A stretch of DNA of 49,335 bases, the filler included, from Catajapyx aquilonaris (taxonomy: Eukaryota), in assembly GCA_000934665.2 (NCBI GenBank). It is 2 parts of 2 records of this genome, joined end to end, with 100 filler letters (N's around TTAATTAATTAA, not from the genome) between each part and the next. Parts side by side here need not be neighbours in the genome. Positions count along the whole stretch, not along the records: positions 24,850 to 49,335 come from JYFJ02005503.1; 1 more part is not named here. The stretch is one strand, 5' to 3'. The translations under genes were made by a program, and so were the position numbers. Position 1 is the first letter of the stretch. Each line of letters starts with the position of its first letter. Of the stretch, positions 1 through 49,335 are shown piece by piece. Below the pieces are notes generated by a model. That model was not told the origin of the DNA. It saw only the letters and a program-made list of their open reading frames with translations, and made no database searches.

Positions 1-657
1 TGGACCGTTCCTTCCTCCAAGTTCCAGATCAAGGGGTACAATTTTCCATAATGGGTGGGATAGGGGGCCCCACCTCCACAGTATTCCTTCCTCCATGCAC
101 TGGAGGGACATCCGCCATGTTCCGCCACCAGCGCCGTCTGGCCAGGACACAGGAGTTAACCTACCGTATTCGAGGAGTGTCATAGGCCTGGGCCCGCTCA
201 AGCAACCGGCTCAACCACCCAAGACTTGTTGAGCGCATTGGAGAGCGCTGAAAAGGGGGTGACACCACAGTGTATTTTGTCCTCGCGGGTCGTAAACTTA
301 ACCCATGGGGCACATGGGCAGTTGGCCCGGGGTCCATGCTAATATCATGTGTGTTGGGGTGTCAATAAATGAGTATACGCACAGTGTGTTTACCAGTGGA
401 ATATCACTGCATGTGTTGATTGGTTTTTGAGTTACACTAGCACAGCATATATGTTGAAGCACCTATTTTGTGGAAAGTAGCATACCAATTAATATACATG
501 TTAACACTCTTGATGTTAAATACATGGACCAATAATTGCAGTCGTATTTTCAATACTTATGTATTTCGCTAAACGATATCTTCAGCCCCGAAGTCTGGGA
601 AGAGCCTTCCCCTTGGTGGGGGGTAGAGTGGATGGCTTGGGTTGCTGAAAAAGGGGT

Positions 658-877
658 GGGCATTTCCATGATGCATATCATTCCGTCCGTTCGTAACACA
701 CGTTTTACCTACGTGCACAAGTGTATATTTTATTATAACAATGCCAGAATGCATGCACTGCATGCTTAATCCATTTCATGCAATGTGTGTGTATTGTTAC
801 AATAAAATACGCTAGTACATGTCGGCAAAACCTGCCTTACGAACGGACAGTATGTCTGTGTTTGCGTGGAAATGCCC
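658..877. mobile_element. Palindromic MITE-like element
   Basis: Ends GGGCATTTCCA (658) and TGGAAATGCCC (877); internal inverted match GTCCGTTCGTAA/TTACGAACGGAC; no coding capacity. Confidence 0.65.
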
Positions 878-1230
878 GGGTCAAAGACTGCACCAACCAA
901 CACCTTCTTCAGTCTCATTTTGACCGACTCGACCTCTCATACCTCCCATACAGGAGGCGAGATTCTGAACCTTGGCCGACTCCGACTCTCATACATTGGT
1001 GGGTGGACTCGCGATGCCTGATTGGCCCTCCCTGGCCATCCATGACGTCATCTGAGACGTCATGACCCAGCTACCGAAATCATATCGCGATACCACCACA
1101 CTTGGAGAGCGCCGGAGAGCGCCAGGCCAGCCCGGGAACCTCCCCCAAACCACCCCCTCAGGAGGGCTACGTCACCGCGCTCTGGTATCTCTCTGGTAGC
1201 ATGCGAGCGGGCTTCTACGAGTATAGAGGT

Positions 1231-1297
1231 CCAGGTTTGCATGAAAATGTTTATTCAGTCAGGATAAGCTGCATCGGAACATATGCAGGAGAAAAAG
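1231..1297 (+). pseudogene. Degenerate remnant of a terminal C2H2 zinc finger (earlier tandem unit)
   Basis: CAG GTT TGC ATG AAA ATG TTT ATT CAG TCA GGA TAA...GCAGGAGAAAA resembles the array fingers (GTTTGCAAGAGAAAGTTTAGTCAGTCAG...GGGGAGAAG) but has a stop. It is followed by sequence homologous to the 3' flank of the intact array (about 1322-1390 vs 12440-12520). Confidence 0.6.
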
Positions 1298-3861
1298 GAT
1301 CGCGTAAGAGCCCCTTGACACGGATGTTGCATTAGTCAACACCTTGTTAACTGCAATGGTTAGTTTTTTCTGAAGTTTTTTAGGGGGCAAGCTTGATGGA
1401 TGTGTGGTAGGTAAGTTATGGAATATGGAGATTGGCAAAGAGAATTATTGTATGAAAGGAGTGAAGGTGACTTGGGGGTGCAAGATTTGATATGTGCATT
1501 TCAGTGTCACACTAGGGGAGAGTCTTGGGCAATTCATGTTCTTTACTGTGATTGTATCTGGTATCATATTAAGTAAAGAATAAGTGCGTAGAAAGAGACA
1601 TATTTTTGAGGGTCATGTGGGAGAATGTAAGGTTGAAGTTGACGAGTCTTTGATCATCCAGGAATTTAAGGTGATGAGCCATGGGAAGATGAAAACCAAA
1701 ACCCCTGGGTAAGATGGCAGGGCCATTCTGTCCATTTGGCCACTTTCGGCTTGGTCAGCCTGGATTTACTGATTAGTGCAGTACAGCCTGCTTAAATGAG
1801 CCATATTGATGTGTTTTCTTCGCAGATTATAATGACTGACAGCACCTAAAACATTTCCATGATTACGGTAGGTCTAAATGTGTGAGGCGCTGCCAGGTGA
1901 AATCTTATATGTTCAGCGGATGTTCAGCGGACGCGAAATTTGGTCAGTGCAAAAGTTACCATGTTCCAAGATTCATTCTGCATTGCGATACATTTTTAAA
2001 TTCTTTTGGTAGATATGGCCCTGTCTACATTGCATGCATAAGAGTCAATTGGTTTGCTGTGTTAGGTCTGTTTATAGCGAGGCCAGAAAACTTGCGACTG
2101 GCTGGAAAAGTGACCAAAAACTTTGAACTTCCATTTTATTTTGGTGATAAACACTGGGATTTCGATTTTCCCTGTTATATGTCCATCCGAAAGTTTCCTC
2201 CTCTTAACAGTGCAGCAGGACTTTAGTTGAAAAAGGCTGTGTGCTTTAAATTCATTGTGAAATTCCAAGACAGATTGGCTGGTATGGAAAAATTCCAGAT
2301 GTTACACTTCTTCATATTATTGCAATTTTTACCCAATTTGTCATGTGTGTTATGGCCAATATCCGTAACACGTGTGAACGTTTTCACGTAGCTGAAGTGA
2401 ATAGGTCAGAAGAAATAAAATGGAATAAAAATGGCAAATGTTACAACATGGGCCTTTTGGCTTGTATCTTCGCAACAACACAAGAATATTCCCAATATGT
2501 ATATTTTATTCGCAACGTTATGTAGAATCCACAACACTACATCGATTGATTTTAGTAGCGTAAACGAGGCGACGCACAGAACCCGTTGTCAGTGACATGA
2601 TATTTGACCTTTTGAGAGTGAAGTAGGAGAAATATGAACAAAATATGCACTTGCACCTGCATTACATGCCTATCATAAAAAGGGGGGAAACGTATTGCTT
2701 ACGTCTATATACGAGCCAATAATTCCTAAAATTTCTGAAATTTTCCCCCCACCCGGTCATCAAGCGTCCTCCTCCACTCACGTCTCCTGCAAAGCCCCAA
2801 ATATCTTACCGTGTACAGCATATTAAAGCCTGTCTATGTTGGACACTCGTGGGTTTTAAACAAATGTCGAGCATAAGAGGCTGTCCGACATATTAGGGTG
2901 TCTCACTTCGTTTTTTGTTGAACCATTAGATCTTAGAGCGACGCTCCAAGGTCTACGGGTTGAACTGTAACACGCCCATTGTTGTTAGTTTCGGGCAATG
3001 CCATGCTCGAAAAGAAAACAAGGTGCATTCTGCTACGACAAGGACAGAGTCGTCCCATTCACAATTAATTTTTATATTCTATGCGTAGATAAATTTTCGT
3101 GGGATTTGCTCCATACACGACGTCAGTATCTGAAAGAGTGGGCAGGAAAATATTGAGTTTATAATATATTGTCAGACACACAGGCGGATTTGGTTTTTCT
3201 CTGCCACCAATCATCACGCTGAATGACCTGGCACCTCCCCTATTTTATGGCATATACCACACTAAACCATGAGTTTAGCACCTATAACTGCGGTCTACTT
3301 AGCACCCCCGTAGTCTGAGACACGATTTGTGGTCCTCTTTGAGAGGAATCGCATATAGAAGAGAGATTCTGCTACTCTGAAGGAGCAGTGTCAGTCACAA
3401 GAGCGACTGGAGAGTAGCGCTTGGTCCCGTCCCTTTGAGTAGATCGGTTGCGTCTCTTCCCCGTCAGATGTCCGCACCTGTCACGCCTGGTGGACGAATC
3501 TGTGGCGCCCCTCTCCTTCCCGGCGGAGGGAAGGGGAACTATCTTGGGGGTGGTCTGACGGGATGGAAGGAGGGAGTGAGGCTTGTTGGTTGTCCTTGTC
3601 TGTGGGGCGTCGGTTGAGTCAGGGTGGCCTGGAACTTGGAAGTTGGAACGATTGTTGCTTGGTCTGGTTGTGGGAAGGACGCATCATTGTCGGGCATTGT
3701 TGGAGGAGGAGGAGGGCGAGTAGAGGTTGGTGTTGGTGGGGCATGAAGAGAGGGGAGCAGAGAGAGGGGAATCAGACAGGTGGAGACTGGCCTCATTCAC
3801 TCTTCTTGTTCCAGACGAAGGTGTGTGCAGAGTTAGAGGAGAGATCCCCTTATCCGCAGCC

Positions 3862-6800
3862 ATGGAGATGCTGAAGTTGGGCAGGTTCCCCTGTCCCCAG
3901 TGCCCCAACAACGTCTTCAAGAGGAAGATTGATCTGAGGGCGCACAGCTTCACTCACTCCAAGTGGGACAGGGTCAAGGTGGAGCCAGAGGAGGAGGAGC
4001 CAGTGGTGGTCACAATCAGGTGCACCAAGGAAGAGGAGGAGAAGGTCAAGGAGTGTTGGAAAGGAAGGCTGGAGGTCAAAGTGGAGCCAGGGGAGGAGGA
4101 GGAGGAGGGCAACCACAGCCAGGAAAGCGACAAGGCTCAGCCAGACAGGGAGGAGGAGGAGGCAGGAGATGGAGGAAGCCAGAACCAGGTGAGACATGCA
4201 GATTGCACATGTTTGCACGGTGGCCCAATGCTCACCTGCTGCACTCATCGGACTTGGGCCGCAGTGACTTTTACCTGTCCATGAAAAACACTCCTTCGTT
4301 GATGCAATTTCGAGGACATTGTTGAGTGTAATCAGTTGTCCCATTGTCCGGGAGAGGGTGTGCAGAACCTCCAAAAAATTGTTTCTGGAGGGACTAGTAC
4401 AGGGTGGCTCATTCCAGCTGTGAGGTGGCGCATTCTGGCTGTCTCTTTCTCGGGTTTTGTGGTATCCCTGCGGGCTCACATTCACTTTTCTGCTTTACTA
4501 GCGGAGACGGGTGTTTAAATTCTTCGTGAAAATAACTGCGCTGATCTTTCCCGGAGGCATAGTCGAAGCGGTACACAAAAATATGCTGCAAAATCTTGCA
4601 GAAAGCAAGCACTTGGCACAAACGTTTCCTAGGCCAAGATGATCGGTTTGACCCGCAGCACCCTGACCTTGTGGGGTCAAATGGGGGCCATTTTTGAAAA
4701 AAAGGTCATATATTTTTTGTAAATTCCAAATTGCCTATTCATGGCAATGTTGGTGTCATTTCCGCATAACTCGAGGTCGACAAGTCCATTGGTAACATGC
4801 AGGAGGTCATAAGGTCACTAGTTTGTGAACTATGACCTCTGTTTTGAAATTACCCTACTGGGCTATGTCGAATGGTCTTTGTGACTAAAAGGTGGCATGT
4901 GAGGTATCGGTTAGATATAATTTGATGTCACTGAAACCGAAAATGACAATAAAAATTCGGAATCATGCATCCGTTGACCTGTGGGGCACCATATTGGGTT
5001 TCAACTTAAACCCTTTGGTGGGGATATGCACCCGTAAGCGAATAGTAGATGGGTTTGGTATCCTTGCAGCATAATTTGAGGTCGCTAAGACGATGGGTCA
5101 TATTCAGTAGGTCACTAGTTTGTGACCTATGGCCGCCATTTTGAAATTATAATACCTGAAAATGTCTAAAGGTATTTGCATATGTGTGGCTTGTGAGGCG
5201 TCGATTACATACATATAATTTGCTGTCACTGAAACCAAAAATGATACTAAATATCTCGAATCATGCTTTCTGAGACCAGACAAGCACCATATTGGATTTC
5301 AACTGAAGCTCTTAGGTGGGGATATGCACCCGTAGAGAATAGTAGGCTACACGTGCTTGGTGTCCTTACCACATTTTTTGCGATTGCTGCAGCCAGAAAT
5401 GATACTTACCGGTACTTTTTACATGATAAACTTAGATAAACTTAGATAGACTTAATATTCCATTTCTTTTCCTTGGTGAAATTGGTGTTCTGGTCGCCAC
5501 CGCTTAGAGCTAATTTTCTTCTACTCCTGAATATCTTGTACTGAAAAAATAATTGCTATTATATTAGAATCTGAGAAGTCAGACAAAAAGTTCATGACTC
5601 GACAAACTAGCCAGATCTCGCCCTTCTGTGTGGTGCTTTCTGCTTCTGTGCTTTCTGCAAGAAATTGCAGCATGTGACCGTTTTTCCTGTTGTACCGCTT
5701 CCACTAGTATGTTATGTTGGGCCACGATTACATGTAACACATAGCTAATGTACGGAATTGCACATGTTTTTCTTTGTACCCAGTTCTGAATGTATATAGC
5801 AAGGCAACCTGGGCAGTTACCTAGGGTGGCAAATTTAGTAATACAAAAAAGGAAACGAAAAATAAATAAATAAAGAATTTGAGAATTGTGAAGGAGAAAA
5901 TTGATCAAGCCCACCGGTGGAATACGGAAATGTAATCATTTATGCAATATGTGTATTGTGTAAAGAGTTACAGCCTCCGCAATCTGTGCATTTTTGTCAA
6001 AACATGCTTGATTTGGCCTCTGGTTGGTTTGGTAAGATTACACCATGTGAATTATGGATTGTGATGCCATTCTACTCATAATTATCACAAAAACTAATTC
6101 CCTACGGAATTGTAAAAAAAAGGAAAGTAAGATCCAAGTAACGGATAGAAATTATTGAAACAAGACTGGGCTGCGTAAGATCTTCAACCTTATGGATAAA
6201 TGTAACCCAGAGATCTTACTTCCGCATTTTGCACAATAATTAGATTTGTATCACGGTGATGATCAAAGCGTCTTTGTCCATCAGCCATTCTAATGCTAAT
6301 AAGCCAATATGTGGACCATTAAACATTCAAGCTACTCAGTAAATCGATGAACAAATTAATTAATTCAAGGATTATATTTATCATTTATTCTTATTAAATA
6401 TATTATATTATATATTATATTATATTACATATTATATTATATATTATTATATGTGAATTATTATAATGTGAAACATTTAACCTTCCAGCCACTTAGCTAA
6501 TCGATGAACCAATTAATATTTTTTTAAATCGTTTATTCTTATCATATTATTTTATTATTATTAAATTATATTATTATTATAAGCATTAAATAATCCCAAA
6601 TTGCATACCTATACCTTGATGAACAATGACGCTTTGATCATCACCATGATACAATTATCTAATTATTGTGTAAAATGCGGAAGTAAGATCTCTGGGTTAC
6701 ATTTATCCATAAGGTTGAAGATCTTACGCAGCCCAGTCTTGTTTCAGTAATTAATATCCGTTACTTGGATCTTACTTCCCTTTTTTTTACAATTCCGTAG

Positions 6801-9800
6801 GGAATTAGTTTTTGTGATAATTGCAGCTATTTTTTGACAAAGCAACCTGAACATGCAGTTATACTCATTTGATGGTATAGAGCAGAGGTTCCCAAACTTT
6901 TTGAGTCGCGGAGCACTTTTCAGCAAAGATATTCGTGACGGAGCACTAACGTCATCGACGGCGTAAGCATAAAAAAATTCTCAAGGGGGGGGGGGGGGNN
7001 NNNNNNNNTTGGGTTCAAGGTCACGCCAGCTACTGAGAGATTTGAATGGGTATATAGCTTATTGAAGAATTCCTTTTCTCCCCAACCTCTTCGTGGAGCA
7101 CTTGGAGAAGCTTTGTGGAGCACCAAGTGCTCCGCAGAGCACAGTTTGGGAAACTCTGGTATAGAGAGAGGAGCGGATACTTATACATCTTGGGCGGGGA
7201 GAAGATTTTCTTGGTCGGTTTTATTAAGGTTCGTACACTGTTGAGAGGAGAGTGGAGATATAGTTTATAGAGATGTTGAGGTGACAGGCAGGATTGTCAG
7301 GAAGTGTTGAGAGTCTCAACGACTTTTGTCATATAAGTTCTGGACCTAGAAAAGGCATGGTGGGAATTGTCATGGTACAGAGAGAGGAGCGGATCCTTAC
7401 CTCTAGGGCGTCGGAAAGATTTTTTTGGAAGGGGTTAAGGTTCGTACACAGTTGAGAGGAGAGATGATTTCTGATTAGTTTTATCTTGTGAAAGATGGCT
7501 GCTTAGTTGGTTGCTTGGTTAATTTCTTTCCGACCAAATTTCATTATCACAAGTCCCTTCTTCATGACATCTGTCTAAGTTCTCAAATGTATGAGGGGGT
7601 TAGAAGTGATTATTCGCTACCCGGCTGTACCCAGGACCCACCACGTGGAGGTGGTCGCATTGTTCGGGTCCTATACCCATGCCCACTCAATCACTTTCCC
7701 ATGTGGACACAAGTCTCCTCAAAATACTATACTCTAGTATTGCAGGGACAAGAAATAAGATCATGGCCTCTCTCATCATCCTGGTACATGATGGTGAGAG
7801 AAAGGGAAGAAAGTCTGTTATTGGGAGAGAGAATAACACTAAAGTCATATATCATACGGACGTCGCATGCCTATGTGGTAAGTGGTTGCCGTTCGAATCA
7901 GCGGGAGGAGAAAGGGGGCAACACCAAAAAAAGGCCGCTACACAAATTCGGCGGAAGGCTGAGCGGGCGGCATGAGTGCGTTTGGGGGCGTGGTTTGGGG
8001 CGCGGAACTGAGCGGTGGCAATCGCACAAGTCCATCCAGGTGGACTTGAGCGGTTCCCACCGCACCACTTTCCGCCCGCAGCGCCACCGCTTGAATTTGT
8101 GAATTGCCACCCCTCACATTCCGCGCCCCAATCGCACGTTTTCTGACCGCTCAGCCTTCCGCCGAATTTGTGTAGAGGCCTTTATACTGGTTGGGCTATG
8201 TATACCGGCAAGGACGAACCGCAGGGGTTTACGAAGCCTACGTGAATTATCAAATAATGCATTAACTTACCAAAATCAAGATAGTTTCAGTTTAGTTAGT
8301 TTCAGTGGTTGAAGGGTGCAAGAGGACTGATGACACGAAGATCGAATGGAATTCATACGAACATGATAGAGTTATCGTATCTAAGACAAATTCAATAATA
8401 TTTGATGGTTGGCCACAACACAGTCATAATCGAGTCACTCAACTGTTGACCTAAGGAGGATACCGTGGAAACTGAATGAAATATAATAACAAGTTGAATG
8501 AATGAAATGTTTATTTAATAATAATGGTAATGAAAATAAGGTAAAGCATATATTTATTTAAGCAGTTAGCGTACGTAATTCCGCATAAAGTGTAGAGATG
8601 ATATTTACACAAAATAATATTCTAAATAGTGTGTGACTATTGTTGCACATGGATTCCAGTTACACGCATCGCTGCTCATAATGAATTATTCACTTATTAT
8701 TTTATTTCGGGGTTCTATTACGTCCTTGGGTTTTTTGTGTAGGGGATCGGGCACTGCAGCACGTCGGGCCGGATACGTGTTCAAAATATGAAGGCTGTAC
8801 TTGCAACGGGGTTTGAGATATGCTTGACAGAAAAACGTCATCCCAACAACAAGGAAAATTTTCATTGTTGTTTTTGCACGAGGATCTTACTTATAGGGAC
8901 TATCGTCCCTACAATATGCATCCTGTTAGCATATTCATTGTTAAAAATTTTAATTTTATAACCTGTAAAGTCCATTTTCCATGTTCTCATTGTAGGTATT
9001 GGAACCATTCATCCTGATGTACCAGCTTCTCTACTGTGCCCATTGCGACAGTGCATTTGCCACAAAGAGGGACCTGGAAAGGCACATGCTGAAGAAGCAC
9101 ATCAATTCTGAGCTTCAGGTAATCCTATATCTCTTCTCTTCTCTATAATATTAAAATGCTTGTGGTCTATGACCGAGCCATCTGATTGGTCCGCCGCCGC
9201 GTATTGTTGCCGCCACCTCCCCATTGGTCCCCGTTCATTATTACATAAACGCATTGTTACCACGACGCCTCCAATTGGCCCCCGTTCCGAGCATGCGCAA
9301 TGGGTGGAAGAACGCCACAGTTGCTTGCTGGACGTCAACGAGGACACATCTCCTCTCCCGTGAAGACCCCTACTCCACCCTTCCAACTTCGTCCACCCAA
9401 CAGGGGAGGGGGAGAGGAGGGGGGAATGGAACGTGACGTAAACAAACCGAATCGAATGTTGCCCAAGATCGGGATGTTGTTTATCAGTGGTGCCAATAAC
9501 TCCATGGACGTTTATTAACAAAGTAAAATAATTTCGTTTTTTAAACGAGGTCCTTGATAACTGGTATGCCCAGTGGGAAGAGTTGGTAAGCAGGATTAGC
9601 CGCGATATTCGACACTGAACCCGGGGATTGGCCGAGAACGTCAAAAGAAAGTACTGGGAATAATTAAACCAGTTTTTGATCATCTAATATTATTTTTTAA
9701 TTGTAGTTATTTTTTAATTTATTAAAATAATCGCAGCCACCCTCGACCCCCACGGAGAAGGCTTCGCGATCCCCAGGTTGGGAACCACTGATCTAATACA

Positions 9801-12414
9801 GACACTGCCAAGTTCCATTGGCTGTTTATAATAAAGGGAAGTAATGAGGACAGTTTTGAGAAAAATGACTTTGAAGGTCATACTTGTGAAATTAATTCAG
9901 TGTTCTTTTCGGTCATTTATTGCAGAAGTATGCAGATTTCGCCACCTTGATTTTAACTGAATGAAGTGCCGGTACTATCCTTTGGGTGTATGTTCCTGGG
10001 CATAATTCAATTTAGACATTTTTGTGGGTTGACCCATTATTGCATACCACTGTCCAATTTTCCCTCCGCTTTCGATCACTTCTGTGTACGTTGACTGACA
10101 CCTAGTTCAACGTATGTACCAGACGTAACACACGGGTTTGCTGCTATAAATTTATAAATAAATAACATATTTTGATAATATACGTATGTAAGGCCAAAAA
10201 AAAATTGTTTGCCTGTGGCAACAGAATATTGTTGGTGATTACCATAGAATCAGGCCTATAAATGGTTTCAAATTTTGCACTTCCCGCAATTATCCACGCT
10301 CTTTTTTTCCCCATGCAAAGAACGGGTACCGCTGCTAGTGCAATATATCACTATAATAATTACTATGTAGAAACGAAGACAAAAAATCACCCTAAGGCCA
10401 GTTTTGCATCTGCTGTACACCCCCCTCACATGTTCTGCAGTTCCTGCCTTGCACTGAAGGGAAAGGAGCCCTCCGAACACGACAATTCTCAACCTGGAAC
10501 CTCCCATTAAATGTGCGCAATGTTTCAAATAGTCTGCATCAAAAACATCACTACTACTCACAGCCTTCATCAGATTATGAAATGATTTCAGGTCTTGTTG
10601 GACGGTCTTGATGTGGTTGTTGAGGTTGATGTCACATAGTAGTTACTATCTTGGAAATTTTCTGGAATATTGGAACCTACCTCATTTACTGATATTATAA
10701 TTTTGTCTCGTTTTACGCCGATTCACTTTGCGCCGCTATGTTGCTGGAACCTATTAATGGCGTAAAAGGGGTACTTCCTGCATCCTCTCCATATCTTCTG
10801 AGTAAGCGTAAGCGAAAATCTGGGTGTTTTCGGCCTACCTGACAGCGGAGGAATTACATTATTAAAGGGTTGCAAGTTGCACACTGAAATTTGACGTTAC
10901 GGGCGTTAACGTGGGTGAACTATTCGTTTCCCACTGCATTGCCACATGTTAAGTGCAGCCACAGGGTTGCATGAACAGTTTTTGGTGAAATATTATGGTA
11001 GAAAATTACTCTTTACCACTAATGAGTCATTTAATATTAGCACTTTCAACCAAGGCTGGAAAAAGTACAATTCATAAAAATTATCCAATATAAATGTATA
11101 ATCCTCCCTATTTCTTTGGCCACATTTAGTAGGAAAGAAAGACAAACTTGGCATTTTGATGTACAACTTACTCAGTTGGGGATATAATTAGTCCAAAACT
11201 GAGTTAACATTTTCATCGTGACAGCGACTGTCATTTTTGTTAGGGATAACTTACACTAAAATAATATAATTGTGCGCAACAGCAAATTATTCATGCAGGA
11301 GCTCTTTTAATAAAAATTAGCGAGGATGAAGGGAAATGGCGACCCATTGCACATGGACGTCCCCAGGAATGATTTGCCATGATTGTAAAACCATGTGTAT
11401 CTGCATTTATTTCAGGAAAAAAATGCCGAAGAGAACTTGCAGAATGGGGCCCAGCAAGACATGCACAGAGGGAGACTCTTGGGGGGGAAGGTTTGTCATA
11501 TTTGCAAGAAAAGGTTTAGTCTGGCAGGGTATTTGAATATCCACATGAGAACCCACACAGGGGAGAAGCCATTCATATGCCTGATTTGCAAGAGAACGTT
11601 TAGTCGGTCGGAGCATTTGAAGATACACATGAGGATGCATACAGGGGAGAAGCCATTCAGTTGCAAGGTTTGTGAGAGAAAGTTTAGTCGGTCAGGAGAT
11701 TTGAATGTCCACATGCGGGTTCACACAGGGGAGAAGCCATTCAGTTGCATAATTTGCAAGAGAAAGTTTAGTGAGTCAGGAACTTTGAATATCCACATGA
11801 GGACCCACACAGGGGAGAAGCCATTCAGTTGCGAAGTTTGTGAGAGAAAGTTTAGTCACTCAGGAAGTTTTACTCAACACATGCAGGTTCACACAGGGGA
11901 GAAGCCATTCAGTTGCATAATTTGCAAGAGAAAGTTTAGTCACTCAGTAAATTTGAAGATACACATGAGGATGCATACAGGGGAGAAGCCATTCAGTTGC
12001 AAGGTTTGTGAGAGAAAGTTTAGTCAGGCAGCAAATTTGAATTCACACATGAGGACCCACACAGGGGAGAAGCCTTTCAAGTGCAAGGTTTGCAAGAGAA
12101 AGTTTAGTCAGTCAGAACATTTGAATGTCCACATGCGGGTTCACACAGGGGAGAAGCCATTCAGTTGCAAGATTTGTGAGAGAAAGTTTAGTGAGTCTGG
12201 AACTTTGAATAGACATATGAGAACCCACGCAGGGGAGAAGCCATTCAGTTGCCAGGTGTGTGAGAGAAAGTTTAGAGAGTCAGGTCATTTGAATAACCAC
12301 ATGAGGACCCACACAGGGGAGAAGCCATACAGTTGCGTAATTTGCAAGAAAAAGTTTGCTCGCTCTGGACATTTGAAAGATCATGTTGTTAGATGGCACA
12401 AAGGAGAAAAGTGA
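3862..12414 (+). CDS. Multi-C2H2 zinc-finger protein; exons 3862-4188, 8996-9118, 11416-12414 (~482 aa; 2 isolated fingers, acidic VKVEP region, 11-finger array)
   Basis: ATG in GCAGCCATGG context. Exon 1 has CPQCPNNVFKRKIDLRAHSFTH and VKVEPEEEE; exon 2 has CAHCDSAFATKRDLERHMLKKH; exon 3 has 11 CxxC...HxxxH fingers with TGEKP linkers. All junctions are GT-AG, phase 0. Joining of the three exons is inferred. Confidence 0.75.
4790..5370. repeat. Diverged direct repeat pair (~300 bp period), probably inside a DNA-element relic
   Basis: AGGTCACTAGTTTGTGA, GTCACTGAAACC and GGTGGGGATATGCACCCGTA each occur twice, about 290-310 bp apart. Confidence 0.7.
6080..6822. mobile_element. Non-autonomous element with ~200-bp terminal inverted repeats and AT-rich core
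   Basis: 6080-6283 is the reverse complement of about 6617-6822. AATT occurs at both ends, and the paralogous site (about 20421-20437, CTCATAATTTGCA) is empty. Confidence 0.9.
6883..7158. mobile_element. hAT-type MITE
   Basis: TIRs CAGAGGTTCCCAAACT / AGTTTGGGAAACTCTG; exact 8-bp target duplication GTATAGAG (6875-6882, 7159-7166). Confidence 0.9.
7933..8180. mobile_element. MITE, PIF/Harbinger-like ends
   Basis: GGCCGCTACACAAATTCGGCGGAAGGCTGAGCGG and CCGCTCAGCCTTCCGCCGAATTTGTGTAGAGGCC form ~34-bp TIRs. The superfamily is inferred from the termini only. Confidence 0.8.
11416..12414 (+). CDS. Zinc-finger array exon (11 Kruppel-type fingers, 84-bp tandem repeat)
   Basis: ORF 11395-12414; TTTCAG acceptor at 11415; repeated CACACAGGGGAGAAGCCATTCAGTTGC unit. 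Confidence 0.97.
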   Translation, partial: EKNAEENLQNGAQQDMHRGRLLGGKVCHICKKRFSLAGYLNIHMRTHTGEKPFICLICKRTFSRSEHLKIHMRMHTGEKPFSCKVCERKFSRSGDLNVHMRVHTGEKPFSCIICKRKFSESGTLNIHMRTHTGEKPFSCEVCERKFSHSGSFTQHMQVHTGEKPFSCIICKRKFSHSVNLKIHMRMHTGEKPFSCKVCERKFSQAANLNSHMRTHTGEKPFKCKVCKRKFSQSEHLNVHMRVHTGEKPFSCKICERKFSESGTLNRHMRTHAGEKPFSCQVCERKFRESGHLNNHMRTHTGEKPYSCVICKKKFARSGHLKDHVVRWHKGEK

Positions 12415-12515
12415 TTTCTGGTCAAGGCTCCCTTCGCCCAGATGCTGCATTAGGAATGCTGTCTACACACACTTTGATTTAACTGCAATGGTTAGTTCTT
12501 CTGTAGTGCTCTGGG

Positions 12516-12738
12516 GCAAGGGGGTAGCCACTTCCGAGAGCCGGTGTGCACCCTCACTGGTGACCCGTGAAGAGCCGACGGAAAACTGCGTCATTTTGAC
12601 GTCATATCATTAACCCCGCGGGGTGTGACGTAGTTGGCTCTCCTCGGCATCGGTGAGCCCATAAGACCGTGGGTGAGCCTGCTGGTGAGCCGCAAGAGAG
12701 CTGGTGTACACTTTTTTGAGAAGTGACTACCCCCTTGC
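12516..12738. mobile_element. MITE in the 3' flank of the zinc-finger gene
   Basis: GCAAGGGGGTAGCCACTT / AAGTGACTACCCCCTTGC inverted ends, inner GGTGTGCACC/GGTGTACAC; absent from the homologous site near 1385-1395. Confidence 0.7.
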
Positions 12739-14860
12739 TCTGGGGGGGCGTCCGTTGTGGATATGTTGCAAGTCAGTTCAGAATAATTATGGGGATGGGA
12801 AAAATGAGTGAGCATTGAATGATCAGGGTGATATTTGATCTCTGTGTTCCAGTGTTAGACAAAGTGGGAGCCCTGGGCTAGTACTCGTTAACATGATTGT
12901 ACACTTGTATGATACAGTCTGGTATCATAACCTTTAATAACTCATTTGTAAATAGAAAGGCTTGTGCTTTGGAGGGTTAGGTGGAGTGACACACATTTAC
13001 TTGCCTTCTTCTCAGGCTATAGATATAGTGAATGACAGCACCTAAAACAATTCCATGAGTAATGTGTGAGGCCTTACCAGGTGAAGTCTTAATGTTCAGT
13101 AAATGCCACAAAATATGTCATTGGAAAGGTTATGTTACATTATTGATCTTGCTGCATGACTTTGATAATATTGTATTATGTGTGCCCTATTTACATTGCA
13201 TGCAAAAGGGAAAGTAATATTCGCGTTTGTTGGGTTAGGTCTGGTTGCACCCAGGCCAGAAAGCGTTTCGACTGGAAAAGGTGACCTAAATTTAATCTTC
13301 CATTTTTTGGGAGTGATAACAATGAATTCTTGATTTCCTATGTCACTTTTTCATGCAATAAAGTTTCCCTCCCATAGAGCACAATGACTCTAGTTGTAAA
13401 ACTCTGGGCTTGAAGCTCACTTATTTGATTTATTTATTTTTTGCTCTGCATCTGCTTACAGAATGTGCAACTGAACCTTTTGTAGTTGTTATTTTAAATC
13501 CTATAGCAAATGTAGGAAATGGCTGCTTATAGAGCTGTGTATTGCTTTCCAAAACCTTCATAAAATAAATTGATGTGATAGCTGTGTCGAACCCTCCGCG
13601 TAATCAAGGACTTACCTCAATTATCTGGAAGAGAACGAAAGTTGTGGAAAACGCAGGAAAAAGTTGGAATGAATCTCGACACGACTCACCACGTGTTTTT
13701 TAAGATTGGTTATAATTGACACTTGTTGTCCAAGGACAACTCAAAAAGGTACATTACACTTGTTGCCCAATGACAACCGAGTTTACACCGTAGTGTGCGG
13801 TTGACGTGCCTCTCTCTTACTGTTGCTGTCTTTTTCCATGACGGGGAGCTTCCCGTCTCAGCAGGAGAAAGTCACGGCCGCTGGTACATCTGGTCATCAA
13901 AGTGAATTTGGAGGGTGGATCAGTCGTCTTCTCGTGGGCATCCTTCCGGTCCGTTGGATGGTCAGCTTCGGTGTCGTTGCTGTTGTTAGAGTGTTGTTGT
14001 AGTCTTCGGATGTTGACCGACTATGCTCTCGCCAAAACAGGGAAGTGTTGGTCGCCACATGTTGACTGCCGCGCACATGGGGGAGGTTGATTATTCGCGA
14101 ATGGTAGGTGAAGTTAAATTTAGGCTTGGGTGACCGCACCACCCAGTACTGCACAGTACTTGCAAGTTTAGACAAACACTCCCATTGAAAGCTGGAGGTT
14201 AATTTTGTTACATCTTATTGTCGCAAAGTGGGCCCACCCACTTCCTTGTACACCTCGTCTTTCTTCAGCTGCTGCCCGAAAATCGGCCAGGTCAAAATGA
14301 TTTCATTGGCTCTTCAGTAAATGTTACGTTAATTCTGACTGGCCATCACTGCCGATGCCTCAAGTAAAATGTCAAAATAGTACTGATTGGCTGCCTGAAG
14401 GAATGACGTATTGTACTAAACAGCTAGCGTCAACAATGAACTCTTGTTACGGGCAAAGCTCACTCCTCACATCCCTTCCCACCTATCCCATGTTGCAGGA
14501 ATGTAGGGAGGGATGGAAGCAAAGTGGCATCGGATGCGCGTGGAAGAAACTGCATGCTCAACAAAAGACGCATGAAAAGTAGCTGGCTTCAAAGTCAAAC
14601 CAGCCTGTTCAAGCGGGCTATTTGCTCTCCATGTTAAAAGTTACTCGACATTTCCACATGCGTATTTTGGGGGCATCACAGCTGAATGTGTTAACCGAGG
14701 TGTTATAACTCTTCAAGCAGGATATTACATACAATGAGAAAAGATACATGCTCATATCAGTGCTCGCCATTTTATCTTTGCCGCAATAATTAAAAGTGAT
14801 AAAAATGCAGTCTGTCTTGTTCTTTCTGTTCACATATGAAATATGTAATACTGTATTACT

Positions 14861-15100
14861 GGGGAGGTGTGGTGGCCGTGATGGTAACGTCACGGCTTGC
14901 TGAGTGAAAGGCCCCAGGTTCTATCCCCGCCTGGGGAACTTTCCTTTCACCTGCGTCGGGAGGGTCTCTGACCTGCACCAAGGAGGTGTCTGGCAACCTA
15001 ACCTCCTGGGGAACAGCACATGGCCCAAAAGCCATAGGACAATGCACCTGCACAAGTGTCCCCTCCCCAACAATTCCCTTCCCTACCCTATATCCTAGTA
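14861..15100 (+). mobile_element. tRNA-derived SINE-like element
   Basis: A-box-like TGGCCGTGATGG and B-box-like GGTTCTATCCC at tRNA spacing, followed by a non-tRNA body; 3' end approximate. Confidence 0.55.
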
Positions 15101-15533
15101 TTCCTTGCACGGAGATTGAAGAAAAACGTGCCTCTAGATATTAAATTAACACAGTTTATTGAAATTCCTCTCGCCAGCACTCGACGGTGGCCCCTAGTGG
15201 CGCCGCGTAGTGGCCGACAGCCAAACACGTTGACTAAACAACTGGCCAAAAAGTGGCGACGCTTGGAAACCGTTTTTTCTGGTTGGGAAAGTGAGCGAAA
15301 AGTTGGAACTTCCATTTTCTTTTGGTGACAAACACTGGAATTTTCTATTTTCCCTGTCATCCGAAAGTTTCCTCCTCTTAACAGTGCAGCAGGACTTTAG
15401 TTGAAAAACTCTGTGCTTTAAATTCATTATGCAATTCCAGGACAGATTGGCCTGAAATAAAGATTCCAGATGTTACAACTACATATTGGAATTTTTACCA
15501 AATTTGTCACATGTGTTATGACCCAAGTTATGA

Positions 15534-15760
15534 CAGTGGCCCCGGATCTATGGGGGGGGGGGGTGATCGGGGCGACCCCCCCAAACTGAAGCAATAAACA
15601 GAAAAATGGCCATTTCGCATTCCGATGTGCTTACAGAGTTTAAAAAAATTTCGCCGGCGGCGGGCCTTTTTGGGGTTTTTTTCTTTATAGGGGGGGGGGG
15701 GGAGCGNNNNNNNNNNNNNCCCCCCCCCCCCAACAACAACGACGTCTAGATCCGCCACTG
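15534..15760. mobile_element. hAT-type MITE
   Basis: CAGTGGC...GGATCTA / TAGATCC...GCCACTG ends; 8-bp flanks AGTTATGA/AGTTATCA; absent from the paralog near 2350-2365. Confidence 0.8.
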
Positions 15761-16823
15761 AGTTATCACCAGTATCAGTAAACCGTGTGAATGTTTTCAC
15801 GCAGCTGAAGTCAATATGCCAGAAGAAATAAAATTATGGAATAAAAATGGCAAATATTACATTCGAGCTTATAGGGAGCTGTCCAACATAATGTTAGGGT
15901 GTCCTACTTAATTATTGGTTTGTAACATGCTCATTGTTGTTAGTTTCGGGCAATGCCAATGCAATGGTCTAAAAGAAGACAAGGTGCATTCTATGACAAG
16001 GACAGAGTCCCTCCCATTCAGAAATAATATTAAATTCTATGCATTGATAAATTGTCGTGGGATTTGCTCCATATACGACGTCCGTATTTGAAAGAGTGGG
16101 AACTCAGGAAAACGTGAGTTTATATTGTCAGACACACAGGCAGTTGGTTCTTCTCTGCCACCAATCATCACGCTGATTGACCTGGGCACCTACACTATTA
16201 AATGGCATTAACTACACTAAAATCATGAGTTTAGCACCAGTAACTACTGTCTACTTAGCTCTTAGCACCACATAAGTCTGAGACACGGTTTTGGTCAGTT
16301 TGAGAGGAATCGCGTTTAGAGGAGAGAGCCGCTACTTGGAAGGAGCAGTGTGACTTGCAAGAGCGACTGGTGAGTAGCGCTTAGTTCCGTCCCTTTCAGT
16401 AGCTTTCAGTAGGTGGTTGCGTCTCGTCCCCGTCAGATGTCCTCACCTGTCACGAGTGGCGCCACAACTCCCCTTTACGGCGGAGGGAAGGGGAACTATC
16501 TTCGGGGTGGTCTGACGGAAGGAGGGAGTGACCCTCTCTATTTGGTTGTTGGTTGTCCGTGGCGTCGGTTGATGTGTGGCCAGGTGTGGCTTTGGAACTT
16601 GGAACGATTGTTGCTTGTTCTGGTTGGGGGAAGGACGCATCATTGTTGGGGGGCCATTGTTCACGTGCATTGTTGGAGGAGGCGAGAAGGAGAGTGAGTA
16701 GAGGTTGGTGGGGCATCAGACTTTGGAGACTGGGCTCATTCACTCCCTCACTCTTCTTGTTCCAGACAAAGATAGTGTGCAGAGTTGAGAGGAGAGAGAG
16801 GCCCATCCCCCTTATCCGCAGCC

Positions 16824-19800
16824 ATGGAGATGATGAAGTTGGGCAGGTTCCCCTGTCCCCAGTGCCCCAACAACGTCTTCAAGAGGAAGATTGATCTGAG
16901 GGCACACAGCTTCACTCACTCCAAGTGGGACAGGGTCAAGGTGGAGCCAGAGGAGGAGGAGCCAGTGGAGGCCACCATCAGGTGCACCAAGGAGCAGGAG
17001 GAGAAGGTCAGGGAATGTTGGAAAGGAAGGCTGGAGGTCAAAGTGGAGCCAGGGGAGGAGGAAGAGGGCAACAGCAGCCAGGAAAGCGACAAGGCTCAGC
17101 CAGACAGGGAGGAAGCAGGAGATGGAGGAAGGCAGAGCCAGGTGAGAAGGCAGAGCCAGGTGAGAAGGCAGATTGCACATGTTAGCACGGTGGGGTGAGA
17201 ATGGGGTGCCAAAAAATACACCCTTTTTAACAAACAGAACGAATATGCTCGAGAATCCACTTGGCTTTTTGTGTGTGTAATTTTTAGTGGAAATTTTTAT
17301 AGTACACTGCCACGCCATGCTTTATACGAGTATACTGCAATTTTTTATCTGGAGCCAGTGGTCTGGTGGTTAGCGCGCTCACCTCTAGACCCAAAGTTGT
17401 GGGTTCAAACCCTGCCGAGATCGGTGACTTTTCTCTGGGTGGTAGAAAGAAATGTGAGAGTGCGCCTTCCTTCGGAGGGGAAGTAAAGCCATCGGTCCCA
17501 TGTGCTTGTGACATTGCGCAAGTGCATGTTAAAGATCCCGAGAGTGGCCAAATTTCCAGGAGGAGGACCACCCCCTGGCGTCAGTGTTGACCCTTAGAGG
17601 CAGAAATAGGCCAATGTTAAGCCCCACTGATAAGTACGCTGCCATTCATAGTAGCAGTACCATGCAAATTTTTTCAATGTGTGTGAGGAATTCTCCGTGT
17701 ACCTGGCACTCTGCCAGGAAGGTGACAGCTAATTCAAACATTGAAGCAAGCCCCGCTCACTCCCCCACTTTTTGTCTGAGCTTAGCTGATCTCCCCCCAC
17801 CAAGGGGGGCTTGCCACGGCGACGCTAGGATCACTCACTAAGATAGGTGGCACCGCCACTGGTGGGAAATTATTCTGAACCACATGGGTCGACTCCGATA
17901 GGCTGGAATAGTTAAGGCCTCCTGTACTACCCCAGCCAATTGAAGTCGACAGAAATGGTTCAGAATCCCGTACTATCTAAGACGCCACCTCTCTTGGTGC
18001 ATGATCCTAGCGCCACCCGTGCCAACCCCCCTCGGTGGAGGAGATCAGCTAGCCTCACAGGGGGAGCAATGTATAAGGTATGCAAGTGACTGGGGGCTGC
18101 TTTGAAGCCATTATTGAGGACCCGTAGCAGCCCTGTCATGCACCATTCATGACACGGTCAGCCCATGCTGTGTGCTACAGCACACTTTCGATTTTTGCAA
18201 TGGTTACAGAGAGAATGAATGACGTGGACGACCTGCGACAGGTCTGCCTGCTAACACTCACAGTGTATTGCATGGGTTTAATTAGGGTGGAGAGGGAAGA
18301 TTATATTGAGAAAACTGCTTTAATTTCACAGCACTGGTCACACTCTCTGATGACTATGGATGGTGTTATCGGGTGGTCAGGAAGGATTTTGGTATGCGCT
18401 TGTGTGCCAATTTAATGTAAGGTCCATATTGAATATCATCCTTTCTCAATCAAGGTCACAGTTGTGCGAGGAGGCACTGGCTACATACATATTGTCTTAC
18501 CATTTACACCTCCAGCACCTTCCCAACACCAGGTTTGTTAGTCTCTCGGGTCGGGGGTGTTGGGAAACCTCCTAGAACATCTTGGAAACTGTACCGAGGA
18601 GACTCGCTGCTGTCATCGCCTGGCGAGGACATAACATATATAGTGTGTTTTGAAAATTCAGATGATGATATCAGACCGGATTTGGACTGTGTACCAGAAT
18701 TTGGATCACCACCTTTACCTCTAACCCTCGGTCCTGTTGCAACAGTTTGTAGAAACACCCATTGTAATAAATATTAATTTGCACCTCTATCAGTACAACT
18801 TCTTACCCCTGTAAGAGCGTGAAGTAACTGGGGGAGCCTCCGTAAAACAAAACTACCCCACCTTAGACTGAAGCGGATTAAAATGTTAGGGAGATTCATA
18901 CTAAGACTGACGTCCAAGTAACCTGGTCAAGGCTGCTTTTGACAGTGCTAAAAACTGCGTGAATACAGATGTGAAACTAAATTGGGTTATGTAAGCGGAA
19001 GCGATTTTCCAGGGATTGCCATTCGACATAGGAACCCAGCGTTGAATGACCTCACTACCTAGTTGGCCCAGCTGGGGGCGGCTCTGAAAAACAAACGACA
19101 TTGAAAGACTTAACATTTCTGAAAGGTACAAAGCATACATCGGGTTAAATACACGTGACTCCGCATACTATTTGCGTTTAATGCTACCGATGAATGCCCA
19201 ACGATGTCTAAAAAGTCTACGTCACCCAGGAATTTTTATTCGTGTTGCAAACCGCTCAGTTGAACTTACCCCACAGGAACGCTGTTCCCATTGCAACCTC
19301 GAGCATACTTTCTCCCTCTTCCACATCTTACATGAGTGTTTGCTCTTTCGAAACCTCCGTAAGAAGTGGCTATGCAATATCCCGAAATATCCACCAGAAC
19401 ATATTTTACTAACTTCTACGTACATGAACGCGATTGACAGTCATAGAACGTACGAATTCTGGCTAGGCGTATTGGGCTACATGGAACACTACTGACCCAT
19501 TGTAGTTGAGGCGACTGGAGGACACTGATCCCCCCCTTTTTCCCCCTCTTTCTCCTTTCTTTCTTTTTTGATGTTCGTATATTGTATAAGTGATATCATA
19601 TGTTTTGTAACACTTGGCAGGGTGCCCTTAAGACCAAATAAGTCAGCAAAGGGTAAATAAATCAAATCAAATCAAATATTTTTTGCGAACACTACATGCA
19701 GGTTAGCGTTTATACACCCTATAATATTTGGTCTGCATGAAACATTTGTCACGCAAGGTGTAGGAAATGCTTGTATGCAATGGGAGTTGAGCCCTTACTC

Positions 19801-20630
19801 GTCTTACCAACGTTATTGAGATAAATGACATTTTTTTTCGCACCTGTACATGTATTTGTTGGGGATAATTTTTGTACACCATATCATATACCTACTTTCC
19901 TCATCAGATGTCACATTATCAACGTCTGGGGAAGAAAGACTCTGAATGAAGGCACGGGCCTCCTCTAACAAAATAATGTGGAAGCACAAGATTCAGAGTA
20001 ACCCAGCTCCAGGAAGTTGGGTTACTCTGATTCTTGTTACATTATTTTCCACCTCCTAAGGGGTGGAGTTGGGTCGTAGTATTTCTTGTGCAGGTACTTA
20101 CAGCCATGCACTATACAGATCGATCATAAAATGCATTTGCCTCTCTCTTTTTTTTTAGTTGTGTCACTTCTCTTCTTGTCTACTCAATTTTCTGAGTTCC
20201 TCATAAGTCATAACTGTCCTTCTTCCCTATGGAATGCATGCAATATGCTGACTCCTTCATTTATACCAGATTGATTGCTGGAAATAGCAGTAACTCCAAT
20301 CAGCTACATATCTAGACAAGAATGATAGTCTCAAAATTCATAACGCAGGAACATGCTTGATTTGGCCTCTGGTTGGTTTGGTAATATTACACCAATTGAA
20401 TTATAGATTGTGATGCCATTCTACTCATAATTTGCATCATCCTGTTAGCATATTCATTGTTAAAATTTTATAACCTGTAAAGTCAATTTCCCATGTTCTC
20501 ATTGTAGGTATTGGAACCATTCATCCTGATGTACCAGCTTCTTTATTGTGCCCATTGCGACGGTGCATTTGCTACGAAGAGGGACCTGGAGAAGCACATG
20601 ATGAAGAAACACATCAATCCTGAGATTCAG
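16824..20630 (+). CDS. Second copy of the zinc-finger gene, exons 16824-17141 (or 17159) and 20508-20630; array exon not present in window
   Basis: Near-identical to exons 1 and 2 of copy 1, with open frames and intact splice sites. No TGEKP array is found between 20631 and the gap at 24750. Confidence 0.7.
17351..17575 (+). mobile_element. tRNA-derived SINE with Deu/Nin-like core
   Basis: A box TGGTCTGGTGG and B box GGTTCAAACCC, then TTCGGAGGGGAAGTAAAGCCATCGGTCCC...GCATGTTAAAGATCCC. The resemblance to the Deu/Nin SINE core is from memory and was not searched. Confidence 0.75.
17745..18102. mobile_element. Degenerate palindromic (fold-back) element
   Basis: AGCTGATCTCCCCCCACCAAGGGGGG...CGCTAGGATCA (about 17784-17833) is an imperfect inverse of about 18002-18050, with further weaker matches inside and outside. 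Confidence 0.65.
18830..19678 (+). mobile_element. 5'-truncated non-LTR retrotransposon (LINE) 3' end
   Basis: ORF 19172-19495 contains CSHCN...FHILHECLLFRNLR, a CCHC motif typical of LINE ORF2 C-termini. It is followed by a pyrimidine-rich 3' UTR, AATAAA and an (ATCAA)n tail at about 19661-19677. The 5' boundary is approximate. Confidence 0.8.
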
Positions 20631-20645
20631 GTAATGCAGTATATG

Positions 20646-20727
20646 AATAATAATAATCATCATCATCATCATCATCATCATGATGCTGCACATGAGGCTG
20701 CACATGAGGCTGCACATGAGGCTGCAC
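20646..20727 (+). repeat. Compound microsatellite (AAT)n(CAT)n plus (GCTGCACATGAG)3
   Basis: Read directly from the sequence, just inside the intron after exon 2 of zinc-finger copy 2. Confidence 0.95.
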
Positions 20728-22034
20728 TGGGGTGGGTCACCAGTGGGTGGGAAGGTCGCATGCATACCACACTCTGACCAGGACACGCGACCCTCTGGCC
20801 TTGAACTCCCCTACCCAAAATTAGTTTAATTTTATCCCAGCCTGGAGCGGAAAGTGGGAAGTGGCTCGCAATGCACAAAATATATAACAGGAACATAAAA
20901 TCACAAGTATGAATTTGTTAGCAGACTTAAATTTAGCGGAAGCTAATTGGTCCGATAGCGGCTTACAAAGTCACTCCCCCACAATTATATTATTGAATTA
21001 ACATTACGATTGTTATCAGAAATGTTTTCCGATTATGTCAATTTTGCTTAGGACATGATTTACTGCATTTCTGACGACAGCTACTGTATTTTCTCAGAAT
21101 GCATCATCTATATGCTTGCATTGCACCGCCGAGCCCTCCGATTGGTCCGCCCCCGTATTGTTGCCGCCACCTCTTCCCATTGGCCCCCGTCCATTGTTGC
21201 TGCGTCGTATTTATGACCCATTGTTACCATGACGCCTCCGATTGGCCCCCGTTCCGAGCATGCGCAATGGGAGTGGAACACGTCCAGTTGCCTCCTGACC
21301 TCCTTGGGAGAAGGTCGCTTTTTTTCCGTCTCCCGCCGCCGTCATCGTCACCTGCCGGACCTTTTCCCCATTCCCCACCTATCCTACCAGTCCCCCCTTC
21401 GCCGCGGGTATAGCTGGTTTATTGAAAAATGGCCGGTATGCACTGGGGGAGAAATGTAAGTTCGAAATTCTGACCTTAGCATTAGGCCTACTGATCGGAC
21501 TGCTTTGGATGTGCGCGGTGCTTTCACAGGTGGGAAGTTCAGTACACTCTCTTCGAGGCAGTTCTTTCGGTGTAGTGTCGGAAACTGACTATACCGTCGA
21601 ATACGTAGAATCGAACGTAAATAATCGGGTTCCAAATCTACCCACGTTCCAATCAGCCAGGAATGCACAGTGTTGGTCTTCCAATGGTGCCAACTGGCAG
21701 GTTGTTTATACAGTCATTGAGTTGGCACAGCTGGCAACCAACAATAGAATCCAATTACACTGTACTCACGATTACCCAGGTGCGGATTATCCGTGCATCG
21801 CCATAATATAAACATTTAAGTTGCATGGGACGATGGAGGGCAGCAAAACCTCCAGGCTTCCAGGCGGAACGCCTTCTACTTGCCGAGTGAACAGGTTATG
21901 CTGGGATGTTGGGATAATAATATAATATATCAAAAACTTTCCCTTCGGTAAAAAAAGAGAAGTAAGACCTCCGCGGCGGAATAAAAGTATTGAAACAAGG
22001 CAGGCGCACGTAAGACCTTCACCAATTGATTTAA

Positions 22035-22604
22035 GCTGTACCATAGGTCTTACTCAAGCAATTTTCAATTTACTGCTCATGATATCTCCTTTCTGAAAAC
22101 AAATTTGTGGAATTTCTGTCGTACTACTAGTTACTTCTAACTTAGCAGTACCAGTGTAGTGCAATGGTACTGCTATAAGTAACTACTGACCTATAGTTAA
22201 TAGTAATAATAGTAGTACGACGAAAATTCCACCCATTAATTTTCCATGAGCCACTCCATATTAGTGTTTTATGACATTAGGAACTTCAATATTAAGCACA
22301 TTGAATTTCTATGCGATTAGTGCGAATTATTGCCATGATACATTCATGCACAATCGTCACCTCTTTTAGATGCTGATTTTAACTCTAACGTTTAATTTTT
22401 CACATATAAACGTTAATTGATGAATTTTCGAGGGTCTTTTTCGATTGGACCAAGTCTGTTCGATGGGTTTAGTTTTTCCCCAATTTTTTTCTTTTCATAA
22501 TAAAATCCTATGTATACTGCTCTGAGTATTAGTTTGCAGCAGTCATTTTACGAGCCGTTCCGTACCGTACTTGAGAATTGCTTGAGTAAGACCTATGGTA
22601 CAGC
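22035..22604. mobile_element. TTAA-flanked MITE
   Basis: TTAA-GCTGTACCATAGGTCTTACTCAAGCAATT ... AATTGCTTGAGTAAGACCTATGGTACAGC-TTAA; perfect 29-bp TIRs. Confidence 0.9.
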
Positions 22605-22671
22605 TTAAGGGGAGAACTGAGTTTTGACCTTGGAAAAAACCGATTTTGCAATTTTAATATATGTCACAGTG

Positions 22672-24645
22672 GGGTGATTCCATGACAAATCAGGCAAAAT
22701 AAATTCAAAATGCAACCCTCATGTTCGCTATGTCCATGATATTTGGATTGTGATATTGGAATGGGATGTGAAAAAGATCTAACGTGAAAAAAATGACACA
22801 TGTGTCACAGATGCTGAGTAGCCATGTGACCTAGAATGTGTGAAATAGCGCGGTACCCCTACATAAATCAATTGCTGTACAAGTTAACAATAATTTTTAA
22901 GGAATGCTTTTGGCCTTCTTGTATACTTAACCGCGAAGGGTGCCTAATACATGCCAGATAATATTTTTATCTCAAAAATGGCTATACTGTTTTGAGGTCA
23001 AAATCTTTGACCTTTGACCTGAGGTGTGTGGACATCCATAGAAAAATTCTGAAAAAATTACACATATACCTCGACCCATTTCATATCTGACGGCCAAGAT
23101 TCTACGATGTAGTAAATTTTGTTTTCCCGGGAAAAAATCCGATGTGAACACGTACACGGCCGCTCAGCTGGTAGGAGTTGGGTTATGAGGGGATTTTACA
23201 CTCCCTGTTCCCGCGCTTGGTGACTGGTATGAACTATTCGTATTCGCCGAGATTGTGCGAAGGTAAGTAGCATATGGAAAATGGAGATGAACAATTATTC
23301 CAGTCCACATACCAGGAAGACCATTCAGCTTACCAGGTAAGGTGCCCTATAGAGTCATGTCGACCTACACCTAGGGGTCGTGCAAATACCACGTGACCGA
23401 TTTAAGGCCACTTTTTGACCACCCGTGACCGACCGTGGTATACATTGGAACCCCCCCCCCCGTTTTTCACGTAGTTTTTTAAAATGTCAATGTTATCAGA
23501 AAAAACTCGATCGAAAATGGTAGCTCCTCAACTAAACTGTTTAAGCACGTAAAAAACATGTCTTCCCATGTTTTCGGGGTCGCTGATTTCTAATTTTAGG
23601 TTATTTTGAACCCATGTGCATCTGTAAAAGCTCCCATATGTGCCCACTCACCGTGTTCAGAGATACCACGTGAACTGTCGCCGACCCCCCCCCCCCCCGA
23701 TCCCCCCGTGACCAACCGTGGTATATCCAAGGGTATATATCAGCAAGCCCCCCTCCCCCCAAAACGGTCACGTGGTATTTGCACGACCCCTTAAGAAGTC
23801 CTCCTGAAGAAGTTCTCAACATTGACAAGGAAGTGCTGTGATCCCTTCAAAATATCCCTGAGGCAATTCGTACGAAAGGACTAAGGGCTGTCAGTGACGC
23901 TTGGTACGAGAAGTTGAAGAATGTAGCACCTTCTGCGCACTACCTGGGCAAAAGATCTGCCCCGAATGTGCTATCAAAAGAAAGACTATAATATTATGCA
24001 GAATTACTGTTTTAATAGGTTTGACAATTTTTTTTTCTGTTATGAAATTTACTACATACTGGAAACTTGGTAATCGCGTCTGTGGTACGTAGTTGTACAT
24101 GCATATTTATTTTCATAATTTTCCATGGAACATACGTGTGACGATTCATATGATAATTATGCTACATTAGTGTTTTAGTAGGCGGGATAATTTTTTTCTC
24201 TGTTTTAAAATTTACTACATTTTGGAAACTTGGCACCCACGTTTGGAGTACGTCATAGTTCGCGTCTATTTATTTTCAGAATTTTCCATGGATGTCCACA
24301 CATAAAGGTCAGAGGTCACGAACTAGACATTAAGAAACTATGTTCTGTTTTGACATTTTCAAAACTTTTGTGCATACTCATATGACGATTGGGATGTTTT
24401 GCACCTGTGAAAACAAACTTTATATCTACATCGTGTATATTTAATTTGGTATAAATTACTTTCGGAGACCCTGTTATGATTTTCCCCTGAAATTAGGCAA
24501 CACTTTTTCAGTTGACCTATGAACTTAGAGTGAAACAAAAAATTGCATAGGTATCATGTCACCATGACTATGTCACTCACCAATTTTCATTGAGAAAAAA
24601 AATGGTGGGGTTGCATGCTTTGCCTGATTTGTCATGGAATCACCC
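22672..24645. mobile_element. ~2-kb non-autonomous DNA transposon with 4-bp target duplication
   Basis: 27-bp TIRs GGGTGATTCCATGACAAATCAGGCAAA / TTTGCCTGATTTGTCATGGAATCACCC; AGTG on both sides; no transposase ORF. Confidence 0.88.
23374..23790. mobile_element. Nested MITE, Harbinger-like
   Basis: 26-bp TIRs GGGGTCGTGCAAATACCACGTGACCG / CGGTCACGTGGTATTTGCACGACCCC; flanks CTA/TTA. Confidence 0.88.
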
Positions 24646-24749
24646 AGTGTCAACCTTCCTCTTTTATTTGTCACAAACCGCACTCAAAAATTCCAAATAT
24701 TAACGGAGATATGCGCGTTTCAAACAAGCGCGGCACACCCTGGCAGCCA

Positions 24750-24849
24750 NNNNNNNNNNNNNNNNNNNNNNNNNNNNNNNNNNNNNNNNNNNNTTAATTA
24801 ATTAANNNNNNNNNNNNNNNNNNNNNNNNNNNNNNNNNNNNNNNNNNNN
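24750..24849. other. Assembly gap containing an artificial six-frame-stop linker
   Basis: 100-nt N block with TTAATTAATTAA at 24794-24805. Confidence 0.95.
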
Positions 24850-25061
24850 TGTATAATTGATGTATCAGTGTAGTTTATTTAAATTGCTGTTGTCTCCCCT
24901 CACATAGGCCAACGGCCTCGCAGGGTACACTAAATAAATAAATAAAATTATTATTGTTATACTGTATGCAATGCTACATATACATACACTGAATCACTGC
25001 ATTCCCCCAAAATGGTAAATCCTGTCTTGGGAAAATGCCGTGATTGGTATGCGTATGATGC

Positions 25062-28009
25062 CTATTTCAAGCAGGATGGCGAACCTTCAAGTTCCTGTTC
25101 GTGTGTCGTTTCATCACGATCTTTCTGCAGGGGAAATACTGTGGTGAAGTGTGCAGGAATATTTTACCTTCACCCTTGAAGATATTCCTGGAAGATATTG
25201 CTTCATTTTATTCTGGTCCAAATTCCCTTCTTCAAAGGACCACTTTTCCGGAGGATCTCTCAAAACGAATATGACACGAAGACGGGTGTCTGCCTCTGTG
25301 ATGAAACATTTGCTTGAATTACTCCTGCAAAATATATTTATCAAGCCAATACATACCTGCTTGGGCAGACAGTTCCCGGAAGAACAACAGGTTGTCCAAG
25401 CAATCGGCGCAGTGGAAAAGGGTGATTTGAGTGTGGTCTTCCGGGTTGTCCAGGACAGTCCGAATAAGCTGGACAGCCGGAGTGACCCCAACACCACCAC
25501 TGATCAGGACCATATGGTCCAGGACGTTTGGTTCATACTCGAATCCTCCACAAGGACCTCGAAACTCCATCGTATCGCCTGAAATCCAGCACAATTTGAA
25601 GTAATTGCTTGGTTTGACAATATTATAGGTAAATTAGTACCGGGTCTGATTTGTCTGAAAGCTTTTGACACAATTCCGTCCGATTCAAGCTTGACGACAA
25701 TTTCCAGCTGTCCGAAACGATGTGGGGGTGACGTTGGAGAGAAGAATCGGGTCTGAACAATTTTTCCATCTTCTGGTGACAATCTCACCTGCATATAGCT
25801 CGTGTTTTTTCAATTATTTCAATGACTGACTATTATAGACCTGATTACCTGAACGTATTGTCCTGGAAGACATGCAATGTGGTCCGTCCCATTTGGAAGG
25901 GCAAACATCATGATGAAAGTGTCTATCCCGCACTCGAATTTTGACACAAGCTTGAGTGAGCTGTACTTTTCCGGATGCAAACCTGGACCATGATTGGATC
26001 CATCAGGAGTGGTTAATACCTGAAAACGAATGTACAGTATGTAGTGATTAGGGACACCGCTTTTTTGGTTGACTTACTTGAACCAAATGCTTAGGAGGAG
26101 CTGTGTTGAGCGGGTTGTCAAAGTCTTCTTCACCATTTGCATGTGGACTTTCAGATTCCGCTTGTCGCATCAACTCTTTTGCCAGGAGAGCCTTGTCCTC
26201 TGGTTTCATCTTGTTCAGCTCTCGATGCAATGTGGGAAGATGCGGATTTCGGTCCCTGTAGAATGAATTATGTCAGTGTTTCTATATGGCTGATTCATAC
26301 ACCAATATTTTTACCACGGATCAAGTCCTTCCTGGCCGTACACACACAGCTTTCCCAGCAGAACCTGCAATATTTCGTTGGACGGACCCATCACCCATCC
26401 AGCTTTGGAATCGCGCAGAAATCTCTCGACGCCTGTGAAGAAATCGCTGTAGTGACCCAAAATTCTTATAGAAATGACTGGTATCACCTGTTTCTACTTT
26501 GTATCCGGATCCTCCGCAAGCTCGAAGCATGTTGTCTGAGACATCGCTGCTGGTCGTGGTCGAGATGTGTTTCAGCATGGCTGCACTTAGCACATACTTT
26601 GATCTGACAAACAAGTCATCTTTGGATATCTATAGTTCTTGTTCAATTTTTTTGCAACATGCATTACCTTGCTTTGAAGTTCGGATCTTTGTAAAGCGAC
26701 CAATCGCAGTTGTTGGTAAGTGTGTCGAAATGAGCAGCGTACGAATAAACTGCTATCCTGCTGGCCATGATGTTGGCTAGGCTTACTCCAAAATGAGTCT
26801 GAAAAATCGTGTGTCAGTGACGTTCTTCATCGGAATTTGGTTGTGCTAATTATACCTGCACCGGAACGTAATCGCAGATCCGGAAGCTGTTGTGTGCGCT
26901 GCTCTTGGACGTGACGTGCCTCTTGGCCGCGTCCATAGCCGCCAGAGACACTCCATTGTAACACGCGGAGAAGAACAGCATGCCCAGTGTCATGTGGTGC
27001 TCCTCATTTTGAGCATCGGCCATACCTGTCAGCAGGTACGCAATTACTCAGTTGTTCACTCTAGCAACCCAACAGTGTACCTGTCCCTCCGATGATTCTG
27101 TCCTTCTTGAGTATCCCTTCGCAGACAACAGGACCCGACTGGTTGCCCCGCATTCCCATGGCGTCCCAATTGTTCGTGTATGTCCGGACTTCTTCCTGCA
27201 AAATGTTGAATTTATTGTCCAACTTTGCAACTTTTAAAACTCTAATTGACAGACCTTGAACATCAAGTAGTGAGTGGTGCTTGACATGTCACCGGCCAGG
27301 TCAGGGTTTGCACAGTTGACCACATACCAATCCGCATATCCGGCCGAGGTGCACCAACTTCCGTATTTAAGCAACCGGATATGCTCTTGGTCCACAGTCA
27401 TGCATTTTGAAGTAAGAGGTACCCACAAGTGAGCTCCTGTGTATATGAAAGGCAGTTTGCTGAGCATTTATTTCTCTCTATAAGAATGTAGCTTACCTGA
27501 TGCTGGATCGCTGACACTCTCAGTACCGACCAGCTTCTTCTTATCGACGTTTCTCAGCAACTCTTGTATGATGGGACTGTCGTGGTGATGTCCAAGCAGG
27601 AGACTCAGTCCGGTCAGATGCATAGCTATACATGTGACTGTGTTAATCAGGTTCTTATCGACATATATTAGTACTTACTGTACACCATAGCAGTGCTTGG
27701 ACATCCATATCTGGCTATAGTCTCGATAGCCATTGCAGCCCCCACGTGATTCTCGCCTCTTCCGCCGAACTCTTTGGGCACGAATATTCCAAGCAAACCC
27801 AGGTCGGCCAATGCGTCCAGAATGGCCCTCGGAAATTCACTATTTTTGTCGTACCTGGCCTGCAATTATGGGGATTAGTCGCGGTTTTGGTGCCAGTACC
27901 GGCTCGAGAAATTACTCACGGCATTGGGCCTGATGACCTTTTGGCATAGGTCTGTTATTTCCTGTTGGAGTTTCTTCTGATCCGGAGTCAAGTACCAATC
28001 GGGTTCCAT
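25062..28009 (-). CDS. Paralog A: ACAD-fold flavoprotein fused to cytochrome-b5-reductase/FNR-like domain (~15 exons; start and last exon uncertain)
   Basis: Hand-spliced GT-AG exons give MEPDWYLTPDQKKLQ...LGLLGIFVPKEFGGRG...YGCPSTAMVY...WDAMGMRGNQSG...CGGSGY...VERFLRDSKAGWVMGPSNE...PGQYVQ...RFFSPTS...RGPCG...LISGGVGVTP. An in-frame upstream exon at about 28315-28390 may extend the N-terminus. Confidence 0.88.
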
Positions 28010-28994
28010 CTCTGGTTTTCCTAATTAAATTTGTGGAACCCTCCTCGACTGTACTGTAAACTTGTATGCAATATTACTAGTTTGACTCATAAAGCTAATA
28101 GCATGGATTGTGTAACAACTGCAGTCTCAATAACGTGGGAAGGAATTTGCCTGGGCATATTCGCAGCCGACTATACATCATTCCATCTAATTTATATTGC
28201 AGTGAAAAGTTTGCAAACTTTTACATTGCCTGTCAGATAGGACCATGAAAGTATAACCAAAGAAAATGAACTAATATTGACTATAAGTTATGCCAGAAGC
28301 AATATATTACTCACCTGACTCAGGGAAATCACTTGTTACCTTCGTATGAATCGCACCTGCTGTAAAACTCGGCTCTTTTGCACGGAATGCCTGAATGCAA
28401 AGTGATGTGTAACGGAATTAAAACTTAGGTGAGACTGAAAAAACTGTGTGCCGTGCATTCAAATGGCATGTTTGATGTGTTGTGCATATATGATGAGTCA
28501 GGAATTAGGAAAACCAGTATTACTGGTTTGTAATATTTTTTGTTGGATTAGGTGCTTCCTGGTTGTTACTGAAATGCGTAAGGAATGTTCTTAGAATGAT
28601 CACCGGTGGTAGCTTACTTGTTTGAGATTTAGTTAATGAACTAGGCGAGAAATCTGGAAAAAAATTATACATCACTTTCCATTTCGTTAAAAACTTGAAA
28701 TATATTCATCTCTAAAATTTTATTAGCTACTTATTAAGCTGAACATACAATTACAGCATACAAAAACATGGAACAGTATTGAATAGTACTCAACCAATAT
28801 TAATATATTATGGCACTAGCTCACAGGAGCTGCCAATATTGCATCAGCTGCGCGCATTTTGATTCACTGAGAATAATACTTGGTTGTAAATGAGGAAGTA
28901 CATAATTATGAAGTAGCGTGCCTTGTCACTAATTAAACATGCTAGTTATTTGGTTATTATTTGAAGGGTGTTTGATTACGACACGCCCTTGACA

Positions 28995-31900
28995 TTAGTC
29001 CTTGGAGGAGTGAGAAGAGAGATGCGCATTTCTTCCGTACACAGTTCGGATAAACTCGGTTCCGAACTGACCGTACACGAATATCGAATCCGAAGGGAAA
29101 GACATCCAACGAAGACTTTGCATGCAGGAAATCACCACACTTGGTCCAGCGCAGATTATAACCTTAGGAAGAACATATTTTATTTAAAAGGCATTCTATT
29201 CGCAAAAAAAGATTTATCAGTTTGTTCGCTCTTCCACTTACTTTTTCTCTTATGCCGTTGGGAACTTGGAGATATTTCTCGAACTTCTTACGATCCAACA
29301 GGCCTTCTTCGCCTTCCCAGTTTTCGGGCGGTTCTCTCAATATGTAGATGATTTCCATTCGCTTGTCAGATTCTGAAATAAAAAAACCAGAGTACGGATA
29401 AATAAGCAACATGAGCAAAAGGAGGCTAAGAAAGTTCGATGGACAAAATTCTCATTACCTGCATAGTTGTCGAGTTCCTTCCGACAGAGTATGTCTTCCT
29501 CTGAGTCGACTGCGTAGAATAAGGTCACTTTGGTCTTATCATCGGGGTTGGCCTGGACACTTCTGAGAAGCTGGAGGGCAGGAGTGACCCCGACCCCACT
29601 GCCCACAAGAACCAGTCTCTCCAGAGTGTTTGGAAAATACTCGAATCCGCCGCAAGGACCACGGAATTCCAGTTCGTCACCTGTATACATGGCAGCGGAA
29701 ATATTATACGATGACGTCAATATTAGGGACTATCCTGCGGGTTCACCTGGTTGTATATCCTTTAGCTTCTGAGAGAGCAGTCCTTGTGACTCGTACTTGG
29801 TGATGACCTGCAGAATGCCCTTCTGGTCTGGCCGAGACACTGGGGAAAAGAAACGCTCCTGGGGCACCTCACCTGGCGATTGGATCCTCACCTGAAGAGT
29901 AATTAATCTTGTAATCGCCGTTCAATTACGATTAGTTGCACACACTCTCAGTACCTGTATGTACTGGCCTGGTACGCATCCCAAGTCACTGGTCGGTTCC
30001 TTGAGCGCGAATGTGAACTCGCCCGTCTTGTATGCGATCTCTTCCTTGCTGATCAGCTTCAGAGGCGTGTACCTGTCAGGGTCAAGCCCTGCCGATTGAC
30101 CCGAGGTGACCTGGCTACCCGTGACTGGAGGCCGGGTATTAAATGGGTTGTCAAAGTCCTCCTCTCTGTGCGACACAACTCGTTTGGACACATCCACATC
30201 CTCCTGAAGCTCCTTAATCAACTCTTGCTTCTCCTCAATTGTCATCTTCTTCAGCTCGCGGTCAATGGACGGACGACTCGCTTTCTTCTCTCTGGAAGAA
30301 GGGGTCAATTTACAAGAGGTCACAGTGTACAGTAATGTGAACGTACGAGATGTCAAACTCCTGGAATCCGAGCAGACACAGCTTCCCTATGATCTGCCTT
30401 GATATCTCATTGGAAGGAGCCATGACCCAACCGGCCTTTCCGTCTCTAAGGTACCGCTCCAACCCGAGCTCCGTCTTGTACCCGGTACCTCCGCAAGTGT
30501 GCATCATCATGTCCACCACCTCGCTAGTGTTGGTCGTGCTCTGTAGCTTTATCTGGTAGAACCACGAGGAGTACGGGGACCTAGGAAGATGACCCGGGTT
30601 CTTATGAAGAGACCAGTCGTTCCTGGACTTTTCATCCAGGAGACGGGTCACAGAAAAGAGTGCCAGTCTGGTCATGTTGGTGCCACTGATAGCGTCACCG
30701 AAAGAGTCCTGCGTGGAAGAATCAGCCAATCAGCAACATGTTTATAGGAAACCGGACCGGTTCTGGAACCGAACCGGTTGCTGCTAAGGACGCCGTACCT
30801 GAATAGTAGGGTAGTCGCAGATGCGCATTCCAACGTCGGCAAATCCTTTGGTGGTGACATGTCTTTTGGCCAGGTCAATGCTGCCCATTGCGATACCATT
30901 ATAGCAGGAGGATAAAAGCAGAGTAAAGTAGGCCTCACACTCTTCTCCAAGAATCCGTCCCTCTCCTGGAATTCATCATCGTAATTAAAATCAGTGATCC
31001 GTATCGGTGGAAGTCTCACGGACTGAAGAGAGACGCAAGTCCGCGAGATTCGCAGTTACTTGCCGCTATTGCCGATGAGCCTTTCCTTCCCGAGGATTCC
31101 CTCGCAAATGACGGGTCCTGATTGGTTCCCGTGCATTCCCAAGGCCTCCCATTCGTCAGCGAAGGCCCGGACTTCTTCCTGAATTAAACCAACGGCAGCG
31201 CGATTTATTTAATTGTTGTACCATTATGAAGTCGGTTCTTACCTTCATGAGCAAATACAAGCTGAGGTCATGAGGGTCGCCCTTGTAGGTCGGACTTGTC
31301 GCGTGGATGCCGTACCAGTCGGCAAATCCGGCACTAGTAGCCCATGCGCCGTACTTGATCAGACGGAGCTTGTCGTCCGGAAGTATCTTGCATTTGGACG
31401 TCAGCGGAAACCAGAAGTGACCACCTGTCCAATCATCATTAATCGTCAATTAATTATCACATTATGAACGTCACATGAAAATTAAGATTAATTTGAACAA
31501 CTGGATCGATCCATATCAAGAAAGCTGCTAATTTGTTAACACTTCTTGCTGGTTTGTATTATCTGAGAGGACTCCAACCCGCTTTTTGACCTCTGCACAC
31601 ACGCTATCAGCGACCCACTTTTAATTTCAAGTGCTTTCAGTGCACTGTGAGAACTTGTAGTTGTCATTTCTGTTGGCAGCCACAAAATTAATTACGAAAT
31701 TCCATTATGGTGTACTGAACCTGTTGAAGGATCGCTGGTGGCGCTGGTGCCCACCAGTTTCTTCTTGTCCAAATTCCTCAGGAGGTCCTTTATGAACGGG
31801 TTGTCGTGATGGCGAATCAGCAGCAACGATGTGCCGTACAGATGCATAACTACGTTAGACAAATGTTATTTAACCTCCTCATGTATTTATGACCAGTGAT

Positions 31901-32291
31901 TATCTTACCATAAACCATGGCAGTGCTTGGACAACCATATCTTGCGATGGTTTCAACCACCATGGCAGCCCCCACGTGACTTTCGCCTCTTCCTCCCAAC
32001 TCTTTAGGAACCAGCAGTCCCAACAGTCCATGTTCAGCCAAAGCGTTCAAACTGGCTCTCGGATAAGTGTAGTGCTTGTCGCAATTAACCTGGATCATAC
32101 GCACAAAATAATATTGCAAATAATGCCACATACGTGAACAACATTACCGCATTTGGTCGTATCTTCTTCCTGCACAACTCGATGACCTCTTCTTGCAGCT
32201 TCTTCTGCTCCTTGGTTAGAAACCAATCGGGATCAAACTCAGCTCCGATGCCCCAGAAGGGATGCTGTCCCCAATTTTTCGACGCGTCCAT
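28995..32291 (-). CDS. Paralog B: ACAD-fold flavoprotein fused to cytochrome-b5-reductase/FNR-like domain (12 exons, ~760 aa)
   Basis: Exons 32291-32148, 32089-31909, 31849-31721, 31424-31243, 31178-31064, 30965-30799, 30708-30347, 30291-29955, 29891-29747, 29680-29459, 29372-29242 and 29162-28995 sum to 2283 nt in one frame. ACAD motifs: GLLGLLVPKELGGRG, LGMHG, CGGTGY, LERYLRD. FNR motifs: PGQY, RFFSP, GLLS, RGPCG, GSGVGVTP, IICAGP. Confidence 0.92.
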
Positions 32292-33679
32292 TGTCCGTCC
32301 ACAGTGTGAGAGAGTATATCTGAAAAGAGGATGTCACACCCTTGCCAGCTATGTTAGCACTGATTCGAAGATAACCAGTTTTTCTGAGTAGCCTCCTCTC
32401 AGTGAGTTAAACAGTTGTGGGAAAGGTCAGATAAAAGAGCAGGGGCTCTGTGACGTCAAGCAAGGTCAACAACGTTCGGATAGATCGGACCTTAAATGAA
32501 CATTTTTGTGCGGACCGGTCTAGAATAGAGGATGTCTTATCCAATCAGCCTTGTCACTTACATGTTAGCACTTGATGATGTGAAATGACCTTTGGCCACT
32601 ACTAGATCGAGGTGTTAAAAACTGATAAAAAAAGCACATGCCTATATGAAAATACGTTGGTTTCAATGCACCAAAAATCGGATTTTGTTCCGCCAAGAGT
32701 CATGGAGATAACCATAGGCATTTTATCCCCAAGAGCTATCCACTCACCCGGTTCGCTGAAGGGGGCCCAGCTATCAAAAAAAAGGGGGAGATAGTTTTCA
32801 TGTGAAGATATTGAATTTTGTCTATAGTTGCGTAATATCACATTCCGAGCTCCAGGCACGTTTCTTTTTTTTTCTCTATAGTTCTTTTTGAGGAAGCCGC
32901 CCCTTGCATATATTATTTCCTCCTCTTTTGGGAATTATATGCTCAGCTGACTTGTTGTCCTTGACTTGCGGTGAACTTGTACTGTATGTGAATGACAAAT
33001 ATTTACCAAATTAGTCAGCAGATGTGGCCTACATGTGGTTAATCAAGCTGATCAATATCCATTATGCGGTGGAATATTGGGATCATGTCAATATTGGCTG
33101 GTCGATAGCAAAGATGTATTGCACATCTCGTTATATTCGTAGGTCTTTTCGTGTTGAAATATGTACAGGATACTGTCTAACATGTTAGTGCCAAGGCAAT
33201 AAATTGGCAAATGTTGCCATTGTGTGGTGATATATATAAAAAGGCTCGTTAGCATATACTGCAAGCTTCTTGTGCGATCAATGTCAACTGCTGTGGTTTA
33301 TGGAGGATTCAGGATTGGCCAATTTTTTTGCGTGCAATTGCTGCTGTTGGATGTACGCTACTTTCACGTGACAGGACTGAGGACGTAGACTGACCTCGGA
33401 GCATCATTTATTATGAGAATAATGCGGATAATTTTTTTCGAATAATCGGCGAAAAGAGCATGTAGCCTAATAATTCATGTATAAGTGACCGCAAGCTATA
33501 GCAAACGTGAGCTTTACGTAATAAGGCATTATTATCTGTGCAAATTGTTATCGTACATTTTTTTATCCAGCTGAAGCTTAATCATATACGGAGAGTTTTA
33601 TTGTGCACTTATCGTTGTAATCTTGTTTTATATTAACTGAATTAAGTGTAATATTCAAACCGTGTAGGCCTATTAGGTG

Positions 33680-33952
33680 TAGGGGAGACCGGGACACAGT
33701 TGTCCATTTTTGAACATTTTAATTTTTATAAGAGCTCCTGTTATATCTACACGCCCAATAGTTTCCTGCATGGTGGAGGTACTAGTTGCAGTCATTGGTA
33801 ATATACGCAACTAACTTATTCACAGGCAGTACCATCCCTTTGGCTTAATTTTTTTAGAAGCTGCCATAATTATGCAAATGGCCAGATGAAGATGTTATTC
33901 CGGTTTCTCATATTTTTAAAATGGAAAGGACCACTGTGCCCGGTCTCTCCTA
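33680..33952. mobile_element. TA-flanked MITE (Tc1/pogo-like ends)
   Basis: TAGGGGAGACCGGGACACAGTTGTCC / GGACCACTGTGCCCGGTCTCTCCTA imperfect TIRs. Confidence 0.75.
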
Positions 33953-35650
33953 TAGTATATCAGAGGAAATGTCTCATTACGTACATTTATAATTTGTGTT
34001 CAATTTTCTTTTCACAAATCGAAGATGTTTCGTTGCTGTGCAGTGGTAACGGGTCAAATAAATATTTGAAGCGATATCTTTAATACGTATCTCCGAAATT
34101 AATTAGTAAAAATTCCAACAACACTGTTAGAGTAACTGTTCATAATTCAGCGCCGAATGTTTGGTGCTTATTAGAGTAATAAACTATGATCTTGTTGAAG
34201 CAGTCCATGCATATCATTTGATTTGCAGGTAATTTTCTGGTACATAACCCATCAGTTCAAAGTACTCTAATGAAAGGAACGAGAGAGGTGAATAAACCGG
34301 ATAGCAATATGAAATTATTTTGTGCAACATCCGATCAATTACTCGGGTGATTAACCTCTCTCCTGTGAGAGACAGTGGTGTACCTGTATGACGTCTAATT
34401 ATCTCTGACCCTGATGAGATGTCCTTTTTCTTACGTAACGCCACTTCGACGGTTGCATCGCAGGTATTTGAACTCTTGAACCTTTCTATTCTACTGTCGC
34501 AGGTTACGTAATGACATGATTTTTAGAAGTGAAGAATTTTTGAAAAGTGAAATGCAGAAATAATTTGATTTACATGCGCCCCATGTAAATCAAATTACTT
34601 CTGTCTTTCACTTTTCAAAAATTAAGATTGTTATGCACCTTTCTCACCCAAAAATCTTTATGCTCGGGGAGATGTCATGCTGATTTTATGCCTTATTATC
34701 ATATTTATTCAGGTATAACCACTGCAATGCCTATCAGAACTGGTGTTTTAACATTTTAAAATGCTCCTTAATTTCACCTTTATTTATGCTGTTATGTTAA
34801 CGCTCCTGTAGCCATTCAGAAAATAGGAAAAGTTTCAAGATAACATTTTCTTACACCTGTACTGCTGACCTACTCTGCGAATCAGTGTTTTTGTCAGAGT
34901 GAATTAGGGTCATGAACATGACACTAATCAGATCAATTTACTGAATTCTGGTATCACCAAGTGTGATTGACCACCACGAGAAAAATACCCAAAGAGTTAC
35001 GTAAGTCACCTGAATTGCCGGTACTCAAGGGGTCAGCGACACTGATTCGCATCGTGCTGACAACTCTATTTTCAAGTACGAGCAGTCATTGATCTTTCAA
35101 GTGTGTATTATGCAAACGGAGCCATAATGTGGATGATAACTTGGCTGCCAAAATTATCGCATTATATTAATGAGACGTAGTTATGCTCAGACAGTTCAAG
35201 GGAAGGAAGTTGCACTTAATTGTATATACTCCGTCAGTGATATTTGTAGTAATTATATTATGATTGCTGGTGTGAATAATTCATTGATTTGTGCAGTGAT
35301 GTAGTGTGATGCGACGAATGGCATTTAAGTGCATGTGGCAGGGGATAAGTAGGGGATAAGTCGCAGTTGGATTGTCACGTAACGAGATGATTGGCACTTG
35401 ATTGATGCCATACCGGTACAGCATCGGTTCCAGTTCCGGAAGCGTCGGATGGCGTGAGATTCGTCTCATCTCGGGAATTCTGAATGGCCGTCTCCCATAG
35501 TGATAATCATATCAAGAGTCAGTTGTTGCTGGGCTGATGGCCTTGCAACTGATGATACGCGGTAACGACCTTTAAAAGCAACAGACACATATCGCACTGC
35601 ATATATAAAGTGTACACAGTAATTGCGGTGTGTTACACTTACTGACGACC

Positions 35651-37701
35651 ATGTTGGTACCCATCGCTGTTATGTGTGCCCTGCACTTGGTCGGAGCAAC
35701 ACCAGGTGAGCATTGTGTATACCACAATTTTTTGAGGGGATGTTTATCGCTAAAATGTGGCAACATGTATCCCCCAAAGTAGGTGAAGGTTACTACAGTT
35801 CCGTACGAAACATTTTTTGATTTTATTTTTCATGAACAGCCGATTCGTACGATTTCATCGTGGTCGGAGGCGGTTCTGCCGGTGCAGTGGTAGCCAACAG
35901 ACTGTCCGAAGTGCCCCAATGGTCCGTCCTACTGGTGGAAGCCGGAGGTAAGCCTACCTACGAGTCGGACGTACCGTACCTGGTATCGGTTGAGAAGTTC
36001 ACGAGCCTGGACTGGGGATATCAAACCGAGCCCGAACCGGACAGTTGCATCGGACATGAACATCGTCCTCTTCCTTGGCCCAGAGGGAAGGTTTTGGGAG
36101 GAACCAGTGTGCTCAACTCCATGTTGTACTCTAGAGGGAACCGACACGACTTTGACCTCTGGTCCAAATTGGGCAACACCGGTTGGGGTTACGACCAGGT
36201 GCTACCTTACTACCTCAAGTCCGAAAACAACCACAATGCGGAGTACGTCAAGAGTGGGTACCATGCCACTGGAGGTTACCTCTCAGTTGGAGAAGCGCCT
36301 TTCCTCAGCAAGATCGGAGAGGCATTTCTGAAGGTCAGAGCTCAGGGCTGGGTCACTTATTGTTACTACCACTTTCCGGTTCATTTGCAGGGTGCTTCTG
36401 AAATGGGGTACGACGTACGGGATTGCAATGGGAAGAATCAGACCGGGTTCATGGTCATACAAGGGACTGTGGACCATGGGAAGAGAGACAACACCTACAG
36501 GGCCTTCCTGGAGCCGGTGATGGGCCGGCCCAATTTGGACATCTTGCCCAACGCTAGAGTACAGAGAGTGCTCATTAACAGTAAGCCAAATTTTAATTAA
36601 ATCGTGTACACTGCTTTACACTGTCCGCATTTGCAGGCGTAAATAAGTCGGCATACGGCATCGAGGTGATGTGCAATGACAGCAGCGTGCACCAAATCAT
36701 GTCCAGCAAAGAGGTCATCCTGAGCGCAGGAGCCATCAATTCCCCTCAGCTTCTTCTGCTCTCTGGAGTGGGTCCAGCTGACCACCTCACCTCCGTTGGG
36801 GTGCAGGTGACCCTCGATCTTCCAGGGGTTGGTCTGAACCTGCGTGACCACCTGTCCTCGGTGGCTACTTTCCTGGTGGAGCCTCAGGTCAGTCTGAAGC
36901 CTGAGAGGGTTCTGAACGTCAACAACTTCCTGGAGTGGCTGGAGAAAGGGGATGGTCCACTCAGTGTTCCAGCAGCTGAGGAAGGAATGGCCTTTCTCAA
37001 CACAAACTACGCTCCAAAGTCAGGCGACTGGCCGGACATCGAGTTCCAGTTGGTCAGCATGTCCCCTGCTTATGAGGCCATGCAACATCATATGTTCGCG
37101 ATGGACCAGGAATCATGGGCCAAATACAGGAAGGACCTGGACAACATGGACAGCTGGATGGTGGTGGCCACTCTGATGAGGCCTAACAACACTGGAGAGG
37201 TCAAGCTGAGAAGCAGCGACCCCAACGACCCTCCTCTGATCGCTCCCAACTGCTTGAGTGACCCGAATGACCTGGAGCCGCTTCTGGAAGGGTTCAAACT
37301 CGGGCTGGAACTAGCCAACACCAGCCTGTTCATGGAGATGAAATCCACATTCTGGAGTCCACCAGTTCCAGCATGCAAGGAGTACAAGCCCGGAACAAAC
37401 CAGTTCTGGAGGTCAGGTCATACCCATTCTTAACCTCAGTCGGTTTTACAGTGTATTTCTATGTGACAGGTGCTACGTGCTACACACTGCCTTCGCCAGC
37501 TTCCATTCGACTGGCACGTGTGGGATGGGATCGGACGACACTTCTGTAGTGGACAATACCCTGAAGGTTCATGGGTTGACCGGACTTCGTGTCATAGACG
37601 CGTCCGTCATGCCCACCCAACCCACTGGAAACATCAACGCGGTCACAATAATGGTTGGAGAGAAAGGATCGGACATGATCAAGGCTGATTGGAACGCCTA
37701 A
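35651..37701 (+). CDS. Secreted GMC (glucose-methanol-choline) oxidoreductase, glucose-dehydrogenase-like; exons 35651-35705, 35840-36333, 36391-36580, 36637-37411, 37470-37701
   Basis: Signal-peptide-like MLVPIAVMCALHLVGA; FAD motif YDFIVVGGGSAG; RGKVLGGTSVLN; EVILSAGAINSPQLLLLSGVG; catalytic His/Asn pair in FHSTGTCGMG and GNINA. Splice phases are consistent. Confidence 0.95.
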
Positions 37702-38006
37702 CAGGACGTGTTGTGACGACGAGGTGCTGAAATTCTAGTCGAAAATGTATTGTTGTTAACTAGTTTAAATAAATGATTTGTTGCATTCACTCGAGTAGGC
37801 TACATTTATTCGTGGTATGTTGAGCAACAAGTTAGCACAATTACATCGATATCGGAAACGCCAAAATTCTGTTAACATGATTGTGTGTCACACGGTGTCA
37901 CATCTGTCAATAGTAATGTGCAACATGCAATACCCAAGAGGGCTAGACAATATTGAGCAAATGCTTCTGCTGTGCTTCGAAGTCAACGTACGTATGCACA
38001 GTATAA

Positions 38007-39874
38007 TCACCTGCAGCATATTTCTTTCAAGAATGCAAGGAGAGCTAGAGTGATTCCAACTTGCAACAATAGAAAAGGGCCTTTAATTTGTGTCAGTGCA
38101 AAAACCTTTTGGTATTCATCTGAGATATTACTGGCCGCCCTTTCCTTTCCGTGGGCCAACTTCTTCATGAATTCAATGTGGTTGAAACACTTAATCGCAA
38201 GACCGATACTGTTGTACTGAGACTTGGGTCCAGTAATTGAAGTTGTTTGAGTAAATGCTTCCCTTGCCTATGGCCATTGACTGATATGTTGCGAGACATG
38301 CGTCCTCAGATATGAACGTGCGATCCAGAGCGTCCTTAATCTTTTCTTCAAAAATCTCCAAAACGAAATCAATTTTTAAGCAAACTCTATCCTCCTCAAA
38401 AATCGTTTAAAAACATTGATCACCCTCTACCTTCTGAAGTTTTGATAGAAATCGCGATAATCCTTCCTTGTTGTCATCTGCCGAGTTTATTATCAGAAAA
38501 TACGTGTACTCACGGGCGTTTATCGAGAACTTTGAATCAAGCAGCTCTGCCATAGTTTTAGGCACTATTTCCTTAGGAGGATAAGAGAGAAGTTGAAACA
38601 ACTGTGCCCTGTACCCTGTGGTCACAATGAGAGAAAAATAAACCCAGGCCCATACAAATATTCTGACATGTATTGCTGTAGATTTCAAAGTTGCATTCTG
38701 CTCCAGCATAACCACAGCTAAGTACTTACAACCTGCAATTAGAGCTTTCCATCGCTCTGCCTTTCCAATTCTTTTATGCAGAAGCAATAAAATTACGGAA
38801 CACATGAAGAAACATGTAACAAAGAGACACCATGATATCGGTTGGTAAGGATACGTGAGAATCATTGGCGAGTTAATCTCTAGTGGCTGGCGGGCCATAA
38901 ATGTTATACGGTTTTGAATATGGGGTGTGATCATGTCGAATATCGCGTTTGTCAGTTCAATGAGAAGAGTAGTTTGCAGAAAAGACACTTCACCTCTGTT
39001 GATGTCGTTCACCAATTCAACAACTCCGGCCAGGCTGGTTGAATTAGGATCGAAGGGAATGACTTTCGTGTACCACTTGAAATGAAGAGCCTCTCCCAAA
39101 AAGCAACTCAGAATCTGGATCACGGAGAAAGGGTCGCAAATGTCGCTGGTGAAGTTGTCCTTTTCAGCAAAAGAAATGGTGTTTAGTAACTTGCCATGGA
39201 AATCGGTTGAGTAGTCTTTGAGGAGCAAATCTGCAAGATTGCTTGCTCTCAATTCCTTCCTTTCAATTGTTGGATTGCCCTCGTCGCAAAAAAAAGCAGA
39301 CAGACGACACCATGGCGATGTCATCATCATTCTTCGTGGACAATGCGACTTTGTGTTTCAACTTTGAAGCCTGTTGTTCCAGCAAATATTCCTCTGGCAT
39401 CTCCTCATCTCTGACCCAAATGATGAAATGATCCTTGCTTCGTTTGACCAGCAATATGCCTTCGGGATCCAGCAACTCGTTCATGGAGTCTTCGTAATTG
39501 TCGCTGCAAATTGTGATGAAATGGACCATGCACTTGCTGTTCCGAGGGTTTTCTTCGAGTGACCAACCTTGGATGTGAATTATTGAAGGAGGCAACTTCG
39601 AGCAGTCCCATCGTCTTGGCTGTGACTTGGCCATCAGAATAGTTGGTCTCCAAGCCAGGGACATGTTGGTCACCAGATTCTGCAGAGGTGATGGCCAACC
39701 TCCGAGGTCATGGGTCACCTCCAAGGGGCAGTTCAAGTTCACTCTGTCGCCAATTTTCAACAATACCCACAATGACCGATGGACATGTACAGATTCGATG
39801 AATGTTGACATCATAAAGTCACCTACCACTGCATTAAGAAACAGAATTATGATAATGTTGTTAGCAATTTTCAT
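38007..39874 (-). pseudogene. Intronless divergent ionotropic receptor (IR)-like pseudogene
   Basis: Signal peptide; LTYPYQPISW-M1; RIFVWAWVYFSLIVTTGYRAQLFQLLSYP (M3); terminal TM LTQIKGPFLLLQVGITLALLAFLKE. Lesions: frameshift at the T8 run about 39288-39295, in-frame TAA at 38407-38409, second frameshift near 38220. Confidence 0.82.
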
Positions 39875-41062
39875 ACTTGTGGTTTTTGTACAGCTCTTGT
39901 ATGTCCCTGCTTTTCACGCAAATGTCAAAATGCACACTGACCATGCTGGGCAACAAGCTTGCGAGACTTTATCAATATTGGGAAACCCAGCAGGACATGC
40001 TGTGTCAACAACATTGTCATGTCTGTCAACAAGTAAGTCGAATGACTGCAATACTCTTGATCTTCAGCGTTTCTCAACCTTTTGCCACATCGGGCCCCCC
40101 TGGAAAGTAATTTCAGATATCACCCCCCCCCCNCCCCCCCCGCACCCTATTTTTTAAACCCCAAACCAAATAGGCCCACCGCAGGCGATTTTTTTTGTTC
40201 AAGGTCACACAAGGTTAGGTGAATGTATTAACTGACGAAGTACAGTGGAATCCTCCTATACTGAAACTTCTTTGGAGGGAAGGGTTGGGTTATTGAACAA
40301 ATGTTTCTGATTGGAAGGAAGTTGAGCGCTCGGCCAGGCTCGGCTTTCACTGCCTTCCTTGCTTATCAGTCACATTTGCTGCTTTGTAATAATTGGGAAT
40401 TGATCATGCAAAGGCACTTGCAGTCACCTGTGTTATTAGCAACTGTCAATAAATTGACTTGAAAATATTCGATTTTTGTTAATCAGAATCAGCGGCATTG
40501 CTCGTCAGTCCTGTGATGTGAAAAATTGTGCAATAAATACGAATATATTTTGCATAATATCTGTTTCTGCAATGAAAACCTCTCCTTCATAATTATGTGG
40601 CATATCATGGCGTGTTACGACCAACTTGTCTCCTGCATTACTTGGAAGAAGATATATTGCTCGCAATGCAGAATCAGTGCATGCAATTTTATCGCCCTTT
40701 TGCTGCAACTTCAACGTACCGCAGATATGCATTTATCGGGCCAGATTTCTTCAAACATCGTGCCATTCATTTAATTTGACCACGGAACGATCCATTTTTC
40801 CGTTTGGCGGGTTCGAGAAACCGAAACGCGCCGTTTCCTCCGCCCGCCCTCGAAAAGTAATTCCGGCATGTAACACCCGATTGCACCAACACTATCGAGT
40901 CTTTCGGGGTCGTGTACGGTCACAACGGTGCGACAATATAAATGAATGCGGGAGCTGTATGACCGAATTGATGTGAGATACGCAGAATGATACGAAATGC
41001 CTGTTGAGACAATGCGGGCAGCTATCATCTGAATCGCGGCGATCGCGGTTGTTAATAATATA

Positions 41063-41892
41063 GCTGCTAATAGCGCCACCTCTAAGATGGTCTGCAGACG
41101 TCGGGTTATCAGGTGAAAGACCAAGCAAGGCCCAGTGTGGAAAGCTTTTTAATTCCTTATGAACATTGTGAAACCACGGAGAGACATCCACACGGACAGG
41201 GGGAGGAGGAAGTGGCCAAGGAAGGAGGGTGAGCGAGAGGATGGGGCGGCTGAGGCCTGCCTGCTGGTGTCATCGCTGTTGCACACGTCCTTTGTGCAAA
41301 AGCACACGTTGTCCTGATACAAATCAGCGCAATCCTTGTACTTCTCATAATTCTTGTCTGATGCTTCAATACAACCGTAGCTGGTGATACTACCTTTGGA
41401 CAAAGAAAAGGATCCGTGAATGGGTCATCTTACTACGATGGTCTAGTGTTGTCCTTGTTGTTGTCCCTGTTACAACAGTCCCCNGCTGCTAATAGCGCCA
41501 CCTCTAAGATGGTCTGCAGACGTCGGGTTATCAGGTGAAAGACCAAGCAAGGCCCAGTGTGGAAAGCTTTTTAATTCCTTATGAACATTGTGAAACCACG
41601 GAGAGACATCCACACGGACAGGGGGAGGAGGAAGTGGCCAAGGAAGGAGGGTGAGCGAGAGGATGGGGCGGCTGAGGCCTGCTTGCTGGTGTCATCGCTG
41701 TTGCACACGTCCTTTGTGCAAAAGCACACGTTGTCCTGATACAAATCAGCGCAATCCTTGTACTTCTCATAATTCTTGTCTGATGCTTCAATACAACCGT
41801 AGCTGGTGATACTACCTTTGGACAAAGAAAAGGATCCGTGAATGGGTCATCTTACTACAATGGTCTAGTGTTGTCCTTGTTGTTGTCCCTGT
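41063..41892. repeat. Near-exact 422-bp-period duplication of the last Ly6 exon region, probably an assembly artefact
   Basis: 41063-41471 matches 41485-41892 with two substitutions seen; single N at 41484 and 41893 bound the second copy. Confidence 0.85.
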
Positions 41893-42396
41893 NCATGAGC
41901 ATTATTGCTTGTGGCCTGGAATACCTCCGTGGCATGAGTCCTCACTGTCGCGCGAGTTCACCCTTCACCCTGTATATAGCCCGCCATACATAATCCTATT
42001 GTACGCAATCATTACCTGCGCCGGTGTAGTATTTGATGCAGTAGAAGGAGCAAGCTACACCATCATCTCACTCCTGGTGGCGGAAGTGCACTCGATCTCT
42101 TTCCTGTGTGTGCACTGGGTTGAGTTGCCCGCCTCCCCCACTGTTTCCTCACTTGCCTCTTCCCGTGCCTCAGTCACTCCTTCTTCGCAGCTGTATTGGT
42201 AGCACTTGAGACCGGTGGCTGCGAACAAGAACCATCGGTGAGTGGTAACAAAAGCACACTGTGTGCAGGTTCCCCTCACACAGTGTCGCTCACCTGTCGT
42301 TGTCACCATGGCGATGACGAGGAGGGCTAGGAGGAGGCAGCCCCCCCTCCCCAACCGGGCAGCAGCAGGCCCCTGCTGGACCACGGAGGCTGCCAT
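41571..42396 (-). CDS. Ly6/uPAR three-finger (quiver-like) GPI-anchored protein; exons 42396-42294, 42218-42016, 41815-41571, with a frame break near 42055-42071
   Basis: Hydrophobic signal, GLKCYQ start, YCIK, YGC, VCFCTKDVCN end, then a Ser-rich spacer and hydrophobic tail. Confidence 0.78.
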
Positions 42397-43836
42397 CCTG
42401 GCCACGGCTGCAGCTGATCTCTCTGAGCCGGGAATTTCACCTCTCTTGGGCCGGGACACCTTCTCAACCGCGACCGTCCGCGAACTGACCGGAATTCCAA
42501 ACAACAAGCGTCAACAAACCGAGGGAGACACGTTGTTGTCAGGTTGTTGTCCCCAGCTACCGCTGCCTTATTATTGGCATTCTAACGTCGCTATATATGG
42601 GGGCACGATCGCTATAGGGACAAACCCGACTTTCTCCATTTTGCTACATACCTTGGTACCTTTCTTTTGGGACATCAAAAAGGGTAACATAACGTATTGA
42701 CATATGTAAAATGTTCAAGCACTCCAGATACTTTCACTTTTGGCACCCAATCCAACCGGGTGTTGTAGCTTCGTGCGGAGGTGTGTGACCGGATTTTTTC
42801 CGGTCATGTAAACGCCTCATTGTATCAACTGATTGTGCCATAACTGTACAAGCTGTACCATGTGACCGTCGCCCACTAGTCTATCTCCCTCCACCGTGAC
42901 GCGCACCACGTGTCTCCTACCCGGCTCGTACCCATCCTGCCTTGCGGCCTCCCCTTTATAACCGGGTGTCGCTGTGAAATCGAGGCCAGTGCCCAGGAGA
43001 ATATCCAGGCACTTGGTCCGTCCGCTATTCTGGACATTCCTCACTCTCTTACCTTACCTTTTCACTTTGTACTGTCCTTACTGATCGCCTCTCGGACCAA
43101 TAAAATCTGTACTTGAACATACCCACTGAGTCTTCTTCCGTGTGATCCAACCGCTCGGGTCACAATGGTTACAAAACGTTGCCAAGAGAAGTCTAAAGCC
43201 AACAATTTGTTGCAAAAAAAATCGTTCCTTCAACTGATTCGGTATTTCATCTAAATCAAGCTGTAAGTATATAGTTCTCCACTTTGAATTAGATCGCAAC
43301 ACATTCTCTTGATGTACGCATGCATTCGGTCACAATCTTATTACTCCTCTCATTGCGCCAAGTGCAATCAGTGACATTGTTAAAACCGGTTTCATGCGAA
43401 AGTGAATAATGGCAAAAGGTGATTCGTGGCCATTGTGTCAAGAGTGTTCGGTAAAATTCTACTCCTCAGGTTTATTTTTGAAATCACAGAGAAGGAGATT
43501 ATTTATCCGAGATTTAGTAATGGTGCCACTCGGTAAGCTACTGCTGGTATGGGATAATCTGTACGCAGTCAAGGCGTTTGCAGTGTATAAATTCTTTGCA
43601 CATTTTGTATTACTCTTAAGGTTCTGTGACATCGTTTTATGAGATTGTCGGGCAAATCCCGTATATGTGACTCCTTCCAAAAACACGGAACCGTTACGGC
43701 TCCTTTATTGGAATAAATCTATTACTTTTACTTACTTACTACTCCCCAGGTCATCATAGATACAAGTGTAAAGGCTTGGAGTCTCGCTTTACACTTCAAG
43801 ACCTTCAACTACTTCGCATTAAATTAAAATATAGCC

Positions 43837-44688
43837 ATGCCACGACCAATCACATCTCCTCTGGAACAACTGGCCCTCAAGTCCTTCGTCCAGCTGGTGA
43901 TCAGATGCTGCCAGGCACATCCGCAGGGACACAACTGGGAGATCGAAGCTCTTGCCAGTTCCATCCCCGTCACCCTGGCCGATGACTACATGAAGGAGCT
44001 CATCTCATCGTATGGCGTGGAGTTTCTGGCGCGTCACTTCCCGGAACTGCAGGAGGTGAGCCTGGCCATGTGCCGCGACATGTCGCCAATCAACAGCATG
44101 GTTCACGTGAAGGAGCTGGCCTTGAGAGAATGCACCTCAGAGAAAATGTCGGTAGTGGATAGTGCTCTGTTCTCTCGCCTTTGTGAGCCTCCAGCTCGCT
44201 TCTGTTCCAGACCTGCAGAAGGTACTTGGAGTAATCAGCGCCCCATTGCAAGGCATGGAAAAGTTTGAGCTCCTTTACTGCGAACAAGTCGACCTGGTGC
44301 AGGTCAACAACCTGTTCCCTCTTTTGAGAAGTCTTGACCTNTCAAAATTATTGATAGACTGCGTTGGAAAGCTCAAAAAAAGCTCATAAATATGGACACG
44401 AGTATGATTTTTGAGCTCAAAGTGGCGGTGCTATCTTCACGGACCTCATTGCAAGGCATGGAAAAGTTTGAGCTCCTTTACTGCGAACAAGTCGACCTGG
44501 TGCAGGTCAACAACCTGTTCCCTCTTTTGAGAAGTCTTGACCTGTCTGACTGCCAGTTTACCAGCATCGCGAGAAACAAAGGCAACCCTTTCGTGCATCT
44601 GGAGAGGCTTCGGATCTCGGATAAAAGGGACGCGTTGGGTCGACACCATCTGATCATCGGATTGTTAAATACTGACCCCTGTGTTTGA
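43837..44688 (+). pseudogene. Disrupted leucine-rich-repeat protein gene with BC-box-like N-terminus
   Basis: TSPLEQLALK start; LRR-like FPELQEVSL, FPLLRSLDLSDC, FVHLERLRIS. There is a frame switch near 44150, an N-associated duplication (44247-44340 / 44448-44541), and truncation at the following repeat. Confidence 0.55.
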
Positions 44689-44711
44689 CTCTAAATAACT
44701 CCCGGAAAATT

Positions 44712-45617
44712 GGTCCCAAAACAAAACTTTATACATCGTTAGAAAGCTTGTTTAATTATACGTAACATATATGCGAGTTGTTTATCCTACCTATCTTCAT
44801 TGCGTAATTTTTTATGGCAAGAAGAACACGGAAAAGTGTCATTTTTTGCCTAGTTGCCGACGTTACGCAGCAAAGTGAATTTTTTAATGACACTTCTCTG
44901 AAGCCAAAAAAATTCCCCCTGTGAACCCTGGATAGTGAATATCTTTGTCTATCTAATGATATATTTGAAACTTAGAAATCGCCATTTGTGTAATCATAAT
45001 TAAGTTAATTGCACACCTCAGTTCTCTCGGCCGTTTATAATCCGAATTACTTTGCGAATGTATCGACGGCAAGCCAGAAATGTGCGTGATAAAATGACAC
45101 AGTGCTCTATTACACTAAAAATTTTAAACGCATTTAAAAGGACCGCCGTCTATTCCCGCCAGAAAGCGGGCTGGGTACTTTTCTATTAAACTGACTAAAA
45201 CAATACTTATAAAAATTTTAGTGTAATAGAGCATGGTGTAATTTTATTATGCACATTTATGGCCTGCCATTGATACATTCGCAAAGTAATTCGAATTATA
45301 AATGGCCGAGATAACTGAGGTGTGTAATTAACTTAATTATGATTACACAAATGGCGATTTCTAAGTTTCAAGTATATCATTAGATAGACAAAAATTTGCA
45401 CTATCCAGGGTTCACAGGGGAAATTTTTTGGCTTCAGAGAAGTGTCATTAAAAAATTATTTTGAAGCATAACGTCGGCAACTAGTCAAAAAATGACACTT
45501 TTCCGTGTTCTTCTTGCGATTATAAAATACATAATGAAGATAGGTAATCAACTGGCATATATATTACGTAGAATTAAACAAGCTTTCTAACGATGTATAA
45601 AGTTATTTTTTTGGACC
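44712..45617. mobile_element. Fold-back element with ~410-bp inverted arms
   Basis: About 44712-45125 is the reverse complement of about 45211-45617 (for example ATACATCGTTAGAAAGCTTGTTTAATT / AATTAAACAAGCTTTCTAACGATGTAT); spacer about 85 bp. Confidence 0.9.
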
Positions 45618-47393
45618 ATGTAAGTAGGACCCAAAGCAGTTGGGAAACGCCCGGGATTTCTCTCCCAAAATGTGCAGGGGGTCAGGGTGACCCCATTTTG
45701 GAAAAATTCAAAATATTTACATTTTTTGGCCTATTTCAAGGTCTGGCAACCACTGTAAGTTTCGGATTTGGTTTTTGCTGGCATTAGGTGTTACCTGGGG
45801 CTAGTCTGAAGTCACTATGGTGTTTAAAGTCAATCTTTTATAGAAACTGTAGGTTTTCCAGGGTCCTTTTTATGGAAAAAATTTCGTTTTTTGGTACTTT
45901 TTCGTCTATTTTTGCGGAACAGTGTACGGGATTTTTTATATAAAAAAGTGTAGCGTAATGGGCTCTTTAGAGACCCTGCAATCAAGGAATAATAGTAGAA
46001 CTTTCCTATGCAACCCTAGTACGCGTGTGCAAAAGCCTAATCTTGGGTAAAATAGCGTTTTTTCGCATATTTGGTGATTTGACTTTTTTCAACATTTAAA
46101 ACCAAATATTCTTCGGCTTTAAAATAGATTAATTCTTAGTCTAACAAACTGTCAGGGAGCCCCATCAGTATGGAAAAAGACTACGATTTCCATAAGCAAC
46201 CCAAGGCGTGTATCCGCTGAAGATAAGGCCGTATGGCTGAAGATAGGTCTGTATCTGCAATTAAGGAAGGTTATGTTAGGTTAGGTTGGTATAGCAAATC
46301 CCTACCTCTCCTCCGAGCAACATCTCGTTTGCGCCCTCTCAAGAAAGCAGTACTTCCCGACCAGCCCCCAGCCCTCGCTCCCCATCCGCCGCCCACACGC
46401 GACTAAGAGCTGGAATTTCCCTTCGTATTTCTTGGCCTGTTTTCATTGTTACTTCTTGACATTACCAGGGAGACATTACCAGGTAATAAGGAGGGTCCCT
46501 TGGAGCAATTATTGGCAACGAGACAGAGTCGGAGGGCAACCGTGGTATGCCAAAGTGAGCCGGGGTACATCTACGACCTTTGTGCCGAGAGAGTCAGACT
46601 CCCAGTGTTATGATCCCTGTCGAACGTAGGAAGACAGGGAAATGGAGAGCCAAAGAAAAGTACGACCGTTCTTAATTACAGCTAGGGACTATCTATAGAC
46701 GGAACTATGCAACACCCAGCACGGTGAGGGAAGCATGGCACCGATATATCCCAGGTCTATAGAGTAGTGTAAATAATAGTGTGTATACAAGGTATCATCA
46801 TTGTGATAAATGTCTGCAGGAAAACTCTACTGTGGGGGTTTCCACACTATGATGAGGCCATGACCATCGAGGCAACTTCACCACCACCACCAGTGAGCGT
46901 CAGCACAACACCCCTGAACGGGACATCTGCGTGGGAGATATCAGTCGTTAACCTGACACCACTATTGACCCTGGTGCTGTTATCATTGCAACTGCCATGG
47001 ATTTTACCTGTGGCATATTTTCAACTGCCAAGGACAACCAAGATAGTGTGAGAATTTTTTTGTATTTTTTTATGTGGTGCGTAATCATCATCATCATCTA
47101 CATCACGACCTTTCCCTATAAGGGGTAGTCAGCGATGATAGGAGACGCAAGCTAGCCCAATAATAATAATTATTATTATGGCACCACCCCCACACCTCAC
47201 CGACCCCGCCAGGGACATCCCCTCCACTCGCGGGAGCGAAAGAAGCCCTATCCTCAGACACATTTACCTATTTACCCCTTAATTAACCTGCGCCACCCAC
47301 ACCTATCCAAACAAGCAACCTTAGCCTCAGCCACGTCCATGGTCCCAGCGACACATGAACACCCTTATAGTCCGGGGGTTAAGGACGAGAAAT

Positions 47394-47820
47394 GAGCTGA
47401 ACTATATGCATTTTGTGAATAAAAGGTGCCGCTTTGCACATAAACTAATTCGACCCTTCCGAACATTTCTGGAAGGGGCGCCAATCGAAAATCGGATGCG
47501 GACGGCCGCCATCTTGGAAAAATGGCGGCGAAAATAGGTTTTCTTGATTTATCTCGTGAATGGCTGAATGAATGTGGATTTATGATCGGGACACATTGAA
47601 AGAGTGTACGATTCTACATATATTCGATCCCTATCATTTCTTTGTAGAGCGAACCGCTACAAAGATATCGCCGATTATAATGACCCATCATATCCACTCA
47701 AGGAGTTTTTTAAGGAGATGAACTATGCATTTCGTGACTTAAAGGTGCCGCTTTGCACATAGACTAATCCGACCCTCCTGAACATTTCTGGAAGGGGCGC
47801 CAATCGAAATTTGAATGCGG
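47394..47820. repeat. Direct repeat pair (~110 bp, ~320 bp apart)
   Basis: AAAGGTGCCGCTTTGCACAT...GAACATTTCTGGAAGGGGCGCCAATCGAAA occurs at about 47420-47490 and about 47741-47810. Confidence 0.85.
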
Positions 47821-48814
47821 AGGGGGGTAGGAGGTGCACGCGTGCCCCCCCTCCCGCGCGCGCGCTTATAATTTCGAATTATTTCACGTATGAGGCCTTT
47901 TGAAAGGGAGTTTGCGTTCTTCGTGTGGTCAGATGGATCAGGTTAGAGGTGAGAAGCACGTACTTACGCTATCAATCAATTTCTCGGATTTCATACCCCC
48001 ACCCTCCCCCGGATCCGATACCGTTTCCTGCAGGCCTTGGGACGAATCTTGGGACTCCGGACTTGACACTAGTCGGAAGGAGGTAAGTGTGAAAATCTAC
48101 TCATGGAATTACAGAACTCATTTCTAACAATTCATGAACGACTTAGGGATAAGGTCATGTCTAAAATGTTGTTTGACAAGAATACGTGCTTTTTTATACA
48201 TATAAACTTATTTCACACTCAAAAATAGTCGTGCTTACTGTTTCAAAACAAGTTATCACAGGCTCCGATGGAATACTGTAGACTCGAACTCTTATTTGGT
48301 CCATTCGTAAGTAGTCCGGATGCTAAGCCACAAAAATCGACCCCACCTTGCATTTTGGTATTAAAGCATGCCGCTTTGCTGAATGACTATATGGACCCTC
48401 CCCTTCATTTTAAGAAATGTTGCCACGGTCGGAACCCGCGCAGAGGCACGATATACAGGGTGCCAACCGCTCAGGGACCGGTATTGGTGAAACCCGATTC
48501 TGAGCGCCAGAAATGTCCGATCGACATCGGGTTTTTTACCAGTTGGGGCGGGAATGGGTGCCGGACTATTCCCAATCAAACGTTATCCTCAAATTATAAT
48601 TTTCCCGCAAAAAAAAAATAAAAAAGCGCAAAGTGTAGTTCAAAAAAATTCAAAAAGGTCCGATGATCTGGAAACCCGTTAAAGCACCGTAGAAATGTGT
48701 AGAGATGAAATAGAAGCTCTCAATTTCAGGGTTTCTAATAATGTACTCCAGATGCCTGTGCGATAATTAGAAGCCCATTAATCCCCGTAAACAAGATGGC
48801 CGACGCGTGGCGCG

Positions 48815-49335
48815 TTGCACACCTTTACATGAATAAGGGCCTTGCATTCGGTGATAAAACACTGATAATACATGAAACTCGCCCCAATTGGTCTTTGGAC
48901 ACTACTGAACATGTCTGGAAGTGAGGCCACTATGGATGACCCCACTGGGGGTCACTCGCAGGGCTGCCAGATCTAATGGGCTCTCCAAGCAAACTATATG
49001 TTAATTGGGAACTTGCATTCGGTGATAAAAACGTGAAAGTCGGCACGGTAGTTCTTTGAACATATCTGGACGTGGGGTCACGGTGGGTGACCCCTGGTGG
49101 CCTCGCCAGGGGTCACTATCGCGGAGTTGCCAAATCGAACATGTGTTGCACACTTTTACATGAAAAAGGGCCTTGCAGTCGGTGATAAAACACTGGTAAA
49201 ACATGAAACTCGCCCCAATTGGTCTTTGGACACTACTCAACATGTCTGGAAGTGAGGCCACTATGGATGACCCCGCTGGGGTCACTCGCAGGGTTGCCAG
49301 ATCTAATGGGCTCTCTAAGTAAACTATGTGAATAG
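48815..49335. repeat. ~330-bp-period tandem repeat running off the window end
   Basis: 48815-49000 matches 49146-49330 (ACATGAAACTCGCCCCAATTGGTCTTTGGACACTACT...GCCAGATCTAATGGGCTCT); a partial third copy lies near 49012-49032. Confidence 0.9.

What the first reader, a model, noticed from the sequence alone, without database searches (positions are those of the whole stretch)
28995..32291. Single-chain fusion of an ACAD-fold flavoprotein with an NAD(P)H flavin reductase module: candidate self-sufficient redox enzyme
Seen: twelve exons splice into one ~760-aa frame. The ACAD-fold tail, the linker (EEDFDNPFNTRPP) and the start of the reductase domain lie in one exon (30291-29955), so the fusion is not a gene-model join. 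The linker motif is conserved in paralog A (EEDFDNPLNTAPP). Known: canonical animal acyl-CoA dehydrogenases hand electrons to ETF and carry no reductase domain, whereas ACAD-fold group D monooxygenases (DszC, HpaB/HsaA, KijD3) need a separate reductase to supply reduced flavin. Inference: this is a two-component system fused into one polypeptide, driving oxygenation or reduction of an unknown substrate. I know of no characterised animal enzyme with this architecture.
Basis: partly seen in the sequence, partly recalled or inferred. Interest (0 to 1): 0.9.

Follow-up and report, generated by a model that had tools for sequence, protein, structure and literature searches.

The report
Self-contained flavin oxygenase of bacterial descent
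An invertebrate gene joins a bacterial-type flavin enzyme, whose bacterial relatives sit in trimethylamine-breakdown gene clusters beside a separate flavin reductase, to an animal-type NADH reductase in one protein, so it probably oxidises small amines without a partner, but nobody has tested this.

Summary
A 12-exon minus-strand gene (32291-28995) gives one 760-aa frame: acyl-CoA dehydrogenase (ACAD) fold, about 80-residue linker, cytochrome b5 reductase (b5R)-type module. Contigs of a public run skip all 11 introns as modelled; one contig joins the ACAD end to the reductase. A tandem paralogue lies at about 25171-28021.

The architecture recurs in 51 of 52 database relatives: many crustaceans, a chiton, and a brachiopod. 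All are uncharacterised or misnamed.

The ACAD half is collinear with, and 46-53% identical to, complete bacterial ~468-aa proteins. Of 80 bacterial loci, 51 hold a trimethylamine N-oxide (TMAO) demethylase gene. 22 hold an HpaC/HsaB-type flavin reductase on the same strand. The classic ACAD catalytic glutamate is absent.

Best reading (about 0.5): a self-sufficient NADH-driven flavin monooxygenase for small methylated amines. It looks like a bacterial two-component oxygenase fused to a eukaryote-type reductase.

Against this, fold and profile searches place the ACAD half nearer true dehydrogenases than known ACAD-fold oxygenases. No activity is shown.

Novelty: a new variant of a known kind.

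The parts
32148..32291 (-). Exon 1, with ATG at 32291-32289. Encodes the N-terminus, which aligns from residue 1 with the bacterial proteins and has no presequence-like extension.
   Evidence: The joint 32089/32148 is seen in X1 contigs. The first ~90 nt of the CDS are not covered by the listed contig pieces.
31909..32089 (-). Exon 2, Acyl-CoA_dh_N
   Evidence: E 4.6e-11; joints
31721..31849 (-). Exon 3
31243..31424 (-). Exon 4, the middle beta domain with the motifs SDPSTGGHFWFP and WATSAGFADWY
31064..31178 (-). Exon 5, which ends at a GC-AG intron (G|GCAAGT)
   Evidence: Joint 30965/31064 with 98 nt skipped.
30799..30965 (-). Exon 6, start of the ACAD C-terminal helical domain
30347..30708 (-). 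Exon 7, the rest of the ACAD C-terminal domain. GWVMAPSNE stands where ACADs have the catalytic-Glu motif.
   Evidence: Acyl-CoA_dh_1, 1.5e-6
30292..30346 (-). Intron 7, 55 nt (GT..AG). Its removal joins the ACAD half to the linker in frame. If retained, it gives a stop at 30312-30310.
   Evidence: Joint 30291/30347 sits in a contig with 104 nt on the far side.
29955..30291 (-). Exon 8: the post-ACAD tail shared with the bacterial proteins, the animal-specific linker (EEDFDNPFNTRPP) and the start of FAD_binding_6
29747..29891 (-). Exon 9, FAD_binding_6 with RFFSPVS (the RxYS-type FAD motif)
   Evidence: 7.4e-5
29459..29680 (-). Exon 10, NAD_binding_1 with GSGVGVTP
   Evidence: 1.5e-12
29242..29372 (-). 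Exon 11
28995..29162 (-). Exon 12, with CAGPSVV, a C-terminal extension and the stop TAA at 28997-28995
   Evidence: The X1 contig runs on to 28768, which is probably 3' UTR.
25171..28021 (-). Tandem paralogue A with the same architecture; tblastn segments are 30-56% identical to the focal protein. Its last exon and first ~18 residues were not found. N runs at 24750-24793 and 24806-24849 lie where the last exon should be.
   Evidence: Two spliced joints at low depth.

Best explanation
The gene encodes a soluble, single-chain, two-flavin enzyme.

Proposed mechanism: the C-terminal b5R-type module takes a hydride from NADH (or NADPH) onto its own FAD. It then reduces the flavin held in the N-terminal ACAD-fold module. 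That reduced flavin reacts with O2 and oxygenates a small amine. The most likely substrates are methylated amines, such as trimethylamine (TMA) to TMAO.

Proposed origin: the oxygenase half descends from a bacterial two-component enzyme of methylated-amine catabolism. In protostome animals it became fused to a eukaryote-type reductase, which replaces the separate bacterial flavin reductase.

Shown here: the exon structure, the spliced contig, the domain order, conservation across animals, homology to the bacterial family, and the bacterial gene neighbourhoods.

Inferred: flavin-to-flavin electron flow, use of O2, and the substrate.
For: 1. One transcript-like spliced contig bridges the ACAD tail, the linker and the reductase. 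All 11 introns are confirmed.

2. 51 of 52 relatives found with the linker-plus-reductase part carry both ACAD and FNR-type domains. They come from decapods, a stomatopod, an isopod, amphipods, krill, barnacles, an ostracod and a chiton. Lingula has the same protein. An ESM Atlas cluster of 142 members is 100% Eukaryota.

3. The animal residues 1 to about 470 are collinear with whole bacterial ~468-aa proteins. Identity over the ACAD part is 46-53% for the window protein and about 59% for crustaceans. Of 195 columns invariant in 12 bacterial sequences, animals keep a median of 83% and the window protein keeps 139.

4. Bacterial context over 80 loci by tblastn: Tdm-like gene in 51; Flavin_Reduct gene in 22, all on the same strand and 13 within about 310 bp; GmaS-like in 28; ammonium transporter in 22; copper amine oxidase in 24; N-methylglutamate-synthase-like in 12. 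Two neighbours pass NCBIfam's equivalog cut-off for TMAO demethylase (1270.6 and 1223.7 bits against 1100). The reductase scores best against the reductase components of HPA hydroxylase C1 and HsaB, whose oxygenases have the ACAD fold. The Tdm architecture and pathway are taken from passages of PMC12560246 and PMC5520151.

5. The ACAD catalytic Glu (YEGT) aligns to Gly in the family and Ala in the window protein. The alternative IVD-type position and the neighbouring Arg are Phe/Leu/Ser.

6. The reductase half scores best against eukaryotic b5R (2eix, E 2.6e-43; TM 0.91) and keeps the FAD and NAD motifs.

7. An AlphaFold model of a crustacean orthologue has pLDDT 88 and pTM 0.89 over 774 residues. 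This suggests a fixed packing of the two halves.

8. In a tree rooted with 6 more distant ACAD-like proteins, the animal sequences form one clade (SH-aLRT 95-97). That clade lies inside the bacterial family, and an actinobacterial group branches off first (98).
Against: - No enzyme activity, flavin content or substrate is known for any member, bacterial or animal.
- Profile and fold searches rank true acyl-CoA dehydrogenases above known ACAD-fold oxygenases. Profile: 3pfd E 3.9e-35 against KijD3 7.2e-15 and DnmZ 1.1e-13. Fold: VIA Z 46.2 to 40 for dehydrogenases against 38.4 to 34.2 for 5z8t, TdsC, C2, DnmZ and HsaA.
- Some CoA-dependent ACAD-family enzymes also lack the catalytic Glu; 3-sulfinopropionyl-CoA desulfinase is one (recalled).
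- b5R modules normally pass single electrons to haem proteins, not to flavin oxygenases.
- None of the roughly 41 cyanobacterial loci has the flavin reductase neighbour.
- One bacterial locus (L065) holds an FMO-like gene next to tdm as well as the ACAD-like gene, so the family is not simply a Tmm substitute.
- The window holds no Tdm-like or other amine-pathway gene.
- Crustaceans are reported to have FMO genes, to which TMAO synthesis is usually ascribed (passages of PMC9511220).
Confidence: 0.5

Rival explanations
1. NAD(P)H-driven reductase. Electrons go from NADH through the b5R FAD to the ACAD FAD, and the reduced flavin reduces a substrate instead of O2. The substrate could be an enoyl-CoA-type double bond, as in acryloyl-CoA reductase where ETF feeds an ACAD, or an N-oxide such as TMAO.
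For: The fold and profiles are closest to true ACADs. NCBIfam's second-best hit is acryloyl-CoA reductase AcrC (85.7-111.6 bits). The direction NADH to ACAD flavin is thermodynamically easy (established redox potentials, recalled). A MOSC-domain gene sits next to the bacterial gene in 8 of 80 loci; MOSC proteins reduce N-oxides in other systems (recalled).
Against: The acid/base Glu needed for C-alpha/C-beta chemistry is missing at both classic positions. No CoA ligase, CoA transferase or ETF gene was seen among the bacterial neighbours scanned. The HpaC-type reductase partner is typical of oxygenases.
Confidence: 0.15
2. Dehydrogenase or oxidase with a built-in electron outlet. The ACAD flavin oxidises a substrate (an amine C-N bond, a nitroalkane or a thioester). 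The b5R module replaces ETF and passes the electrons on to NAD+, quinone, a haem protein or O2.
For: ACADs normally need an external one-electron acceptor, and b5R modules are one-electron carriers. Nitroalkane oxidase is an ACAD-fold oxidase and matches the model at Z 34.5. The closest NCBIfam family, Rv1679/FadE16, is named a dehydrogenase (189.6-204.4 bits, below its cut-off of 600).
Against: Electron flow from a flavin dehydrogenase up to NAD+ is unfavourable for most such substrates (recalled). The bacterial partner is a flavin reductase that supplies reduced flavin. No catalytic base is present. The Rv1679 literature search listed only omics-type papers by title and abstract; none was opened.
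Confidence: 0.15
3. Not one protein. The ACAD part and the reductase part are separate products (intron 7 retained, or an internal start in exon 7 or 8), or the locus is an assembly or contamination artefact.
For: Intron 7 is only 55 nt, and its retention would end the frame after the ACAD domain. X1 contig depth is 36 over the reductase and linker against 7-8 over the ACAD exons, and the contigs break at 30452-30463. The Armadillidium record is tagged UNVERIFIED_CONTAM.
Against: A spliced contig crosses intron 7 in frame with 104 nt of exon 7. The other introns of the gene are equally short, 58-98 nt. Exon 8 itself holds both the bacterial-type tail and the start of the reductase. 51 of 52 relatives are fused, many on contigs of 10-338 Mb. 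Eleven spliceosomal introns rule out bacterial contamination.
Confidence: 0.04

Closest known systems
Group D (ACAD-fold) two-component flavin monooxygenases: HPA hydroxylase C2/C1, HsaA/HsaB, DszC/TdsC, the nitrososynthases KijD3 and DnmZ
   Same: The ACAD fold (Z 34-38). No ACAD catalytic Glu. The bacterial relatives are encoded beside an HpaC/HsaB/C1-type flavin reductase. N-oxygenation of amines is known chemistry for this group. Group D having the ACAD fold is taken from passages of PMC6165268.
   Different: Sequence and fold are nearer true dehydrogenases than any of these oxygenases. In animals the reductase is covalently fused and is b5R/FNR-type, not HpaC-type. No member has been characterised.
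Tmm, the bacterial FMO-type trimethylamine monooxygenase
   Same: In bacteria the ACAD-like gene occupies the place next to tdm where tmm usually lies. 7 of 10 non-cyanobacterial genomes checked have no FMO-like match of 100 bits or more. The proposed reaction is the same.
   Different: An unrelated fold and a single-flavin NADPH mechanism. One locus (L065) has both genes.
StyA2B and ImoA2B, natural oxygenase-reductase fusions of group E
   Same: A two-component flavin monooxygenase made self-sufficient by gene fusion (passages of PMC6165268).
   Different: A different oxygenase fold (Rossmann type), a different reductase type, and bacterial rather than animal.
Acyl-CoA dehydrogenases (for example IVD-like 4kto and isobutyryl-CoA dehydrogenase 1rx0)
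   Same: The best structural and profile matches (Z 46.2, rmsd 2.0 over 371 residues). FAD-contact motifs of the WxTS-G and GG-GY--E-ER--RD type are kept.
   Different: No catalytic Glu, a 16-residue family insert, a C-terminal tail, no presequence-like N-terminal extension, and a fused reductase instead of ETF.
NADH-cytochrome b5 reductase (Physarum 2eix, yeast Cbr1, human CYB5R3)
   Same: The C-terminal 250 residues: E 2.6e-43, TM 0.91, and the FAD_binding_6 plus NAD_binding_1 motifs.
   Different: No membrane anchor and no cytochrome b5 partner domain. It has a ~30-residue C-terminal extension and is fused behind an ACAD-fold module.
Rv1679/FadE16 family (NCBIfam NF049984)
   Same: The best-scoring curated family for both the animal and the bacterial proteins (189.6-204.4 bits).
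   Different: The scores are far below the equivalog cut-off of 600. The Rv1679/FadE16 search listed only omics-type papers by title and abstract; none was opened.

Membership tests
Group D two-component flavin monooxygenase | Oxygenase with the acyl-CoA dehydrogenase fold | tested here: met
   AlphaFold model of orthologue P0069 (pLDDT 88). It matches ACAD-fold chains at Z 34-46, including TdsC, C2, DnmZ and HsaA.
Group D two-component flavin monooxygenase | A separate NAD(P)H:flavin reductase partner | tested here: met
   In the bacterial relatives, a Flavin_Reduct gene lies on the same strand in 22 of 80 loci and within ~310 bp in 13. It scores best against the C1, HsaB and FerA reductases. 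In the animal protein the partner is a fused b5R-type module instead.
Group D two-component flavin monooxygenase | O2-dependent oxygen insertion through a flavin C4a-hydroperoxide | not testable with these tools
   Needs enzyme assays.
Group D two-component flavin monooxygenase | Closer kinship to known oxygenases than to dehydrogenases | tested here: not met
   Profile: ACADs E 3.9e-35 to 1e-31, against KijD3 7.2e-15 and DnmZ 1.1e-13. 5z8t, titled a flavin-containing monooxygenase, scores 1.2e-29. Fold: VIA Z 40-46 for dehydrogenases against 34-38 for oxygenases.
Acyl-CoA dehydrogenase (EC 1.3.8.x) | A catalytic glutamate at the MCAD-type (YEGT) or IVD-type position | tested here: not met
   The family has G, and the window protein has A, at the YEGT Glu. 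The IVD-type site and the neighbouring Arg are F/L/S.
Acyl-CoA dehydrogenase (EC 1.3.8.x) | Acyl-CoA substrate and ETF as acceptor | not testable with these tools
   No ETF or CoA-activating genes were seen among the bacterial neighbours scanned. This is only indirect evidence.
NADH-cytochrome b5 reductase / FNR superfamily | FAD_binding_6 plus NAD_binding_1 with the RxY(S/T), GxGxxP and CGP motifs | tested here: met
   The window protein has RFFSPVS, GSGVGVTP and CAGPSVV; the orthologues have CGGPTM.
NADH-cytochrome b5 reductase / FNR superfamily | A cytochrome b5 (haem) acceptor or domain | tested here: not met
   No haem or b5 domain appears in the 760-aa product or in its orthologues.
Tmm (FMO-type TMA monooxygenase) | FMO-like fold (PF00743) | tested here: not met
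   The Pfam hits are ACAD and FNR-type only. Any likeness is in the proposed role, not in membership.

The most novel reading that the evidence does not exclude
Protostome animals (crustaceans, a chiton, a brachiopod, perhaps priapulids) carry an anciently acquired bacterial amine N-oxygenase. It became self-sufficient by fusion to a host b5R module, giving an FMO-independent, soluble route from trimethylamine (and perhaps dimethylamine) to the osmolyte and piezolyte TMAO. The fusion would also be a natural Rosetta stone. It would show that the widespread bacterial ACAD-like gene next to tdm is the oxygenase of an undescribed two-component methylamine monooxygenase.
Probability: 0.3. Interest if true: 0.85.

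Novelty: new variant of a known kind. Interest (0 to 1): 0.7.

Why it matters
- TMAO is a major osmolyte and pressure protectant of marine invertebrates, and its synthesis is ascribed to FMOs (passages of PMC9511220). A second, unrelated enzyme would change how TMAO budgets, deep-sea adaptation and seafood TMA/TMAO chemistry are studied.
- For microbiology, the animal fusion independently ties the bacterial ACAD-like protein to a reductase partner. It points to an unrecognised step in methylated-amine cycling, found in at least 486 genome stretches.
- For evolution, this is a candidate case of bacterium-to-animal gene transfer in which the lost partner was replaced by fusion to a host domain.
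- For biocatalysis, it would be a naturally self-sufficient ACAD-fold oxygenase.

Tried and rejected
- Searching with the linker exon alone for longer proteins gave nothing.
- No whole genome is held for the window, so the copy number in the genome and the organism's identity stay open.
- Look-ups of earlier notes by place and by sequence gave nothing.
- No RNA holder was listed for the stretch. The one holder, X1, has no recorded library type. Its contigs are spliced, but contigs cannot show transcript ends or levels.
- Complex prediction on the two halves was not folded, so the docking of the halves rests only on the single-chain pTM.
- Literature searches found no description of the fusion or of an ACAD-like TMA oxygenase:
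  - Rv1679 / FadE16;
  - trimethylamine + acyl-CoA dehydrogenase + flavin reductase + tdm;
  - trimethylamine monooxygenase + two-component + acyl-CoA dehydrogenase;
  - TMAO demethylase + acyl-CoA dehydrogenase;
  - tdm / tmm / dmmDABC / flavin reductase;
  - 5Z8T / 5GJ7;
  - acyl-CoA dehydrogenase + cytochrome b5 reductase + horizontal gene transfer + crustacean.
  Subscription journals are not covered by this library.
- A simple replacement of Tmm was considered and weakened. Of 10 non-cyanobacterial genomes, 3 have an FMO-like match of 100 bits or more (one inside the locus), 3 have a Dmm-type HODM gene, and 4 have neither. All 5 cyanobacterial genomes have FMO-like matches: one of 120 bits covering profile positions 2-218 and a second, 38-bit piece in the same 534-aa frame, the others of about 39-44 bits. 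PF00743 also matches in 7 of 14 control genomes, so it is a blunt probe.
- The first tree was distorted by a wrongly called ORF (L035), which I left out of the second tree.
- The last exon and the start of paralogue A were not found.
Full report
**Observation**

The minus strand between 32291 and 28995 carries a 12-exon gene. Reading the sequence and splicing it by coordinates gives 2283 nt, which is 760 codons and a TAA with no internal stop. There are ten GT-AG introns and one GC-AG intron (G|GCAAGT). Introns are 55-98 nt, except one of 296 nt.

Pfam on the single exon frames finds Acyl-CoA_dh_N, Acyl-CoA_dh_1, FAD_binding_6 and NAD_binding_1 in that order.

The only public run that holds the stretch (X1, library type not on record) has contigs with joints at all 11 predicted introns, including the GC-AG one. 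A 1334-nt contig runs from 28768 through exons 12-8, across the 55-nt intron 7, and 104 nt into exon 7. The end of the ACAD domain, the linker and the reductase are therefore on one spliced molecule.

The listed pieces leave 30452-30463 and the first ~90 nt of the CDS uncovered. Depth is 36 over the 3' part and 7-8 over the 5' part. Contigs cannot interpret this difference.

A tandem paralogue with the same architecture and the motif EEDFDNPLNTAPP lies at about 25171-28021. Its ends were not found, and two N runs sit where its last exon should be.

The Pfam ACAD domain ends in exon 7, not exon 8. Alignment with stand-alone bacterial relatives shows what exon 8 does encode:
- the family's post-ACAD tail, which matches the last ~45 residues of the bacterial proteins;
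- the animal-specific linker;
- the first ~35 residues of the reductase.

The argument against a gene-model join therefore stands.

**Distribution**

A search with exon 7 found two kinds of relatives at similar identity, 45-55%:
- bacterial ~468-aa ACAD-family proteins;
- ~770-aa proteins with ACAD plus FAD_binding_6/NAD_binding_1 domains (17 of the 120 proteins listed).

A second search used the linker-plus-reductase part of the Procambarus protein. It returned 52 proteins at E <= 1e-20, and 51 of them carry both kinds of domain. They come from decapods, a stomatopod, an isopod, amphipods, krill, barnacles, an ostracod and the chiton Liolophura. One cluster holds a 767-aa Lingula protein, and a partial Priapulus protein appeared.

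No named hit is from an insect, a nematode or a vertebrate. All names are 'uncharacterized' or borrowed (ACAD9-like, b5 reductase 1, nitrate reductase-like, YngJ, fadE25).

At 50% clustering, only two full-length fused representatives exist among 1.84 billion proteins. An ESM Atlas cluster of 142 members is 100% eukaryotic.

The window's own protein is not in the databases. It is 43-52% identical to the fused proteins in the alignment (47-52% to the full-length ones).

A protist (Rigifila) has a shorter protein with an analogous ACAD-type-2 plus FNR-type architecture.

**The two halves**

The reductase half is a typical eukaryotic b5R:
- Physarum 2eix, E 2.6e-43;
- TM 0.91;
- VIA Z 29.1 to yeast Cbr1.

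The ACAD half is collinear from residue 1 with complete bacterial proteins. It has no N-terminal extension that could be a mitochondrial presequence. Identity over the ACAD part is 46-53% for the window protein and about 59% for crustaceans. Of 195 columns invariant in 12 bacterial sequences, animals keep a median of 83% and the window protein keeps 139. Of the 104 columns also conserved in at least 90% of 44 animal sequences, the window protein keeps 96.

The ACAD catalytic glutamate (YEGT) is Gly in the family and Ala here. The IVD-type alternative position and the adjacent Arg are hydrophobic or Ser.

The AlphaFold model of the Procambarus orthologue, built with 44 fused sequences, has pLDDT 88 and pTM 0.89.

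**Bacterial context, the key lead**

The bacterial family is widespread. It is 69-89% identical across phyla.

Among the 80 loci kept, tblastn with exemplar neighbours finds:

| Neighbour | Loci out of 80 |
|---|---|
| DUF1989+GCV_T (Tdm-like) | 51 |
| GmaS-like | 28 |
| PhyH | 28 |
| Copper amine oxidase | 24 |
| Flavin_Reduct | 22 |
| Ammonium transporter | 22 |
| N-methylglutamate-synthase-like | 12 |
| MOSC | 8 |
| DmmA-like | 6 |
| HODM-like | 6 |

The Tdm-like gene lies always downstream. All 22 Flavin_Reduct genes are on the same strand as the ACAD-like gene, and 13 lie within about 310 bp. None is in the roughly 41 cyanobacterial loci.

Two Tdm-like neighbours pass NCBIfam's equivalog cut-off for TMAO demethylase (1270.6 and 1223.7 bits against 1100). 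The reductase scores best against the reductase components of HPA hydroxylase C1, FerA and HsaB. The partners of C1 and HsaB are ACAD-fold oxygenases.

In Xanthobacter (L070) the gene order is ACAD-like, flavin reductase, tdm, then dmmA-like and HODM-like. This is the tmm-tdm-dmm layout of the known pathway (passages of PMC5520151 and PMC12560246), with the pair in the place of tmm.

An earlier AI note of this scan (e1-1222343) reached the same reading for the bacterial pair. It is not independent evidence.

**Complications**

Ten non-cyanobacterial genomes were checked:
- 3 have an FMO-like match of 100 bits or more. In L065 it lies next to tdm in the same locus as the ACAD-like gene.
- 3 have a Dmm-type HODM gene.
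- 4 have neither.

The ACAD-like enzyme is therefore not simply a Tmm substitute. It may N-oxygenate more than one methylamine.

Fold and profile comparisons also put the ACAD half closer to true dehydrogenases (VIA Z 40-46; 3pfd E 3.9e-35) than to the known ACAD-fold oxygenases (Z 34-38; KijD3 and DnmZ at 1e-13 to 1e-15).

**Origin**

In a 58-row tree, the 19 eukaryotic rows form one clade (SH-aLRT 97). A second tree was rooted with six more distant ACAD-like proteins:
- the family is monophyletic (100);
- an actinobacterial group splits first (98 for the rest);
- the eukaryotic clade (95) lies inside the bacterial radiation, next to an unnamed metagenomic bacterial cluster (P0160, 88).

With a eukaryote-type reductase behind it, the simplest history is one bacterium-to-animal transfer, followed by fusion and patchy loss. 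The trees used the quick method and the outgroup branches are long, so this is a lead and not a result.

**Mechanism proposed**

1. NADH reduces the b5R FAD.
2. The b5R FAD reduces the flavin in the ACAD-fold pocket.
3. That flavin reacts with O2 and N-oxygenates a small amine, with TMA to TMAO as the simplest case.

Steps 1-3 are inferred from family knowledge and context. None is shown.

Rivals are a substrate reductase, a dehydrogenase with a built-in outlet, and separate products. They are listed with their tests.

**Verdict**

The architecture is not unique to this genome, but it is uncharacterised. I file it as a new variant of a known kind: a self-sufficient fusion of a two-component flavin oxygenase. 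It comes with a concrete, testable link to methylated-amine and TMAO metabolism.

Noticed in passing
window 35836-37698 (+): A GMC oxidoreductase gene (GMC_oxred_N and GMC_oxred_C across three adjoining frames) lies 3.5 kb upstream of the focal gene on the other strand. This is the family of choline dehydrogenase. Any link to amine or osmolyte metabolism is untested.
   Followed up: no
window 11389-12411 (+): A long single-frame C2H2 zinc-finger array: 10 matched stretches to Pfam zf-H2C2_2 and 7 to zf-C2H2.
   Followed up: no
window 24750-24793 and 24806-24849: Two 44-N assembly gaps lie exactly where the missing last exon of paralogue A would be expected.
   Followed up: partly
window 30130-30170 (linker, exon 8); alignment A2: The linker motif DFxNPFNTxPP is nearly invariant in 44 animal sequences (F481, P484 and F485 invariant), although the model's confidence there is only 61-75. 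NPF is a known EH-domain ligand motif (recalled). Its role here is unexplained.
   Followed up: no
window 30452-30463 and the depth table: X1 contigs break here. Depth falls from 36 (reductase and linker) to 7-8 (ACAD exons). This could be 3' bias or a shorter transcript; contigs cannot tell.
   Followed up: no
L065:9928-13738 (-) and L065:6881-8401 (+): Virgifigura deserti has an FMO-like gene adjacent to tdm and, in the same locus, the ACAD-like gene with its flavin reductase. In this genome the two oxygenase types coexist.
   Followed up: partly
genomes G001-G010: FMO-like and Dmm-type (HODM) genes look complementary among genomes that carry the ACAD-like/tdm pair: 3 have only FMO-like, 3 have only HODM, and 4 have neither. 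The sample is small and genome completeness is unknown.
   Followed up: partly
P0204 (Rigifila ramosa, 659 aa): A protist protein with Acyl-CoA_dh_N/M/dh_2 plus FAD_binding_6 plus NAD_binding_1. This is a second, probably independent, fusion of an ACAD-fold module to an FNR-type reductase.
   Followed up: partly
PMC3750580 (shrimp HGT paper), gene 'deha': A b5R-like shrimp EST was reported there as a fungal transfer under strong purifying selection. It might be the reductase half of this family. I did not compare sequences.
   Followed up: no
L007:8552-9349 and 7 other loci: A MOSC-domain gene sits between the ACAD-like gene and the Tdm-like gene in some cyanobacteria (8 of 80 loci). The cyanobacterial Tdm-like protein is shorter (630 aa) and scores below the equivalog cut-off (837 against 1100).
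   Followed up: partly

Follow-up and report, generated by a model that had tools for sequence, protein, structure and literature searches.

Two tandem genes of Catajapyx aquilonaris, here termed A and B, encode proteins in which a domain of the acyl-CoA dehydrogenase (ACAD) fold is fused to a cytochrome b5 reductase-like domain, and in which both catalytic glutamates of the ACADs are missing. The first-pass annotation of this DNA had held that the two are not ordinary acyl-CoA dehydrogenases and that their substrate is perhaps not a CoA ester, without naming a substrate or noting the fusion; this is supported by the absent Glu and Arg residues, by the b5 reductase fusion, and by the flavin reductase and TMAO demethylase genes that neighbour bacterial relatives, and we infer that dehydrogenase activity is absent. 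For the family as a whole we predict, at what we consider an even chance, a self-sufficient flavin monooxygenase that converts TMA to TMAO, of which the animal proteins would be a one-piece, fused form.

Organization of the locus

Genes A and B both lie on the minus strand and together span positions 25114–32291 of the window, that is, of the whole 49 335 nt stretch analysed, filler included. An open gene model and spliced contigs define gene B (28995..32291) as 12 exons encoding 760 aa, with exons 1–6 at 32291–32148, 32089–31909, 31849–31721, 31424–31243, 31178–31064 and 30965–30799, and exons 7–12 at 30708–30347, 30291–29955, 29891–29747, 29680–29459, 29372–29242 and 29162–28995. The contigs originate from one public run, X1, whose kind is unrecorded, and skip all 11 introns of this gene. 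Intron 5 is of the GC-AG type, with a contig skipping 98 bases there; the alternative of a GT donor at 31059 paired with the AG acceptor at 30965 was discarded, as it breaks the frame, whilst the GC donor keeps it. A single 1334-base contig runs from the exon bearing the WVMAPSNE motif (exon 7) through the reductase exons as far as the 3′ end of B, and the ACAD/reductase fusion is therefore one transcript. Over its full length, B displays 47–52 % identity to fusions from crustaceans.

Gene A (25114..28009, minus strand) contains 14 exons and harbours the same fusion in a more divergent form, being 51 % identical to B. Two of its 13 introns are supported, by low-depth contigs of run X1, and an unspliced contig covers 25085–25295. 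The last reductase exon, of some 55 aa carrying the C-x-G-P motif, is absent from A, which reads through to a stop at 25116–25114, and a search of window positions 20000–25300 did not recover it. An N gap at 24750–24849 marks the join of two contigs, with G000:C3240 ending at 24749; the missing exon could thus reflect truncation or the contig break at this gap, though none was found on either side.

Across 120 near-invariant columns (≥95 % identical within the family), B deviates at 10 and A at 25, with 48 animal fusions showing a median of 4 deviations and a maximum of 11. Of the two genes, B more plausibly encodes an intact enzyme, whilst A may be degenerate and decaying, or retuned. Given this divergence of both genes, and the shortfall of A by its last exon, our claim is stronger for the family than for either gene.

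Several further features were recorded elsewhere in the window. A GMC oxidoreductase gene with introns (35836–37698, plus strand; Pfam GMC_oxred_N/C) is separated from the gene B start by 3.5 kb, and an ORF at 38407–39357 (minus strand) shows a weak, ionotropic-receptor-like match to ligand-gated ion channels (E 0.0025). A C2H2 zinc-finger array occupies 11395–12414 (plus strand). Together with the tree described below, these three neighbours indicate an arthropod genome. Two near-identical cysteine-rich segments, 422 bases apart at 41152–41424 and 41574–41846 (minus strand), resemble a Ly6/quiver-type C-terminus; they stem either from duplication in the recent past or from faulty assembly, the latter option arising because single Ns occur at 41484 and 41893.

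Both catalytic glutamates are absent

The established catalytic Glu positions of ACADs are the C-terminal column used by MCAD and SCAD and a column in helix G, where an adjacent Arg binds the CoA ester; both catalytic columns are named in the title of a PDB entry, 'T255E, E376G mutant of human MCAD'. The motifs quoted in the first-pass annotation are indeed present in both genes, with WVMAPSNE in B at 30429–30406, WVMGPSNE in A at 26397–26374, S.CYNG in B at 30912–30895 and the corresponding segment of A at 26969–26952, all on the minus strand. At the C-terminal site, HMMER aligns the motif of the family, ungapped, with KITQIYEGTNQIQR of PDB entries 3pfd, 8i4p and 7w0j, such that Gly or Ala falls on the Glu of YEGT, and a MAFFT-linsi alignment with 19 ordinary bacterial ACADs returns the same register. 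The MCAD/SCAD catalytic column is thereby occupied by Ala403 in B (30418..30420, minus strand; both alignments) and by Gly387 in A (26386..26388, minus strand; motif and MAFFT-linsi alignment).

For helix G the register is set, by sequence alignment only, by two IVD-type ACADs (L103 and L106: LDYERAVLAGG), and MAFFT-linsi assigns the Glu-Arg columns to Tyr263-Phe264 of B (30925..30930) and Leu246-Gly247 of A (26982..26987), both on the minus strand. The earlier claim that the two catalytic glutamates are missing from both paralogs is thus borne out, with Ala403/Gly387 at one site and Tyr263/Leu246 at the other, as is the loss of the helix-G Arg, which is replaced by Phe264 in B and Gly247 in A and is absent family-wide. 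As regards the helix-G segment quoted for B, the absence of Glu holds in either register, but its position needs correction, as the Glu-Arg columns lie one residue upstream of where that quotation starts.

These substitutions extend throughout the family. Amongst 194 relatives, comprising 50 animal proteins and 144 of bacterial length, the E376 column contains Gly in 176, Ala in 18 and Glu in none; no Glu occurs in columns 263–265 of helix G in any of the 194, and 188 have Phe in place of the helix-G Arg. Since Glu is absent at both sites in every relative, neither chance nor decay accounts for its loss.

Candidate substitute bases were also considered. E407 (of SNE) was rejected, as it aligns with a Glu or Gln that ordinary ACADs also have there, as was E261, which falls in the column of the conserved helix-G Asp and has Met as its counterpart in A. 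Glu259 of B (30940..30942, minus strand; E241 in A) is nearly invariant, with 192 Glu, 1 Asp and 1 gap in the 194, and is Glu also in an Rv1679-like sister protein. It would be a possible base were the family to consist of true acyl-CoA dehydrogenases with the reductase domain in place of ETF, a reading to which the ordinary ACADs as nearest PDB folds and sequences lend some credence, as does the existence of ACAD-fold dehydrogenases without the C-terminal Glu (in 7p98, the residue is Thr). Glu259, however, lies five residues upstream of the helix-G catalytic column, the Arg that would hold the CoA ester is Phe in nearly all relatives, and no ETF, CoA-ligase or beta-oxidation gene was found among the neighbour clusters recurring in at least three of 80 bacterial loci (the best 80 of 550 confirmed); we regard true dehydrogenase function as very improbable.

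Domain structure and relationship to known flavoenzymes

Pfam matches on the exons of B delineate an ACAD-fold domain (approximately aa 20–425; 30352..32234, minus strand; Acyl-CoA_dh_N and Acyl-CoA_dh_1) and, following a helical linker, a cytochrome b5 reductase-like FAD/NAD(P)H domain (approximately aa 498–737; 29067..30080, minus strand), for which NAD_binding_1 gives an E-value of 1.5e-12 and FAD_binding_6 one of 5.6e-4, just under cut-off. Folds were predicted for two relatives as stand-ins for B and A, namely an isopod fusion (P0005) and a bacterial protein (P0079), with the isopod model reaching a pLDDT of 93.7 and a pTM of 0.92. Its N-terminal part matches the ACAD-fold entry 4kto with Z 48.2 and an rmsd of 1.7 over 373 residues (Z 45.2 for the bacterial protein), and its residues 505–746 match cytochrome b5 reductase 2eix with an E-value of 8e-45. 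For both models, true ACADs rank above the group D monooxygenases, with Z-scores for the isopod protein of 44–48 and 35–40, respectively (36–40 for DnmZ, HpaH, TdsC and 5z8t). Sequence searches of the PDB agree with this order, with KijD3 (3m9v, 4kcf) and DnmZ trailing ACADs by a wide margin at E-values of 1e-15 to 1e-16. Relatives score far under the NCBIfam cut-offs for HsaA, DszC and HpaH. The ESM Atlas offers automatic names only (putative dibenzothiophene monooxygenase, short-chain ACAD). No FMO family appears among the matches listed for the exons or the relatives, the fold being ACAD plus FNR and not an FMO-like Rossmann arrangement.

With MCAD, SCAD and IVD, the family shares its fold (Z 45–48, rmsd of about 2 Å) and the W-x-T, Gly-Gly and Ser/Thr-x-Glu flavin-contact positions, at 20–25 % identity. 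It differs from them in having no Glu at either site and no helix-G Arg, in possessing a reductase partner, and in the TEP-x-x-GSD loop, which is changed to SDP-x-T-G-G/S-H. Its best NCBIfam match is Rv1679/FadE16 (NF049984), at 175–215 bits for the five relatives scored, far below the 600-bit cut-off. A Rv1679/FadE16-like sister group reaches 441 bits against this model and has, as the family does, a V-M-A-P motif without Glu, but its members are of about 380 aa and adjoin a phosphonate-binding-type protein rather than tdm. Such sister proteins, at L085:5573–6715 and L086:5449–7519, are without the catalytic Glu and represent another uncharacterised, non-canonical ACAD group, for which the literature search returned no function.

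The C-terminal domain displays 32–35 % identity to NADH-cytochrome b5 reductase (target TM 0.8–0.9) and retains its R-x-x-S, G-T/V-T-P and C-G/A-G-P motifs, but has no membrane anchor and is fused behind the ACAD fold. Arg552 and Ser555 (R-x-Y/F-x-S) are present in 48 of 48 animal fusions, and B also retains the T-P and C-G-G-P columns, of which A is without the last. Where human b5 reductase has an Asp, which we take to be its NADH-specificity residue, A and B both have Arg, and 33 of the 48 animal fusions have Gly.

Group D monooxygenases (C2-HpaH, DszC/TdsC, HsaA, XiaF, KijD3 and DnmZ) similarly combine an ACAD fold (Z 35–40) with the absence of catalytic Glu. According to PMC5481743, the members of this group are oxygenases of the ACAD fold supplied by a flavin reductase, and the N-oxygenases KijD3 and DnmZ belong to it; the bacterial members of our family resemble it further in the adjacent HpaC-type flavin reductase (PF01613). 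There are, however, differences: the family is nearer to true ACADs in structure, carries about 45 extra C-terminal residues and has a small tertiary amine as its proposed substrate, whilst its animal members depart from the usual partner type by fusing a b5 reductase-type domain, where group D has a separate reductase. It is by analogy, then, that the family would work like a group D monooxygenase, an analogy drawn here from sequences, gene neighbourhoods and models.

Distribution and phylogeny

Full-length fusions of approximately 770 aa were found in decapods, krill, a stomatopod, amphipods, an isopod, barnacles and several corals, as well as in the brachiopod Lingula, the annelid Owenia and the chiton Liolophura, with Priapulus contributing a partial example. 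The rows listed include neither an insect nor a vertebrate name, and the family rows no named copepod. Bacterial relatives are unfused proteins of about 465 aa with approximately 50 % identity to B. In a quick, unrooted tree, a single clade (SH-aLRT 99) unites 33 animal rows to the exclusion of the bacterial members; the partial priapulid protein (P0111) is unplaced, and A and B emerge as long-branched sisters among the crustacean rows. One further record, P0192 (454 aa), joins the C-terminal part of the family to DUF1989; it probably arose by read-through, or by a frameshift, into the neighbouring tdm.

Decapods have several paralogs, and within the 285 Mb, intron-rich C. aquilonaris assembly, which was used for own-genome searches, no fewer than six additional copies or fragments with varied motifs are present: a tandem array on C324 in which two copies are whole and two partial, one copy on C1500 and another on C5867, which is 87–91 % identical to B and possibly its allele. 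A and B, moreover, are both altered at Trp272 and His292, and A additionally at Trp355. Such multiplicity, together with the long branches, would fit a family in which the oxygenase chemistry is the same but the animal copies, and above all the C. aquilonaris paralogs, have shifted to other amines or heteroatom compounds in detoxification or specialised metabolism. As B retains 110 of the 120 near-invariant columns, and other animal members also deviate at 10–11 of them, we view such a shift as unlikely.

Bacterial gene neighbourhoods

As summarised in PMC5520151 and PMC13390433, bacterial methylamine degradation proceeds from Tmm, which yields TMAO, through Tdm, which yields DMA, to DmmABC, which yields MMA. 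Neighbourhoods of the family were counted at the best 80 of 550 confirmed bacterial loci, of which 13 belong to Xanthobacter. Tdm, the TMAO demethylase, is encoded at 54 of these 80 loci, and a flavin reductase at 48, all 48 passing the PF01613 cut-off and 34 lying within 500 bp; DmmA and a TmoP-like permease each occur at 13, and Tmm at 3. A typical unit consists of the oxygenase, the flavin reductase and tdm, with tmoP and dmmA nearby (L057, L087), and further neighbours include GmaS, Mgs, Mgd, Amt, Fhs and amine oxidase genes, the family often being located inside GmaS/Mgs/Mgd clusters. Two small families without Pfam or NCBIfam matches also recur in the methylamine clusters, at 18 and 10 of the same best 80 of 550 loci (examples at L056:5514–5927 and L024:5324–5926), and are candidates for other missing methylamine steps.

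Fifty carrier genomes, picked from the 80 loci for longer contigs, all contain Tdm (42 over cut-off), whilst Tmm is found in 3 and DmmA in 21. Neither Tmm nor DmmA is present in 26 of the 50, and the gene could therefore fill either gap. Three loci (L002, L006 and L020) hold the family gene, tmm and tdm together, in genomes without DmmA.

Two broader samples were then compared. The first comprises 301 genomes from the order of G036 (Rhizobiales), centre included, with two weak matches of 190–195 bits excluded as sister family, and contains Tdm in 67, Tmm in 55 and the family in 11. Family members occur in 11 of the 67 Tdm-positive genomes versus none of the 234 Tdm-negative ones, and all 55 Tmm-bearing genomes are likewise Tdm-positive. 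Within 25 kb of tdm there is either tmm (42) or the family gene (9), but never both. Genome-wide, 7 of 11 carriers have Tmm, versus 48 of 56 non-carriers (p 0.10); for DmmA the figures are 10 of 11 versus 39 of 56. The second sample was drawn, without the centres, from 381 genomes of the G043 order and 271 of the G014 class, and comprises the 24 of them that are Tdm-positive; in these the family occurs 5 times, Tmm 14 times and both together in none, with DmmA in 1 of 5 carriers versus 8 of 19 non-carriers. Pooled without centres, and with kinship ignored, the two samples have Tmm in 7 of 15 carriers versus 62 of 75 non-carriers (p 0.006), and DmmA in 10 of 15 versus 47 of 75 (p 1.0, kinship again ignored). 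As the genomes are related, with Xanthobacter making up part of the loci, and as many are incomplete, these p-values are optimistic and the counts inflated. In the two sampled genome sets, then, the family tends to exclude Tmm but not DmmA.

This distinction bears on whether the family might instead act downstream of Tdm, hydroxylating DMA at nitrogen with subsequent loss of formaldehyde and so replacing DmmABC, or act on both TMA and DMA. The family is always accompanied by Tdm, whose product is DMA; 29 of the 50 carriers are without DmmA, including the three that have tmm beside the gene; and the frequent placement within GmaS/Mgs/Mgd clusters is in keeping with such a role. DmmA, on the other hand, shares the cluster at 13 of the 80 loci, and in the pooled samples it is Tmm, and not DmmA, that is depleted in carriers. 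We therefore consider a step at DMA to be rather unlikely.

Proposed function: a one-piece amine N-oxygenase

Taken together, the ACAD fold without a catalytic base, the reductase partner, the strict dependence on tdm and the local exclusion of tmm make a TMA N-oxygenase the simplest reading. A reductase partner, moreover, appears twice, since animals fuse a reductase unrelated to the bacterial PF01613 partner. In the mechanism that we propose, hydride from NAD(P)H would reduce flavin at the C-terminal domain, and the ACAD-fold domain would then react reduced flavin with O2 to give a C4a-hydroperoxyflavin, with Thr181 at the N5 position, before transfer of the distal oxygen to the amine nitrogen. 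The amine pocket may use His111, Asp148, His154, Trp156, Glu259, Trp355 and Trp400, which are invariant aromatic or acidic residues. In group D enzymes a Ser or Thr at flavin N5 stabilises the C4a-hydroperoxide, as stated in PMC10696468. Bacteria would consume the resulting TMAO by way of Tdm, whereas animals would keep it as an osmolyte or excrete it. The C. aquilonaris assembly has no Tdm-level match, the best scoring 113 bits; a DUF1989 match was rejected as Tdm, as it is a stand-alone gene (L120 3545–6584, G000:C9849, minus strand) divided by an intron-sized gap.

The reaction and pathway position proposed, ahead of Tdm, are those of Tmm and the animal FMOs (class B). Tmm is a single Rossmann-fold FAD/NADPH enzyme, and, the folds being unrelated, the family would be its non-homologous replacement. 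In the opposite direction, the enzyme might be an O2-independent reductase, in which flavin reduced by NAD(P)H passes its electrons to an N-oxide (TMAO to TMA) or to some other acceptor. The partner fixes the direction of electron flow and not the use of O2, and the fold is nearer to true ACADs, which keep FAD bound. TMAO reduction would nonetheless compete with the adjacent Tdm, and the way in which the family and Tmm exclude each other within the tdm cluster points to a shared step, such that we consider this reading quite improbable.

A number of observations count against TMA oxidation itself. The genome-wide difference in Tmm has a p-value of 0.10 in the first sample, and three loci combine tmm and tdm with the family gene. 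The fold is closer to true ACADs than to group D, and Thr181, whilst nearly invariant in the family, is common to ordinary ACADs, which have Thr or Ser in this column. The fusion is found in freshwater and land crustaceans, A and B are long-branched and deviant, and the C. aquilonaris genome contains one FMO-like match. Furthermore, crustacean TMAO is ascribed to FMO1 in PMC9511220.

Implications for TMAO metabolism

TMAO is one of the major osmolytes and protects against pressure. A soluble TMA monooxygenase was reportedly observed in calanoid copepods by Strom in about 1979–80. The extent of TMAO production by invertebrates themselves is described as unevaluated in PMC10077225, and invertebrate TMAO is usually ascribed to FMOs by analogy (PMC9511220). 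Our literature search, which covered few subscription journals, found no published description of the family or of an ACAD/b5 reductase fusion. Database labels for its members (ACAD9-like, YngJ-like, nitrate reductase and b5 reductase) are misleading and, if this reading is right, would be corrected by it.

Somewhat short of an even chance, in our estimation, is the broader proposal that invertebrates, from corals to crustaceans, make TMAO by a second, FMO-independent enzyme of the ACAD fold that is shared with methylamine-eating bacteria, and that became self-sufficient and group D-like when, at an early stage of animal evolution, it was joined to a eukaryotic cytochrome b5 reductase. On this proposal, the bacterial form is what stands in for Tmm, as a so far missing non-homologous replacement, in bacteria of soil and fresh water. 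If true, the family would provide a second TMA-oxidising enzyme, both in animals and in tdm-positive bacteria without tmm, and would constitute a natural one-piece flavin oxygenase.
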